This document shows positions 1 to 64,000 of a stretch of DNA of 64,000 bases, piece after piece. This DNA comes from Fistulifera solaris. Lineage: Eukaryota. The position numbers and the translations under genes were made by a program. Location: assembly GCA_030295235.1 (NCBI GenBank), contig AP026140.1:186001-250000 (forward strand), written 5' to 3'. The notes under the pieces were generated by a model. It did no database searches. It was not told the origin of the DNA and saw only the letters and a list, made by a program, of their open reading frames with translations. Position 1 is the stretch's first letter, and each line of letters begins with the position of its first letter.

Positions 1-521
1 ATAGCAAAGGGATGGATGTTGTGCAGTTTGTAGATGCCACTGAGAGTGGATAAATTGGTCCGCATCAACGCGTATCGCTCCAACACTGTCCCACCCTGCT
101 TGTCGCGTAGCTTTTTCAGATCATTTTGAAACAAGGTGAGCAAAAACTGCACCTCGGGGACCACTTTGGCGAATCGAGAGGATGTCTTTGCTCCATAAAT
201 GACGACAGGGATGAGTGCGGTCCGTACGAGAACACTCATTACGGCAAAACAGGCCCAGTAAGGAACGTCACCCGAATGCAACAACTGCAACATGTAACCA
301 CTGCCGCCCCACACCGACACATTTTGTAACGCTTCGGGAGCCCACGAAGATGTCGACATGTGTCGTGCTGGTCTATGTTGTTGTAAAGGAGAATCCCAGA
401 AAGGGGAAGAAGTTAAAACGCTGGCGTGTTGTGGGACGATCGTCCATTGCGCCGATCCGATTCGTCGTGCTGCAAAGCGAATCGGTTGTTGCGCTTTCGA
501 CGCAACCAGAAGACCTATCAT
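1..521 (-). CDS. Oxa1/Cox18/YidC-family membrane insertase, 5' part (continues beyond window start)
   Basis: Manual translation from ATG at 521: MIGLLVASKAQQPIRFAARR (Arg-rich, mitochondrial presequence-like)...PYWACFAVMSVLVRTALIPVVIYGAKTSSRFAKVVPEV...IYKLHNIHPF. This fits the Oxa1 TM1 plus coiled-coil pattern. Not in the ORF track because it has no stop within the window. Confidence 0.75.
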   Translation of the reverse strand, partial: MIGLLVASKAQQPIRFAARRIGSAQWTIVPQHASVLTSSPFWDSPLQQHRPARHMSTSSWAPEALQNVSVWGGSGYMLQLLHSGDVPYWACFAVMSVLVRTALIPVVIYGAKTSSRFAKVVPEVQFLLTLFQNDLKKLRDKQGGTVLERYALMRTNLSTLSGIYKLHNIHPFA

Positions 522-687
522 ATGACGGGTTTCTTCTTTGCATGCGTCGGCGAAAGAACTTCTTTAGATGTGAATAGTTACGATAAAATTTGATGATATA
601 CAGGAAAAGAACGGTTACCATTCGAGGCAAATGATTGTTGGCGGCGCCTGTGAGGCGTAAAAGTTGAATGAACGGCGTGACGCGATA

Positions 688-2373
688 CGAATGTCTACGT
701 AATTTCACGTAACTCTCGTAGGGAAATTTATCGAAAGAGGGAAACCCGAATATTGTGTAATTCGATCACACCACTTTCCGCGTCTTTTGGACACCAATGT
801 CAACAATGCTTTGCCCAACATCGCTAAAGCAAGCCGAGGAACATAATCGACTTTGCGTTGACAGTGAAACACGAAACAGTAGGAAAATACAACGCTCCCA
901 CTCTACGTAGCCGCCGTAGTAAATTTTTTTTTATATGTGTAAGCTAGACTTTAGAGATCTCGAGACTCTCAAGTCGGCGGCTAGCGCCGCTCATTGGTGG
1001 CTTGCGCCACCAGCTTCAATCTCAAAACGTCGATGCAGGAGACGAGTAGTCTAACTGAATTCTTATCAGATGTATCAAGTAGACTAGTCTATAGAGAGTA
1101 ATGGCCAGAATTTACTATGCTTACGTCCTATCCCTACAAGAGAACCGAATCCCTAATACAAGTTAGAGAAACACAACTAACCCAGTACAGCTGGGATTCG
1201 TTCGTCATTACACCATGTACACCTCGTAGAAAATGTACCAGAGGGTCCACAAAGATTTTACTGTATACTTTTACGTACAAATTTCCCATTTTCATGCTTA
1301 TTTTTATCTATCATAAAAACTTCGGATGAATAAGATAATTATATAGATAGATTCAGAATTTTGAGAGCTACAAAATAAGTTTTTCGATCCGCGAACTGAG
1401 CCTTCTTTCGCGTACTACAAAAATATCCATATTCTTCGTCAAATAAGGCCCAGTTCGCGGATCGAAAAACTTATTTTGTAGCTCTCAAAATTCTGAATCT
1501 ATCTATATAATTATCTTATTCATCCGAAGTTTTTATGATAGATAAAAATAAGCATGAAAATGGGAAATTTGTACGTAAAATTATACAGTAAAATCTTTGT
1601 GGACCCTCTGGTACATTTTCTACGAGGTGTACATGGTGTAATGACGAACGAATCCCAGCTGTACAGTGTACGATGGATGAAATCCATTGAACATCGAACC
1701 GTTGCCAGGTCACGCATGTTAGCAGTGAGCCCAGTGCACAGATGTCAACGTTTTTATGCCCACCGTATTTGCTTCGTGTCAAAGCGCAATGAACGCCATC
1801 GATTTGAAAACAGAACGTTGATGGAACGAATGATGCCACGCTTCGAATGTCTACGTAATTTCACGAAGCTGTCGTAGGGAAATTTATCGACAGAGGGGGT
1901 ACCCGGATATTGTGTTATTTCGATCACACCGTTAAACGCGTATTTTGGACATATATGTCAACAATGCTTTGACCAACATCGCTAATGCGAGCCATGAAAC
2001 AATAATCGACTTTGATTTGACAGTGAAAGATGAAACAGTACAAAGATACAACGCGTCTAGTGTCTACGCGTATTTTACGTAGCCGCCGTTAGAAATTTAT
2101 CTCTGCAAGGGTACCCGGAGATTGCATTTTACGCACTCATCCAATTCATGGCTTTCCAGTGCACAGATATCAACGTTTTTATGCCCACCGTATTTGCTTC
2201 GTGTCAAAGCGCAATGAACGCCGTCGATTTGAAAACAGAACGTTGATGGAACGAATGATGCCACGCTTCGAATGTTCACGTAATTTCACGTAGCTCTCGT
2301 AGGGAAATTTATCGACAGAGGGGGTACCCGGATATTGTGTTATTTCGATCACACCGTTAAACGCGTCTTTTGG
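688..2373 (+). repeat. Dispersed/tandem repeat family with core GAATGTCTACGTAATTTCACG...GTAGGGAAATTTATCGACAGAGGG
   Basis: Copies at ~688-925, ~1845-2095 and ~2270-2373. Segments 1731-1949 and 2156-2373 are near-identical direct repeats. Another copy lies at ~61688-61765. Confidence 0.85.
1188..1661. mobile_element. Foldback MITE (Tc1/mariner-like, TA target duplication)
   Basis: 217-bp near-perfect inverted arms (1188-1404 / 1445-1661) with a 40-bp spacer. Termini CAGCTGGG...CCCAGCTG are flanked by TA on both sides (1186-1187, 1662-1663). Non-coding. Confidence 0.85.
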
Positions 2374-2499
2374 AGGAGGAAAAAAACGGTCGATGTTAAC
2401 TCGGTATACGATTTCTGTCGTAAACTCACACTAAAGTGGATAGTCAGCTTGTCCTATATATTTTACAGTACTCGGACACTCATTTGCCTCGAATCGAAC

Positions 2500-4003
2500 C
2501 AGAAAATCTGGAATCGGTGTTTTGGGTCGTGCAGAAGTTCTGTGAGACTACCAGATATTTTGGATAAGGTGCTTTGTGTCGCACAAAGCCTTTGCGCATG
2601 TTCCAGAAGTTCTGGAACCGGTGTTTGCGTTTTAGATTTTAGATATCCTTTTTCCTAGAATTCCAGAAATTCTGGAATCGGTAGTTCGGTCACACAGAAA
2701 TTCTGCAATTGGTCCAGATATTCTGGACCCGAGTGCATTGGCTCGAGCACAAGTTGTTCGACACTTGCAGGGGGAGGGGACAGAGATTCTGTGCACGTTT
2801 TAAATACTTCGCGACCGGGGCTTTCCGTCCGACAACGATTTTGTGCATTTTCCAGAAAATCTGGAATCGGTGTTTTGCGTCGTGCAGAAGTTCTGTGAGA
2901 CTACCAGATATTTTGGATAAGGTGCTTTGTGTCGCACAAAGCCTTTGTGCACGTTCCAGAAGTTCTGGAATCGGTGTTTGCGTTTTAGATTTTAGATATC
3001 CTTTTTCCTAGAATTCCAGAAATTCTGGAATCGGTAGTTCGGTCACACAGAAATTCTGCGATTGGTCCAGATATTCTGGACCCGAGTGCATTGGCTCGAG
3101 CACAAGTTGTTCGACACTTGCAGATATTTTCGATTAAGTGACGGGGAGGGCACAGAGATTCTGTGCATGTTTCAATTTTTACAAAGATCGGGGGCTTTCC
3201 GTCAGAATTTCTGAAACGGGCACAGAATCTCTTTTTGGATCCAAAATATAGATTCTAGAATTTCTGGAACTACCACAGAATCTCTGTTTGACCCAAAACA
3301 ACTATCCCAGAATTTCTGGAACGACCACAGAATCTATGTTTGAACCCAAAACAACCGGTCCAGAATTTCCGAACGACCACAGAATCTCTGTTGGTTCCCA
3401 AATCACACTTTCCAGAGTTTCTGGAACGACCACAGAATCTCTGGTTGATCCAAAGCTTCGATCTTCGATTCCAGAATTTCTGGAACGATCACAGAATCTC
3501 TGTTTGACCCAACACAACAATTCCGTAATTTTTGGAACTGGCACAGAATCTCTGTTTGACGCAAACCAATTGGTCCAGAATTTCTGGAACGGCCACAGAA
3601 TCTCTGTTTGGTTAAAAGTACAGATTCAGAATTTCTGGAACGACCACAGACTTTCGTATGACCCAAAAGAATCTTTGTTTGACCGCAAGCATTTTCTAAT
3701 CTATACAGAATCTCTGTTATCCTTATGTCGCCAGACACCGATGATTCCAAATTTGTTTCATCAATAATACGGAGTAGAAATCTAGACCTAGAGTCTACCC
3801 CGGGGTAAGGGTTACCAGGTACTGGTGTCTGGCGACATAAGGATAACAGAGATTCTGTATAGATTAGAAAATGCTTGCGGTCAAACAAAGATTCTTTTGG
3901 GTCATACGAAAGTCTGTGGTCGTTCCAGAAATTCTGGAATCTATACTTTTAAACAAACAGAGATTCTGTGGCCGTTCCAGAAATTCTGGACCAATTGGTT
4001 TGC
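2500..4003. repeat. Degenerate CCAGAATTTCTGG satellite block: ~353-bp tandem duplication, an inverted array, and a ~180-bp inverted repeat
   Basis: 2500-2852 is duplicated at 2853-3200. ~50-bp units (CCAGAATTTCTGGAACGACCACAGAATCTCTGTTTG) run 3200-3740. Segment 3560-3739 is the reverse complement of 3824-4003. Confidence 0.85.
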
Positions 4004-4129
4004 TACTTAACCTTAATTTTCCGCCTCTCACGGGCGCCTGCCACAATCAATATTTCTCCGAGCAATAACAGCGCAACACATAAAACTCATTTCTCGGTTC
4101 TTATTCTTTTCTTTCTGGATACATGAAGA

Positions 4130-5454
4130 ATGACATCCGATTCATCACTGGAATATTTGCGCCCCGAAGTCGCGGCGTTAAAGCGCAAAGTCGATGCCTT
4201 TGTCGAAAACGAATGCATCCCCGCCGAACAAGAGTTCGAAGCTTTTATGGCAGATCGACACGGCCCGGACCGTTGGACGGCAATTCCTCCCTGTTTGGAA
4301 CGTTTAAAAGAACGAGCCAAGCAACTGGGACTGTGGAATTTGTTTGTCCCGCAGCATTTGATTGATAAATTGCCCGATCCTTCGTTAGGACCTTCCGTCC
4401 CCTTGACCTATCGTGAATATGGGATTGTCTGCGAATCCCTCGGACGCTGTCCGGATTTAGCGCCGCAAGCGTGCAATTCGAGTGCACCGGATACGGGAAA
4501 TATGGAAGTTTTGTTGGAATTTGGTACGCCGCAGCAAAAGCAGAAGTATCTGCTGCCGTTGTTGCGCGGAGACATACGATCGTGTTTCTTAATGACCGAA
4601 CCGGCGGTGGCGAGTAGTGATCCTACGAATTTAGAGACGGCACTGGAGAAACACATCAACACAACTACGGGACAGGTCGAATACACATTGCGAGGACGTA
4701 AATGGTGGAGTACGGGGGCCATGGATCCGCGCTGTCGTTTGGCTTTGGTGGTAGCTCGGATGCAATCTTCGAGTTCAAACGCGGCGAGCAGACATGGCGC
4801 ACATACCATTGTAGCAGTTCCTATGCCTCATCCCCAAGTGAAACCGGAACGTGCACTGACAGTCATGGGATACGATGATGCTCCGTTCGGACATGCTCAA
4901 GTTCTATTAGACAATGTCAAACTCACTCCAGAGGACTTAATACTGGGAGAAGGAAGTGGCTTTCGTGTTTCACAAGCAAGACTCGGACCTGGGCGTATTC
5001 ATCATTGCATGCGTGCAATAGGTATGGCCACGCGGTGCTACGAACTTATGATTCGGCGTTCCATGGAACGAACCACATTTGGAAAACCGCTGTGGCAGCA
5101 CGGCGGTTGTCAAGAGCAAATTGCGGACTCGGTGGTCGACTTGCATGCCGCTCGCCTCCTCACGTTGTCGGTGGCGGCCGCCATGGACTCGGTAGGAGCG
5201 CAGAAAGCGCGCGACCGCATCGCCGTCATCAAAGTCGCGGTGCCGGAGTTATGTTATCGGGTGATCGATCGTGCTGTACAAGTTCATGGGGGAGCGGGAT
5301 TGTCACAAGATTTCATACTGGCAAAAGCTTTAGCAGGGTTGCGGTCATTGCGCATCGCCGATGGTCCCGATAGCGTTCATCGTCGCACCATTGCTCTTTT
5401 GGAAATCAAAAGGAAATGAACAAAAGAAAATCGCAACCGAAGAGTCATTTGTAG
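4130..5454 (+). CDS. Acyl-CoA dehydrogenase (ACAD10/11-like), probably peroxisomal
   Basis: Motifs APDTGNMEVL, FLMTEPAVASSD, GRKWWSTGA, ARLGPGRIHHCMR, VQVHGGAG, LRIADGPD. A frameshift at ~5410 restores a C-terminus KEMNKRKSQPKSHL* with PTS1-like SHL. Confidence 0.93.
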
Positions 5455-5611
5455 ACCCCTAGCCGTTGTCTGCTACCACGCTTTTACACCCAGAAGTCTT
5501 GTACCTCAAAGTTAATCTATAATTGAAGGGGTGTTGTGCTTGATATGGAAATACGAATTTATCCTATTGCATAAGCATCAAGAACTTTTATGGAAAGAAG
5601 AACGCATCAGC

Positions 5612-6082
5612 TGTAGTTATGTGGCCATGATCGCTTAAATGTATCATGAAGCACACGAGACAGTAAAAATAACACCCCATCAGTCTTGAAACTGTTGCTC
5701 TCTTTACAATGGATCCAACTTGCAGCGAGATATTCGTTCGGTTAACTGTTACGGGACTGGATTCAAGTGGAGTCATGAACGATTTGCACCCGCACAACCT
5801 ACATCTGATTTCACAGTAAAAACTCGGGCGCTTATTCATTCTCATTACCTGTAATTGTGTGGACATGATCGCTTAGATGCAGCATGAAGAACACGAAACA
5901 GTGCAACCATTATCCCATTAGTCTTGAAACTGCTGCTTTCTTTAAAAATAATGGATACGATTTTCAGAGAGAAATTCATCCCGTTAAATGTTACGGGACT
6001 GGATTCAAATGGAGTCTTGAACTGTTTGCACCCGCACAACCTACATTTGATTTCATAGTAAAAACTCGGGCGTTTTCTTTTA
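5612..6082 (+). repeat. Two diverged ~237-bp tandem copies
   Basis: ATGTGGCCATGATCGCTTAAATG...TGTTACGGGACTGGATTCAA...AAAACTCGGGCG occurs at ~5612-5845 and again at ~5849-6082. Confidence 0.8.
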
Positions 6083-7713
6083 TGTTGCGTAGACAAATGA
6101 AAAATGTTGGTACTACGTACAGTTGGCTGCGCGCATTATGCGCAAGGTGTAGCTCCAGTACATTTTTACACAAAACGTCTTCTACACGCCAGCCGGCCCG
6201 TCGCGGAAGAAAAAGTCTCACTATTTTATCGCCAAAAAATGATGAAAGTTTGACGAACGCTCCGTAACTTGATTTGCCGTATTTCGCGACTGAACTACAC
6301 CATTTAACCTCTTTATCTACCGCTGACATGGGTGGTATTATTTCCGTCGCGAAATCCGTTGTTTTTGATACGAAAAATTGAAGCCGAAAATATATGCCTG
6401 GTCCTCGGTTAACCATTTTGTTGTCGCTATAAAGCAGATAGAAGAAGTGCTTGCAACATGCTTTGCAGTACCATAACTCGTAGCGCCAGAAAGGGAACTG
6501 TTTTATTCGAGTAATTCGTCCAGGGCTACGGATTTGCGTGCTGAGGCACAAATTTATAGGCGACGAGCCGAAAGTATCCTGGGTCTTTTTTAATCGCCTT
6601 TTTCTTATAAAAAGTAACATGATAAGCGACTGGCGATTGATCATGGATAGTAAATGTAAAGCATAAGCACTTCGCAAGTTTTTATTTGATAAAAGTATTT
6701 GTCGTCGATCCCAAAGGTTCGTGAAAGGTTGTTCCGTCGATTGCACTCGTTTTCTGTCCAGTCTGATGCTCCTTACTTTCGAAGGTAGAGTGAAAGCAAC
6801 CGGTTTTAAAACTTAATGGATTTCAAAATTTTGGATACACTTCACATCATCCATTTCATAAGTACAAAACAAAGATCGGTACTTAAGAATTGAAGCAGAC
6901 GACAGTTTGAAGTTTCGCAGATAGATGAGCTCCACCAAGTGCCGCGCGATGGCGGAAGAACCTCGTCCGAGAAAGTCTAAGGTCGCAGCATAAGAAATAA
7001 AGGACAATAAACAATGCTCCAAGTCCGTATAAACCACTGGTGACAGTCAATTCATTTTTTATCTTACCAGGTAGCGACATTTTCAAATTAGCCAAGAAAT
7101 TCTGTCCTATGCGAATAAAGTGCCGAAGAAGCAGTCGTCGTGCCACCCGAACGAGTGAGAAAAGAACCACTAGTACATTGATTATAAGGCTTGGAGTACG
7201 AACATGGACATATAATTGCGCTTACTACGCATATAAGTCAACGAAAGATGTGATGATTGCTGCAAGAAGAAGAGCAGCCCTCGAGGGATCGGCCGACACA
7301 CAATTGCGGGCACAGGAGGATCTGCCTACGCTTAATTACAAATGAATTAAGATTCTATGAACGTTTTCAAAGTTCACAGGGATGCTTCAGACTTTGATTA
7401 TGGATATATTCTGAGAAGATTTGTGAAAATTGACGACTAAAGAAAAGTTATTTACCTTTTTGTCCCCTTAGCTCATCCCCTGTGAAATTCTCACTTTCTA
7501 CTTCATACGGAGTAGTAAAAATATGGCTGGTACTCGTCTACGTAGTCCTACGGCTCGACTACGACATGCGCAGCCAACTGTAGTAATTAGTCTAGATGTC
7601 ATTTGTTGGATTTCACTCTCCTCTTCTTCTGTGTCTATTATATTTCCAAGAGTTAGGTCGAAATTTAACGAAAAGCGAAGCAAGAAAAAGGCGAATCAGG
7701 CTTGAATGCGGGA

Positions 7714-9295
7714 ATGTGGCGAGGTGTTTTCGCGATCATGTGGATGTTGTCGCTGTGTTCCAGGGGATGTGCATTTCGTGGAGCACCTGGCCTTGCTAAC
7801 CCATTACAATCACATCGATGTGTCCAGTCCTCTGCTTTATTATCAACCCGGCTCAAATTTCGATACATCGAATCATCAATACAACGACCGCTGTCGCGCT
7901 GCTTCGTCACGTTGAATAATGATTCTGTAGAAACTTCATTCGGACACATGGCTAATTTGTACCAAGAATGGAGTCTCGAACAAGATCAGATGCTTTGGGA
8001 GTATCGCAATGAGCCTGTGAGTACCATTGCTGCTCGTCTGGGCAGAGGTCTTCGAGGTGTCGAAACGAGATTAGCCAAACTCAAAGATCCTTCGAGCAAC
8101 GCGTACATGCGTTTATTCAGTGATGATCGGGCGCTGTCGGATGAGAATGGAAAGAAACCCAAGTTTGTACCAGCATCGGAAGTGTTGCGGAGAATACGAT
8201 GGGACGCGAGTTTGACCAGCCACGACTTTTCGATTCTCTATTACGATCGTGTCGAAGATGAAGTACTGGAAGTACCATTCGATGCCCCCAACACAAGCAT
8301 CAAAGGAAAGGCAACGACTATGATAGATGCCCTTCCGGAACACAGAATTAAAGGGATAAAGTACAAAGAACAGGTCGTATGGGATAGAGATCGCCGGTTG
8401 GATTTGGTGTTTTCGGGTCCTGGAATTGCTCGCGTCATGGAGAGCTACGACGAATGGAAGCAAGCACGTGATGCCGAAGAGGAAGCGAATCATAAACGAC
8501 AAGCAGAAGTATCGTGCCGACTACAAAGTGCATTGGGTATAGAGCGTTTCACTGAGCTCAAAGAACTTTCTCGCGATATTCAGACAACTGCTCAACGAGA
8601 AGACAACATGCTCCTCATGATGGAAGTTGAGAAATACGTACAGACAGCACTAACACTGTTTCGTCAGGCTCGAGAGGACCCTTCCACTAGTCCAGTGCCG
8701 TCTTTGATTGCCATGAACGATTATGAAGCACTGGATCAGCTTTCTGAGATTGTGGCGCTTTTACCTGATACACAATTGAAACCCGTCATTCTGACCGAAG
8801 TATGGCGAGCGATGAAAAAAGTAGAAGGTAAACCTGTGGAAAATCAACCGAAGGAGTTACCGGAAATTGATGAAGCCGATTTAGTCGAGACGTTTGTACG
8901 GGGGTCCGGTCCTGGTGGGCAAAAGGTTAGTAACGATCGGCTTGTTATGCACACAAAAAAGTCTCGACACACTCATTCCTCTCTTATTGCGTGATTTACA
9001 GGTCAATAAAACCAGCAATCGCGTGTCCCTACTTCATGTACCTACTGGACTGCGTGTAGAATGCCAGGACACGCGTTCATTGCAACAAAACCGGAAGATA
9101 GCCAGGAAGCGCTTGCGTTTAAAACTAGACGAGTACTTGAATGGTAGTCAGAGCCGTACTAGCTTGGCCGCTCAAAAAGCTGCCGCCAAAAAATTGAAAT
9201 CCAAAGCAAGGAGTCGTTCGAGACAAAAACTGAAACGTGAAGCGAACAACGATCCAGCATCGGAGACGTTGGAAGATGGAGAACCTAGTTTTTGA
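7714..9295 (+). CDS. Fusion protein: signal peptide + HTH/Myb-like + MJ1316 domain + class-I release-factor GGQ domain (C12orf65/ArfB-like peptidyl-tRNA hydrolase)
   Basis: Exons 7714-8925 and 9002-9295 (GT-AG intron 8926-9001) join to FVRGSGPGGQK|VNKTSNRVSLLHVPTGLRVECQDTRSLQQNRKIARKRL plus a basic tail. MJ1316 signature EVLRRIRWD..YYDR..EVPF..LPEHRI..VVWDR at ~8164-8412. Confidence 0.85.
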
Positions 9296-9557
9296 TGTTG
9301 GTGCGACATCGAAGTAGGGACAAATGGCAGTAACAAGGCGTTTCTCCGTTTCCTGTTCTTTTCCTGTTCCTCCTTCGAGCTATCCACTTTTATGTACGAT
9401 CACACGTGGAACTTGAGTCGAATGGCATAGTGAAGATACAAGATACACCCCCGAAAAAATTGACGATAGATCTTTGGCTCTCCCATTTTCTCACAATTTC
9501 TTCAACAAGACCGATTGGCTCGACTTGCAACAATACCTGCCCTTGTCTTTTACAATT

Positions 9558-10145
9558 ATGTCGATCGAAAGAGATACCCTATTTGTCTGGGACGGAATTT
9601 TGGAAGTCCGAGACGACGACAACGGCTGGTTTGATTGTGTTTGGTACGGAACCGTGATAGTGAACGAGAATTCTCCGGATCCGACACAAGTAGAAGCTCC
9701 CGTTCGCAATGCTTTCAAAGCACTTTGTGATTCGGATTTGCAGTATCGTGTAAGTGGAAAAGCGAAACCAATGGATGGAGTGCGAGACGGCAACCGCTTC
9801 AAGTCCTACGAATTAGAATTTACGGAAGGCGATGGTTGGGACTATGCGGGAAAGAAACACAAGGATACAGATCACACTGTCCTTACCGCACTGCAATGGC
9901 AAGGCAATCCTGACAAACGTCTAAGCCTTTGCTTTGGCTGTGGTTCGGATGCAAATGGTAGTTTTATTTCTACAGGTTGGATGAGACCGGGCAACCGTAT
10001 CACGTTAGCTCGTCGTTACGTGAACGATGAACGGAAAGATTTGCATTGTGAATCGTTGCGTGGAAAAGTTCTCGGGCAGATTTATGATGAGGACAATGAT
10101 GAAATCGTGTTTCCTCCGTGGATGTGCGATCTTTTCAAAGCTTGA
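9558..10145 (+). CDS. Hypothetical protein (~195 aa)
   Basis: Clean ORF from ATG 9558 with globular-protein composition (FVWDG, GDGWD, GWMRPGNRITLARRY). No family recognised. Confidence 0.65.
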   Translation: MSIERDTLFVWDGILEVRDDDNGWFDCVWYGTVIVNENSPDPTQVEAPVRNAFKALCDSDLQYRVSGKAKPMDGVRDGNRFKSYELEFTEGDGWDYAGKKHKDTDHTVLTALQWQGNPDKRLSLCFGCGSDANGSFISTGWMRPGNRITLARRYVNDERKDLHCESLRGKVLGQIYDEDNDEIVFPPWMCDLFKA

Positions 10146-10410
10146 GCTTGGCTGGTTATAACAAGCAATGTGTGTTCTATAGAGTTACGAAGTAATTGGC
10201 TTATTATAAGAATTTTTAGGTTTAAAGTGAAGCAAGATAAGCTCTTCGTCGTCTTTTATTTTTCGGACGGCGAATCCTCTTCAGTCAAAAATATAGTTCC
10301 GTGTGGAGTGTGGATCCACAAACGCAAGTCTTTAGATTTGGCTACCGGTACTTTGTAGGCTTTATAGCGGCGTCTCATTCTTCAATCTCGTCGCCCCTGC
10401 GCCTTGTGCC

Positions 10411-10741
10411 TGAATCAATCCAGATGTGTTAGGGACAGGGATGGATCGGTAGTGCCACGTCACCGTGCATTTATGCCTTAAGGTTACATCGGTTCCACCT
10501 TGACATTATCCCTTCTATTTGGTCACGGATGCATAAGCTATGCATAACACTTGGAAGTGAGTGACCTAATGGGTGATCTAGCGGTTAAGCTAGATCATGA
10601 AAGCGTGAACAGAGACGTCGAGCAGGAATTGGAGATGCAAGAGCATTCCATCATTTCGACTAGTTTAGAGCTCACAGTTTTGAGCGCCCGGTAAAATAAA
10701 TGCTCATTACGGCTTGTAATCAGTACTTCTAGACTTATTCA
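10411..10741 (+). repeat. 5' LTR
   Basis: TG...CA termini. Identical by eye to 16209-16539. Confidence 0.97.
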
Positions 10742-10769
10742 GTTTATCAACGACCCAGCTTTAACCAAG

Positions 10770-11813
10770 ATGGATTCCTTTGGGAGATTGATGGAACGAG
10801 CGATTGAACGGATTGCGGTAGGGCATCCTCCACCTCGGATTGCGATTGGTCAGCCAAATCCCGAGGCAGGTGCGATTCGCCCTCATGTCCCAACTCAGTA
10901 TCGCATTCCAGGCGGATTTCCAAATCCACCACCCGAGGCCCCGCTCAATGGAACCGCGGGCTTGAGATTGGTCTTAGCACAGTGTGGGTTAACTGATGCA
11001 CAGACGACGTCTCTCATGGGAAATAACATCACGTGTCTTGAAGATTTCGGCGAACTTGGCGAAGAAGAAGTCGAAGAGCACCTAAAGATACTTGCTCGTA
11101 CTTCCGAAGAAAGAGGAGGTATGGTGCTTGGACTTGGAGTGGTGCCGAGAGTCAAGGCACTTTCTACACTTTTGCATGAACTTGCAAGATCGGGAGATGG
11201 CGTTCTCGATGCATACAAGGTGACAATTCCGTATCTTCGGGAATGGCAAAGCAAATCGAAAGTGGTTGTCAAAGGCAATGACAAACTCGAAGTTTCGATG
11301 CCCGAGAAGTTTGATTATAAGGATTGGGTTTCGTTCAAGGATGGAATCGAGAACTACTTCCGTCAGACGAAAGGAACTCGGATGATCCCGTTATACTACA
11401 ACATTGAAGTGCGGAATAATTACCAAGCAACTGCCGATGCTCTACTGGAATCAAGTTATCGCATGGCGTCGATCACTCAGAGAGAATCTACTAGTGCTCG
11501 AAAAGTGGCGAAGGCGAATGCCAAGCGCGACGGAAAATCTGGTAATGGCAATTCGAACAAGAAAAAGGCCAAAAGTAATGATGGTCAGAGCGGACCACCG
11601 ACGGGAACTTATGTTCTTGATGAGAAGAACGGGAAGAAGCTTTGTAATGGGATTGACGTTACAAATCCAAAGCGAAACTTTACCAACGAAGAATGGGGAA
11701 AGATGGGCGATTACGTTTCTATCCTGAAGGCGGAACGTAAGATTGCGGCAGCCAACACGAATAATTCTTCCGGGAATGGCAGTCGTTTTGGAACTGGCGG
11801 TCAAGGCAGCTGA
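10770..11813 (+). CDS. Retrotransposon gag-like ORF
   Basis: First ORF after the 5' LTR. PEKFDYKDWVSFKDGIENYF..G..IPLYY motif, followed by a basic Gly/Asn-rich tail. Confidence 0.7.
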   Translation: MDSFGRLMERAIERIAVGHPPPRIAIGQPNPEAGAIRPHVPTQYRIPGGFPNPPPEAPLNGTAGLRLVLAQCGLTDAQTTSLMGNNITCLEDFGELGEEEVEEHLKILARTSEERGGMVLGLGVVPRVKALSTLLHELARSGDGVLDAYKVTIPYLREWQSKSKVVVKGNDKLEVSMPEKFDYKDWVSFKDGIENYFRQTKGTRMIPLYYNIEVRNNYQATADALLESSYRMASITQRESTSARKVAKANAKRDGKSGNGNSNKKKAKSNDGQSGPPTGTYVLDEKNGKKLCNGIDVTNPKRNFTNEEWGKMGDYVSILKAERKIAAANTNNSSGNGSRFGTGGQGS

Positions 11814-11899
11814 GGACGTGGCGGTAGGACTAGTGGTCAAGATAGGAAAGTATCTGTGCTTCGAGTAACACAGATGCGTAAGCTAGCCAAGCTTATTAC

Positions 11900-14800
11900 A
11901 TCTACACCACATCCCACGACGGCCAGATCATAGAGCAAACTGCGAACTCGACTCGCATGCCGATACAACATGTTTCGGTTCCAATTTCGCACCATTTGGA
12001 TTCACCGACATGACATGTACCGTCTTTCCATATAGCGAAGACTACGATGCCAAGCAAGATGTTCCGATAGTACATGCCGCAACAGCCTACGATGATCCAG
12101 TAACGGGTCACACTACATTATTGTGTTTCTACCACGGACTATGGTTTGGGAATACATTGAATGGAAGTCTCATCAATCCAAATCAATGCCGTGCTTATGG
12201 TATCGATATATGTGATGATCCATGGGACAAATATCGTGGCCTCACGACTTCGAATACCTGATGAAGGATTCGAGATACCTTTCTCTTATTCGGGTAACGC
12301 TGTTTCATTCGAGACAAGAGTCCCAACGCCAGAGGAGTTGAATGATTGTCCAAAATATGACATGACTTCAAAGGTTGCTTGGGATCCTGCAACAATTGGA
12401 GCACCAAAGTTGTCGCGGGAAGAGGAGGCACGGAAGCGATTAATTGGTCAAGTTAAGATTGAATCAAATATTGTGGACAGGGGAGTCCGCGCTACTCCGT
12501 CAAGGGGAGCCCGAATTTGATGTTTTATTGAATGATTGCAGTTCGGTGTTTTCAGAGAAAGTGTTTACACAGAAACTCATTGCAGCGGTCAAGATTGCGA
12601 GTCCTTATGATCCACCATCGATAGAGGAGTTTCGTTCAGAGGAGCAATCGGATGCAAAGATCAACGCAATTGGGAGTGGCACTCGACATTCAAGAGCAAC
12701 ACCAGAAGAAATTTCGAAGAAATTTGGTTGTGGGTTGGAAACAGCGGCAAAGACGCTGAAAGCTACAACGAATTATGGTGTAAGAACTGCAACAGGTCCA
12801 TTAATTCGAAGGTATCGAACCGACATTATGCAATCGACACATCGACGAATTCGTGCAACCGTTTTTAACGACACCATGTTTGCGAAGACGAAAAGTCTGC
12901 GAGGTAATAAGAGTGCAGAAGTTTTCACGGATGGACATTTCGTGACAGTCAAGCCAACTACCAACAAAACTGGTGAAACGGTAGCGAATGCATTGCGCGA
13001 ATTGATCCAAGAGGTGGGGATACCTCAGAAGATCGTTACCGATGATGCTAAGGAGAAGCTCGGTCCGAATCACGAAGTGGATGGAACACATTCGACATTA
13101 TAAAATGGATTGGGGCAACACGGAACCTTATTCGCATTGGCAGAATAGAGCCGAAGATGCGATTCGTGAAGTAAGACGAAGGTGGAAGCTTTTACAACAT
13201 CGGCCGGTATACCGAACAGACTTTGGGACTACGGGTTGACGCATATAGCCGAGATAATGTCCAGAACAGTCAGAGTCGGATCAGATCGTACACCATACGA
13301 GATACTAACTGGTGATACCCGACATTTCTGAGTACATCGACTTCGATTTCTACGATTGGGTATGGTTCTATAACAATCCGAACGACAAAGAAGCTCCACC
13401 CGAAATCGGAAGATGGCTTGGGGTCTCGCATCGCGTTGGCGCTTCTATGTGCTACTTCGTTTTGACTCAGAAAGGGGTCGTTTTGTCGAGATCGTCAGTA
13501 CAACCAATTAATCTACAGGAGGAACTGTCCGATGAGGTACGATCACGGATGGAGAAGTTCGATGTAGAAATTAATGGGAGGTTGGCCGATGACAAGTTCA
13601 TCAGTGACGATATTACGACAGGAATCATCTACCTTGAAGACGACGATCCAGTCGCTGAAGGAGAGGAAAAGAGTCCAATCCTGGAAGCCGATGACGTTTG
13701 GGATGTCAATGCATACGATCATTATCTCAATGCGGAAATATTACTCCCAGTTGGTGACGGCAGGATCGCCGGAACCGTCATTGAAAGGAAAACGAGACTC
13801 GGATGGCAAGCCGATTGGTGTGAGACACCAAGTGCCAATGATGGATACAAGGTTGTACAGAGTCAAACTTGCTGACGGAACGGTTAGGGAACTTTTCAGC
13901 GAATAACATTGCCGAATGTATGTTCTCTGAAGTTGACAGTGAGGGACGCTCGTATCGACTACTGAAGGAAATATCAGACCATCGAAAGGATAAAACGGCG
14001 ATCAATAAAGCGGATGGTATATTCGTTTTCAACAAACGAGAATACAAGAAGAAGACGACAGCGTGGTTGGTACCTTCTAGTCGAATGGATGGAAGGGTAT
14101 TCCGACTGGGTTCCGTTGAAAGATTTGAAAGAAGCGTATCCAGTGCAAGTAGCAGAATATGCGAAAGCAAACAACATCCATGACGAACCGGCATTTGCAT
14201 GGTGGGTAGGAGATGTTCTTCAGAAACGAAACACTATCCTAGCAAAAGTTAAGTCGAGATACTGGAAAACGACGCACAAGTTTGGCATTCGAATTCCGAA
14301 AACTGTGCAGGAAGCTCTTCAAATTGACAAGGATACCGGAACTGATTTTTGGCGTCGGGCAATTGAAAAGGAAATGGGAAAAATCAGCGCTATGGGCACA
14401 TTCGAAAGGTGGAATGGCGGCTCGGCAGAAGATATTCGGAGCGGCAAAGTCAAACTACCGGGATTTCGAGAAATAAAGTGTCACATGATATTTGACATCA
14501 AAATGGATGGCAAGTTTACACGAAAGGCAAGATTCGTGGCTGATGGTAACATGACTGGCGAATTGCCAGCTTACATGACATACTCGACAGTCGTATCGAG
14601 AGAAAGTGTCCGCATTGCATTTCTGTACGCAGCTCAATGATTTGGATATCTTGGGTTGCGACGTAACAAATGCGTATCTCAACGCACCATGTCAGGAGAA
14701 GATATGGGTTGCAGCAGGTCTCGAATTTGGAGATGATTTGAGAGGAGCTTGCATGATAATTCGAAAAGCGTTGTATGGTCTCAAGACTTCAGGATCGAGT

Positions 14801-16043
14801 TGGCGCAAAACACTTTCCGAGACCTTAAATGACATGAAGTACGTTTCGACGATGGCGGACCCCGATGTCTACCGGCCGAAGTATCAAGAAGAACGGTGAT
14901 CACTACTACGAATTCGTTTTGACTTATGTCGACGATATTTTATGCGTGAGTGAAAACCCGAAAGCTACGATGGATATACTCAGTAAGGTTTATGCACTGA
15001 GAGACGGCCGAGGAACCCGACAGGTATCTTGGCGCCAATGTAGCGAAAGCACAATTGAATGATGGACGCACCGCATGGTCTTTATCAAGTGATGATTATG
15101 TCAAGGGTGCGATCGATATTGTGAAAGGCATGCTCGCTAAGGACAAAAGTTACTTAAAGACAAGAGGTAACGAGCGACCAATGCCAGAGAACTACCGTCC
15201 AGAGGAGGATACAACACGCGAATTGACGCCAGAACTAGCGACAAGATATCAACAACTTATCGGAATGTTGCGATGGGCGTGTGAACTTGGAAGAGTGGAC
15301 ATTTTGCTTGAAGTGTCGTTACTTTCACATCATCTATGTTTGCCAAGAGAGGGACATCTCGAAGCAGTTTACAAGATCTTCGCTTATTTGGACAACCACA
15401 ACAAATCCAACATGGTCTTTGATCCCAAAGTAATACATCTTGATGAGAGTGCATTTCCAAAGACAGATTGGAAAGACTCGATCTACGGTGAGGTGACAGA
15501 GGAGCTACCCCCGAATGCACCCGAACCACTCGGTAAGCCTGTGTACATGACATGTTTTGTTGATGCTAATCATGCAGGGCGAAACTACAACACGACGTTC
15601 GCAAACAGGGTATTTAATTTATTTGAATAATGCTCCCATCGACTGGTTCTCCAAGAAGCAGAACACCGTGGAATCATCAACGTTTGGATCTGAGTTTGTG
15701 GCCATGCGAATTGCAGTCGAGAAGATTCGAGCACTGCGATACAAGCTACGCATGTTTGGAATTCCAATTAAGGGTCCGACATCCGTCTTGGGCGACAATG
15801 AAAGCGTTGTTAATAGCGTTTCCAAAATGGAAGCTCGGCTTAACAAGAAGCACAATGCTATCTGCTTTCATGCAGTTCGGGAAGCATGCTGCCGGTTGGA
15901 TTCGAGTTGGAAAGGAGCCAACAGCAACGAATGTCGCTGACCTTTTCACAAAGATGTTGCCAACGGCGAAGCGGCGCGAGCATCTTGTCAAGATATTCAT
16001 CAAGAAGGTCAAGATGATCTTCAGGAAGAATCAAGAGAGCTAA
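11900..16043 (+). pseudogene. Copia pol (integrase, reverse transcriptase, RNase H), split by ~10 frameshifts
   Basis: IN: DTMF..GIPQKIVTD..TEPYSHWQNRAE. RT: CHMIFDIKMDGKFTRKARFVA, DVTNAYLNA, KALYGLKTSG, YVDD. RNaseH: FVDANHAG, ESSTFGSEFVA, DNESV, NVADLFTK. Confidence 0.92.
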
Positions 16044-16208
16044 TGAAGCTCTACCCAGCGCAGGTATTGAGAGATTCCTCCTGGACATCCAAAATGGATG
16101 GGGCGCAATACAAGTCCAGGTACAAGCAGGTCGTATTTGAGCCACAGAAGGATTGAGGAATAACTTGCGTATCAACGAAACTGAGGCACTTTGTTGACAC
16201 GAGAGGAG

Positions 16209-16539
16209 TGAATCAATCCAGATGTGTTAGGGACAGGGATGGATCGGTAGTGCCACGTCACCGTGCATTTATGCCTTAAGGTTACATCGGTTCCACCTTG
16301 ACATTATCCCTTCTATTTGGTCACGGATGCATAAGCTATGCATAACACTTGGAAGTGAGTGACCTAATGGGTGATCTAGCGGTTAAGCTAGATCATGAAA
16401 GCGTGAACAGAGACGTCGAGCAGGAATTGGAGATGCAAGAGCATTCCATCATTTCGACTAGTTTAGAGCTCACAGTTTTGAGCGCCCGGTAAAATAAATG
16501 CTCATTACGGCTTGTAATCAGTACTTCTAGACTTATTCA
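16209..16539 (+). repeat. 3' LTR
   Basis: Preceded by the PPT and followed by the TSD GTGCC. Confidence 0.97.
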
Positions 16540-16881
16540 GTGCCTTGCATGTTGCAGTTTCACAGTTTCAGATCGGCAGAATTTCGTTCCCGGTGTTTCG
16601 CAAAACTAGTACACAAAAGTAATAGTCGTCCGTCGGTCGGCGACATTCAATCCCAGATCGTCTGATCGACGTCAGTGATTGCTCAGCCGTGCGCCCACAG
16701 CCCTCTCTTTTTTTCGCGTCCGACAGATCTTTTGAACGCAGTGTTGCAACTATAAAGGTAAAACGAAAGCATCCCAAGAACTCATTTGCTCTTTCGAGTG
16801 CGGGTTTGTGAGTGTCATCGATCACCTTCTCTCTTGACAAAAGGGCTCATAAAATAGTAGTCACGATTACTTACAACAATC

Positions 16882-19417
16882 ATGAGGTTTACAATCACTA
16901 CCGCTCTGTGCTGTCTGTGGCAAGGCGCTTCGGCCTTTGCCCCCTTTTCAACAACTTCGCTTTCATCCTCGACGGCTCGCTTTGCGTCGGAACCACGCAC
17001 CTTGTACGACAAGATCTGGGACGATCACATGGTCGATGATGACGGCATGTCGTGTTTGATTTATGTCGATCGCCATTTGGTGCACGAAGTCACGTCCCCG
17101 CAAGCCTTTGAAGGTCTGCGCATGGCCAACCGGGGTGTCCGACGTCCCGATTGTACGCTCGTGACAGTCGATCACAATGTCCCCACCACGGATCGAACAG
17201 CCTTGATTGATGTGGAAACGTTCATTGAAGAGACGGCGAGTCGTACGCAAGTCTTGCAGTTGGAAAAGAATGTCAAAGACTTTGGATTGAAATACTTTTC
17301 GTTTGCCGATGAACGCCAAGGGATTGTTCATATTATCGGGCCGGAGCAGGGTTTTACTTTGCCCGGTTGTGTCACAGTATGTGGTGATTCGCATACGGCG
17401 ACTCATGGAGCATTTGGTGCCTTGGCGTTTGGTATCGGAACCAGTGAAGTTGAGCATGTTCTGGCGACTCAGGTAAGTCGACCTTTCGTGTCGAAGTATT
17501 GTTGTAAATGAGCACTTGTCTGACAACTCCGTACATTCGGACCAAAGACACTGCCCCAGACCAAGACAAAGAATATGCTCATTCGCGTCGACGGACAACT
17601 GGGAGAAGGCGTCACATCGAAGGATATCATTTTGCATATTATCGGCGTCATCGGCACAGCCGGTGGAACTGGATATACCATCGAATTTGGAGGATCGGCG
17701 ATTGAGAGTCTTTCCATGGAAGCTCGTATGTCCATTTCGAACATGGCAATTGAAGCCGGAGCTCGTGCGGGGATTATTGCGCCGGATGAAATTACCTTTG
17801 AGTACCTCAAGGGTCGTCCCATGTGCCCGTCGGGTGAGGAATGGGATCGTGCTGTTCAATATTGGAAATCGTTGCGTTCGGATGACGGTGCCAAGTACGA
17901 TGAAACCATCGTCATTGATGCGAAGGATATCAGTCCTACGGTTACTTGGGGAACCAGTCCGCAGGATGTGGCGCCCGTCACAGGAAATGTTCCGATGATT
18001 GCCGATGGAAACAGTGCTGCTCGACAGGTAAGGGGTTGAGGATGATTGAATGCTAGGTAATTGCTCGATTCTCAGGCAAGAGAACTCATTTGTATGCTAC
18101 TCTTTGCAGGCCGCTATCAAGCGATCTTTGGAGTACATTGGTCTGGAGGAGGGACAAGCTCTTGAAGGGGTTCCTGTAGATAAAGTTTTTATCGGATCTT
18201 GCACGAACGGACGTATTGAAGACATTCGCGAAGTTGCAGCTATAGCGATTGGACGAAAGGTTGCCGAAGGTGTTCACGCCATGGTGGTTCCTGGATCAGG
18301 CCTTGTGAAGAAACAGGCCGAAGATGAGGGTTTGGATAAGATTTTGATTGATGCTGGCTTTGATTGGCGAGAACCTGGCTGCAGTATGTGTTTGGCCATG
18401 AATGCTGACAAATTGAAACCGAAAGAACGATGCGCGTCGACATCCAACCGAAACTTTGAGGGTCGACAGGGCAACGGAGGCAGAACACATTTGATGTCTC
18501 CCGCGATGGCTGCCAGTGCAGCGGTTGCCGGGGCTATTACCGATGTGCGAAAGTATCCATTCTTGGGAGATCCTTCTGCCGACCCTCGCAAGGCGTCAAA
18601 GCAGAGCCGAGTTTTCTCAACTGAGCAATATGTTTCTCCAGGAGCCGTCATTTCTCCGCCTGCCCCGTATTTGGCAAAGAAATCGAATGCCGGTGAAGTT
18701 GGTGGAGCGGCTGGTCTTCCACGTTTCGAGAGTTTGACTGGTGTTGCTGCTCCGTTGGATATTCAGAACATTGATACAGATATGATCATTCCGAAGGAAT
18801 TTTTGAAAACGATCAATCGCTCGGGCCTTGGATTTGCTGCCTTTGCTGAACTCAGATACGAAAATCCTGAGGAAGTTGCAACTGTAGGCGCTGAAGTTGC
18901 GAAACCGCGCCCGGACTTCGTCTTGAACAAAGACGGGTACAAGTCGACAAAAATCTTGATTGCTGGTGATAACTTTGGTTGTGGATCCAGTCGTGAGCAT
19001 GCGCCATGGTCCATCAACGACATGGGTATCCGGTGTATTATCAGTACTTCATTCGCCGATATCTTTTACAATAACTGCTTTAACAATGGAATGCTTCCCG
19101 TGACTCTTCCAAGAGATCAAGTCGAAATCTTGTTGGCTGACGCCGCCACGCCTGGAACGGAAATTACTGTCGACCTGGTGAACCAAAAGGTGATTCGCCC
19201 CAACGGAGAGGTATTCCCTTTTGAAATCGATTCATTCCGCAAGCACTGCTTGGTCAATGGACTTGATAAGATCGGGTTGACGCTTGAGAAGGGTGATAAA
19301 ATCAAGACATTCGAAACTGCCCGCTCGGCGCAATATCCCTGGTTGGATGGTGCTGCCTTGAAGGTACCTGATGTTGTCGCAATGTATCCTGGTGCTGGTT
19401 TCTGGGCTCGCAACTAA
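16882..19417 (+). CDS. LEU1: Plastid-targeted 3-isopropylmalate dehydratase, fused large + small subunits (LeuC-LeuD)
   Basis: ASAFAP targeting motif; [32 protein letters not shown], then [10 protein letters not shown] and [13 protein letters not shown]. Introns 17473-17547 and 18028-18109. Confidence 0.96.
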
Positions 19418-19616
19418 GCGAAAGCGCAAAGAAGTAACTATGTTCGTTTCGCAGTCTCATATAACATAGTTGAATGATTTGTTAAAGAATTAAATTCATA
19501 TCTTGTCATTAGTCTAACTACAGCTAAATTTGTAAGAGGTATCATGTTATGTACAAGGTGTGCGAGGACCTACAAAATCGAGAACTAGCAACATAAAGTC
19601 TGGACACGTTTCCTTT

Positions 19617-20995
19617 TCAATCCTGTGACTCCTCTTCTGGCTCTCGCTTCATGTAATCGGCTAAACCCCTCCATATTACTGTAAAGAGTATTGATTGGAG
19701 GGCATTCGCAAAAATGCGAGTTCTCAGTCCTCTGCCGAACAGCCCTCTCCAGCCATCCGTGGCTAGAATAATCTCAATGACTTCCGAGTATGTAACACCG
19801 TGTTTCGACCCTAACGATTGTTTCGTTGTTTTGATAACACGCATAAAGTTCACAACGGTATCACTGACAATACTGGCAATCAAACCGATCCCCGCGTTGC
19901 GAAGGAATGGGCGAGGTATCACAGCCTGGAGCCACTGACTATCATTCAGCAAGTGATAGGTGTAAAACTGTATCGCAATAGGCACATTTGAGTTAAATGA
20001 ACAAACCAATCGTAACGCTTGTCTGAGTCCAGGTCGCTCTAGACTTACCCAGGGATAGTGTCCGAGAATTGCGGATACACAGGTTGCCGTGGCTCCTTGG
20101 AAGAGGACATCTATTCGACCATTTCGTAGACGCCGGATAAGACTTCGAAATCCTTCTACCGAATCTACCTGTAGTACAGTTTTCATCGTATCAATAGCTG
20201 AATGTTGAAGAGTGTGTCAAGAAGCAAGGTTGTGAGAATGGATGTTCAAGTAACATGCCAAATAACAATGATAATCGCACTCTTGAACTCACGCATCAAT
20301 ATCATTCTCCAGAACCCTACAAAGATGGATGCCACAAACGTTTTTCTCCCGGGTCCCCAATTTTGTGTGTAACTCAAGCTCGCCATTAACGAGTCAACCC
20401 CGTCATTCGCCGCCGTACTGACAAATCGAGCCAAGGGTGCCTGAATGAGAGCAAAGAAGAAACCCCGATACAATCGAGCGATCCCTCCTTCTCTCATCAA
20501 TGTCTTGAATGCTTGTAAAAACGTCGTGCCGTATCGATATTGATAATTGCTGATGGTGCGAAGCCACATGAGCGACGCCACTTGAATCATGCCCGCAATC
20601 GCTCCCGGAATGCCACCTCCCAATCCCCTACGACCGGCAGTAATCAATATTTGATTCAACGAACGCCGTTGCTGCGATAGTACGACGGCTTGGTCTGGAT
20701 TTCTTCTCACCCATCCATTGTTTTCTTCGTTGCTTTCTTGTACAGAGGATGATGCCGCGACAAACAGGAAGGGACAAAACCGACAAGGCGATTCCTCGCA
20801 AGTCGACCGTCCGGCAGTGGGATACCGAGAACATCCATTCAACCAGCATAGTACCAGTACAAAGAATAAGTATGACGATGGATGAAAGAATGCACTTTGT
20901 ACTTTATTCCGTCTCCTTCGTATGAAGCGATTGGATGTGGGTGCCGATGATGCTTTCTCCATCGATAAATGGCTCTCGCGGATTGTTTCTGTCAT
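19617..20995 (-). CDS. Mitochondrial-carrier-family-like transporter (multi-exon)
   Basis: Carrier-like repeats: MWLRTISNYQY, REGGIARLYRG, IDTMKTVLQV, DGWRGLFGRG. Two apparent introns (~20198-20292, ~19968-20047). Confidence 0.75.
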
Positions 20996-21545
20996 TGTGT
21001 GTCGCCGTATGCCGCTGTATTGATTTTTACACAATGAACTTCGATGCTGTAATAGATTGTTGTTTTAACGCTACAGAATAGTCAGTTGTTGCTCTTTTGT
21101 TGTTGTTTGTCGTGAAGTTGAATGTTGATCTTTGTGTGTGCGAACGCAATCGATTTTCTTGTTTGGTTTTTTCGCCCTTGGAGATGGGGTTTAAACTGAC
21201 TTTTTTCGCTATAGTGAATTACAGTCTTTTCTTGAGTTGTCTTAGGCTCTATGTGATTTTGAATAATATCCGTTGGCCTTATGCAAAAAACAACTAATGT
21301 CCTATAAAAAATCCTCTACTTAGGTGGAATCAACCGTTTTTGCGATTTCACTGTGAGAATTACACGGTTCATACTTACAGGAAACGCTCGAGACACTTCT
21401 AAGCAGTTCATTCGTCTCACAGAACCGAAACAAGCAACAAAATCACATGCCACTTTTATCTCATGTACTCGAGAGAGGACCTTTGATTTCGCTTTCAACT
21501 TTGATGCATACGAAAGAAATCGCAATAAACATTTCACGCAACAAC

Positions 21546-22467
21546 ATGAAATACATCGCTTTCGTTATAATAGCTCTGATGAGCGCAGCGAAAGCTCTCG
21601 ACGTTTCGATTGAAGAAGTCGTCTGCGATGAGTCTTTGGATGTGACGGCGCTGATTCAAATGGAATGTAACGGTGGGCGACGATGTGCCTTTGGTGCTAC
21701 TTCCAGACTCTACGGAACACGTAAGATTGCTTTGTTTCGTGTGTTTTGTTGTCAAATAGGAATGATTCACCTTTATTCTGGTTCTCTCTACTTTCTTTTC
21801 GATTACAGTTTACTACAAAGGCGTCAGTTATTCTGGAATTCAGAACAATTTAGCGTATTTGTCGGTCGATCTCAAATTTTTGACACTCGAATATAAGCCA
21901 TTCGAAATGAGGCAATTTCAACTGTGCCATGGAAACCTGGTGCAAGGGCAAGACAGCCAATCCGAGTGTCCCGCCGATGGAACCTATATGTATTCGATCT
22001 CGTACAAATTACCGGCTTCCGGTGGTGGGCATCCCGTGTGGTTGGCCAGTGGATTTCAAGGAAATGGAGTCATTCGAATGTACGCGGAACAAGACGAACG
22101 AATGTTAATTGGGGAGTGTCACTTACGGCTCAAAACGTATGTCACAAAGACGGACGAAAACACATTCGGACCGCTCGTCACGCCGAGCGCGGCAGTTACG
22201 CTCGGCATTGCTTCGGCGTTTCTGGCGTTGCTTGGACTTTGTTCTTGCTTTAGGCGGTGCTGTTTTCGACGTAGAAGGAAAGTAGAGGATGCTGTCTTGG
22301 AAAATGAATCACTGTTCACGCGCATGGAAGATGACAAGATCGTTACCACATCTCGGTCAACCCGAACGAACGATTTCCAACAATTACCCGACACGGAAAG
22401 TCCGTCGACAAGATCGAATCTCCATTCGCCTCGAACACAGAAAACGCTACAAATGCCTCTCATGTAA
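21546..22467 (+). CDS. Hypothetical single-pass membrane protein with signal peptide and Cys-containing ectodomain
   Basis: MKYIAFVIIALMSAAKA signal peptide; intron ~21721-21808; TM segment VTLGIASAFLALLGLC followed by CFRRRRK. Confidence 0.7.
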
Positions 22468-22712
22468 CTCTATCAGTCGTTTCGATTGTTCATTTTTCAT
22501 TAATAACAATAAACTTTGTCATACCGTACACGAGAACTTGAAAGATAAACGCCGTAGAATCATACGCATCAGAGCGGCATGATATGATTGTGCAACCTGT
22601 TTTGACGCATCCAGAAAAGATGGGCGAGTGGGATAAAAGGTGCGCTTTCACTTCTCCAGAAAATATGAGGGTGTGGTGTTTTCACGTCCCCAGAAAATAT
22701 GGGCGGGTGGTA

Positions 22713-23684
22713 TTATGTATTACAAGCCGATTCGCCGTATGGGTACCAATTGCACAGGGCACAATCGAAGAAAGGACTCTCGGTTCGAAACATGGCGTGT
22801 TCGACTTGTCGCATGACATTTGTAACAGACGTTGGCAAAGGATGCGGTGCCATGAGTTTACCACTGTACGCCAGGGCCCCGATTCCTTCCTCGGCGACCC
22901 ACGCCGTGCCGCGCCGTTCTTGGACATTGGCACCGGTACGTGTAATAATGGTATCAAATTGAAAGGGAATGTCCTGTTGCCAGGCGGAGACGGACTGGAG
23001 ATCAGAAACTCCGCACGGCAGTATATCAAAGGGCAATCGCGAGACGCGCTGTTCGAGTTGCGGCACTGCGAGATTCTGCAAACAAGGGTGACTCGCCATG
23101 AGACCCCGCACCGCCCATCGCACTTCAATCGCTTCCTGCAACGGTATTGTCGCAGCTGTTTGTTCGGCGCGTTCTATTAACATATGAATCCCCGATATAA
23201 TTTTACTTTCTGGAATTAAACCAATTTTGGGGTTCGTTCGCATCAGAGTATGCAAAGCTACCAATGATTGCCGTAATGCTTGTGTTTCTTTGCGTGTGGG
23301 AGGAATCGTGTCATCGTACGGCATCGCAGCCGCTAATACCTTCCTCTCCAAGGCTTCTTGATCAAACGTTTCATCGCACGGCGGCAACTCCATGAATCGC
23401 GTCAACCACTGCGCCGCCCATCGTTGTCGTTTTTCGTGATGAACGTGCTGCGAACGAACATGAGGTGGCAAATTGTCGTCGGTCGGTAGCCATATTGATA
23501 TAGACAAGAGATCATTTGTGGATTGCGCGTCTTGAATGGCTTGACCGATACTGGCGGCCGTTGTCGAGAATTGCAACGTCAAACACTGGGGTGATCGATG
23601 CTGCCGATGTGGAAGAAAGGCGTGGCTGCAGCCAAGCAAATAGGATGCTGTAACTGACAGAAAGACCGGCAGCTTGTTTATCAT
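22713..23684 (-). CDS. AlkB/2OG-Fe(II) dioxygenase-like protein, apparently 3'-truncated
   Basis: Signal peptide ending SHAFLP; RRGTAW..LAYSG..P.P..FDCALCNWY..G..AC resembles the ALKBH2/3-type N-terminal half. The ORF stops just before the expected HxD motif. Confidence 0.6.
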   Translation of the reverse strand: MINKLPVFLSVTASYLLGCSHAFLPHRQHRSPQCLTLQFSTTAASIGQAIQDAQSTNDLLSISIWLPTDDNLPPHVRSQHVHHEKRQRWAAQWLTRFMELPPCDETFDQEALERKVLAAAMPYDDTIPPTRKETQALRQSLVALHTLMRTNPKIGLIPESKIISGIHMLIERAEQTAATIPLQEAIEVRWAVRGLMASHPCLQNLAVPQLEQRVSRLPFDILPCGVSDLQSVSAWQQDIPFQFDTIITRTGANVQERRGTAWVAEEGIGALAYSGKLMAPHPLPTSVTNVMRQVEHAMFRTESPFFDCALCNWYPYGESACNT

Positions 23685-23946
23685 ACTAAGGTGGGTTTCA
23701 TTCAGCCTAAAGAAGGTTCTTATTTTTTAGTTTGTTTTATAATACGAAGTTGAGTAGTCTTATGATGTTTGGTTTGTTTTATGTTGCATCGCAGCATTAT
23801 TTTTTTTTCCTTTGTTTTATGTTTTATCGGCGTTTGCGGCGCCTAGCCCCTGCGGGGGCTTTTTTTCGTTCTCGCCCTTCCCGCAAGCGGGGGCTCGATC
23901 CCCGGGGATAGCGTCACACTCGGGATTGAACAACCGGGACCGACGT

Positions 23947-24406
<460 letters not shown>

Positions 24407-24598
24407 CAGCGCGCTATTATAAATAGATAGATTATCACTTGGGGGAGTGGTGTTTTAACCTCTCCAGAAAATATGGGAGTGTGGTTTCCACGTGACGTGT
24501 CACATGACTGAAATCCAGTCACGGAAAATGTCGTCAACACTTTGGCCTATATACATATAGAATGCTCACCAATTCAGGACACTAATCGACCAAAAATA

Positions 24599-24868
24599 AT
24601 GGATCGCCGCCGTGATTTCACGCCTCTTGTTTTTTCTGTCGACGGGCTCATGGGTAAACAAGCTGTTGCGGCCTCACGCCAGCTTGCAAGAAAGCTGCAA
24701 AAGAAATGGAAGAGACCGTACTCAGAAATTTGTGGGTTTATCCGATCTCGTTTGAGTCTCTCGTTGGTTCGATCGGTGAGCATGCTATTGCGAAATCCGA
24801 GAGATGGCGCGCCACAGCGCAATCCTCCGCACTGGGAAACCGGCGCAGGTTTGTCGCTTTACTACTAA
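24599..24868 (+). mobile_element. 3' fragment of a CRE-like (RLE-type) non-LTR retrotransposon ORF
   Basis: RRDFTPLVFSVDGLMG..A...RQLARKLQKKWKRPYSEICGFIRSRLSLSLVR matches the C-terminus I recall for CRE-clade restriction-like endonuclease ORFs. No RT is present, consistent with 5' truncation. Confidence 0.72.
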
Positions 24869-25416
24869 CTGGGGTACAGTGATTCAGAAATCGGAGTTTC
24901 TGAAAGAAAGAAAAAACAATATTTGTTCCAAAAGAGAAAAACCAGTGGAAAATTCAGTCAAATGTCGATAAAGCATCCGCATTTCAGGAAAATTAAGAAT
25001 AAATATTTAACACACACAGTGAACAACATCAATCAATCGTTGTTTTGTTTGGAATTTCTCAATATTCAGTTCGAAATAATTAGTTGTTTGTTCCTCGAAC
25101 AGAACTGTATTGTTGGCTGTTGCTCTTTGTGTTGGACGACGACTTTTCCGATGACCAAACGTTCATGTTAGGGTTCGCGTTAGAATGACGTACTTTTGGT
25201 AAGATGATGACGTTTGGGAGCTCGACTATCGTGCAAGAAGTAGTCGGGGCGCGTGATGGATGGTCAAGAGTGGATCGGCTCTCGTCCGCGACGAGGACGC
25301 GCTTTGCAACGTACGAACACCTCCGCGAAAGATGCCAACCGCCGTCACAACATGATTCGGACGAGATCTTTGCAGTTTTAGGAGACAAAACATCCGTTTT
25401 AGAGCTATAGAACACG

Positions 25417-28356
25417 ATGAAGTTCTCTGCAGGCGTTGTTTTGGCACTTTTGGTGTCGCCGGCTTCGACATTCGTGCAAAGGCCTTCATTAGTATTTCAG
25501 ACACAGCGGCCAACCTTCCGACAAACGAGCAATCATCGATCGAGCCAATTGCAAGCCGTTGAAATTGCGAATATTTTTACCGCAATTGCGGCGGATCCTG
25601 AAGTAGCGACGGCAGCGGCGAATTCACTCGGCTTGTTGGATGTAGCCGTCTTTCTCGTTCCTCTGGCGGCGTTGGCTGCGGGTGCATCGGCAATTTCGCA
25701 ACGTGATCTCATTCGTAGTGAGATTGATACTACCGAGAGAACGTTAGCCGAAACAAAAGCTCTCTTGGAGAAGTCGGATCAAACTATCAAGGTAAGAAAC
25801 GAATGAAATGGATGCGACAAGAAATTTTATTGATACTAATGTGCTGTTTCCCGATGCGATGTCTAGATATCGTTTGCTACCGCCGCCGCAACCTTTGCGT
25901 TGGCGTTCGCTTATGAACTCGGTGTTATATCAATCCCAGAGACGACTTCGGTATCCTCGTCATCGGATGTAAATACAGTGACAAAAACACAACAAGTGTC
26001 GGAAACGAAGGCGCCATCGAAGATTGCTTCACCCAAAGCCGGCGGAGCCCCAAAAACTAAAGCCGAAGTAAAAACAGAAAAGCCGAAACCGGCGACGGAT
26101 CTGCGTGCTGTCCCACCTTTGCCAGCGGTTGAAAAGGGACCCGACAACTACGATGCGCTATTTGATAAACTTACCGCACCCAAAGACGAAGAAAAGGTAG
26201 AATCTAAAGAAGCGGTAGTCGATCCACCAAAAGAAAAGGAGGAAGTGTCAGAGCAACCGAAGGAGGGTGTAGTGGATTCGCTCCTTCCCAAAACAGTTGC
26301 TAAACCACAGGAAGAGGCAATTGTAGAGACAAAGGAAGAGGCCGCGAAAGAAATGCCAAAGGAGGTTATTCCCGAGCAGATTAAAGAGCAAGGAGGAGTT
26401 GTCAATTCGCTGATGTCGAAAGTCAGCGATGCGAAGGACAGCCCAAAAGAGTCTAAAACGGAGACACCGAAAGAGAAAGAAGGGGTAGTTGATTCATTGA
26501 TGTCAAAATTAAGTGAGAATACGAAAGAAGAAACGCCGCAAGAACCTCCCAAAGCTGCGGCAATCGAACCAGCAAAGCCTAGCGAAGAGTTGAAGGAAGC
26601 GACAAAAGAATCTGTCACGGAACTACCAAAAGCCGAGGCTGCAAAGCCAGAAACGCAAGAGGTGAAGAAAGTTGAAACAAAACCTGTAGAAGAGGAAGTG
26701 AAAAAGACTCCCGAGCAAAAGCCTACTGAAGCAGCAAAGGATACCCCGAAAGATGAACCAAAGACAGAAGAGACGAAGAAGACTGATGTTGTCCCGGCAC
26801 CCGTAAAAATTGTTGCGCGAGCTCCGGATCTAGAACCAGCGAAAGGTGGTGGTGTTGTCGAATCACTTATGCAGAGACTCAATGAAAAGCAGAAGGATGC
26901 GAAAGTTGAGGATGTAAAGCCGAAAGAGGCAGTTGAAGTGAAACCAAAAGCAGAGTCGACAAAAGAAGCACCTGTGAAAGATAAAGCACCTGAACAACCA
27001 AAAGCAACTCCTGCCCCGAAGGAACCGGCGACGAAGGAAACTGTTGCTCCCAAAGTAGAACAAATGAAAGAAACAGTGAAAGCGAAATCACCCGAACCAC
27101 CAAAACCGTTGATTGCACCGAAGGTTGAAAAGGCAAAGGAGGACGTAAAAGATAGTAAGGCGGCAGCTCCTAAAGAATCAGCCAAACAAGTGGCTGTCAG
27201 CTCAAAAACGGCTTCGCAACCAGCGGCTGCCCCGGCATTTGATCTTGGTGACTCTCAGATGGTCGTTGCCGGTGTTGCTGTTGCTAGTATTGGCTTAGCT
27301 GCCATTCTGATTGGATCCGGCGATGACAATGGATCGTCTCCATCCCCTTCGCAGCCAGTTAGCTCTCAGGCAAGCAGCAGTCCTCCCTCTGGTCCTCCGC
27401 AAAAGCCTCCAAGTGTGCCTAAGCCTTTTGACGCATCGTACCTTAACAGTCTAACTCGGGAAGAAACTGCTTTGAAAAACAAAGGTCAAGTTCGCGGTTC
27501 TTACCTCGATGTTATTGACGACACATCAGCATCTGCCAGATTGAAAGGAAAGAAGAGCATGAACAGTCCTTATCTGGAATCACTTCCCAACATTAAGCTC
27601 AACTCGGTACCTGCTGGTCAAGTAAAGGTTCCGCCGCCGGCTAAAATGCAGCAGCCTCCGCCTCCCCCGCAGCCAAGGCCTGAATCCCAAAGACCTCAGG
27701 CCGTCCCTGAAGTTCGTCAAGCTATCCCCCCGCCGCCCCAAGCAACGACACAGCAGGCAGTGCCTCCACAAGTGCAAACGCAACAAGCAATGCCCCCACA
27801 AGCACGAACGCAACAGCCAATGCCACCGCAGCCTGCAATGCCCGAGCCAAAGGCAGAGCCTCAGAATCTTTCGCCCGAGCCTCGAGCGAATAGCGGAGGA
27901 TATCTAGGTGCACTTTCCAACACGCCAGGCATGCCTCCACCAGGACCGAAGAAGAGCTTTAGTCCCATGGGTAGAAAATACAACTCGGCAACTTCCGGCA
28001 CAGGGGCGAGCTCCTATCTCGACAACATGTCATCGAGGACATTTTCGCAACCACCAAGCTACAACAGTCCGCCGCAAAATACGCCACCTCCGAGTAACGC
28101 TTCCTTCGATCCGAATGGCTCTTTGGGACGAGGTATGTCGAGCCCTCCACCCGGACCACAATTTGGTTCTTCCCCCGGTTCCTCTCCGAATGCTCCCATT
28201 TCCCCTTCAGGGCCACCTCCACCGGCGCGTCCAGCTGGTCCCATCAAAAACTTTAGCCAAATGGGCCGAAGATACACGGCCTCTCAAAGTGGCACTGGTG
28301 TGGGATCGTACCTTGACAACATCTCTCCGAGTGAAGGGGATAATAGAACCAACTAA
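25417..28356 (+). CDS. Putative plastid-targeted membrane protein with long low-complexity regions and repeated short motifs (~954 aa)
   Basis: Exons 25417-25791 and 25867-28356 (intron 25792-25866). MKFSAGVVLALLVSPAST-FVQ bipartite signal; three hydrophobic segments; K/E/P-rich then P/Q/S/G-rich regions. Confidence 0.85.
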
Positions 28357-28748
28357 GAAGGTTCTTGCCATTTCACCCGACAGCTAGCTTTGACACAACA
28401 TTCAAAAATAATCCGAAGACGGGTTTGCTATTCTCTATTCATCTATAGCACGTATAATCAACATAGCTTACTTGTTTTCAATCTCAAAAGTAAAGAAGCT
28501 ACGCATTAGTCAGCGATGAGAACTTGTGCATGTCGCACCGCATCAGTATACCTTAAGCGCTATAGGAATGAAGTGTAGTCTCGTTCAGAGTTTGGACGGT
28601 TAACACGGTTTGCACTTGCACTTGACAAAGTTGAAAAGATGAAGCCAAAGATTCAAAACATCGATGATGGTAAAAGAAGATCGGCAAATCAATCAACATC
28701 AAAAACTACCCTGAAAGAGACCTTTGATACGTTAAATTTGATAGCACG

Positions 28749-30360
28749 ATGTCTTTGCTGCAGCGCAGTATCCTTATCGGTATCGTGCTGCAAATTTGCT
28801 TGTTTTCGCAAGCTATCGCATTCACTGTCGGCACTCAGCAGCATGCTGTTCTTTCGCTACGAAGAGAACGATCGTCTACTACGGAGCTAGCATTCTTCCG
28901 TAGACTCTTTCGACGCAACAAGAAACAAGCTACACCTTCGGAACCGGCACCGGCACCGGCACGCGCCAAGCGCATCCCAGTCGAGCCCGCGGATCTCTGT
29001 GTCATCGGAGGCGGAGTCAGTGGCCTCATGGCGGCCGCCGAAGCTGCCAAAAAAGTCTCCCAAGGCCAAAATCATTCTTCTGGAAGCCGAAGAAACGCTC
29101 GGTGGTCGTGTTCAGTCCGACAAAACACCCGATGGTTTCACTCTGGATCGTGGCTTTGCGGTCTTTATTGAAGATTATCCAGTAGCCAAAACGGTTCTTG
29201 ACTATAAGCAGTTAAAATTGAAGCCCTTCCTCCCGGGAGCTCTCGTCAAAATAACCGAAACAAGCAGTCTGGCAAGGGTGGCCGATCCATTGCGGCAACC
29301 GGAAGAGTTGTTGACTGCATTGTTTGCGCCGGTCGGGACCTTTGTGGACAAAATGCGTCTTTTGCTGGTGATTCAACACGCTTTATCCACACCCGTGGAG
29401 AATTTTTTCACCGAGAATGAAACAGACACCGAGACGGAACTGAAAGAACGATGGGGACTCAGTGATACGTTCATTGATCGTTTCTTCCGCCCCTTCCTCG
29501 AAGGCATCTACCTTGCTCCTCTCAACGAACAGTCGTCACGAATGTTTAATTTTATCTTTAAGATGTTCTCAGCAGGAGCTGCTACCTTACCAGCTGGAGG
29601 AATGGGCGCCATTGCGGAGCAGTTGGCATCGAAAGCAAAAGAGGCGGGTGTCGACCTACGCACCGGTTCTCCGGTGACCAACGTACGAAAAGAAGAAGAC
29701 GGTTATGTCATCACCACGGAACTCGGCAAAGCTGCAATTCGTGCCAAGAACGTCGTTGTAGCCACCGACGGAGCTGCTGCTCAGAAGCTCTTGTCGCAAA
29801 TCAACGGACTCGAAGAGCTTGCGGCCAAACCCGAGCAACCTCAGCGTCAGGTGATGTGCATGTACTATGCCTTTGATGCTCCGGCTCCGGTGGAAGAACC
29901 TATTCTTATCCTCAATGGAGTCATCGGCAAACGAGGAACTCCGGAATGCCCTGTCAACAATGCATGCTTCCCTTCCGTCGTTAACGAGGGTTACGCTCCG
30001 GAAGGAAAGGCACTTTGCAGTGTTACCATTCTGAAAGACATGATGGACGCTTATGAAGGTAAAGAAGGTGACCTCGACAAGGCTGTTCGTGAGCAACTCG
30101 GAACGTGGTTTCCTGAATGCAAGGATAATATTCTCAGCAAGTGGGAACTAAAGGGTACGTACAAAATCAAAAATGCCCAACCCGCTCAACTGGGCGGCCC
30201 CTTTCCCGCCAGCATTAACGGCGGGCGAAGTCCCACGACTTACAGAGGAGTCCTTCCGCAAGGACTTCTAGTTTGCGGTGATCACATGGCAACCGCCACG
30301 CTAAATGGCGCATTGGAGAGTGGTATCCGTGCCGGCGAGGCTGCAGCTAAATTGCTATGA
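28749..30360 (+). CDS. FAD-dependent flavin amine oxidase / phytoene-desaturase-like oxidoreductase, putative plastid
   Basis: Signal peptide ending AIAF; VIGGGVSGL, LEAEETLGGRV, DRGFAVF, CGDH..TLNGALESG. One frameshift at ~29050. Confidence 0.85.
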
Positions 30361-30534
30361 TGATTTTTAAGATAGTTACTTGTGGATGAATTCTATGATC
30401 GTAGCGCGATCCATTATAGATAGTACCAGGTAAATTAAAAAAGACACTCCCTATAATGCTCTAAAAAGTAAGAATGAGCCTAAACAATATGTTACTCATT
30501 TTGATGCTTATCTTGAATGAAGGATTGCATTAGT

Positions 30535-31946
30535 TTAGTGCTCAATTCCGTGTTGATCCATGATGTCATTTACCAACAAAAAGTTTGGAGAGTCAACCCC
30601 GGTCACCATCCATGTAAGGTCACGCATGAAGCCTATCAAATGATCCTTGAACTTGTCCGACAAGGTAGACTCTTTCGGTGCTGCCGGGTTAACATTGACT
30701 TCCAGCAAGTAAATTCTGCCCGATTCCGTGACCATCAAGTCCAATCCAGCCACAACAAACTTTCTCACGTTCGGATTCGAGTCATCGGCCGTGACGCGGA
30801 TACGACCCGCAATGTCCTTGACCAAATCTCGACCAAAGGTGGTAGCAACGAAGAGCTCGACTTTTTCTTTCAAACCCATATCTTTCAATTCGTCGACCTC
30901 ATCCAGTAGCAATCGTTCTGTTCCGTTGGAAAGAGCCCCGTTCGTTATGTGAACCGTGCGGTCTCGGCCTTGCTCCCCCTGTGGGACCGGCACACCCGCA
31001 ACACGCACTTCGTGGCGGTTGTAGACGAATGTCTCGAGTAAATCGGTCCACTCCAAGTGTTCGATAATGAGAACATAGGTGCGGATATGAAACTTCCGGT
31101 TGCCGCGGATCAACAAAGATGGAGTGACTTCCGCTTGAAGTACTATCAATAATTTTGGCGATGGATTAGACAAAGTCCAGCGACGCAATGAAAGCATCAA
31201 CCGCAACAACACTCACCCCAACTTGGAATTCGATTCTTTTCTTCTATTAGCTTGTCGAGAAAATTTTCTTCCTCCTGCGCTCGTTGTCGGTGGGCACTAA
31301 TAATCTCGTGAATCTCTTCCGCCGTTTTGACAAAGAAAATTCCGTCACCCTGGCTTCCCATGGGTTCTTTGAGTACAACAAAAATGTCCTTGTCGTGATT
31401 CTCTTCCAACACGGGCATTTTATCTCCTACGACATTCAAGCACTCCTCGTGCGTCACATCCCAATTGATCAAAGTCGAAGGCGGTGATAAATGCTTGTCT
31501 TCACATCGACATCGTTGCATGGTTCTGACGAGTTCATCCTTGTCTTCCAGACCATCGAGTGCAGATGAATTCCCGTGTACAGCAAGTATCACTTCGTCCC
31601 GTGAACGAGAGCATATCTCTATCTTCAACGTCGAAATGACTTTTTGTTTGTGTTGATGTTGACGTCGACGCCGGGTTTTCGGAGTGTAAGCGGCCGGTTC
31701 TACACCCGCAGCCTTCGCGGCTGCTACATTCGTGGGAAGATCGGCGGGTTTCTCTAATTCTTCCATCTTTGAGTGCTTCAAATAAGACATCACCCACGCC
31801 CATGGTTCCCGAACGCAGTATAGAGTTTGAAAGTCTTCGCTTTCTTGCCAGACATCGATCGGTGGAGGCAGCGGAGGCTCTGCTTCTGCGTCAGCTTCTG
31901 CCACCGGTTGTGACCGTTCCGTTTTTCTCTTGTTAAAGAACTTCAT
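30535..31946 (-). CDS. Tubulin-tyrosine ligase (TTL/ATP-grasp) family protein
   Basis: VLKEPMGSQGDGIF, RKFHIRTYVL, HITN, GLDLMV..IYLLEVNVNP. Intron ~31143-31216. Confidence 0.85.
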
Positions 31947-32420
31947 TATGATATAGCGAGCTAATAATGCTGGCAAAGCCGACGACTCGAGTGATGTTAT
32001 GGTTGCATAATAATGGTGGAGCAAAAATTTCGTTTTGCCAAACCTCTGGCGGAAAACCGATGTACCGTCTACACAATAATCTACAGTCAATACAGGACCT
32101 CGTAGACCGCGTACAGTGCGTTACAAAGGAGAAAAACGGGGGGACGATGGACGATGACAGTAGGTTTCAGTACCGAACCCTACGCAGGCCTCTTACATCG
32201 TAGGGGCAATTGCAACTGATTGTCCCAGTGCCATACCAAATGCACAATAATCCATAGATCAACTCGTTTCTATAAAAAATAATAGTGAAGTACGAGATGA
32301 CTGCGTGAACCGTGACCTATGACCTTGGTCGGGATTTGATTATGCCACGCTTCCTGCGTCATCTCTCTAGGGTGCGAACGTGATGTTGTTCCTAGAGAAA
32401 GCTTTAGAAACGGTTGTTCA

Positions 32421-33318
32421 TCAGTTACTTGGATCACTTCTGTTATGAAATTCGCGATGAATGATACCATTGATGGCAAACGTCATACCCCATAATAAAC
32501 ACATGTAAGTGCTCCGTTGCTTGAAACCTGAGTAAAAAGTTCCTAGTCCTTCGGTTCGAATTATTGTCTGCATACAATCCATAGCCGATGAGTAGGGGAC
32601 CTGCGTGGATGCTGCTTGTGTCATCATCCTCGTTTTGATCACGTCCGCGGGATTCGTCGCAGCACCCGCTACAAAAGCCGAAGACATGCCCAAAACAACA
32701 TTGTCCCAAATCCCAAGTTCTCGCTTTTCTGCGTTTCGTCGCAATAGAATAGTCTTTAAAAAAGTCCATTGTGGTAAATGTTATTATCACAAAGGGGATA
32801 TTTCTTGCCATGGTCGGCTTCCAAGCCGAATAAAATCCTCTGATTCCTTCGTCTCTCGCAATGGATTGCACGGCCGATCGAAAACTAGGATAGATTTTGG
32901 TCACTAATCGTTGCTTGATGACTTCTTGGGGGACACTGACGACACAGGAGGCAGCAGCGCTCAATGCTGATGCAGCCAGTGGACCCACGTGGTCGCGCAA
33001 TGCTCCAAACACTGAAAATTGAATGGCTCCGATCAACAAAGCAAACGAACTCGTGGTAGCGGAGCCTCGGACCAGTGCACCGAGACCCACATCCGCCAGC
33101 GTTCGACCATCTCGGGATTGTGCTAGCGTACGGAGTGCATCGATCGGATACAGAGTCATCTGAGCTATGGCTCGACTCGCTCCTCCCGACAGCGTGGATT
33201 TGGCAAATGCTTGGATTCTCCGATGTTTACGAAATGGTGGTGATGTAGTGCTTGCCGCGAATGCCCGATCGCTTAGACACCAGGCGATGGCAAGGAAAGC
33301 TATAAGAGGTGATTTCAT
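32421..33318 (-). CDS. Mitochondrial carrier family protein (SAM-carrier-like) with N-terminal signal peptide
   Basis: Three PxDxxKxR-type repeats: YPIDALRT, VPQEVIKQR, NPADVIKTR. Frameshift at ~32750. Confidence 0.85.
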
Positions 33319-33668
33319 GTTAATACATAGTATCTACGAATGATAAATGCAGTGTATCAATGAGAAAAGCAGAGTGATTTTGTTTTCCTTGATTTTGTTT
33401 GGTGCACGAAAAATGAGACAGATCGCAGATCGCAATAAGGTCAAGGACCGTCCAGCGTACGTCCTACTGACGGTTCGATGCAAACTGTAAGGCTGAGTGC
33501 AGAGTTATTATTCTACTAATTTATCTGCTCTCCTAAACAGAATAGTCTGCAAACTTTCATAAAATGATCAATCAAGATTGCTAATGTAATCAATCCCTGC
33601 AGTGGTAATAGCAGAAGAGATCGTTGTGTTTCTGAAATGGTGGAAGTTGTGCAAATTTCTAAATGTTT

Positions 33669-35006
33669 CTAAACAGTGCGACCGAAAATCCAGTCGAATG
33701 CTTTCAACGGAACTTCGTCTTCGGTGGCTTTTTTCTTCTTGTTCATGGATCGCTCGGCGAGCTTTCGGTATCGATCAGGTAGTTTACAGATGTAATCGCG
33801 TTCTCGTTCAGCATCACCGGAGAGACCCTCCAAGTTTTTGAGATCCCATCGTTTGACCAGGTGCTCAATGATATCTGCATAATCGATCGCTGTGTAAACA
33901 CCAAGACGCTGAGCAACTTCCGAGAAATCAGTGTAGAGATTGATGTTGGAGCCGTCAAACATTTCTTCAGCAGGCATGACAATTTGACCACGCAAGATAT
34001 CACCGAATTCGTAGAGCAAACCTTCGGGATCACGCGCTAGAATCTCCTCCGAGAACTTTTGATAAGCCATTTCGTGTCGACCCTCGTCACCGGCAATCTT
34101 TGCGCAAATTCTTTGCAGTTTGGTGTCGCCCTGGGCTCTCGCCAGTTTCGCGACATTACCGTGAGAAATTTTGGTGGCGCGTTCTTGGAAAGACGTGTAG
34201 ATGAATCCTCGGTAAGGATCTTTCTTCGCCTGAGGATTGAAACCATTCGTGATCAAATGCTGGATGGTCACTTCGACACTGCGCATATCGCATCTTCCTC
34301 CAATGTACAGATACTTGTTCAACAAATCGCCGTGTCGGTTCTCCTCCGAAGTCCAACCACGACTCCAGCGCGCCCAGGCCGAGTCGGAAGTTCCAGTCGG
34401 GTCGTCGCATCCTTCGAACGTGTTCAGCAAAGTTTGGTACGTCGGGAGAGCTTCCTCCGTGACCATGTCTCCAATCAGAACGATCAAAAGTTCGTCCGAA
34501 ATTCCGGCAGCCATTTCGCGCATTTCTTTCAATTGTTCTTGCCAGTCATCTTTCGATAGGTCGGGCAAAAGTCCTGCGGCTGCCACGCTTTGTCACCCGT
34601 CTCGAGAAGCTGTGGGGTGAAAACGCAAAGATTCATGAGAAACATCAAGACGAAAATGATTTCATATCACCGCGCACGCAACGTATCGGAGCTTTTGAGG
34701 CAACGCGTGTTGCAAAGAAAGACTTACCACATCATCGACCATCTCCGCCGCAATCGGCGCAATGTCATTGATGACTTCAACGTGTTTTGGGTAAAGAAAG
34801 TTGGTAGCTTCGAGCCGCTTCTGCAACATATCTTCGGTGAAATGAACACCGCAAATGTCCTCGTACTCCTTCTTTGTCACTGTTGTGGGATCAACAGCAA
34901 CCATTCCTAGTGCGGTGGCCGGGCGGGGGGCAGCATTCGGCTGAAAACCCATAGTTGCGGACATGACAGTCGATACGACTGTGCTTACGAGAATTGCCTT
35001 GCTCAT
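33669..35006 (-). CDS. Plastid acyl-ACP (palmitoyl/stearoyl-ACP) delta-9 desaturase
   Basis: WQPQD, DMVTEEALPTY, WTSEENRHG, FQERAT, DEGRHE di-iron motifs; bipartite targeting peptide; intron 34610-34727; one indel at ~34568. Confidence 0.95.
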
Positions 35007-35542
35007 TGTTCTGTCTTGTGCTGAAGTAAAACGTGGGAAGCAAAGTTTGAAAGTGTGTCGAATGCAGCGGGCGAAAAACTAAGCCGGTTAAGAGAAAGCA
35101 GTCAGACGCAAGAAAAGGATCAAATGCGAACTGTTGAATAGATGTGTCGACGACGAAAGCTTGAAAAGTTACGCAGAGTGAGAAAGAAACCTTGTGCGAG
35201 AATGATGTCGACGTTGACAATTGCGATGGTGATGTGTCTCGCTTGTGTTCAAGATTCTTATACGTACGAAACGTTGCTTTCGCCAAGTTTCCCCCCAAAG
35301 CGAGATCTGTATGACATAAAGTGTACACTTTCGAAAGTACCGGACGACTCGAACGGCACGCGTAAACTTTACGTCATGAGTTCATGAATGACTTTCGGAA
35401 GATGACAGAAAAGTGTCATCTTTTTCAGTCGGTCGGGAAAGAATGTTGAGTCACGAATAGAGATAATGCCGAGGGAAAACTGGAAAACACGATGACAATA
35501 GGGAATTAAAGATGCGCTTGTCAATAATTTAACTTGTCTATT

Positions 35543-37500
35543 CTAGGCTACCCTCCTAAAGACAAACACAGTGTCCAGCGAAGTGCTACCTCGCATAATT
35601 CGCAAGTCCTTGTCCAGATAGGCGACATCGAGCATATTGAGCGGACCGAGACTCTTCCAATGATCCGCCCTGGTCGATGTCGGTCCGTAGTTCACGCGTT
35701 CGGGCGTGATGGCCAAAGTGATGGATGGCTCACCTGTAAATAAAGAAATACTCTGACGGAGGGTCCAGTCACCTGTTACGGTGACATCAAACGAAGCTGC
35801 TTCCGGTGTGACGCTGATTCGTTCGGTATATTCGACGTCGGACATGTATTTGGAAGAATCGAGACGCATTTTCAGGCCACCGAACTTTCCATTGGGGAAG
35901 CTCCCACCCAGTCCGCTGAGACCTTTGTTAAACTTCATTGCCGATGAGCTTGAGTACAAGAGCTCCCAATTTCCCGCAAGATCATTTTCGTCTACTACAC
36001 CTTGCTTTGAGCGAATGAGGTTTGCAGACTCTTGCTCTAGCATGTTGATCACTTTCAATATATTGGCTTGCTCGCGATCTGAAGCTTCCAAACCACAAGG
36101 AAGAAGGTCGTTGTCTTCATTTAATGCTTCAAGCATACCCAGAAGTGTCGTTTTGGAGCTGGGCGGATCATTGGTGGCAACAGCGCCTGGCACTTTCTGG
36201 TCAGCTGTAGAAGACTCGTCGCTCTCGTCATTTACGTCATATTCAAAAAGATCGTCGATGGCTTTGTAAAAAGCGAGAAAACGTGTTTCGTCGAGCTTTT
36301 CGGCCACGGCATTCGCAGTAAAGATACCATCTAGCTCGGACATACTTAGCTCGCCTTCATCGATCAGTTCGAGTAGTTCAGCCCACCGCATCAAGTCGCC
36401 CTTTGAAACTAGACCGTCTGCCCCAGCCAGTGAAGCAAAGAGTTCCTGAGGAGAGCGATCCCCTTCTTCTACAAGTTGGCCTCTAACAATATCTTCACCG
36501 ACACTGTCATCATCGTCGTCTTCCTCCATTTCTTCGTCGCTGAACTCAAACAGACTATCAAGAGCAACATTGAAACTCAAAAATCCGTCAATATCAAGCT
36601 TGTCGTCGGCGCCGAGACTTTTCTTTGTTTTCCCCCAAAGTTCTTCGAACTCATCTGAACCTAATAGTCCATCACTAACAAGCTTCTCAATCTCGTCCCA
36701 GTTCATCAAAGCCTGTTTTGAAATGAGTCCGTTGCCATCCGCAATCGAGTTAAAGACAGATTCTAGTTCATCTTCCATAGTCTTATCCACGTCTTCGGTT
36801 TGGTCGTCAACTTGAGGAGTTTCCTTCGTCTCCGTTGGTTCAAGGGCTGCAGCTGTGGATTGCTCTGGATTGCTTTCTTCGCCGTCGTCTTCAAACAAAT
36901 CATCGATATCACGATACACTTGTACGAATGAATCCACGTCTATTCGGGCCGCAGAAGCTGTGACGTCTGGGAACTTGGGCGCTTTCTCCCAAATATCATC
37001 GAGTTCTTCTGCCAACAAATCTCCATCGGCCTGTAACGAGAAAAAAAGCGCGTGAGTGACACCATCAAGTGTGCATCCGACTAGCACAAAAGCAGCTTCT
37101 GTATCTCAGGAATCGATCGTAAGTCCAGCATGATTTCGCGGAGTAATAAAATGCATTTTTTCATCAAAGACACAAACACAGCTCGTAGGCAGAAGCTCGC
37201 TGTTACAACGCACCAATAGTTGTAGAATAGAAGGTATTCTCTGAATAGAATTTTTGCTCATGAGACCTTCGTCGTCGCAATATTGTGAAAAGAGCTTTTG
37301 TAAGCCCTCCAGATCATTTGCTGCAACAAATTCATCGTCGGACGATGAAGAAAACAAGAAAATGTTCGGCTTTGCAATCGAACCTTTTCGAGTCAATAAA
37401 TGAGGCACAAACGCATCTTTTGACGGTAAAAAGATACTCTGTCTTGTACATGAAGAACGTTGTATCGAAAAGATAATGCCGATAGAGAAAGTTGTTGTGC
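35543..37500 (-). CDS. PAP/fibrillin-domain protein with N-terminal acidic EF-hand-like repeats (start uncertain)
   Basis: C-terminal LAGNWELLYSS...LDVAYLDKDLRIMRG..VFVFRR is typical of fibrillins. Repeated DxDGL..K..L / F..FY..IDDLFE units. Multi-exon 5' end. Confidence 0.75.
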
Positions 37501-37970
37501 TAAGAAAAAGACTGGGACAGCGTGCCGAAATACGGCAAAAACCCCACACGTTCTTTGGTGTTTTCCGAACTCAATATTTGCCCTCATGGTTGCCTCGACA
37601 CTATCAAGGAACTGACAAAGATGCTTCAACAAGTTGGGGAGAAGACACGGGGAACTTTGAAGTCGCACTTTCATCATGATTAAACGGGTGTGATCTTTTG
37701 CGCAAAACGAATGCCGATAACAAACGTCTGTACTGCAGTACGCGGTGATTCGCAATCGTCGGCCGATTTTTAGGAAGTCTCTACGTCCGTACCCAGTAGT
37801 AGCCCTAGAGCTACGTGCTAGCTGGTTCAAAAAGGATCAAAATGAAATATTCATCCAAGAAATGGCTAGTATGGTAGTTCAGTTATTTGTATCGTTCTAC
37901 AGGATCGCACTACAAGAGAATTGTAGACGTTCCTGTTTGCCCTCGTTGACTGACATCAGCCGGCCAGCAA

Positions 37971-38851
37971 TTATGAAATTCGTTGCCGTTTGTTGCCGGG
38001 TACTTGCAAATCAGGCGTAACAGACCGAATGGTTCGCTTGTGTTCAGTCACTGGAAGCAATCGCCCATTTCCATACACTTTCCACGCCTCGTGACTACTC
38101 GCAGCAGTCGCCCCCGAAAGAAAGAGACGCCGTTCCAGTTCCGTTAGCCCTTTCGTGTATTCCGTTACATCATCACCAACACTGGAAAGTGCCCAGTTAA
38201 GAGTTTGTGACAAGCGTTGCCCGGTATATGCCTATTAGAGTTTCAGAGGAAGAAAGGTCAGTCACAATTTTCAACGCTAAAAAGCATAGATTTTCACGTG
38301 CAATCACTCACAGATAATAAAGTACGGCGCAATTGAGCGGATTCTCTCTTGATGAGCTCTAGTAACCGCAGGTCACTGTCTCCGGATCGTCGCCATGCTT
38401 TCTCGACGTGAGCCGTGTACGTGTCGAGTAGCTCTCCCAGTCTTTTCCCCGCAATGAAGAAACGTTCGTTGCGTTTTCTGGAGTGCGACAGTGTGTTAGC
38501 AAAACAGTTTATTTCCTTTGGCAAAAGGCGGACGATGAGCGCTCTCTCGTCTTCTTACCGGATGTCAGCCTCTCCGGCTTCAATTCTCTCTCGCGCTTTG
38601 CGTCCAAAGTGCCGCGGCAAAGAAAGCTTTACAAATCCCAGTGTAGCCCATTTTTCCACTGCCCAAACAGGCACTTTGAATTTGGTGCCTTCTGGTAGAT
38701 AGTGTCGTTTTCCTGGTCGTTCGTCAGGATCGAGATGCGACAAGTACGAAAAGTCGAAGTTGCTCTGACACGGAACGAGCTCTTCTTCCGCCAGAATCGC
38801 GTCGACGTCAAAGTAGTTTTTGTTAGCATTTTGCGAGTTGTTAATAGACAA
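37971..38851 (-). CDS. PSF3: GINS complex subunit PSF3
   Basis: NYFDVDAILAEEELVPC, LPEGTKFKVPVW, L.LPRHF, LTELERRLF. Two introns; start near 38830 is uncertain. Confidence 0.85.
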
Positions 38852-39068
38852 TATTGCTGCTGCTGGTTTCCAGGTGCTTTTTTGACCTTTATTAGCAATG
38901 AAAGGAGGAATGAAACATAATGATGTCCCTGGTGCTCACCACACCAACGAGGGGCACTTGTTTCGATTTGAACGTCGCGTCGGCCGATCCGTACCGCCAT
39001 CGTACAATTCTACGTAAAGAATGACGCGCCCGGCGCGCGAATTTCCTGGCTCGAAAAATGGATCCTGT

Positions 39069-39780
39069 GTCATGACTGGAAAAAATGGTGTCGTAAACCA
39101 ACACTTGGGCCTATAGTGAAAAACGAATGCATCTACAGTGAACCTCATTGACAAGAAGTAATGGAAGTGGTCATTAGAAATGCTAATATTCATCACAAGG
39201 ATCTTTCCTTACATGATAAGGGCTAGTTTTAACACACTTTTTTGCGGACAGAGCGGCGGAACATAGCCTCGAATAAAAATGCGGTTTGTGAGCTCATGAC
39301 TGAAATCCAGTCTTGGTTTCCATAAACTAACACTGAGGCCTATAGTGAAAATTCAAGAGATAGTGCGGTTAGCTTTATGACGCTGATAATGGAAATCCGC
39401 AAGAGAAATGGCATTATAAGTTACAGTAATCATTCGTTTATATGATACAGGCAAGTTTTAACACACTTTTTTGCGGACAGAGCGGCGGAACATAGCCTCG
39501 AATAAAAATGCGGTTTGTGAGCTCATGACTGAAATCCAGTCTTGGTTTCCATAAACTAACACTGAGGCCTATAGTGAAAATTCAAGAGATAGTGCGGTTA
39601 GCTTCATGACGCTGATAATGGAAATCCGCAATAGAAATGGCATTATAAGTTACAGTAATCATTCGTTTATATGATACAGGCAAGTTTTAACGCACTTTTT
39701 TGCGGACAGAGCGGCGGAACATAGCCTGGAATGAAAATGCGGTTTGTGCTCTCATGACTGAAATCCGGTCTTGGTTTCCT
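39069..39780 (+). repeat. ~230-bp tandem repeat (2 near-identical units, 1 partial, 1 degenerate)
   Basis: Units at ~39226, ~39456 and ~39686 share TTTTGCGGACAGAGCGGCGGAACATAGCC...CATGACTGAAATCCAGTC. Confidence 0.92.
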
Positions 39781-40489
39781 GCAACAAACAATAGTGGTAA
39801 TGTAAATGCTGGTTGGGTTGGCTTTGCACTATTATTTACAAAACTGAGAGTTGCACCTTATCAGATTATCAGAGGTGATTCACAAAGGGTTCACCGTGCC
39901 ATACTTGTTGAAGATGGCTCAAGCCCTAAAGCACACGCAACGGCACGACACAATTAATTATCCGCCAGTAAATTCATGAAAGGAAGCTTAGTTATCGCTC
40001 GGTACAATCCATTTTTCGAGAAAGCTGTTATCTTATTGCATTCGGTGCATGCTAAAATTAACTGAAAACAGGAAAGCTTCGGAGATTCTAGAATGATGAC
40101 GTCAAAGTTACGTGTCCCAACTCCCAACCCATCGTCAAAAATAATGTGACATGTGACTCTTACAGTTTGCACTATTGTGAATTCCTTGAGCGTTGTTACG
40201 TAAGTACCGCTTGCTACCACTTTCCTACACTTTATGGAGTAATTAGGAGTTAGGGTTTTCAGAAGCAGGATAGGATAGGATACTACCACGTACAGTACGG
40301 TGTGCAGGCACGACGAGGATTTGCGGAATGAACGATGACAGGAAAAGCTCGGAAGACCGCGGATGATACGGAGGCAAAGTGAAGTCACTGCTTTTTAATC
40401 AATTAGTACAATACTCTTCCTTTTCTATTGCGGCTCTTTCTTTCGAAACCTTCGTCGTCGTTAATTAGTTCAGGTTGCAATTTAGGGGA

Positions 40490-43400
40490 ATGGAGGAAGC
40501 ACAAGCTTTAGCGCTGGCCGAGGCAGCTTTATTCGCACAAGCCGAACGCGATCGCCGTCAATATGAAGGCATACCTTTTGACGCAATGGAGGCCTCGATG
40601 ATGACAGAAAGTGAAAGCCAACTGAGTATGGATCACCATAATCAACTCGGAGGATTCGGTATGCACGAAGCGGAATTACTAGAGAATTTAATGAATTTAC
40701 CGGATGACGAATCGAGGCACCAATTGCTGCAGCTACTTCAGCAACAAGAACAGCAACAACTTATGCAAGAATCGCTTCGGATGAGACCGGAAAGGCATTA
40801 CCTTACAATATCTAAAGAAGGTAAGCTAATTATTCGGCACGTTTTGGAGTTTGTGAAGTAAATCGTAAAAAGTCATTACGACGGTTCACAGGAATCTAAT
40901 TTCTGGGATGCTTTGTTATTCTTACTTTCAGGAACTGGTACGATATTGGAAGCAACGGAAACTGTTACTGGCTTTCAGCCCCAGGAGCTCCTTATGAATA
41001 GTTCGTATGATCTTGTCTGTGATGATGATTTGCCTGGTTTTTTGTGCATTAAAACACATTTTTGGGACGAAGGTATTCTGGATGTTGAGGTAATGATTCG
41101 GCGGAGGACAGTGGACGGGGACTGGCTATGGCTGGCTTCAAAGGCTGTTGATTTCAATGAGCAACCGGTTCCCAATATCACTCTCGAAGAGACTCTGATA
41201 CATGACGAAGAAATGGCAAAAGGCTCAATCGGATTATAAGAATAACAGCGGTCTTAGTGCAAGCAGTTGAAGCGGCATGGTTGACTGAGGTGCAAGCTGG
41301 GGAATCAACGAAAGATAGCACAGCATCGCATAAGCCTGCGCTAGTACCTCCGCCGAATTCTTTAGTGACGGAAGATGTTCAAGCATATCAAGAATGGATT
41401 CAGCGCATAACGGCTTCCGGCGAACATGTTGTAGATGATACTTTGCAGCGACTTTTACAATTGGCAGCCACTCCTAATCCACACCAATCGAAGCCATCCG
41501 AGATTGAGCAAGAAATTATTGAGAGATTTGTCTCTGCGCATAAAAAGAAAACATTTGATCCTTTTTCAATGATTGAATCGGTGCGAAAAGGTGTTCGATT
41601 AGATCTGGGCCTCACACAGCTTTATCCTGAAGAAGTTAAACTTATCACTGCTGTGCTGATAGGTATGGTGCCCGTTACAGAAGCAGTACCGGCGGTATTG
41701 TCAGTGCTTCACCAGGATGGCGGCCTGAGAGCTCTAGCGATGCAACTAGACTCATCTCTTCCCACACCACAACTCTCGCAATCGCCTGAAAGTCCCAGCA
41801 GGAAGCGACAATCAATACCGGTTTCTCTAGATGCTCCTGTGCCTCCGATATCCGTTGTGAACTTGTCTTATACTTACATCGGAAATGCCGGAATGGAGAT
41901 GCTCAGTGAACTTTTACATAACGGCACAACAACACTGAAATCGCTGGATGTGAGTTTTTGTGGTCTAGAAGAAAAAGGATTAATGGCGCTAGCACGTGGT
42001 TTTACCAAAAGAAAGAGAAATGGGTTACCTTATCTCCGAGGTGTCATTATTTCAGGAAATCAGATTACACCAAAAGCAGCAATAGAAATCGGCACGGCTC
42101 TGTCGCCACTGGAAGTTGGTCCAAAAAGCGAAAGCCCCGTTTATCAGTCTCGAAAAGCAGAACAGGATACGATACAGATACCGATGATGATGACTTCGAT
42201 GACGACGATTCAGATGCACCGAGGGAGACGAAGCGAAAATGTTGCGTAGAAAATGAGGGGCTTCAGGTATTGCACGTCGCTTGCGCATCTTTAACTCCAG
42301 CCGCTCTTAGTCGACTTTTTAGAAGGACTCGGAATGCACTGCCCTGTAAAAGAGCTAAATCTGGCGTCCAACAATTTTGGTCCTAAGGGAGCAAATGCGT
42401 TAGTGTCTTTTCTTGAAACGACAAGGAAGTCCGTCATGCACAAAGCACTGCCATTCCTCGATCGATTAGATGTATCAAATAACAACCTTGGCGACGACGG
42501 CGTGGCTCAGCTCACAAGAGCGATAGCTTCAAAGAAAACCCAAGTTCAGATCGTCGATTTAAAGCTGTCATCCAATGCCATAGGACCAGGAGGAATAGAG
42601 ACTATTATGAACAAGCTACTTTCGAAGCACGAACTGCAAAGCCTTTCACTTGATAAAAACTGTATTGGGGATCAAGGTTGCCAGCTAGTTGCAGCTTCGC
42701 TACAAAGTCTTCGTTCTCTGTCAAGGTTGAATTTGAGTTTCAACCAGATCGGGAGCAGAGGGATCAATAGCTTGATGCGCAGTCTCATATCGTGCGACTC
42801 TGTAACCTACCTCGGCCTCTCTGGAAATATTCTGCGAATAACCGGTGCTATTGCTCTTGCTTTTTGCCTTGCTCAGCACCCTCGTCTCGAAGAGCTTGAC
42901 CTTGATAACTGCTGTCTTGGGCAAGCAGCACAGTGCCACATTGCTGCTGGAATTATTTCGAATCGATGGGTTCCCATGAAAAGACTAAACGGTTTTCTTG
43001 TGGGTCCTCCCATGGTGGCAATCGGTGCTCTAAAACCATACGCTGCCCAGCTGCCTAACGAAGATTGCTTTCGAATCCGAAAAGATGAGCAAATGAAGAC
43101 CATACTGCAATGGACCGAAGAAAATAGGAACGCCAGGAGGGGGAGGCAAGAGTATAGATCCAGCAATTTTAGCCGCTGCTGGACTTACCGCGGAAACAGA
43201 CTATCAACAGTCACGATTTCTGACACCAGATTTTGTTGCAAGTATTAACGATGTACACGGCACACCGTCACAAAATGCTTACTTTCGTTTACTTGGATGG
43301 TTAGGGCAAATTCCGTTTGATGAAGATGAGTTAACCGCTCTACAGAAGTACTTCTTCGACTCGGACGGTGGGGAGGGAGACAGAAACAGTGACGGATACA

Positions 43401-44429
43401 TCAATCTGAAGCTAAGAGGAGATCTCCTCGCCGCTTTGGATAGTGAAGTTGCAGATGAATTCAGAATAGAACTACCTAGTTTGGCATCCGCGGTTAAAGG
43501 ATCTATTGGGATCGATCTTGATAAGGTTGACGAGTTAGATTGGAGTGCGTGGAAGGCATTTTTGGGCAATATTGCGGAAGCTCCACCCAAAGATACACTT
43601 GATCACGAAGAGCAGAAATCGCCCTCTATTTACAACGAAAGCACCGCTGAGGGCAATGAAGAAGAGGAAAGCGATGTTGGGAGTTATAGGGCAGATTCGT
43701 CGATGAAACACGTTGATTCCTCATCGTCTATCAATGGAAGAGGCAAAATTAAGCCGAGGATTACGATGTTTCCTCAGTTTGAGCACCAATTGGAAGAACT
43801 GAAAGAAGCTGCCACGGAGATGATAGAACAGGAAGACGATCCTATGCAGCATGATATCATTCTGACGCAGTATGCCGAGGCTTCGTTGATGATTTTGCGT
43901 CAGCTTAGGTATCATTGTATGAATAGTGGAATTGATGGCTGGCGAAAAGGTGGGCTCAAACGAAAAGTTTTGATCATTGATGACAGTAATGTTACGAGAA
44001 GAATGGTTTCCCGGGCATTTGAGAAAGCTGATTTCATCGTTGATACAGCATCAAATGGAGCCGAAGGCGTCGAAAAGCTAAAAGCATCTATCTATGACAT
44101 TGCCTTCATGGACATTGACATGCCGGTCATGGATGGTTTTGAAGCTACGAAGAAGCTTCGCGAGTGGGAAGACTCGATGCGTCCAGGTGCTAGACAGCCA
44201 ATCTGTGCTTTAACCGCAACTTATGTTGATGACTTCGAGCGGAGCGAACTAATGAAGTTTAAAGAAGCTGGCCTTGATGTTATGGAAAGCAAGCCTTGTA
44301 ACATACCACGGCTTTTTCAAAGTGGTCGACGACGTGTCTCCCATGTTCAGCGATTTAAGCATATCGATTCGACGCGATAGATCCGACTCGAAACTCTCCG
44401 ACTCTCAGTATTCGGACAAATCTCTGTAA
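40490..44429 (+). CDS. PAS + leucine-rich repeat (RI-like) + response-regulator receiver protein (reconstructed across an intron and several frameshifts)
   Basis: PAS: VTGFQPQEL..SYDLV..DD..RRRTVDGDWLWL. LRRs: LxxLxLxxNxIGxxG. REC: KVLIIDDS, DIAFMDIDMPVMDG, ICALTA, KP. Confidence 0.78.
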
Positions 44430-44769
44430 ATTAAGACAGTTAATATAGAAAATGCTAGTTGTTACACTTGAACCTCTGAACTTTTGATCACTAATCACCG
44501 ATTCTTAGAGATAGTTCGAGCGTACTTTGCATGGCACTTGTAAGACGAAAATGGTCTTCATTTTACCGAATAAAGCATTCGAAGAGAAAAGTAATGAACG
44601 CGGCTTGTGATCCGGTCTAGCAATTGCACCTGTGAAGTCATCACAGGTGCTAGGTACCGTCGAAGAGGCTCGACAGTCGAAGCGCGGTTACTGTATACGA
44701 GGAGTAACTTCACTTTTCTAAAATGGACAAAAGTTGTGGTATCTGTTCGTGCCTGATGAGAATCAACTG

Positions 44770-44945
44770 ATTTAGCAATTTTTCCGCTCTGAAAAACGTT
44801 GCAGCTTTTGCACTGGACGCATCTCAAGGGTTAACTATGAATGGCATAGTTTGAGAATCAGCTTATTTAGCAATTCTTCCACTTTGATAAGCGTTGCAGC
44901 TTTTGCACAGGAAACATCTCGAAGGTCAACTATGAATGGCGTAGT
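44770..44945 (+). repeat. Short diverged direct repeat (2 x ~80 bp)
   Basis: ATTTAGCAATT...CGTTGCAGCTTTTGCAC...AACTATGAATGGC occurs twice, ~95 bp apart. Confidence 0.8.
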
Positions 44946-45036
44946 CTAATATACGATATAATCGAACAACCATTTGTGCAATTCAATTTCAATCAGTTTG
45001 ATATATGGCCTATGTACTATGTACTACATTATTTCC

Positions 45037-46614
45037 TTAGTCAATTTCTTCAATCGTAGGTCCACTGGCCGGGTCAGCACCTGGAGGCGCACCACCCATG
45101 TCCGGCATAGGACCACCCGGCATGCCCCCGGGCATACCACCGGCACCTCCAGCCATCTTCTGAAGAATGGGCATGGCAATACCTTCCAAAGACTTTTGCT
45201 TCTCTTCATACTCTTCCTTCTCGGCAGAGGGGTTCGACTCGAGCCACTTGATGGTGTCTTCAATGGCCGACTCCAAAGCAGCCTTGTCATCCGACGGAAT
45301 CTTGTCCTTGACTTCGTCACCGGAGATGGAGCTCTTCAAGCTGTAGCAATAGTTCTCCAAGCCATTCTTGGCCTCAATACGGTTCTTATTGGCATCATCT
45401 TCAGCCTTGTACTTCTCGGCTTCGGAAACCATGCGCTCAATCTCCTCCTGAGAAAGACGACCCTTGTCGTTGGTGATGGTAATCTTGTTCTCCTTTCCAG
45501 TGGACTTCTCAATGGCAGACACGTTCAAAATACCGTTGGCATCAATGTCAAAGGTCACATCAATCTGGGGCTGACCACGAGGCATGGGAGGAATTCCATC
45601 AAGATTGAACTTTCCGAGCAAGTTGTTATCCTTGGTCATGGAACGTTCTCCCTCAAAGACTTGAATCAACACACCGGGCTGGTTGTCCGCGTAAGTGGAG
45701 AACGTTTGCGACTTTTTCGCAGGGACAGTCGTGTTTCTCTTGATCAACGTCGTCATGACACCTCCCGCCGTCTCCAATCCGAGCGAGAGTGGAGTGACAT
45801 CGAGCAACAAGAGCTCGGAGAGCTTCTCACTCTTGTCCGCGCCAGACAAAATGGCGGCCTGGACCGTGGCACCGAACGCCACGGCCTCGTCGGGGTTGAT
45901 GGTCTTGCAAAGATCCTTTCCATTGAAGAACTCGGAAAGCATCGATTGGACCTTGGGGATACGAGTGGAACCACCGACCAAGACGATTTCGTGAACTTGA
46001 TTCTTGGCAATCTTCGAATCACGCAAAACCTTCTCGCAGGGCTCGATGCACTTCTTGAAGTAGTCCATGCAGAGATCCTCGAAACGGGCACGAGTGATGG
46101 TCGAGTTGAAATCAATACCATCGAATAGAGAGTCGATTTCGATGTGTGCCTGCGTCGACGACGAAAGAGTGCGCTTGGCGCGTTCGCAGGCCGTGCGCAA
46201 ACGGCGGAGGGAGCGCTGGTTTTGCGACATGTCCTTGCGGTGACGTTTCTTGAACTCCTGGAGGAAATAGTCGACCATGCGGTTATCAAAGTCCTCACCT
46301 CCCAAGTGGGTATCACCCGCGGTTGCCTTGACTTCGAAGATGCCTTCCTCAATGGTGAGCAAGGAAACATCGAAGGTACCTCCACCCAAATCGAAGATGA
46401 GGACGTTCTTCTCGTCACCCTTCTGGTCAAGACCGTAGGCAATAGCAGCGGCAGTAGGCTCGTTGATGATACGAAGAACGTTCAAGCCGGCAATCGAACC
46501 AGCATCCTTGGTCGCTTGACGCTGCGAGTCGTTGAAGTAAGCCGGGACGGTAATGACGGCGTTCTTGACTTCCTTTCCGAGATAAGCTTCAGCGATTTCC
46601 TTCATCTTGGTCAA

Positions 46615-46647
<33 letters not shown>

Positions 46648-47149
46648 TTTCTTCTCTCCCTTGTATTCGACCTCAATGATGGGGGTACCGCCGGGTCCGG
46701 AGACGACGGTGAAAGGCCAGTGTTTCATGTCGGATTGAACACCAGGATCGGTGAACTTACGTCCGATAAGACGCTTGGCATCGAAGATGGTGTTGTGGGC
46801 GTTCATAGCAGCCTGAGACTTGGCGGCATCACCGATAAGACGTTCGGTTTCGGTGAAAGCCACATACGAAGGGGTCGTACGATTGCCCTGGTCGTTGGCA
46901 ATGATCTCGACACGATCGTTCTGCCAAACTCCAACACAACTGTAAGTTGTACCAAGATCGATTCCTACAGATTCTCCAGTAACAGCTGAGATTGAAAGAA
47001 GAGAAAAAGATAGTGAGTAATCGTGTCGCGAAAACGATCAATGTATCATTCAATCATCAACAGAGCTTTTAAAAGATGCTGGAGGCCGCGCGTACAGCCA
47101 ACTTCACAAGCGATACAGAAGATTCGATTTTCAATTACTTACTGGCCAT
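45037..47149 (-). CDS. HSP70: Cytosolic heat shock protein 70
   Basis: 7-nt first exon (ATG 47149), intron 46986-47142, then [44 protein letters not shown] repeats and a GPTIEEID end. Confidence 0.99.
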
Positions 47150-47623
47150 GGTTTCTCTTTTTTGTTTCTTTTTGAAATGCTTTGCGATAGATTGTTTACG
47201 TTCACTCGAATGTGAAAATTATGGCGATGCGGGGCACGAAGCGACTTTGTTGGCCTCGCACCCTTGTGTCGTGGTTCTCACGAACGAAATGGAAATCCAA
47301 GGAACTTTGGGATAATGTATGCTAAATAGTTCGATGAAATTGCCGCGTGGTTTTCCCGCGCGTCTGACCTCAGCACGAACCACTGTACGTCAGACCTTCG
47401 TGGGTTGCCAAAATGAGTGGTTTAGAGTGTGGCGATGGTTAATCGTGTTTGCGTCTTCCACGCGTCGCTTTTTTGACAAAGATCCTGTTGCGCTCGGTGG
47501 ACAGACGGGTTCGTAAACCTGAACCCGAAAGAAGTCGAATTTTTACTGGTATGCATTGCAAAAATCTGGGCGAGCGGCATTTCAACGTCAGAAAAAGTGA
47601 GGATTGCCGTTGTCGCGTCCACT

Positions 47624-49586
47624 GCGAATACCGATGGTCCAGACTTTTGGAATTGCCGCAGAATTTCTGTAATGGTCCAGAAAAACAGAACAAAATTTCT
47701 GTATGATCGCAAACACGATGGTCAAGAATTTCTGGACCACCACAAAATTTCTGTATGATCGCAAACGCGATGGTCAAGAATTTCTGTGTGATCGCAAACA
47801 CGATGGTCAAGAATTTCTGGACCACCACAAAATTTCTGTGTGATCGCAAACACGATGGTCAAGAATTTCTGGACCACCACAAAATTTCTGTATGATCGCA
47901 AACGCGATGGTCAAGAATTTCTGGACCACCACAAAATTTCTGTATGATTGCAAACCCTGATGGTCCAGAATTTCTGGACCAACACAGAATTTATGTATGA
48001 TTGCAAATCCCGATGGTCAAGAATTTCTGGACCATCACAGAATTTCTGTATGTGTGCAAATCCCGATGGTCAAGAATTTCTGGACCATCACAGAATTTCT
48101 GTATGATTTAAACGCCGATGGTCCAGAATTTCTGGACCATGTCAGAAATATTTTAAACACCGAAAGTCCAGAATTTCTGGACCAGCACTGAATTTCTGTA
48201 TGATCGCAAACACCGATGATCCAGAATTTCTGGACCACCACAGAATTCTGTATGATTGCAAATACCGAATACCGATGGTCCAAAATTTCTGGATTACCAC
48301 AGAATTTCTGTATGAACGCAAACCCTGATGGTCCATAACTTCTGGACCAGCATAGAATAGCAAATACGGATGGTCCAGAATTTGTGAACAACGGAATTCC
48401 TCTATGAACGCATAAACCGATGGTCCAGAATTTCTGGAAACAACGATGGTCCAGAATTTCTGGATTACCACAGAATTTCTGTATGATCGCAAACAGCGCT
48501 GGTCAACAATTTCTAGACCATCACAGAATTTCTGTATGAACGCAGAGATCTGCAGAGATCTATGGTCCAGAAATTCTGGACTACCACAGATTCTCTGTAT
48601 GATCGCAAACACCGATGGTCCAGAATATCTAGAAGTACCACGAAATTTCTGTATGATCGCAAACACGATGGTCAAGAATTTCTGGACCACCACAAAATTT
48701 CTGTATGATTGCAAATCCCGATGGTCCAAAATTTCTGGATTACCACAGAATTTCGGTATGATCGCATACACCGATGGTCAAGATTATCTGGACCACCACA
48801 GAATTTCTGTATGATTGCAAATACCGATGGTCCAGAAATTCTGGACCACCACAGAATTTTCTGTATGATCGCAGAATACCGATGGTCCAGAATTTCTGGA
48901 CCACCACAGAATTTCGGTATGATCGCAATACACCGATGGTCCAGATTTTCTGGACCAACACAAATTTTATGTATGATTGCAAACCCTGATGGTCCTGAAT
49001 TTCTGGACCACCACAGAATTTCGGTATGATCGCAAACAGCGATGGTCCAGAATTTCTGGACCATCACAGTATTTCTGTATGATTGCAAACCCTGATGGTC
49101 CTGAATTTCTGGATGACCACAGAATTTCTGTATTATCGCAAACAGCGATGGTCCAGAATTTCTGGATGACCATAGAATTTTCTGTAGGATCGCAAACACC
49201 GATGGTCCAGAATTTCTGGACCACCACAGAATTTCTGTATGACCGCAAACACCGATGGTCCAGAATTTCTGGACCACCACAGAATTTCGGTATGATCGCA
49301 TACACCGTAGTCCAGAAATTATGGAAACACCGATGGTCCAGACCACAAAATTTCTGTTTGATCGCATACACCAATGGTCCAGAATTTCTGGACCACCACA
49401 GAATATCTGTATGTGTGCAAACCCCGATGGTCCAGAATTTCTGGACCACCACAGAATTTCTTGACTATGACAGAATTTCTGTATGATCGCAATACCGATG
49501 GTCCAGAATTTCTGGACCACCACAGAATATCTGTATGTTTGCAAACCCGTGGTCCAGATTTTCTGGACCACCACAGAATTGCCCTG
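47624..49586. repeat. ~53-bp palindrome-rich satellite array (~35 units)
   Basis: Consensus approx. GATGGTCCAGAATTTCTGGACCACCACAGAATTTCTGTATGATCGCAAACACC. Same family as the 2.5-4.0 kb block. Confidence 0.95.
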
Positions 49587-49773
49587 TGACATATCGCTGT
49601 TGTTGTTATTATTGTTTCGTCCAACAGACACAACAATAACACCGGTACATTTTCATTTATTGCATAGTAATTGCTTGCTGTGCGCTCCTAAATAATATCA
49701 TGGACGGCAAAAGAATGATGCGATAGCGAGTACTCCAACGACGGTCGGCAACAAAAGCATCTACGAATTCCTT

Positions 49774-50371
49774 ATGGGAAATCATCCCCTCAGTTCGTCG
49801 CGCTACTCGCACCGCGATGCCCTGCATCCACCGGTACCCACGAGAGATGATTCTCCTTATAGTATTGATCATATCACTCGCCGATCACTTCCTTATCCAT
49901 TGCCATGGAAACCGGTGGCGTCTCCGACGGAACCTCCTCCCGATTTTAGTTGGTTGACGGGCTCGTGCGCGGGGAAAGTGGCGATTGGTGTCATCGGCGG
50001 TGCGGGCATGGGAGCTCTCATGGGTCTATTCCTTGGAGCTTTGTCGGATACAACACCTCCCGTACAAGTCATAGGAGGACGTGATGTGCCGCAGGCTCCT
50101 CTGCGCGAGCAAATGAGGGTCGTCATGCGAGCTACGGCGGAAAAAATCCAGATACTGGGCGGGGAATTTTGCGTTCATCACGGGAGTCTTTGCTGGTTCC
50201 GAGTGCTTGGTCGAAAAATACAGAGGAAAGAATGATTTATGGAATTCGGTAGCCAGTGGATGCATTACCGGAGCTGCCATGCAGGCTAAGGCAGGTCCGC
50301 AATCCGCGGCCTTGGGCTGTGGGGGATTTGCGGCATTTTCCTTGGTGATTGACAGTTTTATGCATCATTAA
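49774..50371 (+). CDS. TIM22: Mitochondrial import translocase Tim22 (Tim17/22/23 family)
   Basis: SC..K...G..GGAGMGALMGLF; after a frameshift at ~50145, FAFITGVFAGSECLVEKYRGKNDLWNSVASGCITGA...GCGGFAAFS. Confidence 0.88.
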
Positions 50372-50564
50372 CAAGTAACATTGTAACAATAAAATAAAAA
50401 GGTTGTATTGAATAAAAGGTGCTGAAGTCGAAGCGAAGTAGTGCTTCGCCGGTTTCTAAGACGCGTTGAAATACCCTAAAAATTTGTAATAATGATTAAA
50501 AGAATTAGATTCATGTTTCTGGCCCCCACCTGTTGCACCAATCGATTGTAACAGCTTAACGAGC

Positions 50565-53399
50565 TTAGAAGTCTTTGAACATGGCTTGCTGTTCCGATGT
50601 AAGGTTGGATCGTGAAGGCGGTGCCTCGTTTTCCAAGTGACGATACGAGTCGAAGTGCGTGGCATCCAAAGGATCGCGGATACGGGGTTTCCACGGAGGA
50701 GGAATCTGTCGTCGGAGAAGCTTGTCGACGTCAATTATGTTAAACCACATGTGTTCTCGGATGTCCATGTCACCACGGGCCAAGCAACCCAAACGATTCG
50801 TCTGTCGACGCACAATCAAACGTTGAATCAAGTCCTGAGCAAGCTCGTGCACAAGACCCGGGGGGAAGTTGTACTTGACCTGGACGATGCGCTTGAACAA
50901 ACTGACTTGATCGGCACCATATGAGTAGAATGGTGAGCGACCGACCAACATCTCGTAGATGAGCACACCGTATGCCCAGTAGTCGACACCCTTGTCGTGA
51001 CCCTTGGAAAGAATGATCTCAGGTGCTAGGTACTCCGGCGTACCGCACAATGTGTACGTCTTGTCAACGACAATCTTGGCGAAACCAAGATCGACCAAGA
51101 CACAGTAGCCTCTTTGGTCGATCAGAATGTTTTCTGATGACGACGAAAAGTAAAAATGATTAGTGAAACTATGCAAACTGCGTCACTTCATTAGTTGACA
51201 AAACGTACCTGGCTTCAAATCGCGGTAGCAAATACTGCGTTGATGCAAGTGCGCCAAAGATTCCAAGATGCAGGCCGCATAAAAGCGCGAATTTCCGTTT
51301 GGAATACCATCACGCGTCTCGGTGTGGATGATAGAGAACAACTCTCCACCCTGCACGAGTTCAATCAACATGTACAAGGCGTGATCATCCTGGAACGTAG
51401 AGACAAGGTTCACCACGAACGGGTGCCTCAAAGACGCCATGATGTTCTTTTCACGGATCACACCATCCACTTGGTGGTGGCCGATAATTTCCCGTTTAGA
51501 CAGCTGCTTCAAGGCGTAAGGCTTGCTGGTACGCTTGTGACTGACGAGCCAAACTTTTCCGAAAGTTCCAACACCGAGAATGCGGAACTTGACCAAGTCT
51601 TTGAACTTGATGGTTTTGTCCAATTGCGGTGCAGCAATCAAGGGCCGTCCAAGACGTCGGATATTTCCAATCACGGCCTCAATGTCACGTCGAGACAAGA
51701 CACCACACTTTGTTTCCTTCTGTACGGTGATGGTCTGCTTGCTGGGGGTACCGGGCTCATCTTTCAAGTGCTTATCACCAAAGTAGTCAGCATCTTTCAA
51801 GTTGTTGATAATACCATCCGAGTGAGCCACCGAGACGGCACCAGAGCGAATAATGTAGAGGTTCTGCACAAAAGGCTTTCCTTCTTCCGCCAAGATCGTT
51901 CCGGCGGCAAAGGTCGTTTCCACAATCAGATCCGTCAAACGAGCCAATTCGTGCGGCTGGAACTGCGAGTTGGAGAAAATCGGAACTCCCAACAAAGTAC
52001 GCTTCTTCATAGCCGCATCGATCATGCCCTGCAAAGGACCAAGGACCAACTCGAACGTGTCACGAGACAAGCACAAGCAAGTACAGTTACTCGTGGCAGT
52101 AATATTGGCTACACGGGGATCTCCGGTAATCAAGGCGCGTTCGCCGAAGAAGTCTCCGGGTCCAAGTGGCTGATCCACATATTTACTGTCTCCGAATCCG
52201 ATGTCGTGCACCTTTACCGTACCCTCACGAATAATGTAGAAGATTTCACCGACGTCTCCCTTGTTAATGATGCGCTCGCCCTCAGGGAACGTAACTGACG
52301 TCAAGGCATCCGAAATTTTGGTGAGATCGTTTTCATCAACGTCCGCCAAGAAAGGAACCTTACGGAGCACATCGTGAACATCCTTCTTCTGGCTGTTGGT
52401 GTTGTTCGCCAACATGAAACGGAACGTCTTTTGGTCGACTTTCCACAGACGACACGCGGTGTTGGCGAGACAAGTAGCGGCACGAGGACAGTTGTACAGC
52501 AAAGCCAATTCTCCGAACGAACCTCCGCGACCAGCGGACCCGACGTGGGTCCCATCCACGGCAAAGCTAACGTGACCCTCCTCAATTACGTAGAAAAAGT
52601 CACCGGTTTCTCCTTGCTTAATGATGACGGTACCTGCCGGAACCGATTCCATCATCATGGCATCAATCAAAAGACGACGCTCTTTTTCGGAAAGACTCGC
52701 AAAGATGAAATTATCCTCGAGGGCGGAATCGATAAATTGAACTGCAGCATCCGACTTGGGATAACGAGGGAGCTGAAAGTCTTCATTGAGATCGATCGCT
52801 TTCGAAAAGATATTCTGAGCACGCTTCGCCTTGTTATGAATGTTGACATTCTCCTCCCGCTTGACTTCTTTTGTCTTATCTTCCACTTCTTCCGTTTCGC
52901 TGGGCTCTTTTGCAACCTCAGCGGGCGGGGGAGGGTCTACTTGCTGTTGACGTTCGCAAGTCAAATTAATAGACAGGCATTGTGAGTATATCTGTCAGTC
53001 AAAGCACACCCCATAATACAAGCAAATCCTCGAGGTCGAGGGCTGATAGACAATTACAAACTCACCATCTTAGAAGAGGCCTTGACGCTCTTGCTGACGC
53101 TGCTGGTGGACTTTTCTTTCTTCTCATCCTTGTTCTCCTCAGCCTTTTTTCTTCTTGTGTTTCAGGAAACCTCCGAAACCGCGCATCATCTTGGCGATTG
53201 ACTTTTGCTTTTCAAATGAATCAGCTCGACAGAGGGCCTCCGGTCGTTGAAGATCGGTTGGAGACTTATTGTGACCGTGGTAGGATCGATGATTCGATTC
53301 GGGTGTGTTTTTTGGTGCTTGGTTTATTGGACTTCGACGTTTGATCTCGACGTTCGCGGCGCGTTCCGTGCTTGACACAGAAGTCATTGACCCAAACAT
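50565..53399 (-). CDS. cGMP-dependent protein kinase-like (three cNMP-binding domains + AGC kinase)
   Basis: FGELALLYNCPRAAT, FGERALITGDPRVAN, LGVGTFGKV, YRDLKP|EN, DLGFAK, TLCGTPEYLAPE. Two introns; 5' exon uncertain. Confidence 0.92.
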
Positions 53400-53695
53400 T
53401 TATGACCGGTCTGGCCTTTTGTCGTTGATGAGCTGCGATCTTTGTGGGTTTCCAACATTTTTCGCGGCAAATTTTGGCGGGTACCGGGTATTATATAAGT
53501 ATTGAAAAAGAGTCGTAGCGGTTCTCTTGCGGTGCAGCTTTTGCTCTAAAAGATGCTGCGAAAAAGCGCGAAAACTTCTTGTAAAAGAAACAACAATGAC
53601 AAGCAGCAAACAGATACGAAGAGAGATAGATAATCTTCTCAACAAGGCTTGAGCATTGGCTGATTTCTATCGCTCTTTAGCTAGATTACCTATTC

Positions 53696-55213
53696 ATGTC
53701 CTCTCGAAAGCGACAAACCACGCCGGCGGCGACATCGCAAGAAAGCACGACGACAGCGTCATCGAGCAAACGTCGCGTCGTTGCGATTGCTCCAGATGCG
53801 GATGCGGTCCTTCGCGAATGTCGCAAACTCAGGGATGTTATGAGATCCTCGTCGAATGAGACAAGTGACAAGGCCTCTCGTGTAATTCCCGAAGGCGTTC
53901 CGTCGAGTATCGTTGAAGTCGATGAACTGAAAGCACCCGAGGTTCTGGAAGGAATGGAGTCGATTGCGCTGGATATTGCTCAGCAAGTATTGAGCGGAAA
54001 AGGCTTTTCGATGGAGATTCCCAGTCGAGCCGCAACAAATCAGCTATATGTAAAAAGAATGGGATCGAATTGTGTTGGGAGGCAAGAGATCGTCTAGAAG
54101 TTTTCTCAATGTGAAAGAATCACGAAAAGCAGCCATCACATTGCGCGTGTTGCAATTGATACATGCTGTTCTCATGAAGCGTATTCACATTACCAAGCGT
54201 GATCTCTTTTATACCGACGTGAAGCTCTTTGTCGACCAAGCCGAGTCAGACGGTGTTCTGGACGATGTTGCAACCATGGTAGGCTGCACACGAAGCAACC
54301 TCAACGTAGTTGCGTCAGACAAGGGGCTGGTCGTCGGCCGGGTCCAATTCGTCGAAGATGATGATCCAATCGACTGTACACGAATGGGTGTTGGTGGTAA
54401 GGCGATTCCTCCCTACATTGACAAGATTGAAAATATTACCAGTGATGCGGAATTCATCCTTCTTGTTGAAAAAGAAGCCGCCTACATGCGAATGGCTGTA
54501 AGTTTCTTTCTAAACCGAAGCTTTTGCAATATAAAATTGTTTCTAACATCTGTTGCTGCAGGAAGATCGATTCTATCATCGATACCCTTGTATTATTATT
54601 ACAGCCAAGGGGCAACCTGATATTGCCACTCGAATGTTTCTCAAACGACTGAAAGAAGAGCTTAAAATTCCTGTTCTGGGTCTGGTCGACAGTGATCCTT
54701 ACGGCCTAAAGATATTATCCGTATACATGTCCGGCAGCAAGAATATGAGCTATGACAGTTCCAGTTTGACGACTCCTGATATCAAATGGCTGGGGCTTCG
54801 TCCCTCTGATCTTGTAAGTATCATGTAATGTCGTCCATCGATATGCCTTTGGGATGACAAATGTAGCTTGCCAGTCCTTACTAACACCTTTTCATTGCTG
54901 CTAAGGACCGTTATGACCTGCCCGACCAATGCCGTCTAGACATGACGGAGAACGATATAAAAACAGGGAAGGAGCTACTCAAAGAGGACTTCATTCAAAA
55001 GAATCCTGAGTGGATGAAAGAGCTCGAAATCATGGTAAGTGATTAGTTGAACTTGCATTAGCTTAATGCGATCGATCGCTCAACCGTCGCGAAACAATTT
55101 GATAGGTCAAAACGAAGAAGAAGGCGGAAATTCAGGCGTTGTCTTCATTTGGTTTCCAATATATAACAGAAACGTATTTGCCGCGAAAGTTGAGAGAGGG
55201 TGACTGGATTTAA
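53696..55213 (+). CDS. TOP6A: DNA topoisomerase VI subunit A (SPO11-3 type)
   Basis: [52 protein letters not shown]. Three introns and a frameshift at ~54055. Confidence 0.93.
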
Positions 55214-55258
55214 ACATGCAGCAGATTAAAAGACATTTAATGTTATGGTTTCAAACGA

Positions 55259-57508
55259 TTACAACTTGCTGATCGGTTTAACAAGCCCGGCGTAGAGCGT
55301 TTCGATTTCCTTCTCGTATCGATCTCGCACCTTTTGACGTTTCAATTTAAATGTGGGCGTCATAAAATCATTTTCAACTGTAAAGAGAGACGCTTCTAGG
55401 TGAATTGCTTTCACGGTTTCAAAGCCTTGAAGACCATTTTCTTTCGACAACTTGACTATATCCTTCATAATTGCTTCCTTCACTTTCGTGCTCTGACAAA
55501 TTTCAGCAAAAGATGAAGTCGCAGATAGATTTTCGTCTAAGCCACGACCTACACTATGACGAACTGGCTCTTCATCAGGAACTACAATAGCAACCAATTG
55601 GCTCTGATGCGAATCGCCATACACAAAACATTGTGCTATCAGAGGAGAACGGCCCAGTATATTCTCAATCTTCTCCGGTGCGACGTACTCGCCCTGGGCT
55701 AGCTTGAATATATTCTTCTTCCTGTCAATGATCTGCAAAGACCCATCTTGTCTCCACATACCAACATCCCCACTGTGTAGCCACCCGTCTTCGTCGATTG
55801 CTTCTCTGGTTTTGTCCTCAGCCTTGTAATAACCTTTGAAGATCGATGGACCACGGAGGCAGATTTCACCTCGTCCGTAACACTTTTGCCCACGATGTTC
55901 ACGATCCGAGTGTAAGTATCCCATCTCAGGAACATTCATCAACACTATCTCCACGGATCCAACAGGGCAACCAACATGGCCAACTGTTGAAATATCGTCC
56001 GGGTGTGAAATTGTACCGGAAGCAGCGCCTTCGGTTTGACCGTACCCTTCTACGACAGGGATGCCTAACATACAGCGGAAGAAAGTCATGACGTTCTCGC
56101 TCAAAGGCGCTGATCCGCTTATCATGACACGCAAATGGTCCATTCCTAACCCTTTCTTGATCTTGCTGAATATTAGGCGATCATAAAGTGCATGATGAAG
56201 GTGTCCCTTCTTCAACCCCTCGGTTTTGGCAGCTAACGCAGCGTTGAACAGCTTACTCTTGACCCCACCAGCTGCAGCAACTCCGGTAGTAATCTTCAAA
56301 CACGTATCAAATGCAAATTAGTTCACGACAGAAAAGGTAAACACGTGAGACGCCATCGAATAGTACGCACCTTATCGTATATTTTGTTCAAGACACGAGG
56401 TGCAGCCGGCAAAAGCGTAGGTCTGCAAGCTTGAAGATCTTCAATCAACAGTGTTGGATCGCCGCGAAAGAATGCGACGGATGCTCCTGCTAGGAAAACC
56501 TGGCTAATAACGGTGCGCTCGAAGATATGGGCCAAGGGTAGGTAACTTAAGTGTCGATCATCGGCTCGGATGGCCACCTCGGGGAATTGGCTGATCCCCG
56601 CCATGGATGAAACCATATTCTCGTGCGTCAAAAGTGCTCCTTTGGGGTCACCAGTCGTTCCGCTTTTATCAAAACGTTAAGTTCTCTGTCAGAACGAAGC
56701 CGCATTATTAACAGAATTGAAAGTTCGAACAACGTACCTGGTATAGCAGAATGTTGCAATGTCACCCGGCTGAGGAGGACAATGACGGTGCCCCTGTGTA
56801 GCGATCCGATGTGCTCCCACAGCTTCTACTTTTGCGTAACTAATTATTTCCAGACCCGCTCGCCCCGCCTGATCGGCCACTTCCGGAGTCACCCCATCAA
56901 TGACAATGATCGTTTGAAAGTGCACGGGGACTTTGTCGCCGGCATCCTTCACGCGACAAAGGGCTTCCACTTCGGCACGTGTACAGACCACCGACTGGGC
57001 CTCAGTTTGATGCAGCACAAAGCGTACGGTATCCGGTCCTAACGTGTCGTACAAGGGAACAGTAGCCCCACCCAGGGCAAACACACCTTGCTCCGCAAGA
57101 ATCCATTCCATGCAGTTCTTGACGTACAGGCACAGCACCATTAAATTGTCAGACGTTGGTTTTACGAGATTCAGAGTTTCCAAGCCAGCGGCAAAGGGAG
57201 TTGATTCTAGCGACACATTCGGAATAACTCGTGTAAATGTAAGGCGTCGCAAAACCGGTGGTGCTCACCGCCCGGAATCCCATACACGGTCCCAAAGGAT
57301 TCAAAGCTGCCCCACGACGAAAAGATTCATACAGAGTACGCGCCCCTTTGATACCCAATTCGGGATGAACTAGAGGATTGAAAGAACGTCGAATATTCCC
57401 TCGTGTCTCTGTGGACGTCTGAGGCACGACCGTCGACCACAAACTATCCGCAACTTCTTGTTCATCGTCTGGGCGATGCTGGAGTCTCATTATATCTGTC
57501 GATGACAT
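55259..57508 (-). CDS. Long-chain acyl-CoA synthetase, peroxisomal (SKL)
   Basis: YT|SGTTGDPKG, SYLPLAHIFE, GYGQTE, GWLHSGD, IIDRKKNIFKLAQGEYVAPEKIE, ending in SKL*. Two introns, one frameshift. Confidence 0.95.
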
Positions 57509-57829
57509 CTTGTCTGCGCAATCAGATAGCAAAATAATGTGGAAAGGCTAGATGCTGCTTGAAGAAGTGTGCAATGGTGACAGCAGGCCGAGAACCATCA
57601 TGGTGTCGTGCGCGGCGGTGATGTTGCAAAAACGGATCAAAGATATTTCCGAAAGATCATCTACTTTACAAGCTATAGTGACGACAGAGCGTCATTAATT
57701 GCAAATTAGTTCAGAAATTCCGTCTGCTTCAAAATTAAGACGACTGTGTTTAGTATCATCCAAATTTTTTTGGTCTTCGAAAACACAATCCTAAATATTT
57801 ATTCCGTATCATCCAAATTGTATGTCAAC

Positions 57830-58300
57830 TTATCCACGACTACAATTCAGTCATGAATCAAATTTCCATGGAGCGACAACTTCGTCTACGATTCGTTTTT
57901 TCAGCTGGATTTCTAGAGCTCCAGTTGTTGTTACCGCAATGAAGTAGTCTTTAGTAGCGCTTAAAGATTACAAGCCTTGATTTTTACGTCGAAAAGCCTG
58001 CGATACATCGTTTAACAATTTTACGATGGACCTAAGTGTTGTCCGTATTTCACCACCAACGACATATTCAGTCACGAATCAATAATGTTTTGAGCGACAA
58101 TGCTGCCTACAAATCGTTTGTCCAGCGAAAAGTCTTGAGCTCCATTTGTCATTGCTTAGATGCAACAGGCGTTAGCAGCGTTTGACTTACATGTCACTGT
58201 ATTCTACATCGAGGAGCCTTGCAAAACTTTGTTTTCCGTATTTACTATAGACCCAATGTGATAGTTTAGGGAGACCATGACTGCATTTCAGTCATGAGTC
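57830..58300 (-). repeat. Degenerate reverse-oriented copies of the ~230-bp repeat family
   Basis: Reverse complement of 58240-58300 (CTCATGACTGAAATGCAGTCATGGTCTCCCTAAACTATCACATTGGGTCTATAGT) aligns to 39294-39350. TTCAGTCA cores recur at ~57850, ~58070 and ~58290. Confidence 0.75.
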
Positions 58301-58718
58301 TCCAATCAATACTATACGAAATACGAAGTATTATTATTTGTCCAAGACGTAGCCACGTTTTCTTTTCTTCTTAAAAAAAATAACAAAATTTTCCTTTCGT
58401 TTAGAATAAAGACTCTCTCTAAAGAGACTACGTAGTAGTTAACATTACCTGGTAAGGTGCAGAGTACATCGTAATCGTAATCGGACTGCGGGTCATTGTT
58501 TCGTTCTTATGCTGTTCCATAACCGGTACGAGACTATATAGTATGACGCTTACTGTCCGTCACGTCATCGGCAAAAGAAGTCCGCGAAAAATAAAGTCCG
58601 CTTATTTCGAAGCAGAGCAACAGCAACGACAACAACATGACAAGTATTAAGACCTTTGCGTTAGCAAAGCTCGTTGTACGTTCCTTTGTTTTCACTTCAT
58701 AATCTTAAAATTGTAAAA

Positions 58719-59373
58719 ATGGAAGACGCAATCGTCAAATTGGTGAGTTTCTTTTGGATTGAGAAACGAGTGGTGTCATTTTGACTCGTATCACTTTAGA
58801 AAGAAGCCCATCGCTATTCCCATTCTTGATCACCTTTTTAAGTACACATATCTGACTGTTTCATTTACTTCATTCTGTTTGTAGACAAGTAAAGAAGGCG
58901 AGACATTCGATGTTCCGCGTAAAGTCGCAATGATGTCTAAACTAGTCAAAGACACATTCAGTGACGACGATGACGAGGATGATGAAGAAGATGAGACGGA
59001 AGTTAAAGAAGTTCCTCTACCAAATGTTACAGCGCCCGTGTTAAAGAAGGTCATTGAATACTGCACGCACTATCAGGAAGAAGAAATGACACCCATTCAA
59101 ACTCCGCTGAAATCGGGAACTCTTGACGAATTGGTGCAAGCGTGGTATGCGAACTTTGTCAAAGTCGATCGCAACATGTTGTTCGATTTAGTGGCAGCGG
59201 CGAACTTTATGGATATCAAACCACTACTCGACTTGACGTGTCTCGCTGTTAGCATCTTGATCAAAGGCAAGTCGGCACAGGAATTGCGGCAAATGTTTAA
59301 CATTAGTGCCGAGCTCAGTCCGGAAGAACAGGCCGAGGCACAAAGAGAAAACGCTGCAGCAGAATCATCGTAA
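58719..59373 (+). CDS. SKP1: SKP1 (SCF ubiquitin ligase subunit)
   Basis: MEDAIVKL|TSKEGETF (intron 58743-58884), VPLPNV, LKKVIEYCTH, AANFMDIKPLLDL, IKGKS. Confidence 0.96.
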
Positions 59374-59432
59374 TTACAGTAAGACGCTTAACTAGAAGCA
59401 ATTTGAAGTGTAAGTCCGTTATAATGAGCCAG

Positions 59433-61108
59433 TCATACAAACTGCTTAGCGTTTGAATTAGCAGAGTTAGAAAAGGGAGGTGCAGCAGCTTCGGATGCAA
59501 AAACATGCTTTCCCTTAAAATGCTTTTTTGTGAAAAGTAGGGTAGCAGGTCGTGCACAAGTCGTAGTCAAAGCAAGATAAACACTTTCGAATAGTTCCTT
59601 CAATACGGTTCGAGCAACCGTCACAATGAGCTACTTCGCGGTAAGAAAAAGTAGAAGCATCGTCGCTAGCTCCGGACGTCAGAGGAGGTGCCAAGGCACC
59701 TGGAAAAGAAACACTCGATTATGTGGAATTTTCACATCCTTCCAGTCTTCTATTGAGTGAATGTCGCATTTGGCGTCTTCTTTCTTGGATGCCACGACCG
59801 ACAAAAGTTCTCCTTCCGTTTGGTATTTAATAACGTCGTTCGCTTCCGCAGAGAAGAGAGACCGGGCTAGAACGCGAATAATATCATCACAAAAGCCCAG
59901 CAAATAAGCATCAAAGACGTAACCCTCCCGAAAGTCTTTCTCGTCCTCCTGATCTCTTTCATCTTGGACATCCGTCAGAATTTCTGGTGAAGGAGGATGA
60001 ACTATGGAGCGATTGATCAATATGCGAGGGATATCTGGGGGCAGATAACGGATCACCTTTGAAATGGGCGCCCTGAACACGTATGAAAACTGATTGAGCA
60101 ACGCCGACCAAGTGAGCAAGCATTTCTACATGTAGGCCACTTACACCGATAACGAGGTTCCGATCACAATCAATGCGTCCACTTTGTCATGATCGATTTC
60201 CAATGCCCGACGAACATTCTCTCCCAACGTTTCGCCAAAAATGTAATCCCTGGTTTTAACACGCCATTACAGGTCCGTGCTTTTCGCGTGACACCTCGGG
60301 TTCGTATACGATCACTACTATCTTCAGTGTGACTGGGATTGGACCGCTTTCGGGATGAGCGTTCTATCGGACGTGCAGTCGTCTTTGAAGTCGAGTCGGG
60401 TAGAATACATCGACATCGAGCTACGCGACCAGCAAAGACATCTTCTTCTATCTCCGACCGGGCTACCTTCTGCTTGCAAGAAAGACAAGTGGCCCATTCC
60501 AACGATCCGTGTGCATATACAATCTTTTTGGCTGAAACACCCGCTTCTTGTTCGAGACCGTCGATATTTTGTGTGTAACAACGCAGCAAACGACTCTGCT
60601 GTTCCAGCAAAGCCAAGAGCTTATGAGAATCACTCGGTCGGGCTCGATTCCGCTTGCGATCTTTCGCCAAATCACCATTATTATCACAATTTGGGAAATA
60701 GAGACTTTTTGCAAACTTGTAGAACGGAACTGGGTCCTCTTGAAAGAAATGAGAATCAAAGAGGTCCTCCGGACAGGACAATCCTAGATCCTGTTAGTAA
60801 AAGATACAACGATGCCGCATAAGTATCAAGCAGTCGATATATCAAAGCAAAACGAAGCATACGCTTACCTCCACGTCCAACGTTTCGTAAATTCCGATAT
60901 CCTTCGATCGGAAGTCGGGTATTCCGCTGCTCACACTAATTCCTGCTCCAGTAATAACAACAATATTCTTTCGTCCTTTAAGTAAATTCGCTACACCGGT
61001 CATTCCGGACTCAATGTTTTCTTCCTTTTGATTCTCAAAGAGATAAAAGGGGGGTTGGGCGGGAAACTTCGGACGACCTTCAACACGGTTCTTCCGCGAG
61101 GAGCTCAT
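59433..61108 (-). CDS. Sir2-family NAD-dependent deacylase with C-terminal ZZ-type zinc finger
   Basis: [47 protein letters not shown]. Frameshifted tail [37 protein letters not shown]. Confidence 0.88.
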
Positions 61109-61487
61109 TATCCACGCCGTGTTCGCTCGCTTTGGTCAGACTTTGATTCTGTTAATCTAGAAAAAACATAAACTTGTTTATCGAAGTGGTGGCTTTTTTT
61201 CATTCAAGATAAACGCGTCAGGTAATAGCAGAAAATGACTTCCTTATATTTTTGCGCGGTCGGCTTATTTTCGAAAACCAATAATGGCAGAATTTCCGTG
61301 TGCTTATCATAAAGAAGAGGTTATAATAAAGCTTTCGACGCTACGGTGCCATTAACTACGCGAATTCAAGTTTGTTTTACCGCAAAGTCATCATACCCTG
61401 AACTATCCTCGACCATTCACACTTATAAACTCTGTTTACAATCCTTTTGAAATCCAAACCTAGCAAAAGAGCGAAGATACAACGCTT

Positions 61488-61765
61488 TTTTATACGTCAC
61501 GTAGTCTAGGCTTCGTAGGAATTTTATCGATGCAGGTAGCAACGGAACCTTCGATCTCAACAAAAATCGGGTCCGACAGGGGCAAACTTCATTTCAACAT
61601 AATCACCATACAAGCATAGAGCACTTCTACAAGATTCGAGTTTAATTGGAACACCAAACATGAAAAAGACAACAGATGCAAAGTTGCGAATGTCTACGTG
61701 AAATCACGTAGGCCCGGTAGGGAAATTTATCGACAGAGGGAAACCCGGATTTCGTCTAATTCGAC
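61488..61765 (+). repeat. Distal copies of the 0.7-2.4 kb repeat family
   Basis: GAATGTCTACGTGAAATCACGTAG..GTAGGGAAATTTATCGACAGAGGGAAACCCGGA at 61689-61750, with a weaker copy at ~61492-61535. Confidence 0.75.
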
Positions 61766-61896
61766 ATTCATCCATTTTTCGAGTTTGTTTGACCGCATCG
61801 TCATTATACTCTGACCTATCATCGACCAATCACACAAGTAAGCGCTGTTTACAAGTCGTTTGAATTGCCGAGGAATCTGTTCGTGAAGGAAGATTG

Positions 61897-62202
61897 ATGA
61901 TGGATCCCGAAAATGAAAGACTCGACAACAGTGCAGCTTCAGGATTGGTGGAATCTCAAACCGAGAGAAATGAACGGAATAACACACGAGTCAATGAGTT
62001 ATCAGAGCAGTCCAGATTGCGGCTGACGAACGATTATGCGCCTCTTACCGCTCTACTCCGTCAATTCGATCAACAAGTATCTTCATTCACAGGGCAGATG
62101 GAGCGCTTTGCCTATAAAGCTGCTCCAAGTTATGAAGGTCTTATCGAAAAATGGACACAAGAAGCCGCTCTTTCCAACGGGGACGATGGTGCATCTGCAT
62201 GA
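61897..62202 (+). CDS. Small hypothetical coiled-coil protein
   Basis: ~100-aa ORF with helical character located between two genes. No family recognised. Confidence 0.45.
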   Translation: MMDPENERLDNSAASGLVESQTERNERNNTRVNELSEQSRLRLTNDYAPLTALLRQFDQQVSSFTGQMERFAYKAAPSYEGLIEKWTQEAALSNGDDGASA

Positions 62203-62285
62203 AGTTCGAAGCCGAGGCCGGCAGTTGTAGCAATACTACAGTGCTCCCTATGTAAATACTCCGAAGTTAAGGCACTTTTATTCAT

Positions 62286-64000
62286 TTATGCTACATCCGC
62301 GTCCGGAAGAGGTGCTTTGCAAGCACCTGCACTGGTTGATAAAGGAACGCCTTTGTAGGTGGCCACACCGGAGCTGTCAGTTTTGAGGTCGGGAAATACT
62401 ACATCCAACATTTTCTTTTTTGATAATTTGGTTTTCTGTCGCGGGCTCTCCGTCAAACCCTTCTACCATGACACGCTCACCTATCTTTGCACCCTCAGGA
62501 GGCTCTACGAATTTCACTTGATCGCCAGCCGATGCGCATAGCACCATCCCGTGCGAAGGAAATCCAACCAACTTTCGTTCCTTCAAGTTTGACAGCACCA
62601 GAACACGCTGGCCTACTAAATCATCAACGCTGTAGTGAGCTCGGAGTCCAGAGGCTATTTTGCGGGGACCTTCCGGTTCCCCAATATCGATTTCTTCGCA
62701 AAATAGCTTTTCGGCTTCTTCATGCTCCCAGGCCTTGGTGATAATGCCGACGCGAATATCAAACTTCGAAACATCGATTTCAGCAGATGGAGCTTGTTCT
62801 TGTTTCTCAGATGCCGTCGTCAACTTTTCAGTTTCCTGTTTATTTAGGGCCTCTAATTCAGCAAGTGATCGGACGATTCGACTGGGTACTTTTTTCACCA
62901 CGTGGGTCCGGTTTAGGCTCTGGCTGTGGTTTTCCAGATAAGAAATTCGACAGGCCTGCGAAATGGCGACTCAATTGTGAGCTTTGATAAATAATACTCC
63001 GTATAAAAAATTTAAATATGCTGCAAGCAACGTACCATCATCGTAAAAGTGCGGAAACTGCTCCAGGAATCGCTTGTCGTTTTTCGTGAACTCGCGCAAA
63101 TCCTTGACTCCGTGAATTACCATACAAAAGCGCTCGACACCAAAACCGGCCGCGAAACCAGAATACTCGTTGGGATCAATGCCAGCCATTTCCAAAACAT
63201 TCGGATCAACCATCCCGCAACCCAATACTTCCATCCATTTTCCACGAAAGAATACGTCGACCTCCATGCTGGGTTCAGTGAAAGGGAAGTAACTCCCTCG
63301 AAAGCGAACCTGAATGTCGGGTCCCAACATTTCTTTCAAAAAGTGTTCGACGGTACCTTTTAAATGTCCCAGATTGAGTTCACCGCGCTTTTCTAACGCC
63401 AAAATTTCAACTTGATGAAACATTAGAGAATGTGTGGCATCAATATCGTCTTTTCGATACACCCGACCGGGCGCTACAATCCGAAGCGGAGGTTTGCGCT
63501 TTTTCAACTGTCGGATCTGTACGGAGGAAGTATGTGTACGCAACAAATACTCCATATCTTCCGTCAAATAGAAAGTGTCCTGCATATCGCGAGCGGGATG
63601 ATCTTTGGGGCAGTTGAGGGCTTCGAAGCAGTTGTAATCGGTCTCAATTTCGGGTGAATCTTCGACGGACGTGACGGTATCGTAACCGAGACTCGTAAAT
63701 ATATCAATGGCTTTTTCCATGGTCATACTCAAAGGATGACGACGACCGATATCGGGGTATCGAGAAATTCCAGGCATGGTGACATCAATGTACTCGGCTT
63801 TCATTTTTTCTTCAATCATTCCAATTTCCAATTGCTTCATACTTTCGGTTACTCTCGTCTCTAAAGCTTCCTTAATTTCATTCACCACTGCTCCTAATTT
63901 AGGTTTATCTTCATTCGAGAGTAGACGCATGTACCCCATGGCCTTGTTAATGGGTCCCTTTTTTCCCAAATATTCTCGACGAATAGCTTCCGCATCGGCA
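62286..64000 (-). CDS. pheS: Bacterial-type (organellar) phenylalanyl-tRNA synthetase alpha subunit, apparently fused to a C-terminal EMAP-II/Arc1p-like tRNA-binding domain (5' end beyond window)
   Basis: YLGKKG, HPARDMQDTFY, LRTHTS, YFPFTEPS, GFGVER; intron ~62956-63033; then DIRVG.I..AWEH..AEKL..EEIDIGE..R.IASGL..NLKERKLVGFPSHGMVLCA. Confidence 0.88.

Follow-up and report, generated by a model that had tools for sequence, protein, structure and literature searches.

FisN_6Hh380 of Fistulifera solaris, an orphan plastid membrane protein with conserved tyrosine-leucine motifs and a possible connection to the pyrenoid

A gene of the oil-producing diatom Fistulifera solaris raises the question of whether diatoms possess a membrane protein that ties the pyrenoid to a thylakoid. 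[quoted passage not shown] 2020, PMC7673724). In the accessible sections of the diatom pyrenoid literature (a 2026 review, PMC13655443; bioRxiv 10.1101/2023.10.26.564148; a second preprint; and PMC11142338) the parts named are shell proteins, PYCO1, DPC1-4, and bestrophins, with no membrane tether among them. Neither these sections nor those of an Ulva preprint mention a protein or motif of the kind described below, and YLxxL or YLDxL strings were not found in the diatom-pyrenoid literature searched, a body of texts exclusive of subscription papers and bioRxiv supplements. The gene lies in a window of 64,000 nucleotides (positions 186,001 to 250,000 of contig AP026140.1, assembly GCA_030295235.1; coordinates below are those of the window, and all features are on the forward strand), where a sequence-only reading had inferred a multivalent, thylakoid-anchored scaffold presenting two families of “sticker” motifs on opposite membrane faces. 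Here we find that the gene is real and under selection and that its product, FisN_6Hh380, is an orphan, a predicted plastid membrane protein with an unusual design, and we weigh what this design may serve.

The gene at 25417..28356 (GAX22131.1) is confirmed as real. It consists of two exons, 25417-25791 and 25867-28356, encoding 954 aa, and the public protein has the same length and exon junction as the gene model used here. To the earlier outline we add a GT-AG intron of 75 nt (25792..25866), read-through of which meets an in-frame stop. A search with the C-terminal arm of the protein (arm 2, see below) returned two F. solaris proteins, both labelled hypothetical: FisN_6Hh380 itself (954 aa) and FisN_6Lh380 (938 aa), which is encoded on another contig of the same assembly amid the same order of neighbouring genes and is 86% identical. 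FisN_6Hh380 itself is flanked by genes for a flavin amine oxidase and a tubulin-tyrosine-ligase-like protein. Since F. solaris is allodiploid, FisN_6Lh380 is treated as the homoeolog. Its intron occupies the same site and, being 74 nt long, cannot be read through. When RNA evidence was looked for at FisN_6Hh380, no RNA record was found; the contig from the best run spans the intron unspliced, and so behaves as DNA. Near 26035 and 26047 the window sequence carries a pair of one-base errors that offset each other and alter ~5 residues relative to the public protein. The homoeolog gene, as assembled, contains two assembly deletions.

Upstream of the ATG, at distances of 231 and 209 bases, two TGACGT hexamers (25186..25213) occur on one strand only, and the homoeolog keeps both. 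They resemble the CO2/cAMP-responsive element; because such hexamers number 70 across the window against 75 expected, two within 300 bases amount to a weak hint.

The N-terminus carries the bipartite plastid signal that had been recognized. Assessed by hand against the ASAFind description, the presequence (25417..25557) comprises a hydrophobic signal peptide (aa 1-18), Phe at +1, and a transit peptide (aa 19-47) whose 29 residues include four basic, no acidic, and seven Ser or Thr residues, a composition matching the pattern that PMC12136025 (ASAFind 2) gives for stromal import. Hydrophobic helix 1 (aa 71-93, 25627..25695) is followed by a charged helical loop (25696..25785) and by the Ala-rich helix 2 (aa 126-146, 25867..25929), the hydrophobic stretch of which, at about aa 124-146, starts two codons 5' of the intron and thus depends on intron removal. 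A third helix (aa 590-608, 27259..27315) separates two long arms. The 19-residue Kyte-Doolittle averages are 2.17 for aa 71-89, 1.62 for aa 128-146, and 2.46 for aa 590-608, and on a rough membrane insertion scale a clearly favourable value is obtained for helix 3 alone (-1.3, as opposed to about +1.1 for each of the first two helices). The third transmembrane helix, previously placed at ~27260-27315, is clear by these measures, with all 19 residues identical in the homoeolog, whereas of the two early helices the hydrophobic stretches are present but qualify only as marginal spans. A low-confidence AlphaFold2 model computed from two sequences (mean pLDDT 34) shows helices at aa 74-105, 110-142, 219-228, 588-607, and 648-664 and at three of the four GVV motifs introduced below, the remainder being unstructured; the predicted short amphipathic helix at aa 219-228 (26146..26175) is an addition to the earlier reading.

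Arm 1 (aa 150-587, 25939..27252) is a disordered, K/E/A/P-rich stretch of 438 aa (K 17, E 15, A 12, and P 12%), close to the ~430 aa first estimated, with a pI of 5.3 and three aromatic residues. Arm 2 (aa 610-954, 27319..28353) is likewise disordered and rich in P, S, Q, and G (21, 15, 8, and 8% of 345 aa), with a pI of 9.85 and 15 aromatics, none of them Trp; the mature protein as a whole has a pI of 5.7. Four GVVxSL[LM] motifs in arm 1 were recovered by pattern matching at 26266..26286, 26395..26415, 26482..26502 (one base from the start at 26483 given before), and 26851..26871, the last three coinciding with predicted short amphipathic helices. The pattern G[VI][VI]xS[LI][LM] accordingly has four copies, and not one copy arose in any of 20,000 composition shuffles. 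In arm 2, all six of the xYLxx[LIM] motifs that had been listed are present. Motifs 1-3 lie together at 27436..27585 (starts 27436, 27499, and 27568) and motif 4 was matched at 27898..27915; motifs 5 and 6 belong to a duplicated module, GPxK[SN]FS..MGR[KR]Y..GTG..SYLD, found at 27943..28032 and 28237..28326 much as it had been described (K[SN]FS[PQ]MGR[KR]Y..GTG..SYLDN). The module copies are 60% identical over 30 aa, and each closes on a YL motif. Spacing between successive YL motifs is irregular (21, 23, 110, 38, and 98 aa). The six copies use six of the nine Tyr residues of the arm, a number never equalled in 20,000 shuffles (mean 0.03, maximum 2); because the motif patterns were read off the same sequence, these shuffles demonstrate repetition, not function.

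Evidence bearing on function comes from selection between the homoeologs, which rests on a single gene pair because no ortholog was found. Scoring covered 912 of the 954 codons, with gaps and aa 183-189 excluded, and gave a whole-gene dN/dS of 0.27. It falls to 0.027 in the YL motifs with two flanking residues and to 0 in the KxFS motifs; combined, the two motif types give 0.018, with one non-synonymous against 13 synonymous changes in 80 codons. The rest of arm 2 stands at 0.34, a difference from the motifs that is significant on permutation of random same-size blocks (p=0.0003), in a comparison that only partly controls for the general tendency of aromatic and hydrophobic residues to be conserved. 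YL motifs 1-3 are constrained together with their spacers (aa 646-706, dN/dS 0.05), the longest strongly constrained block is aa 48-150 (0.046), which takes in the loop joining the first two helices, and in helix 3 every amino acid is unchanged. The GVV helices score 0.125 vs 0.37, with a non-synonymous rate that is not significantly lower (block permutation p=0.23), and 3 of the 28 residues of these motifs differ between homoeologs. As measured on this pair, then, selection acts on the N-terminal helical hairpin, helix 3, and the YL and KxFS motifs. The proposal of two sticker families consequently survives in one half: the families are unequal because purifying selection is clear for YL/KxFS and unproven for GVV.

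Relatives outside the species were sought by several routes. Word-index searches with arm 2, aa 45-235, and the 50-aa module, and a phmmer search with the last 318 aa against 1.84 billion representatives, brought back nothing beyond the two F. solaris homoeologs; proteins shorter than 455 aa were covered by the phmmer and 50-aa-module searches only. Protein searches of the F. solaris genome with FisN_6Hh380 gave the homoeolog only, PDB sequence searches gave nothing with E below 0.3, and the ESM Atlas gave no usable feature match (TM-scores <0.3). In a metagenome scan, none of 440 pattern matches was confirmed. Of 30 matches to the module pattern, 2 kept the reading frame; they fall in a single phosphatase-like protein and were taken as chance. 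By analogy, such isolation may be considered usual for Rubisco linkers, PYCO1 itself having no BLAST homolog outside its own genome in the account given in PMC10288592.

One profile comparison points towards the pyrenoid. When exon 2 was compared with 24,736 Pfam models, the only family at E<=1 was PF25195, diatom pyrenoid component 2 (E=0.0022, 18.8 bits), and the match covers aa 649-698, exactly YL motifs 1-3, aligned to profile positions 45-96 of 105. In Thalassiosira pseudonana, DPC2 is located within the matrix of the pyrenoid and is recovered together with Rubisco on purification (Nam et al., bioRxiv 10.1101/2023.10.26.564148). The match is weaker for the homoeolog (E=0.027) and for a 73-aa piece taken in isolation (E=0.052), values that come from the Pfam profile rather than a DPC2 sequence and, for the two homoeologs, are not independent; fragments bearing the other YL motifs give no match. 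The curated cut-off of the family is 70 bits, against which FisN_6Hh380 reaches 18.8 and its homoeolog 15.3. That the lone sub-threshold match among all Pfam families should be to a diatom pyrenoid family is not easily ascribed to chance, yet on score it lies far below DPC2 membership, it spans half the profile, and DPC2 is a matrix protein. A search of the F. solaris genome with the PF25195 profile yielded no candidate, and the control was equally silent.

A second lead concerns PYCO1 of Phaeodactylum tricornutum, which is built of six ~80-aa repeats with Trp stickers, KWSPR and a W-x-x-M helix (Oh et al. 2023, PMC10288592), Trp being required for Rubisco binding (PMC10288592). Four of the six repeats run GPxKNYSM-V-KWSP, and most have GTGY further on (PMC10288592 supplement). 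Both FisN_6Hh380 modules run GPxK[SN]FS-x-MGR[KR]Y and then GTG..SY, so that the elements stand in the same order as in a PYCO1 repeat; the common series is GPxK[NS][YF]S, a basic-aromatic element, and GTG..Y, which lies outside the demonstrated Rubisco-binding elements of the repeat. The head pattern of the module appeared in 60 of 100,000 shuffles, never twice, and never together with GTG..Y, figures that overstate the likeness because the pattern was picked post hoc and widened to fit PYCO1. On sequence grounds, the module order may be taken as a lead only. The two proteins are further alike in being plastid-targeted, mostly disordered, lineage-restricted, and basic (pI 10.03 for PYCO1, 9.85 for arm 2), and they differ in that FisN_6Hh380 has membrane helices, two modules, and no Trp, while its YLxx[LIM] motifs were not seen in the PYCO1 sequence rows examined. 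Neither homoeolog contains Trp, hence KWSP[RQ], the W-x-x-M helix, and the Chlamydomonas [DN]W[RK]xx[LIVA] motif are all absent. Linker architecture in the form of five or six regular ~60-80-aa repeats is likewise replaced here by irregular spacing and two modules.

The motifs were also followed into other proteins and data sets. Neither the YL nor the KxFS motif occurs in any of 15 distinct F. solaris shell-protein frames >240 aa (20 loci fetched for 27 matches), and [SGP]YLxx[LIM] is absent from the bestrophin frames of 30 loci (64 matches). Were YLxx[LIM] a general pyrenoid address in this species, such proteins might be expected to bear it. One bestrophin pair ends in a W-x-x-M stretch resembling the PYCO1 large-subunit helix, which hints that the pyrenoid address in F. 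solaris may be Trp-based. The PyShell domain (PF25192) is absent from FisN_6Hh380, and the shell-family search of the genome did not bring up this locus. In the accessible part of the Phaeodactylum Rubisco pull-down peptides, motif words matched only RbcL or unrelated proteins (2 of 56 “SYL” and 22 of 36 “YLN” rows were seen, all RbcL). Genome-wide, five motif patterns counted against reversed controls gave 32 vs 20, 14 vs 14, 93 vs 132, 342 vs 448, and 79 vs 91, and a double-YL pattern had 0 matches. The last of these five, the GPxKx[FY]S-type DNA pattern, is therefore not enriched; the FisN_6Hh380 gene pair accounts for four of its sites, and 35 of the 75 other regions, when examined, held none in a comparable protein.

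Compared with named systems, FisN_6Hh380 is, as judged from its sequence, a member of none of RBMP1/2, PYCO1, DPC2, or PyShell, since one defining feature of each is missing. RBMP1 and RBMP2 provide the working model in that they, too, combine membrane helices with repeated motifs in disordered regions; FisN_6Hh380 differs from them in having neither [DN]W[RK]xx[LIVA] nor a bestrophin domain, belongs to another lineage with another Rubisco form, and is known here from sequence. Another point of comparison is PtBST3, a diatom thylakoid bestrophin whose C-terminal extension sorts it to the pyrenoid by a motif that its authors could not find (Nigishi et al. 2024, PMC11142338), but PtBST3 is a channel, unlike FisN_6Hh380.

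How might such a protein work? The nucleus-encoded precursor would be imported into the stroma, as the presequence suggests, and inserted in a thylakoid membrane. If each of the three helices crosses it and the loop joining the first two is stromal, arm 1 would be lumenal and arm 2 stromal, where a basic arm bearing aromatic motifs would be suited to meeting the pyrenoid. Low-affinity sites, provided by the six YLxx[LIM] motifs together with the two KxFS modules, could then jointly dock the membrane on pyrenoid proteins, be it the matrix, the shell, or a matrix protein such as DPC2, the partner not necessarily being Rubisco itself. The N-terminal hairpin would probably oligomerise or bind a membrane partner, and the K/E arm may serve as a less tightly constrained spacer, with short amphipathic helices that contact a membrane or a partner. 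Helix 3 is likely to span the membrane, and if it does, the membrane separates the two arms however helices 1 and 2 are arranged. To that extent the placing of motifs on opposite faces holds, on the strength of a helix identical at 19 of 19 positions, whereas GVV as a second selected family on the far side is so far unsupported. Helix 1 is preceded by a short stretch, acidic and rich in Ala, that may resemble the lumen-facing N-termini of thylakoid proteins.

A thylakoid-anchored scaffold or tether whose basic arm docks on pyrenoid proteins is a plausible reading, which gains modestly from the DPC2 and PYCO1 leads and loses some ground on the missing Trp stickers and the GVV motifs; we hold it tentatively, as a serious possibility that falls somewhat short of probable. 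Direct binding to Rubisco, which would be a special case of it, we consider unlikely. About as likely as the tether is a plastid membrane scaffold with a non-pyrenoid role, either in stromal thylakoids (spacing, curvature, photosynthetic complexes) or in the inner envelope (division, periplastid contact), itself a tentative proposition. The presequence, helices, disorder, and selection fit such a scaffold equally well, and it sits comfortably with the absence of known Rubisco stickers, with the lack of YL and KxFS in the shell proteins and of [SGP]YLxx[LIM] in the bestrophins examined, and with the fact that the longest strongly constrained block is a membrane hairpin rather than a repeat. What it leaves unexplained is that the sole Pfam match at E<=1, out of 24,736 models, is to a diatom pyrenoid family and falls on the motif block, and that the modules follow a PYCO1-like order.

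The remaining readings concern where the arms lie and whether the motifs do anything. Since the first two helices are marginal spans and the charges on either side of helix 3 do not settle the matter (one basic and two acidic before it, none and two after), the topology could be reversed, with helices 1-2 as a stromal hairpin, the K/E arm stromal, and the YL arm lumenal, or the protein could stop in an outer plastid membrane. A 440-aa charged arm would indeed be a large load for transfer into the lumen, but arm 2, being basic and aromatic, is similar to linkers of the stroma, and Phe +1 with an acid-free transit peptide favours the stroma over the periplastid compartment, so that we regard a different topology or compartment as decidedly improbable. 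Still less credible is a fast-evolving, low-complexity gene in which the motifs are leftovers of internal duplication with no binding role. The protein is an orphan in every search and conservation of its GVV motifs does not significantly exceed that of arm 1, as this would predict; set against it are the whole-gene dN/dS of 0.27, the single non-synonymous change beside 13 synonymous ones in the arm-2 motif codons, and the recurrence of the motifs amid otherwise unalike surroundings.

These possibilities matter because, in the accessible diatom literature, attachment of the matrix to the penetrating thylakoid lacks a named tether. The most specific form of the tether reading would make FisN_6Hh380 the diatom counterpart of the green-algal matrix-membrane tethers, anchoring matrix or shell on the penetrating thylakoid through a Tyr-Leu helix motif common with DPC2 and a Trp-less PYCO1 repeat, with a second motif arm across the membrane; we think this rather unlikely in full. 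Should FisN_6Hh380 not be a tether, it would be another lineage-restricted plastid scaffold. If the specific form is true, YLxx[LIM] would represent an undescribed pyrenoid address in diatoms, and a tether of this kind would supply a part for understanding and rebuilding the red-type pyrenoid, together with short peptides.

In the main gene, FisN_6Hh380, and in its homoeolog, this assembly has one-base errors at four positions: a mutually compensating pair at 26035 and 26047 of the window, and two single deletions at about 4295 and 6400 of L004, the locus of the homoeolog FisN_6Lh380. The latter two break the frame of the homoeolog in the assembly, and its public protein is intact.

Upstream of the main gene, a stretch of about 2.5 kb (22529-25031) could not be aligned to the homoeologous region. 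It contains a 323-aa ORF on the minus strand (22713-23684) with a plastid-like N-terminus, for which a search for a Pfam match returned none, and a CA repeat (23948-24333, continuing to about 24400). From 24512 onwards it also holds a frame of 118 aa, which we take to be reminiscent of the end of a retrotransposon ORF. Directly downstream of the main gene lies a flavin amine-oxidase-family gene (28749-30360) with a signal-like N-terminus, its reading split across two frames in the window; this gene is syntenic at the homoeologous locus and serves well as a synteny marker.

Among the pyrenoid-related proteins of F. solaris, the shell-protein pair L088 and L089 (G000:C15 and C16) stands apart from the other shell proteins examined in this species by its long C-terminal tail, about 200 aa rich in Tyr, Pro and Met. 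With regard to Rubisco itself, two records labelled as bacterial MAGs (L134 and L146) contain RbcL sharing 93-94% identity with that of the diatom, the source being probably algal plastid contigs within the MAG bins.

Two homoeologous bestrophins, L222 (G000:C26:498139-501753) and L225 (G000:C25:563505-566948), have a C-terminal extension at the end of a long plus-strand frame, comprising three YY[NS]EP-like repeats and a terminal W-x-x-M stretch similar to the large-subunit-binding helix of the Rubisco linker PYCO1 (PMC10288592). In the work on PtBST3, a diatom thylakoid bestrophin, the authors could not pinpoint the pyrenoid-sorting motif (PMC11142338). The L222/L225 tail is a candidate for that missing motif.
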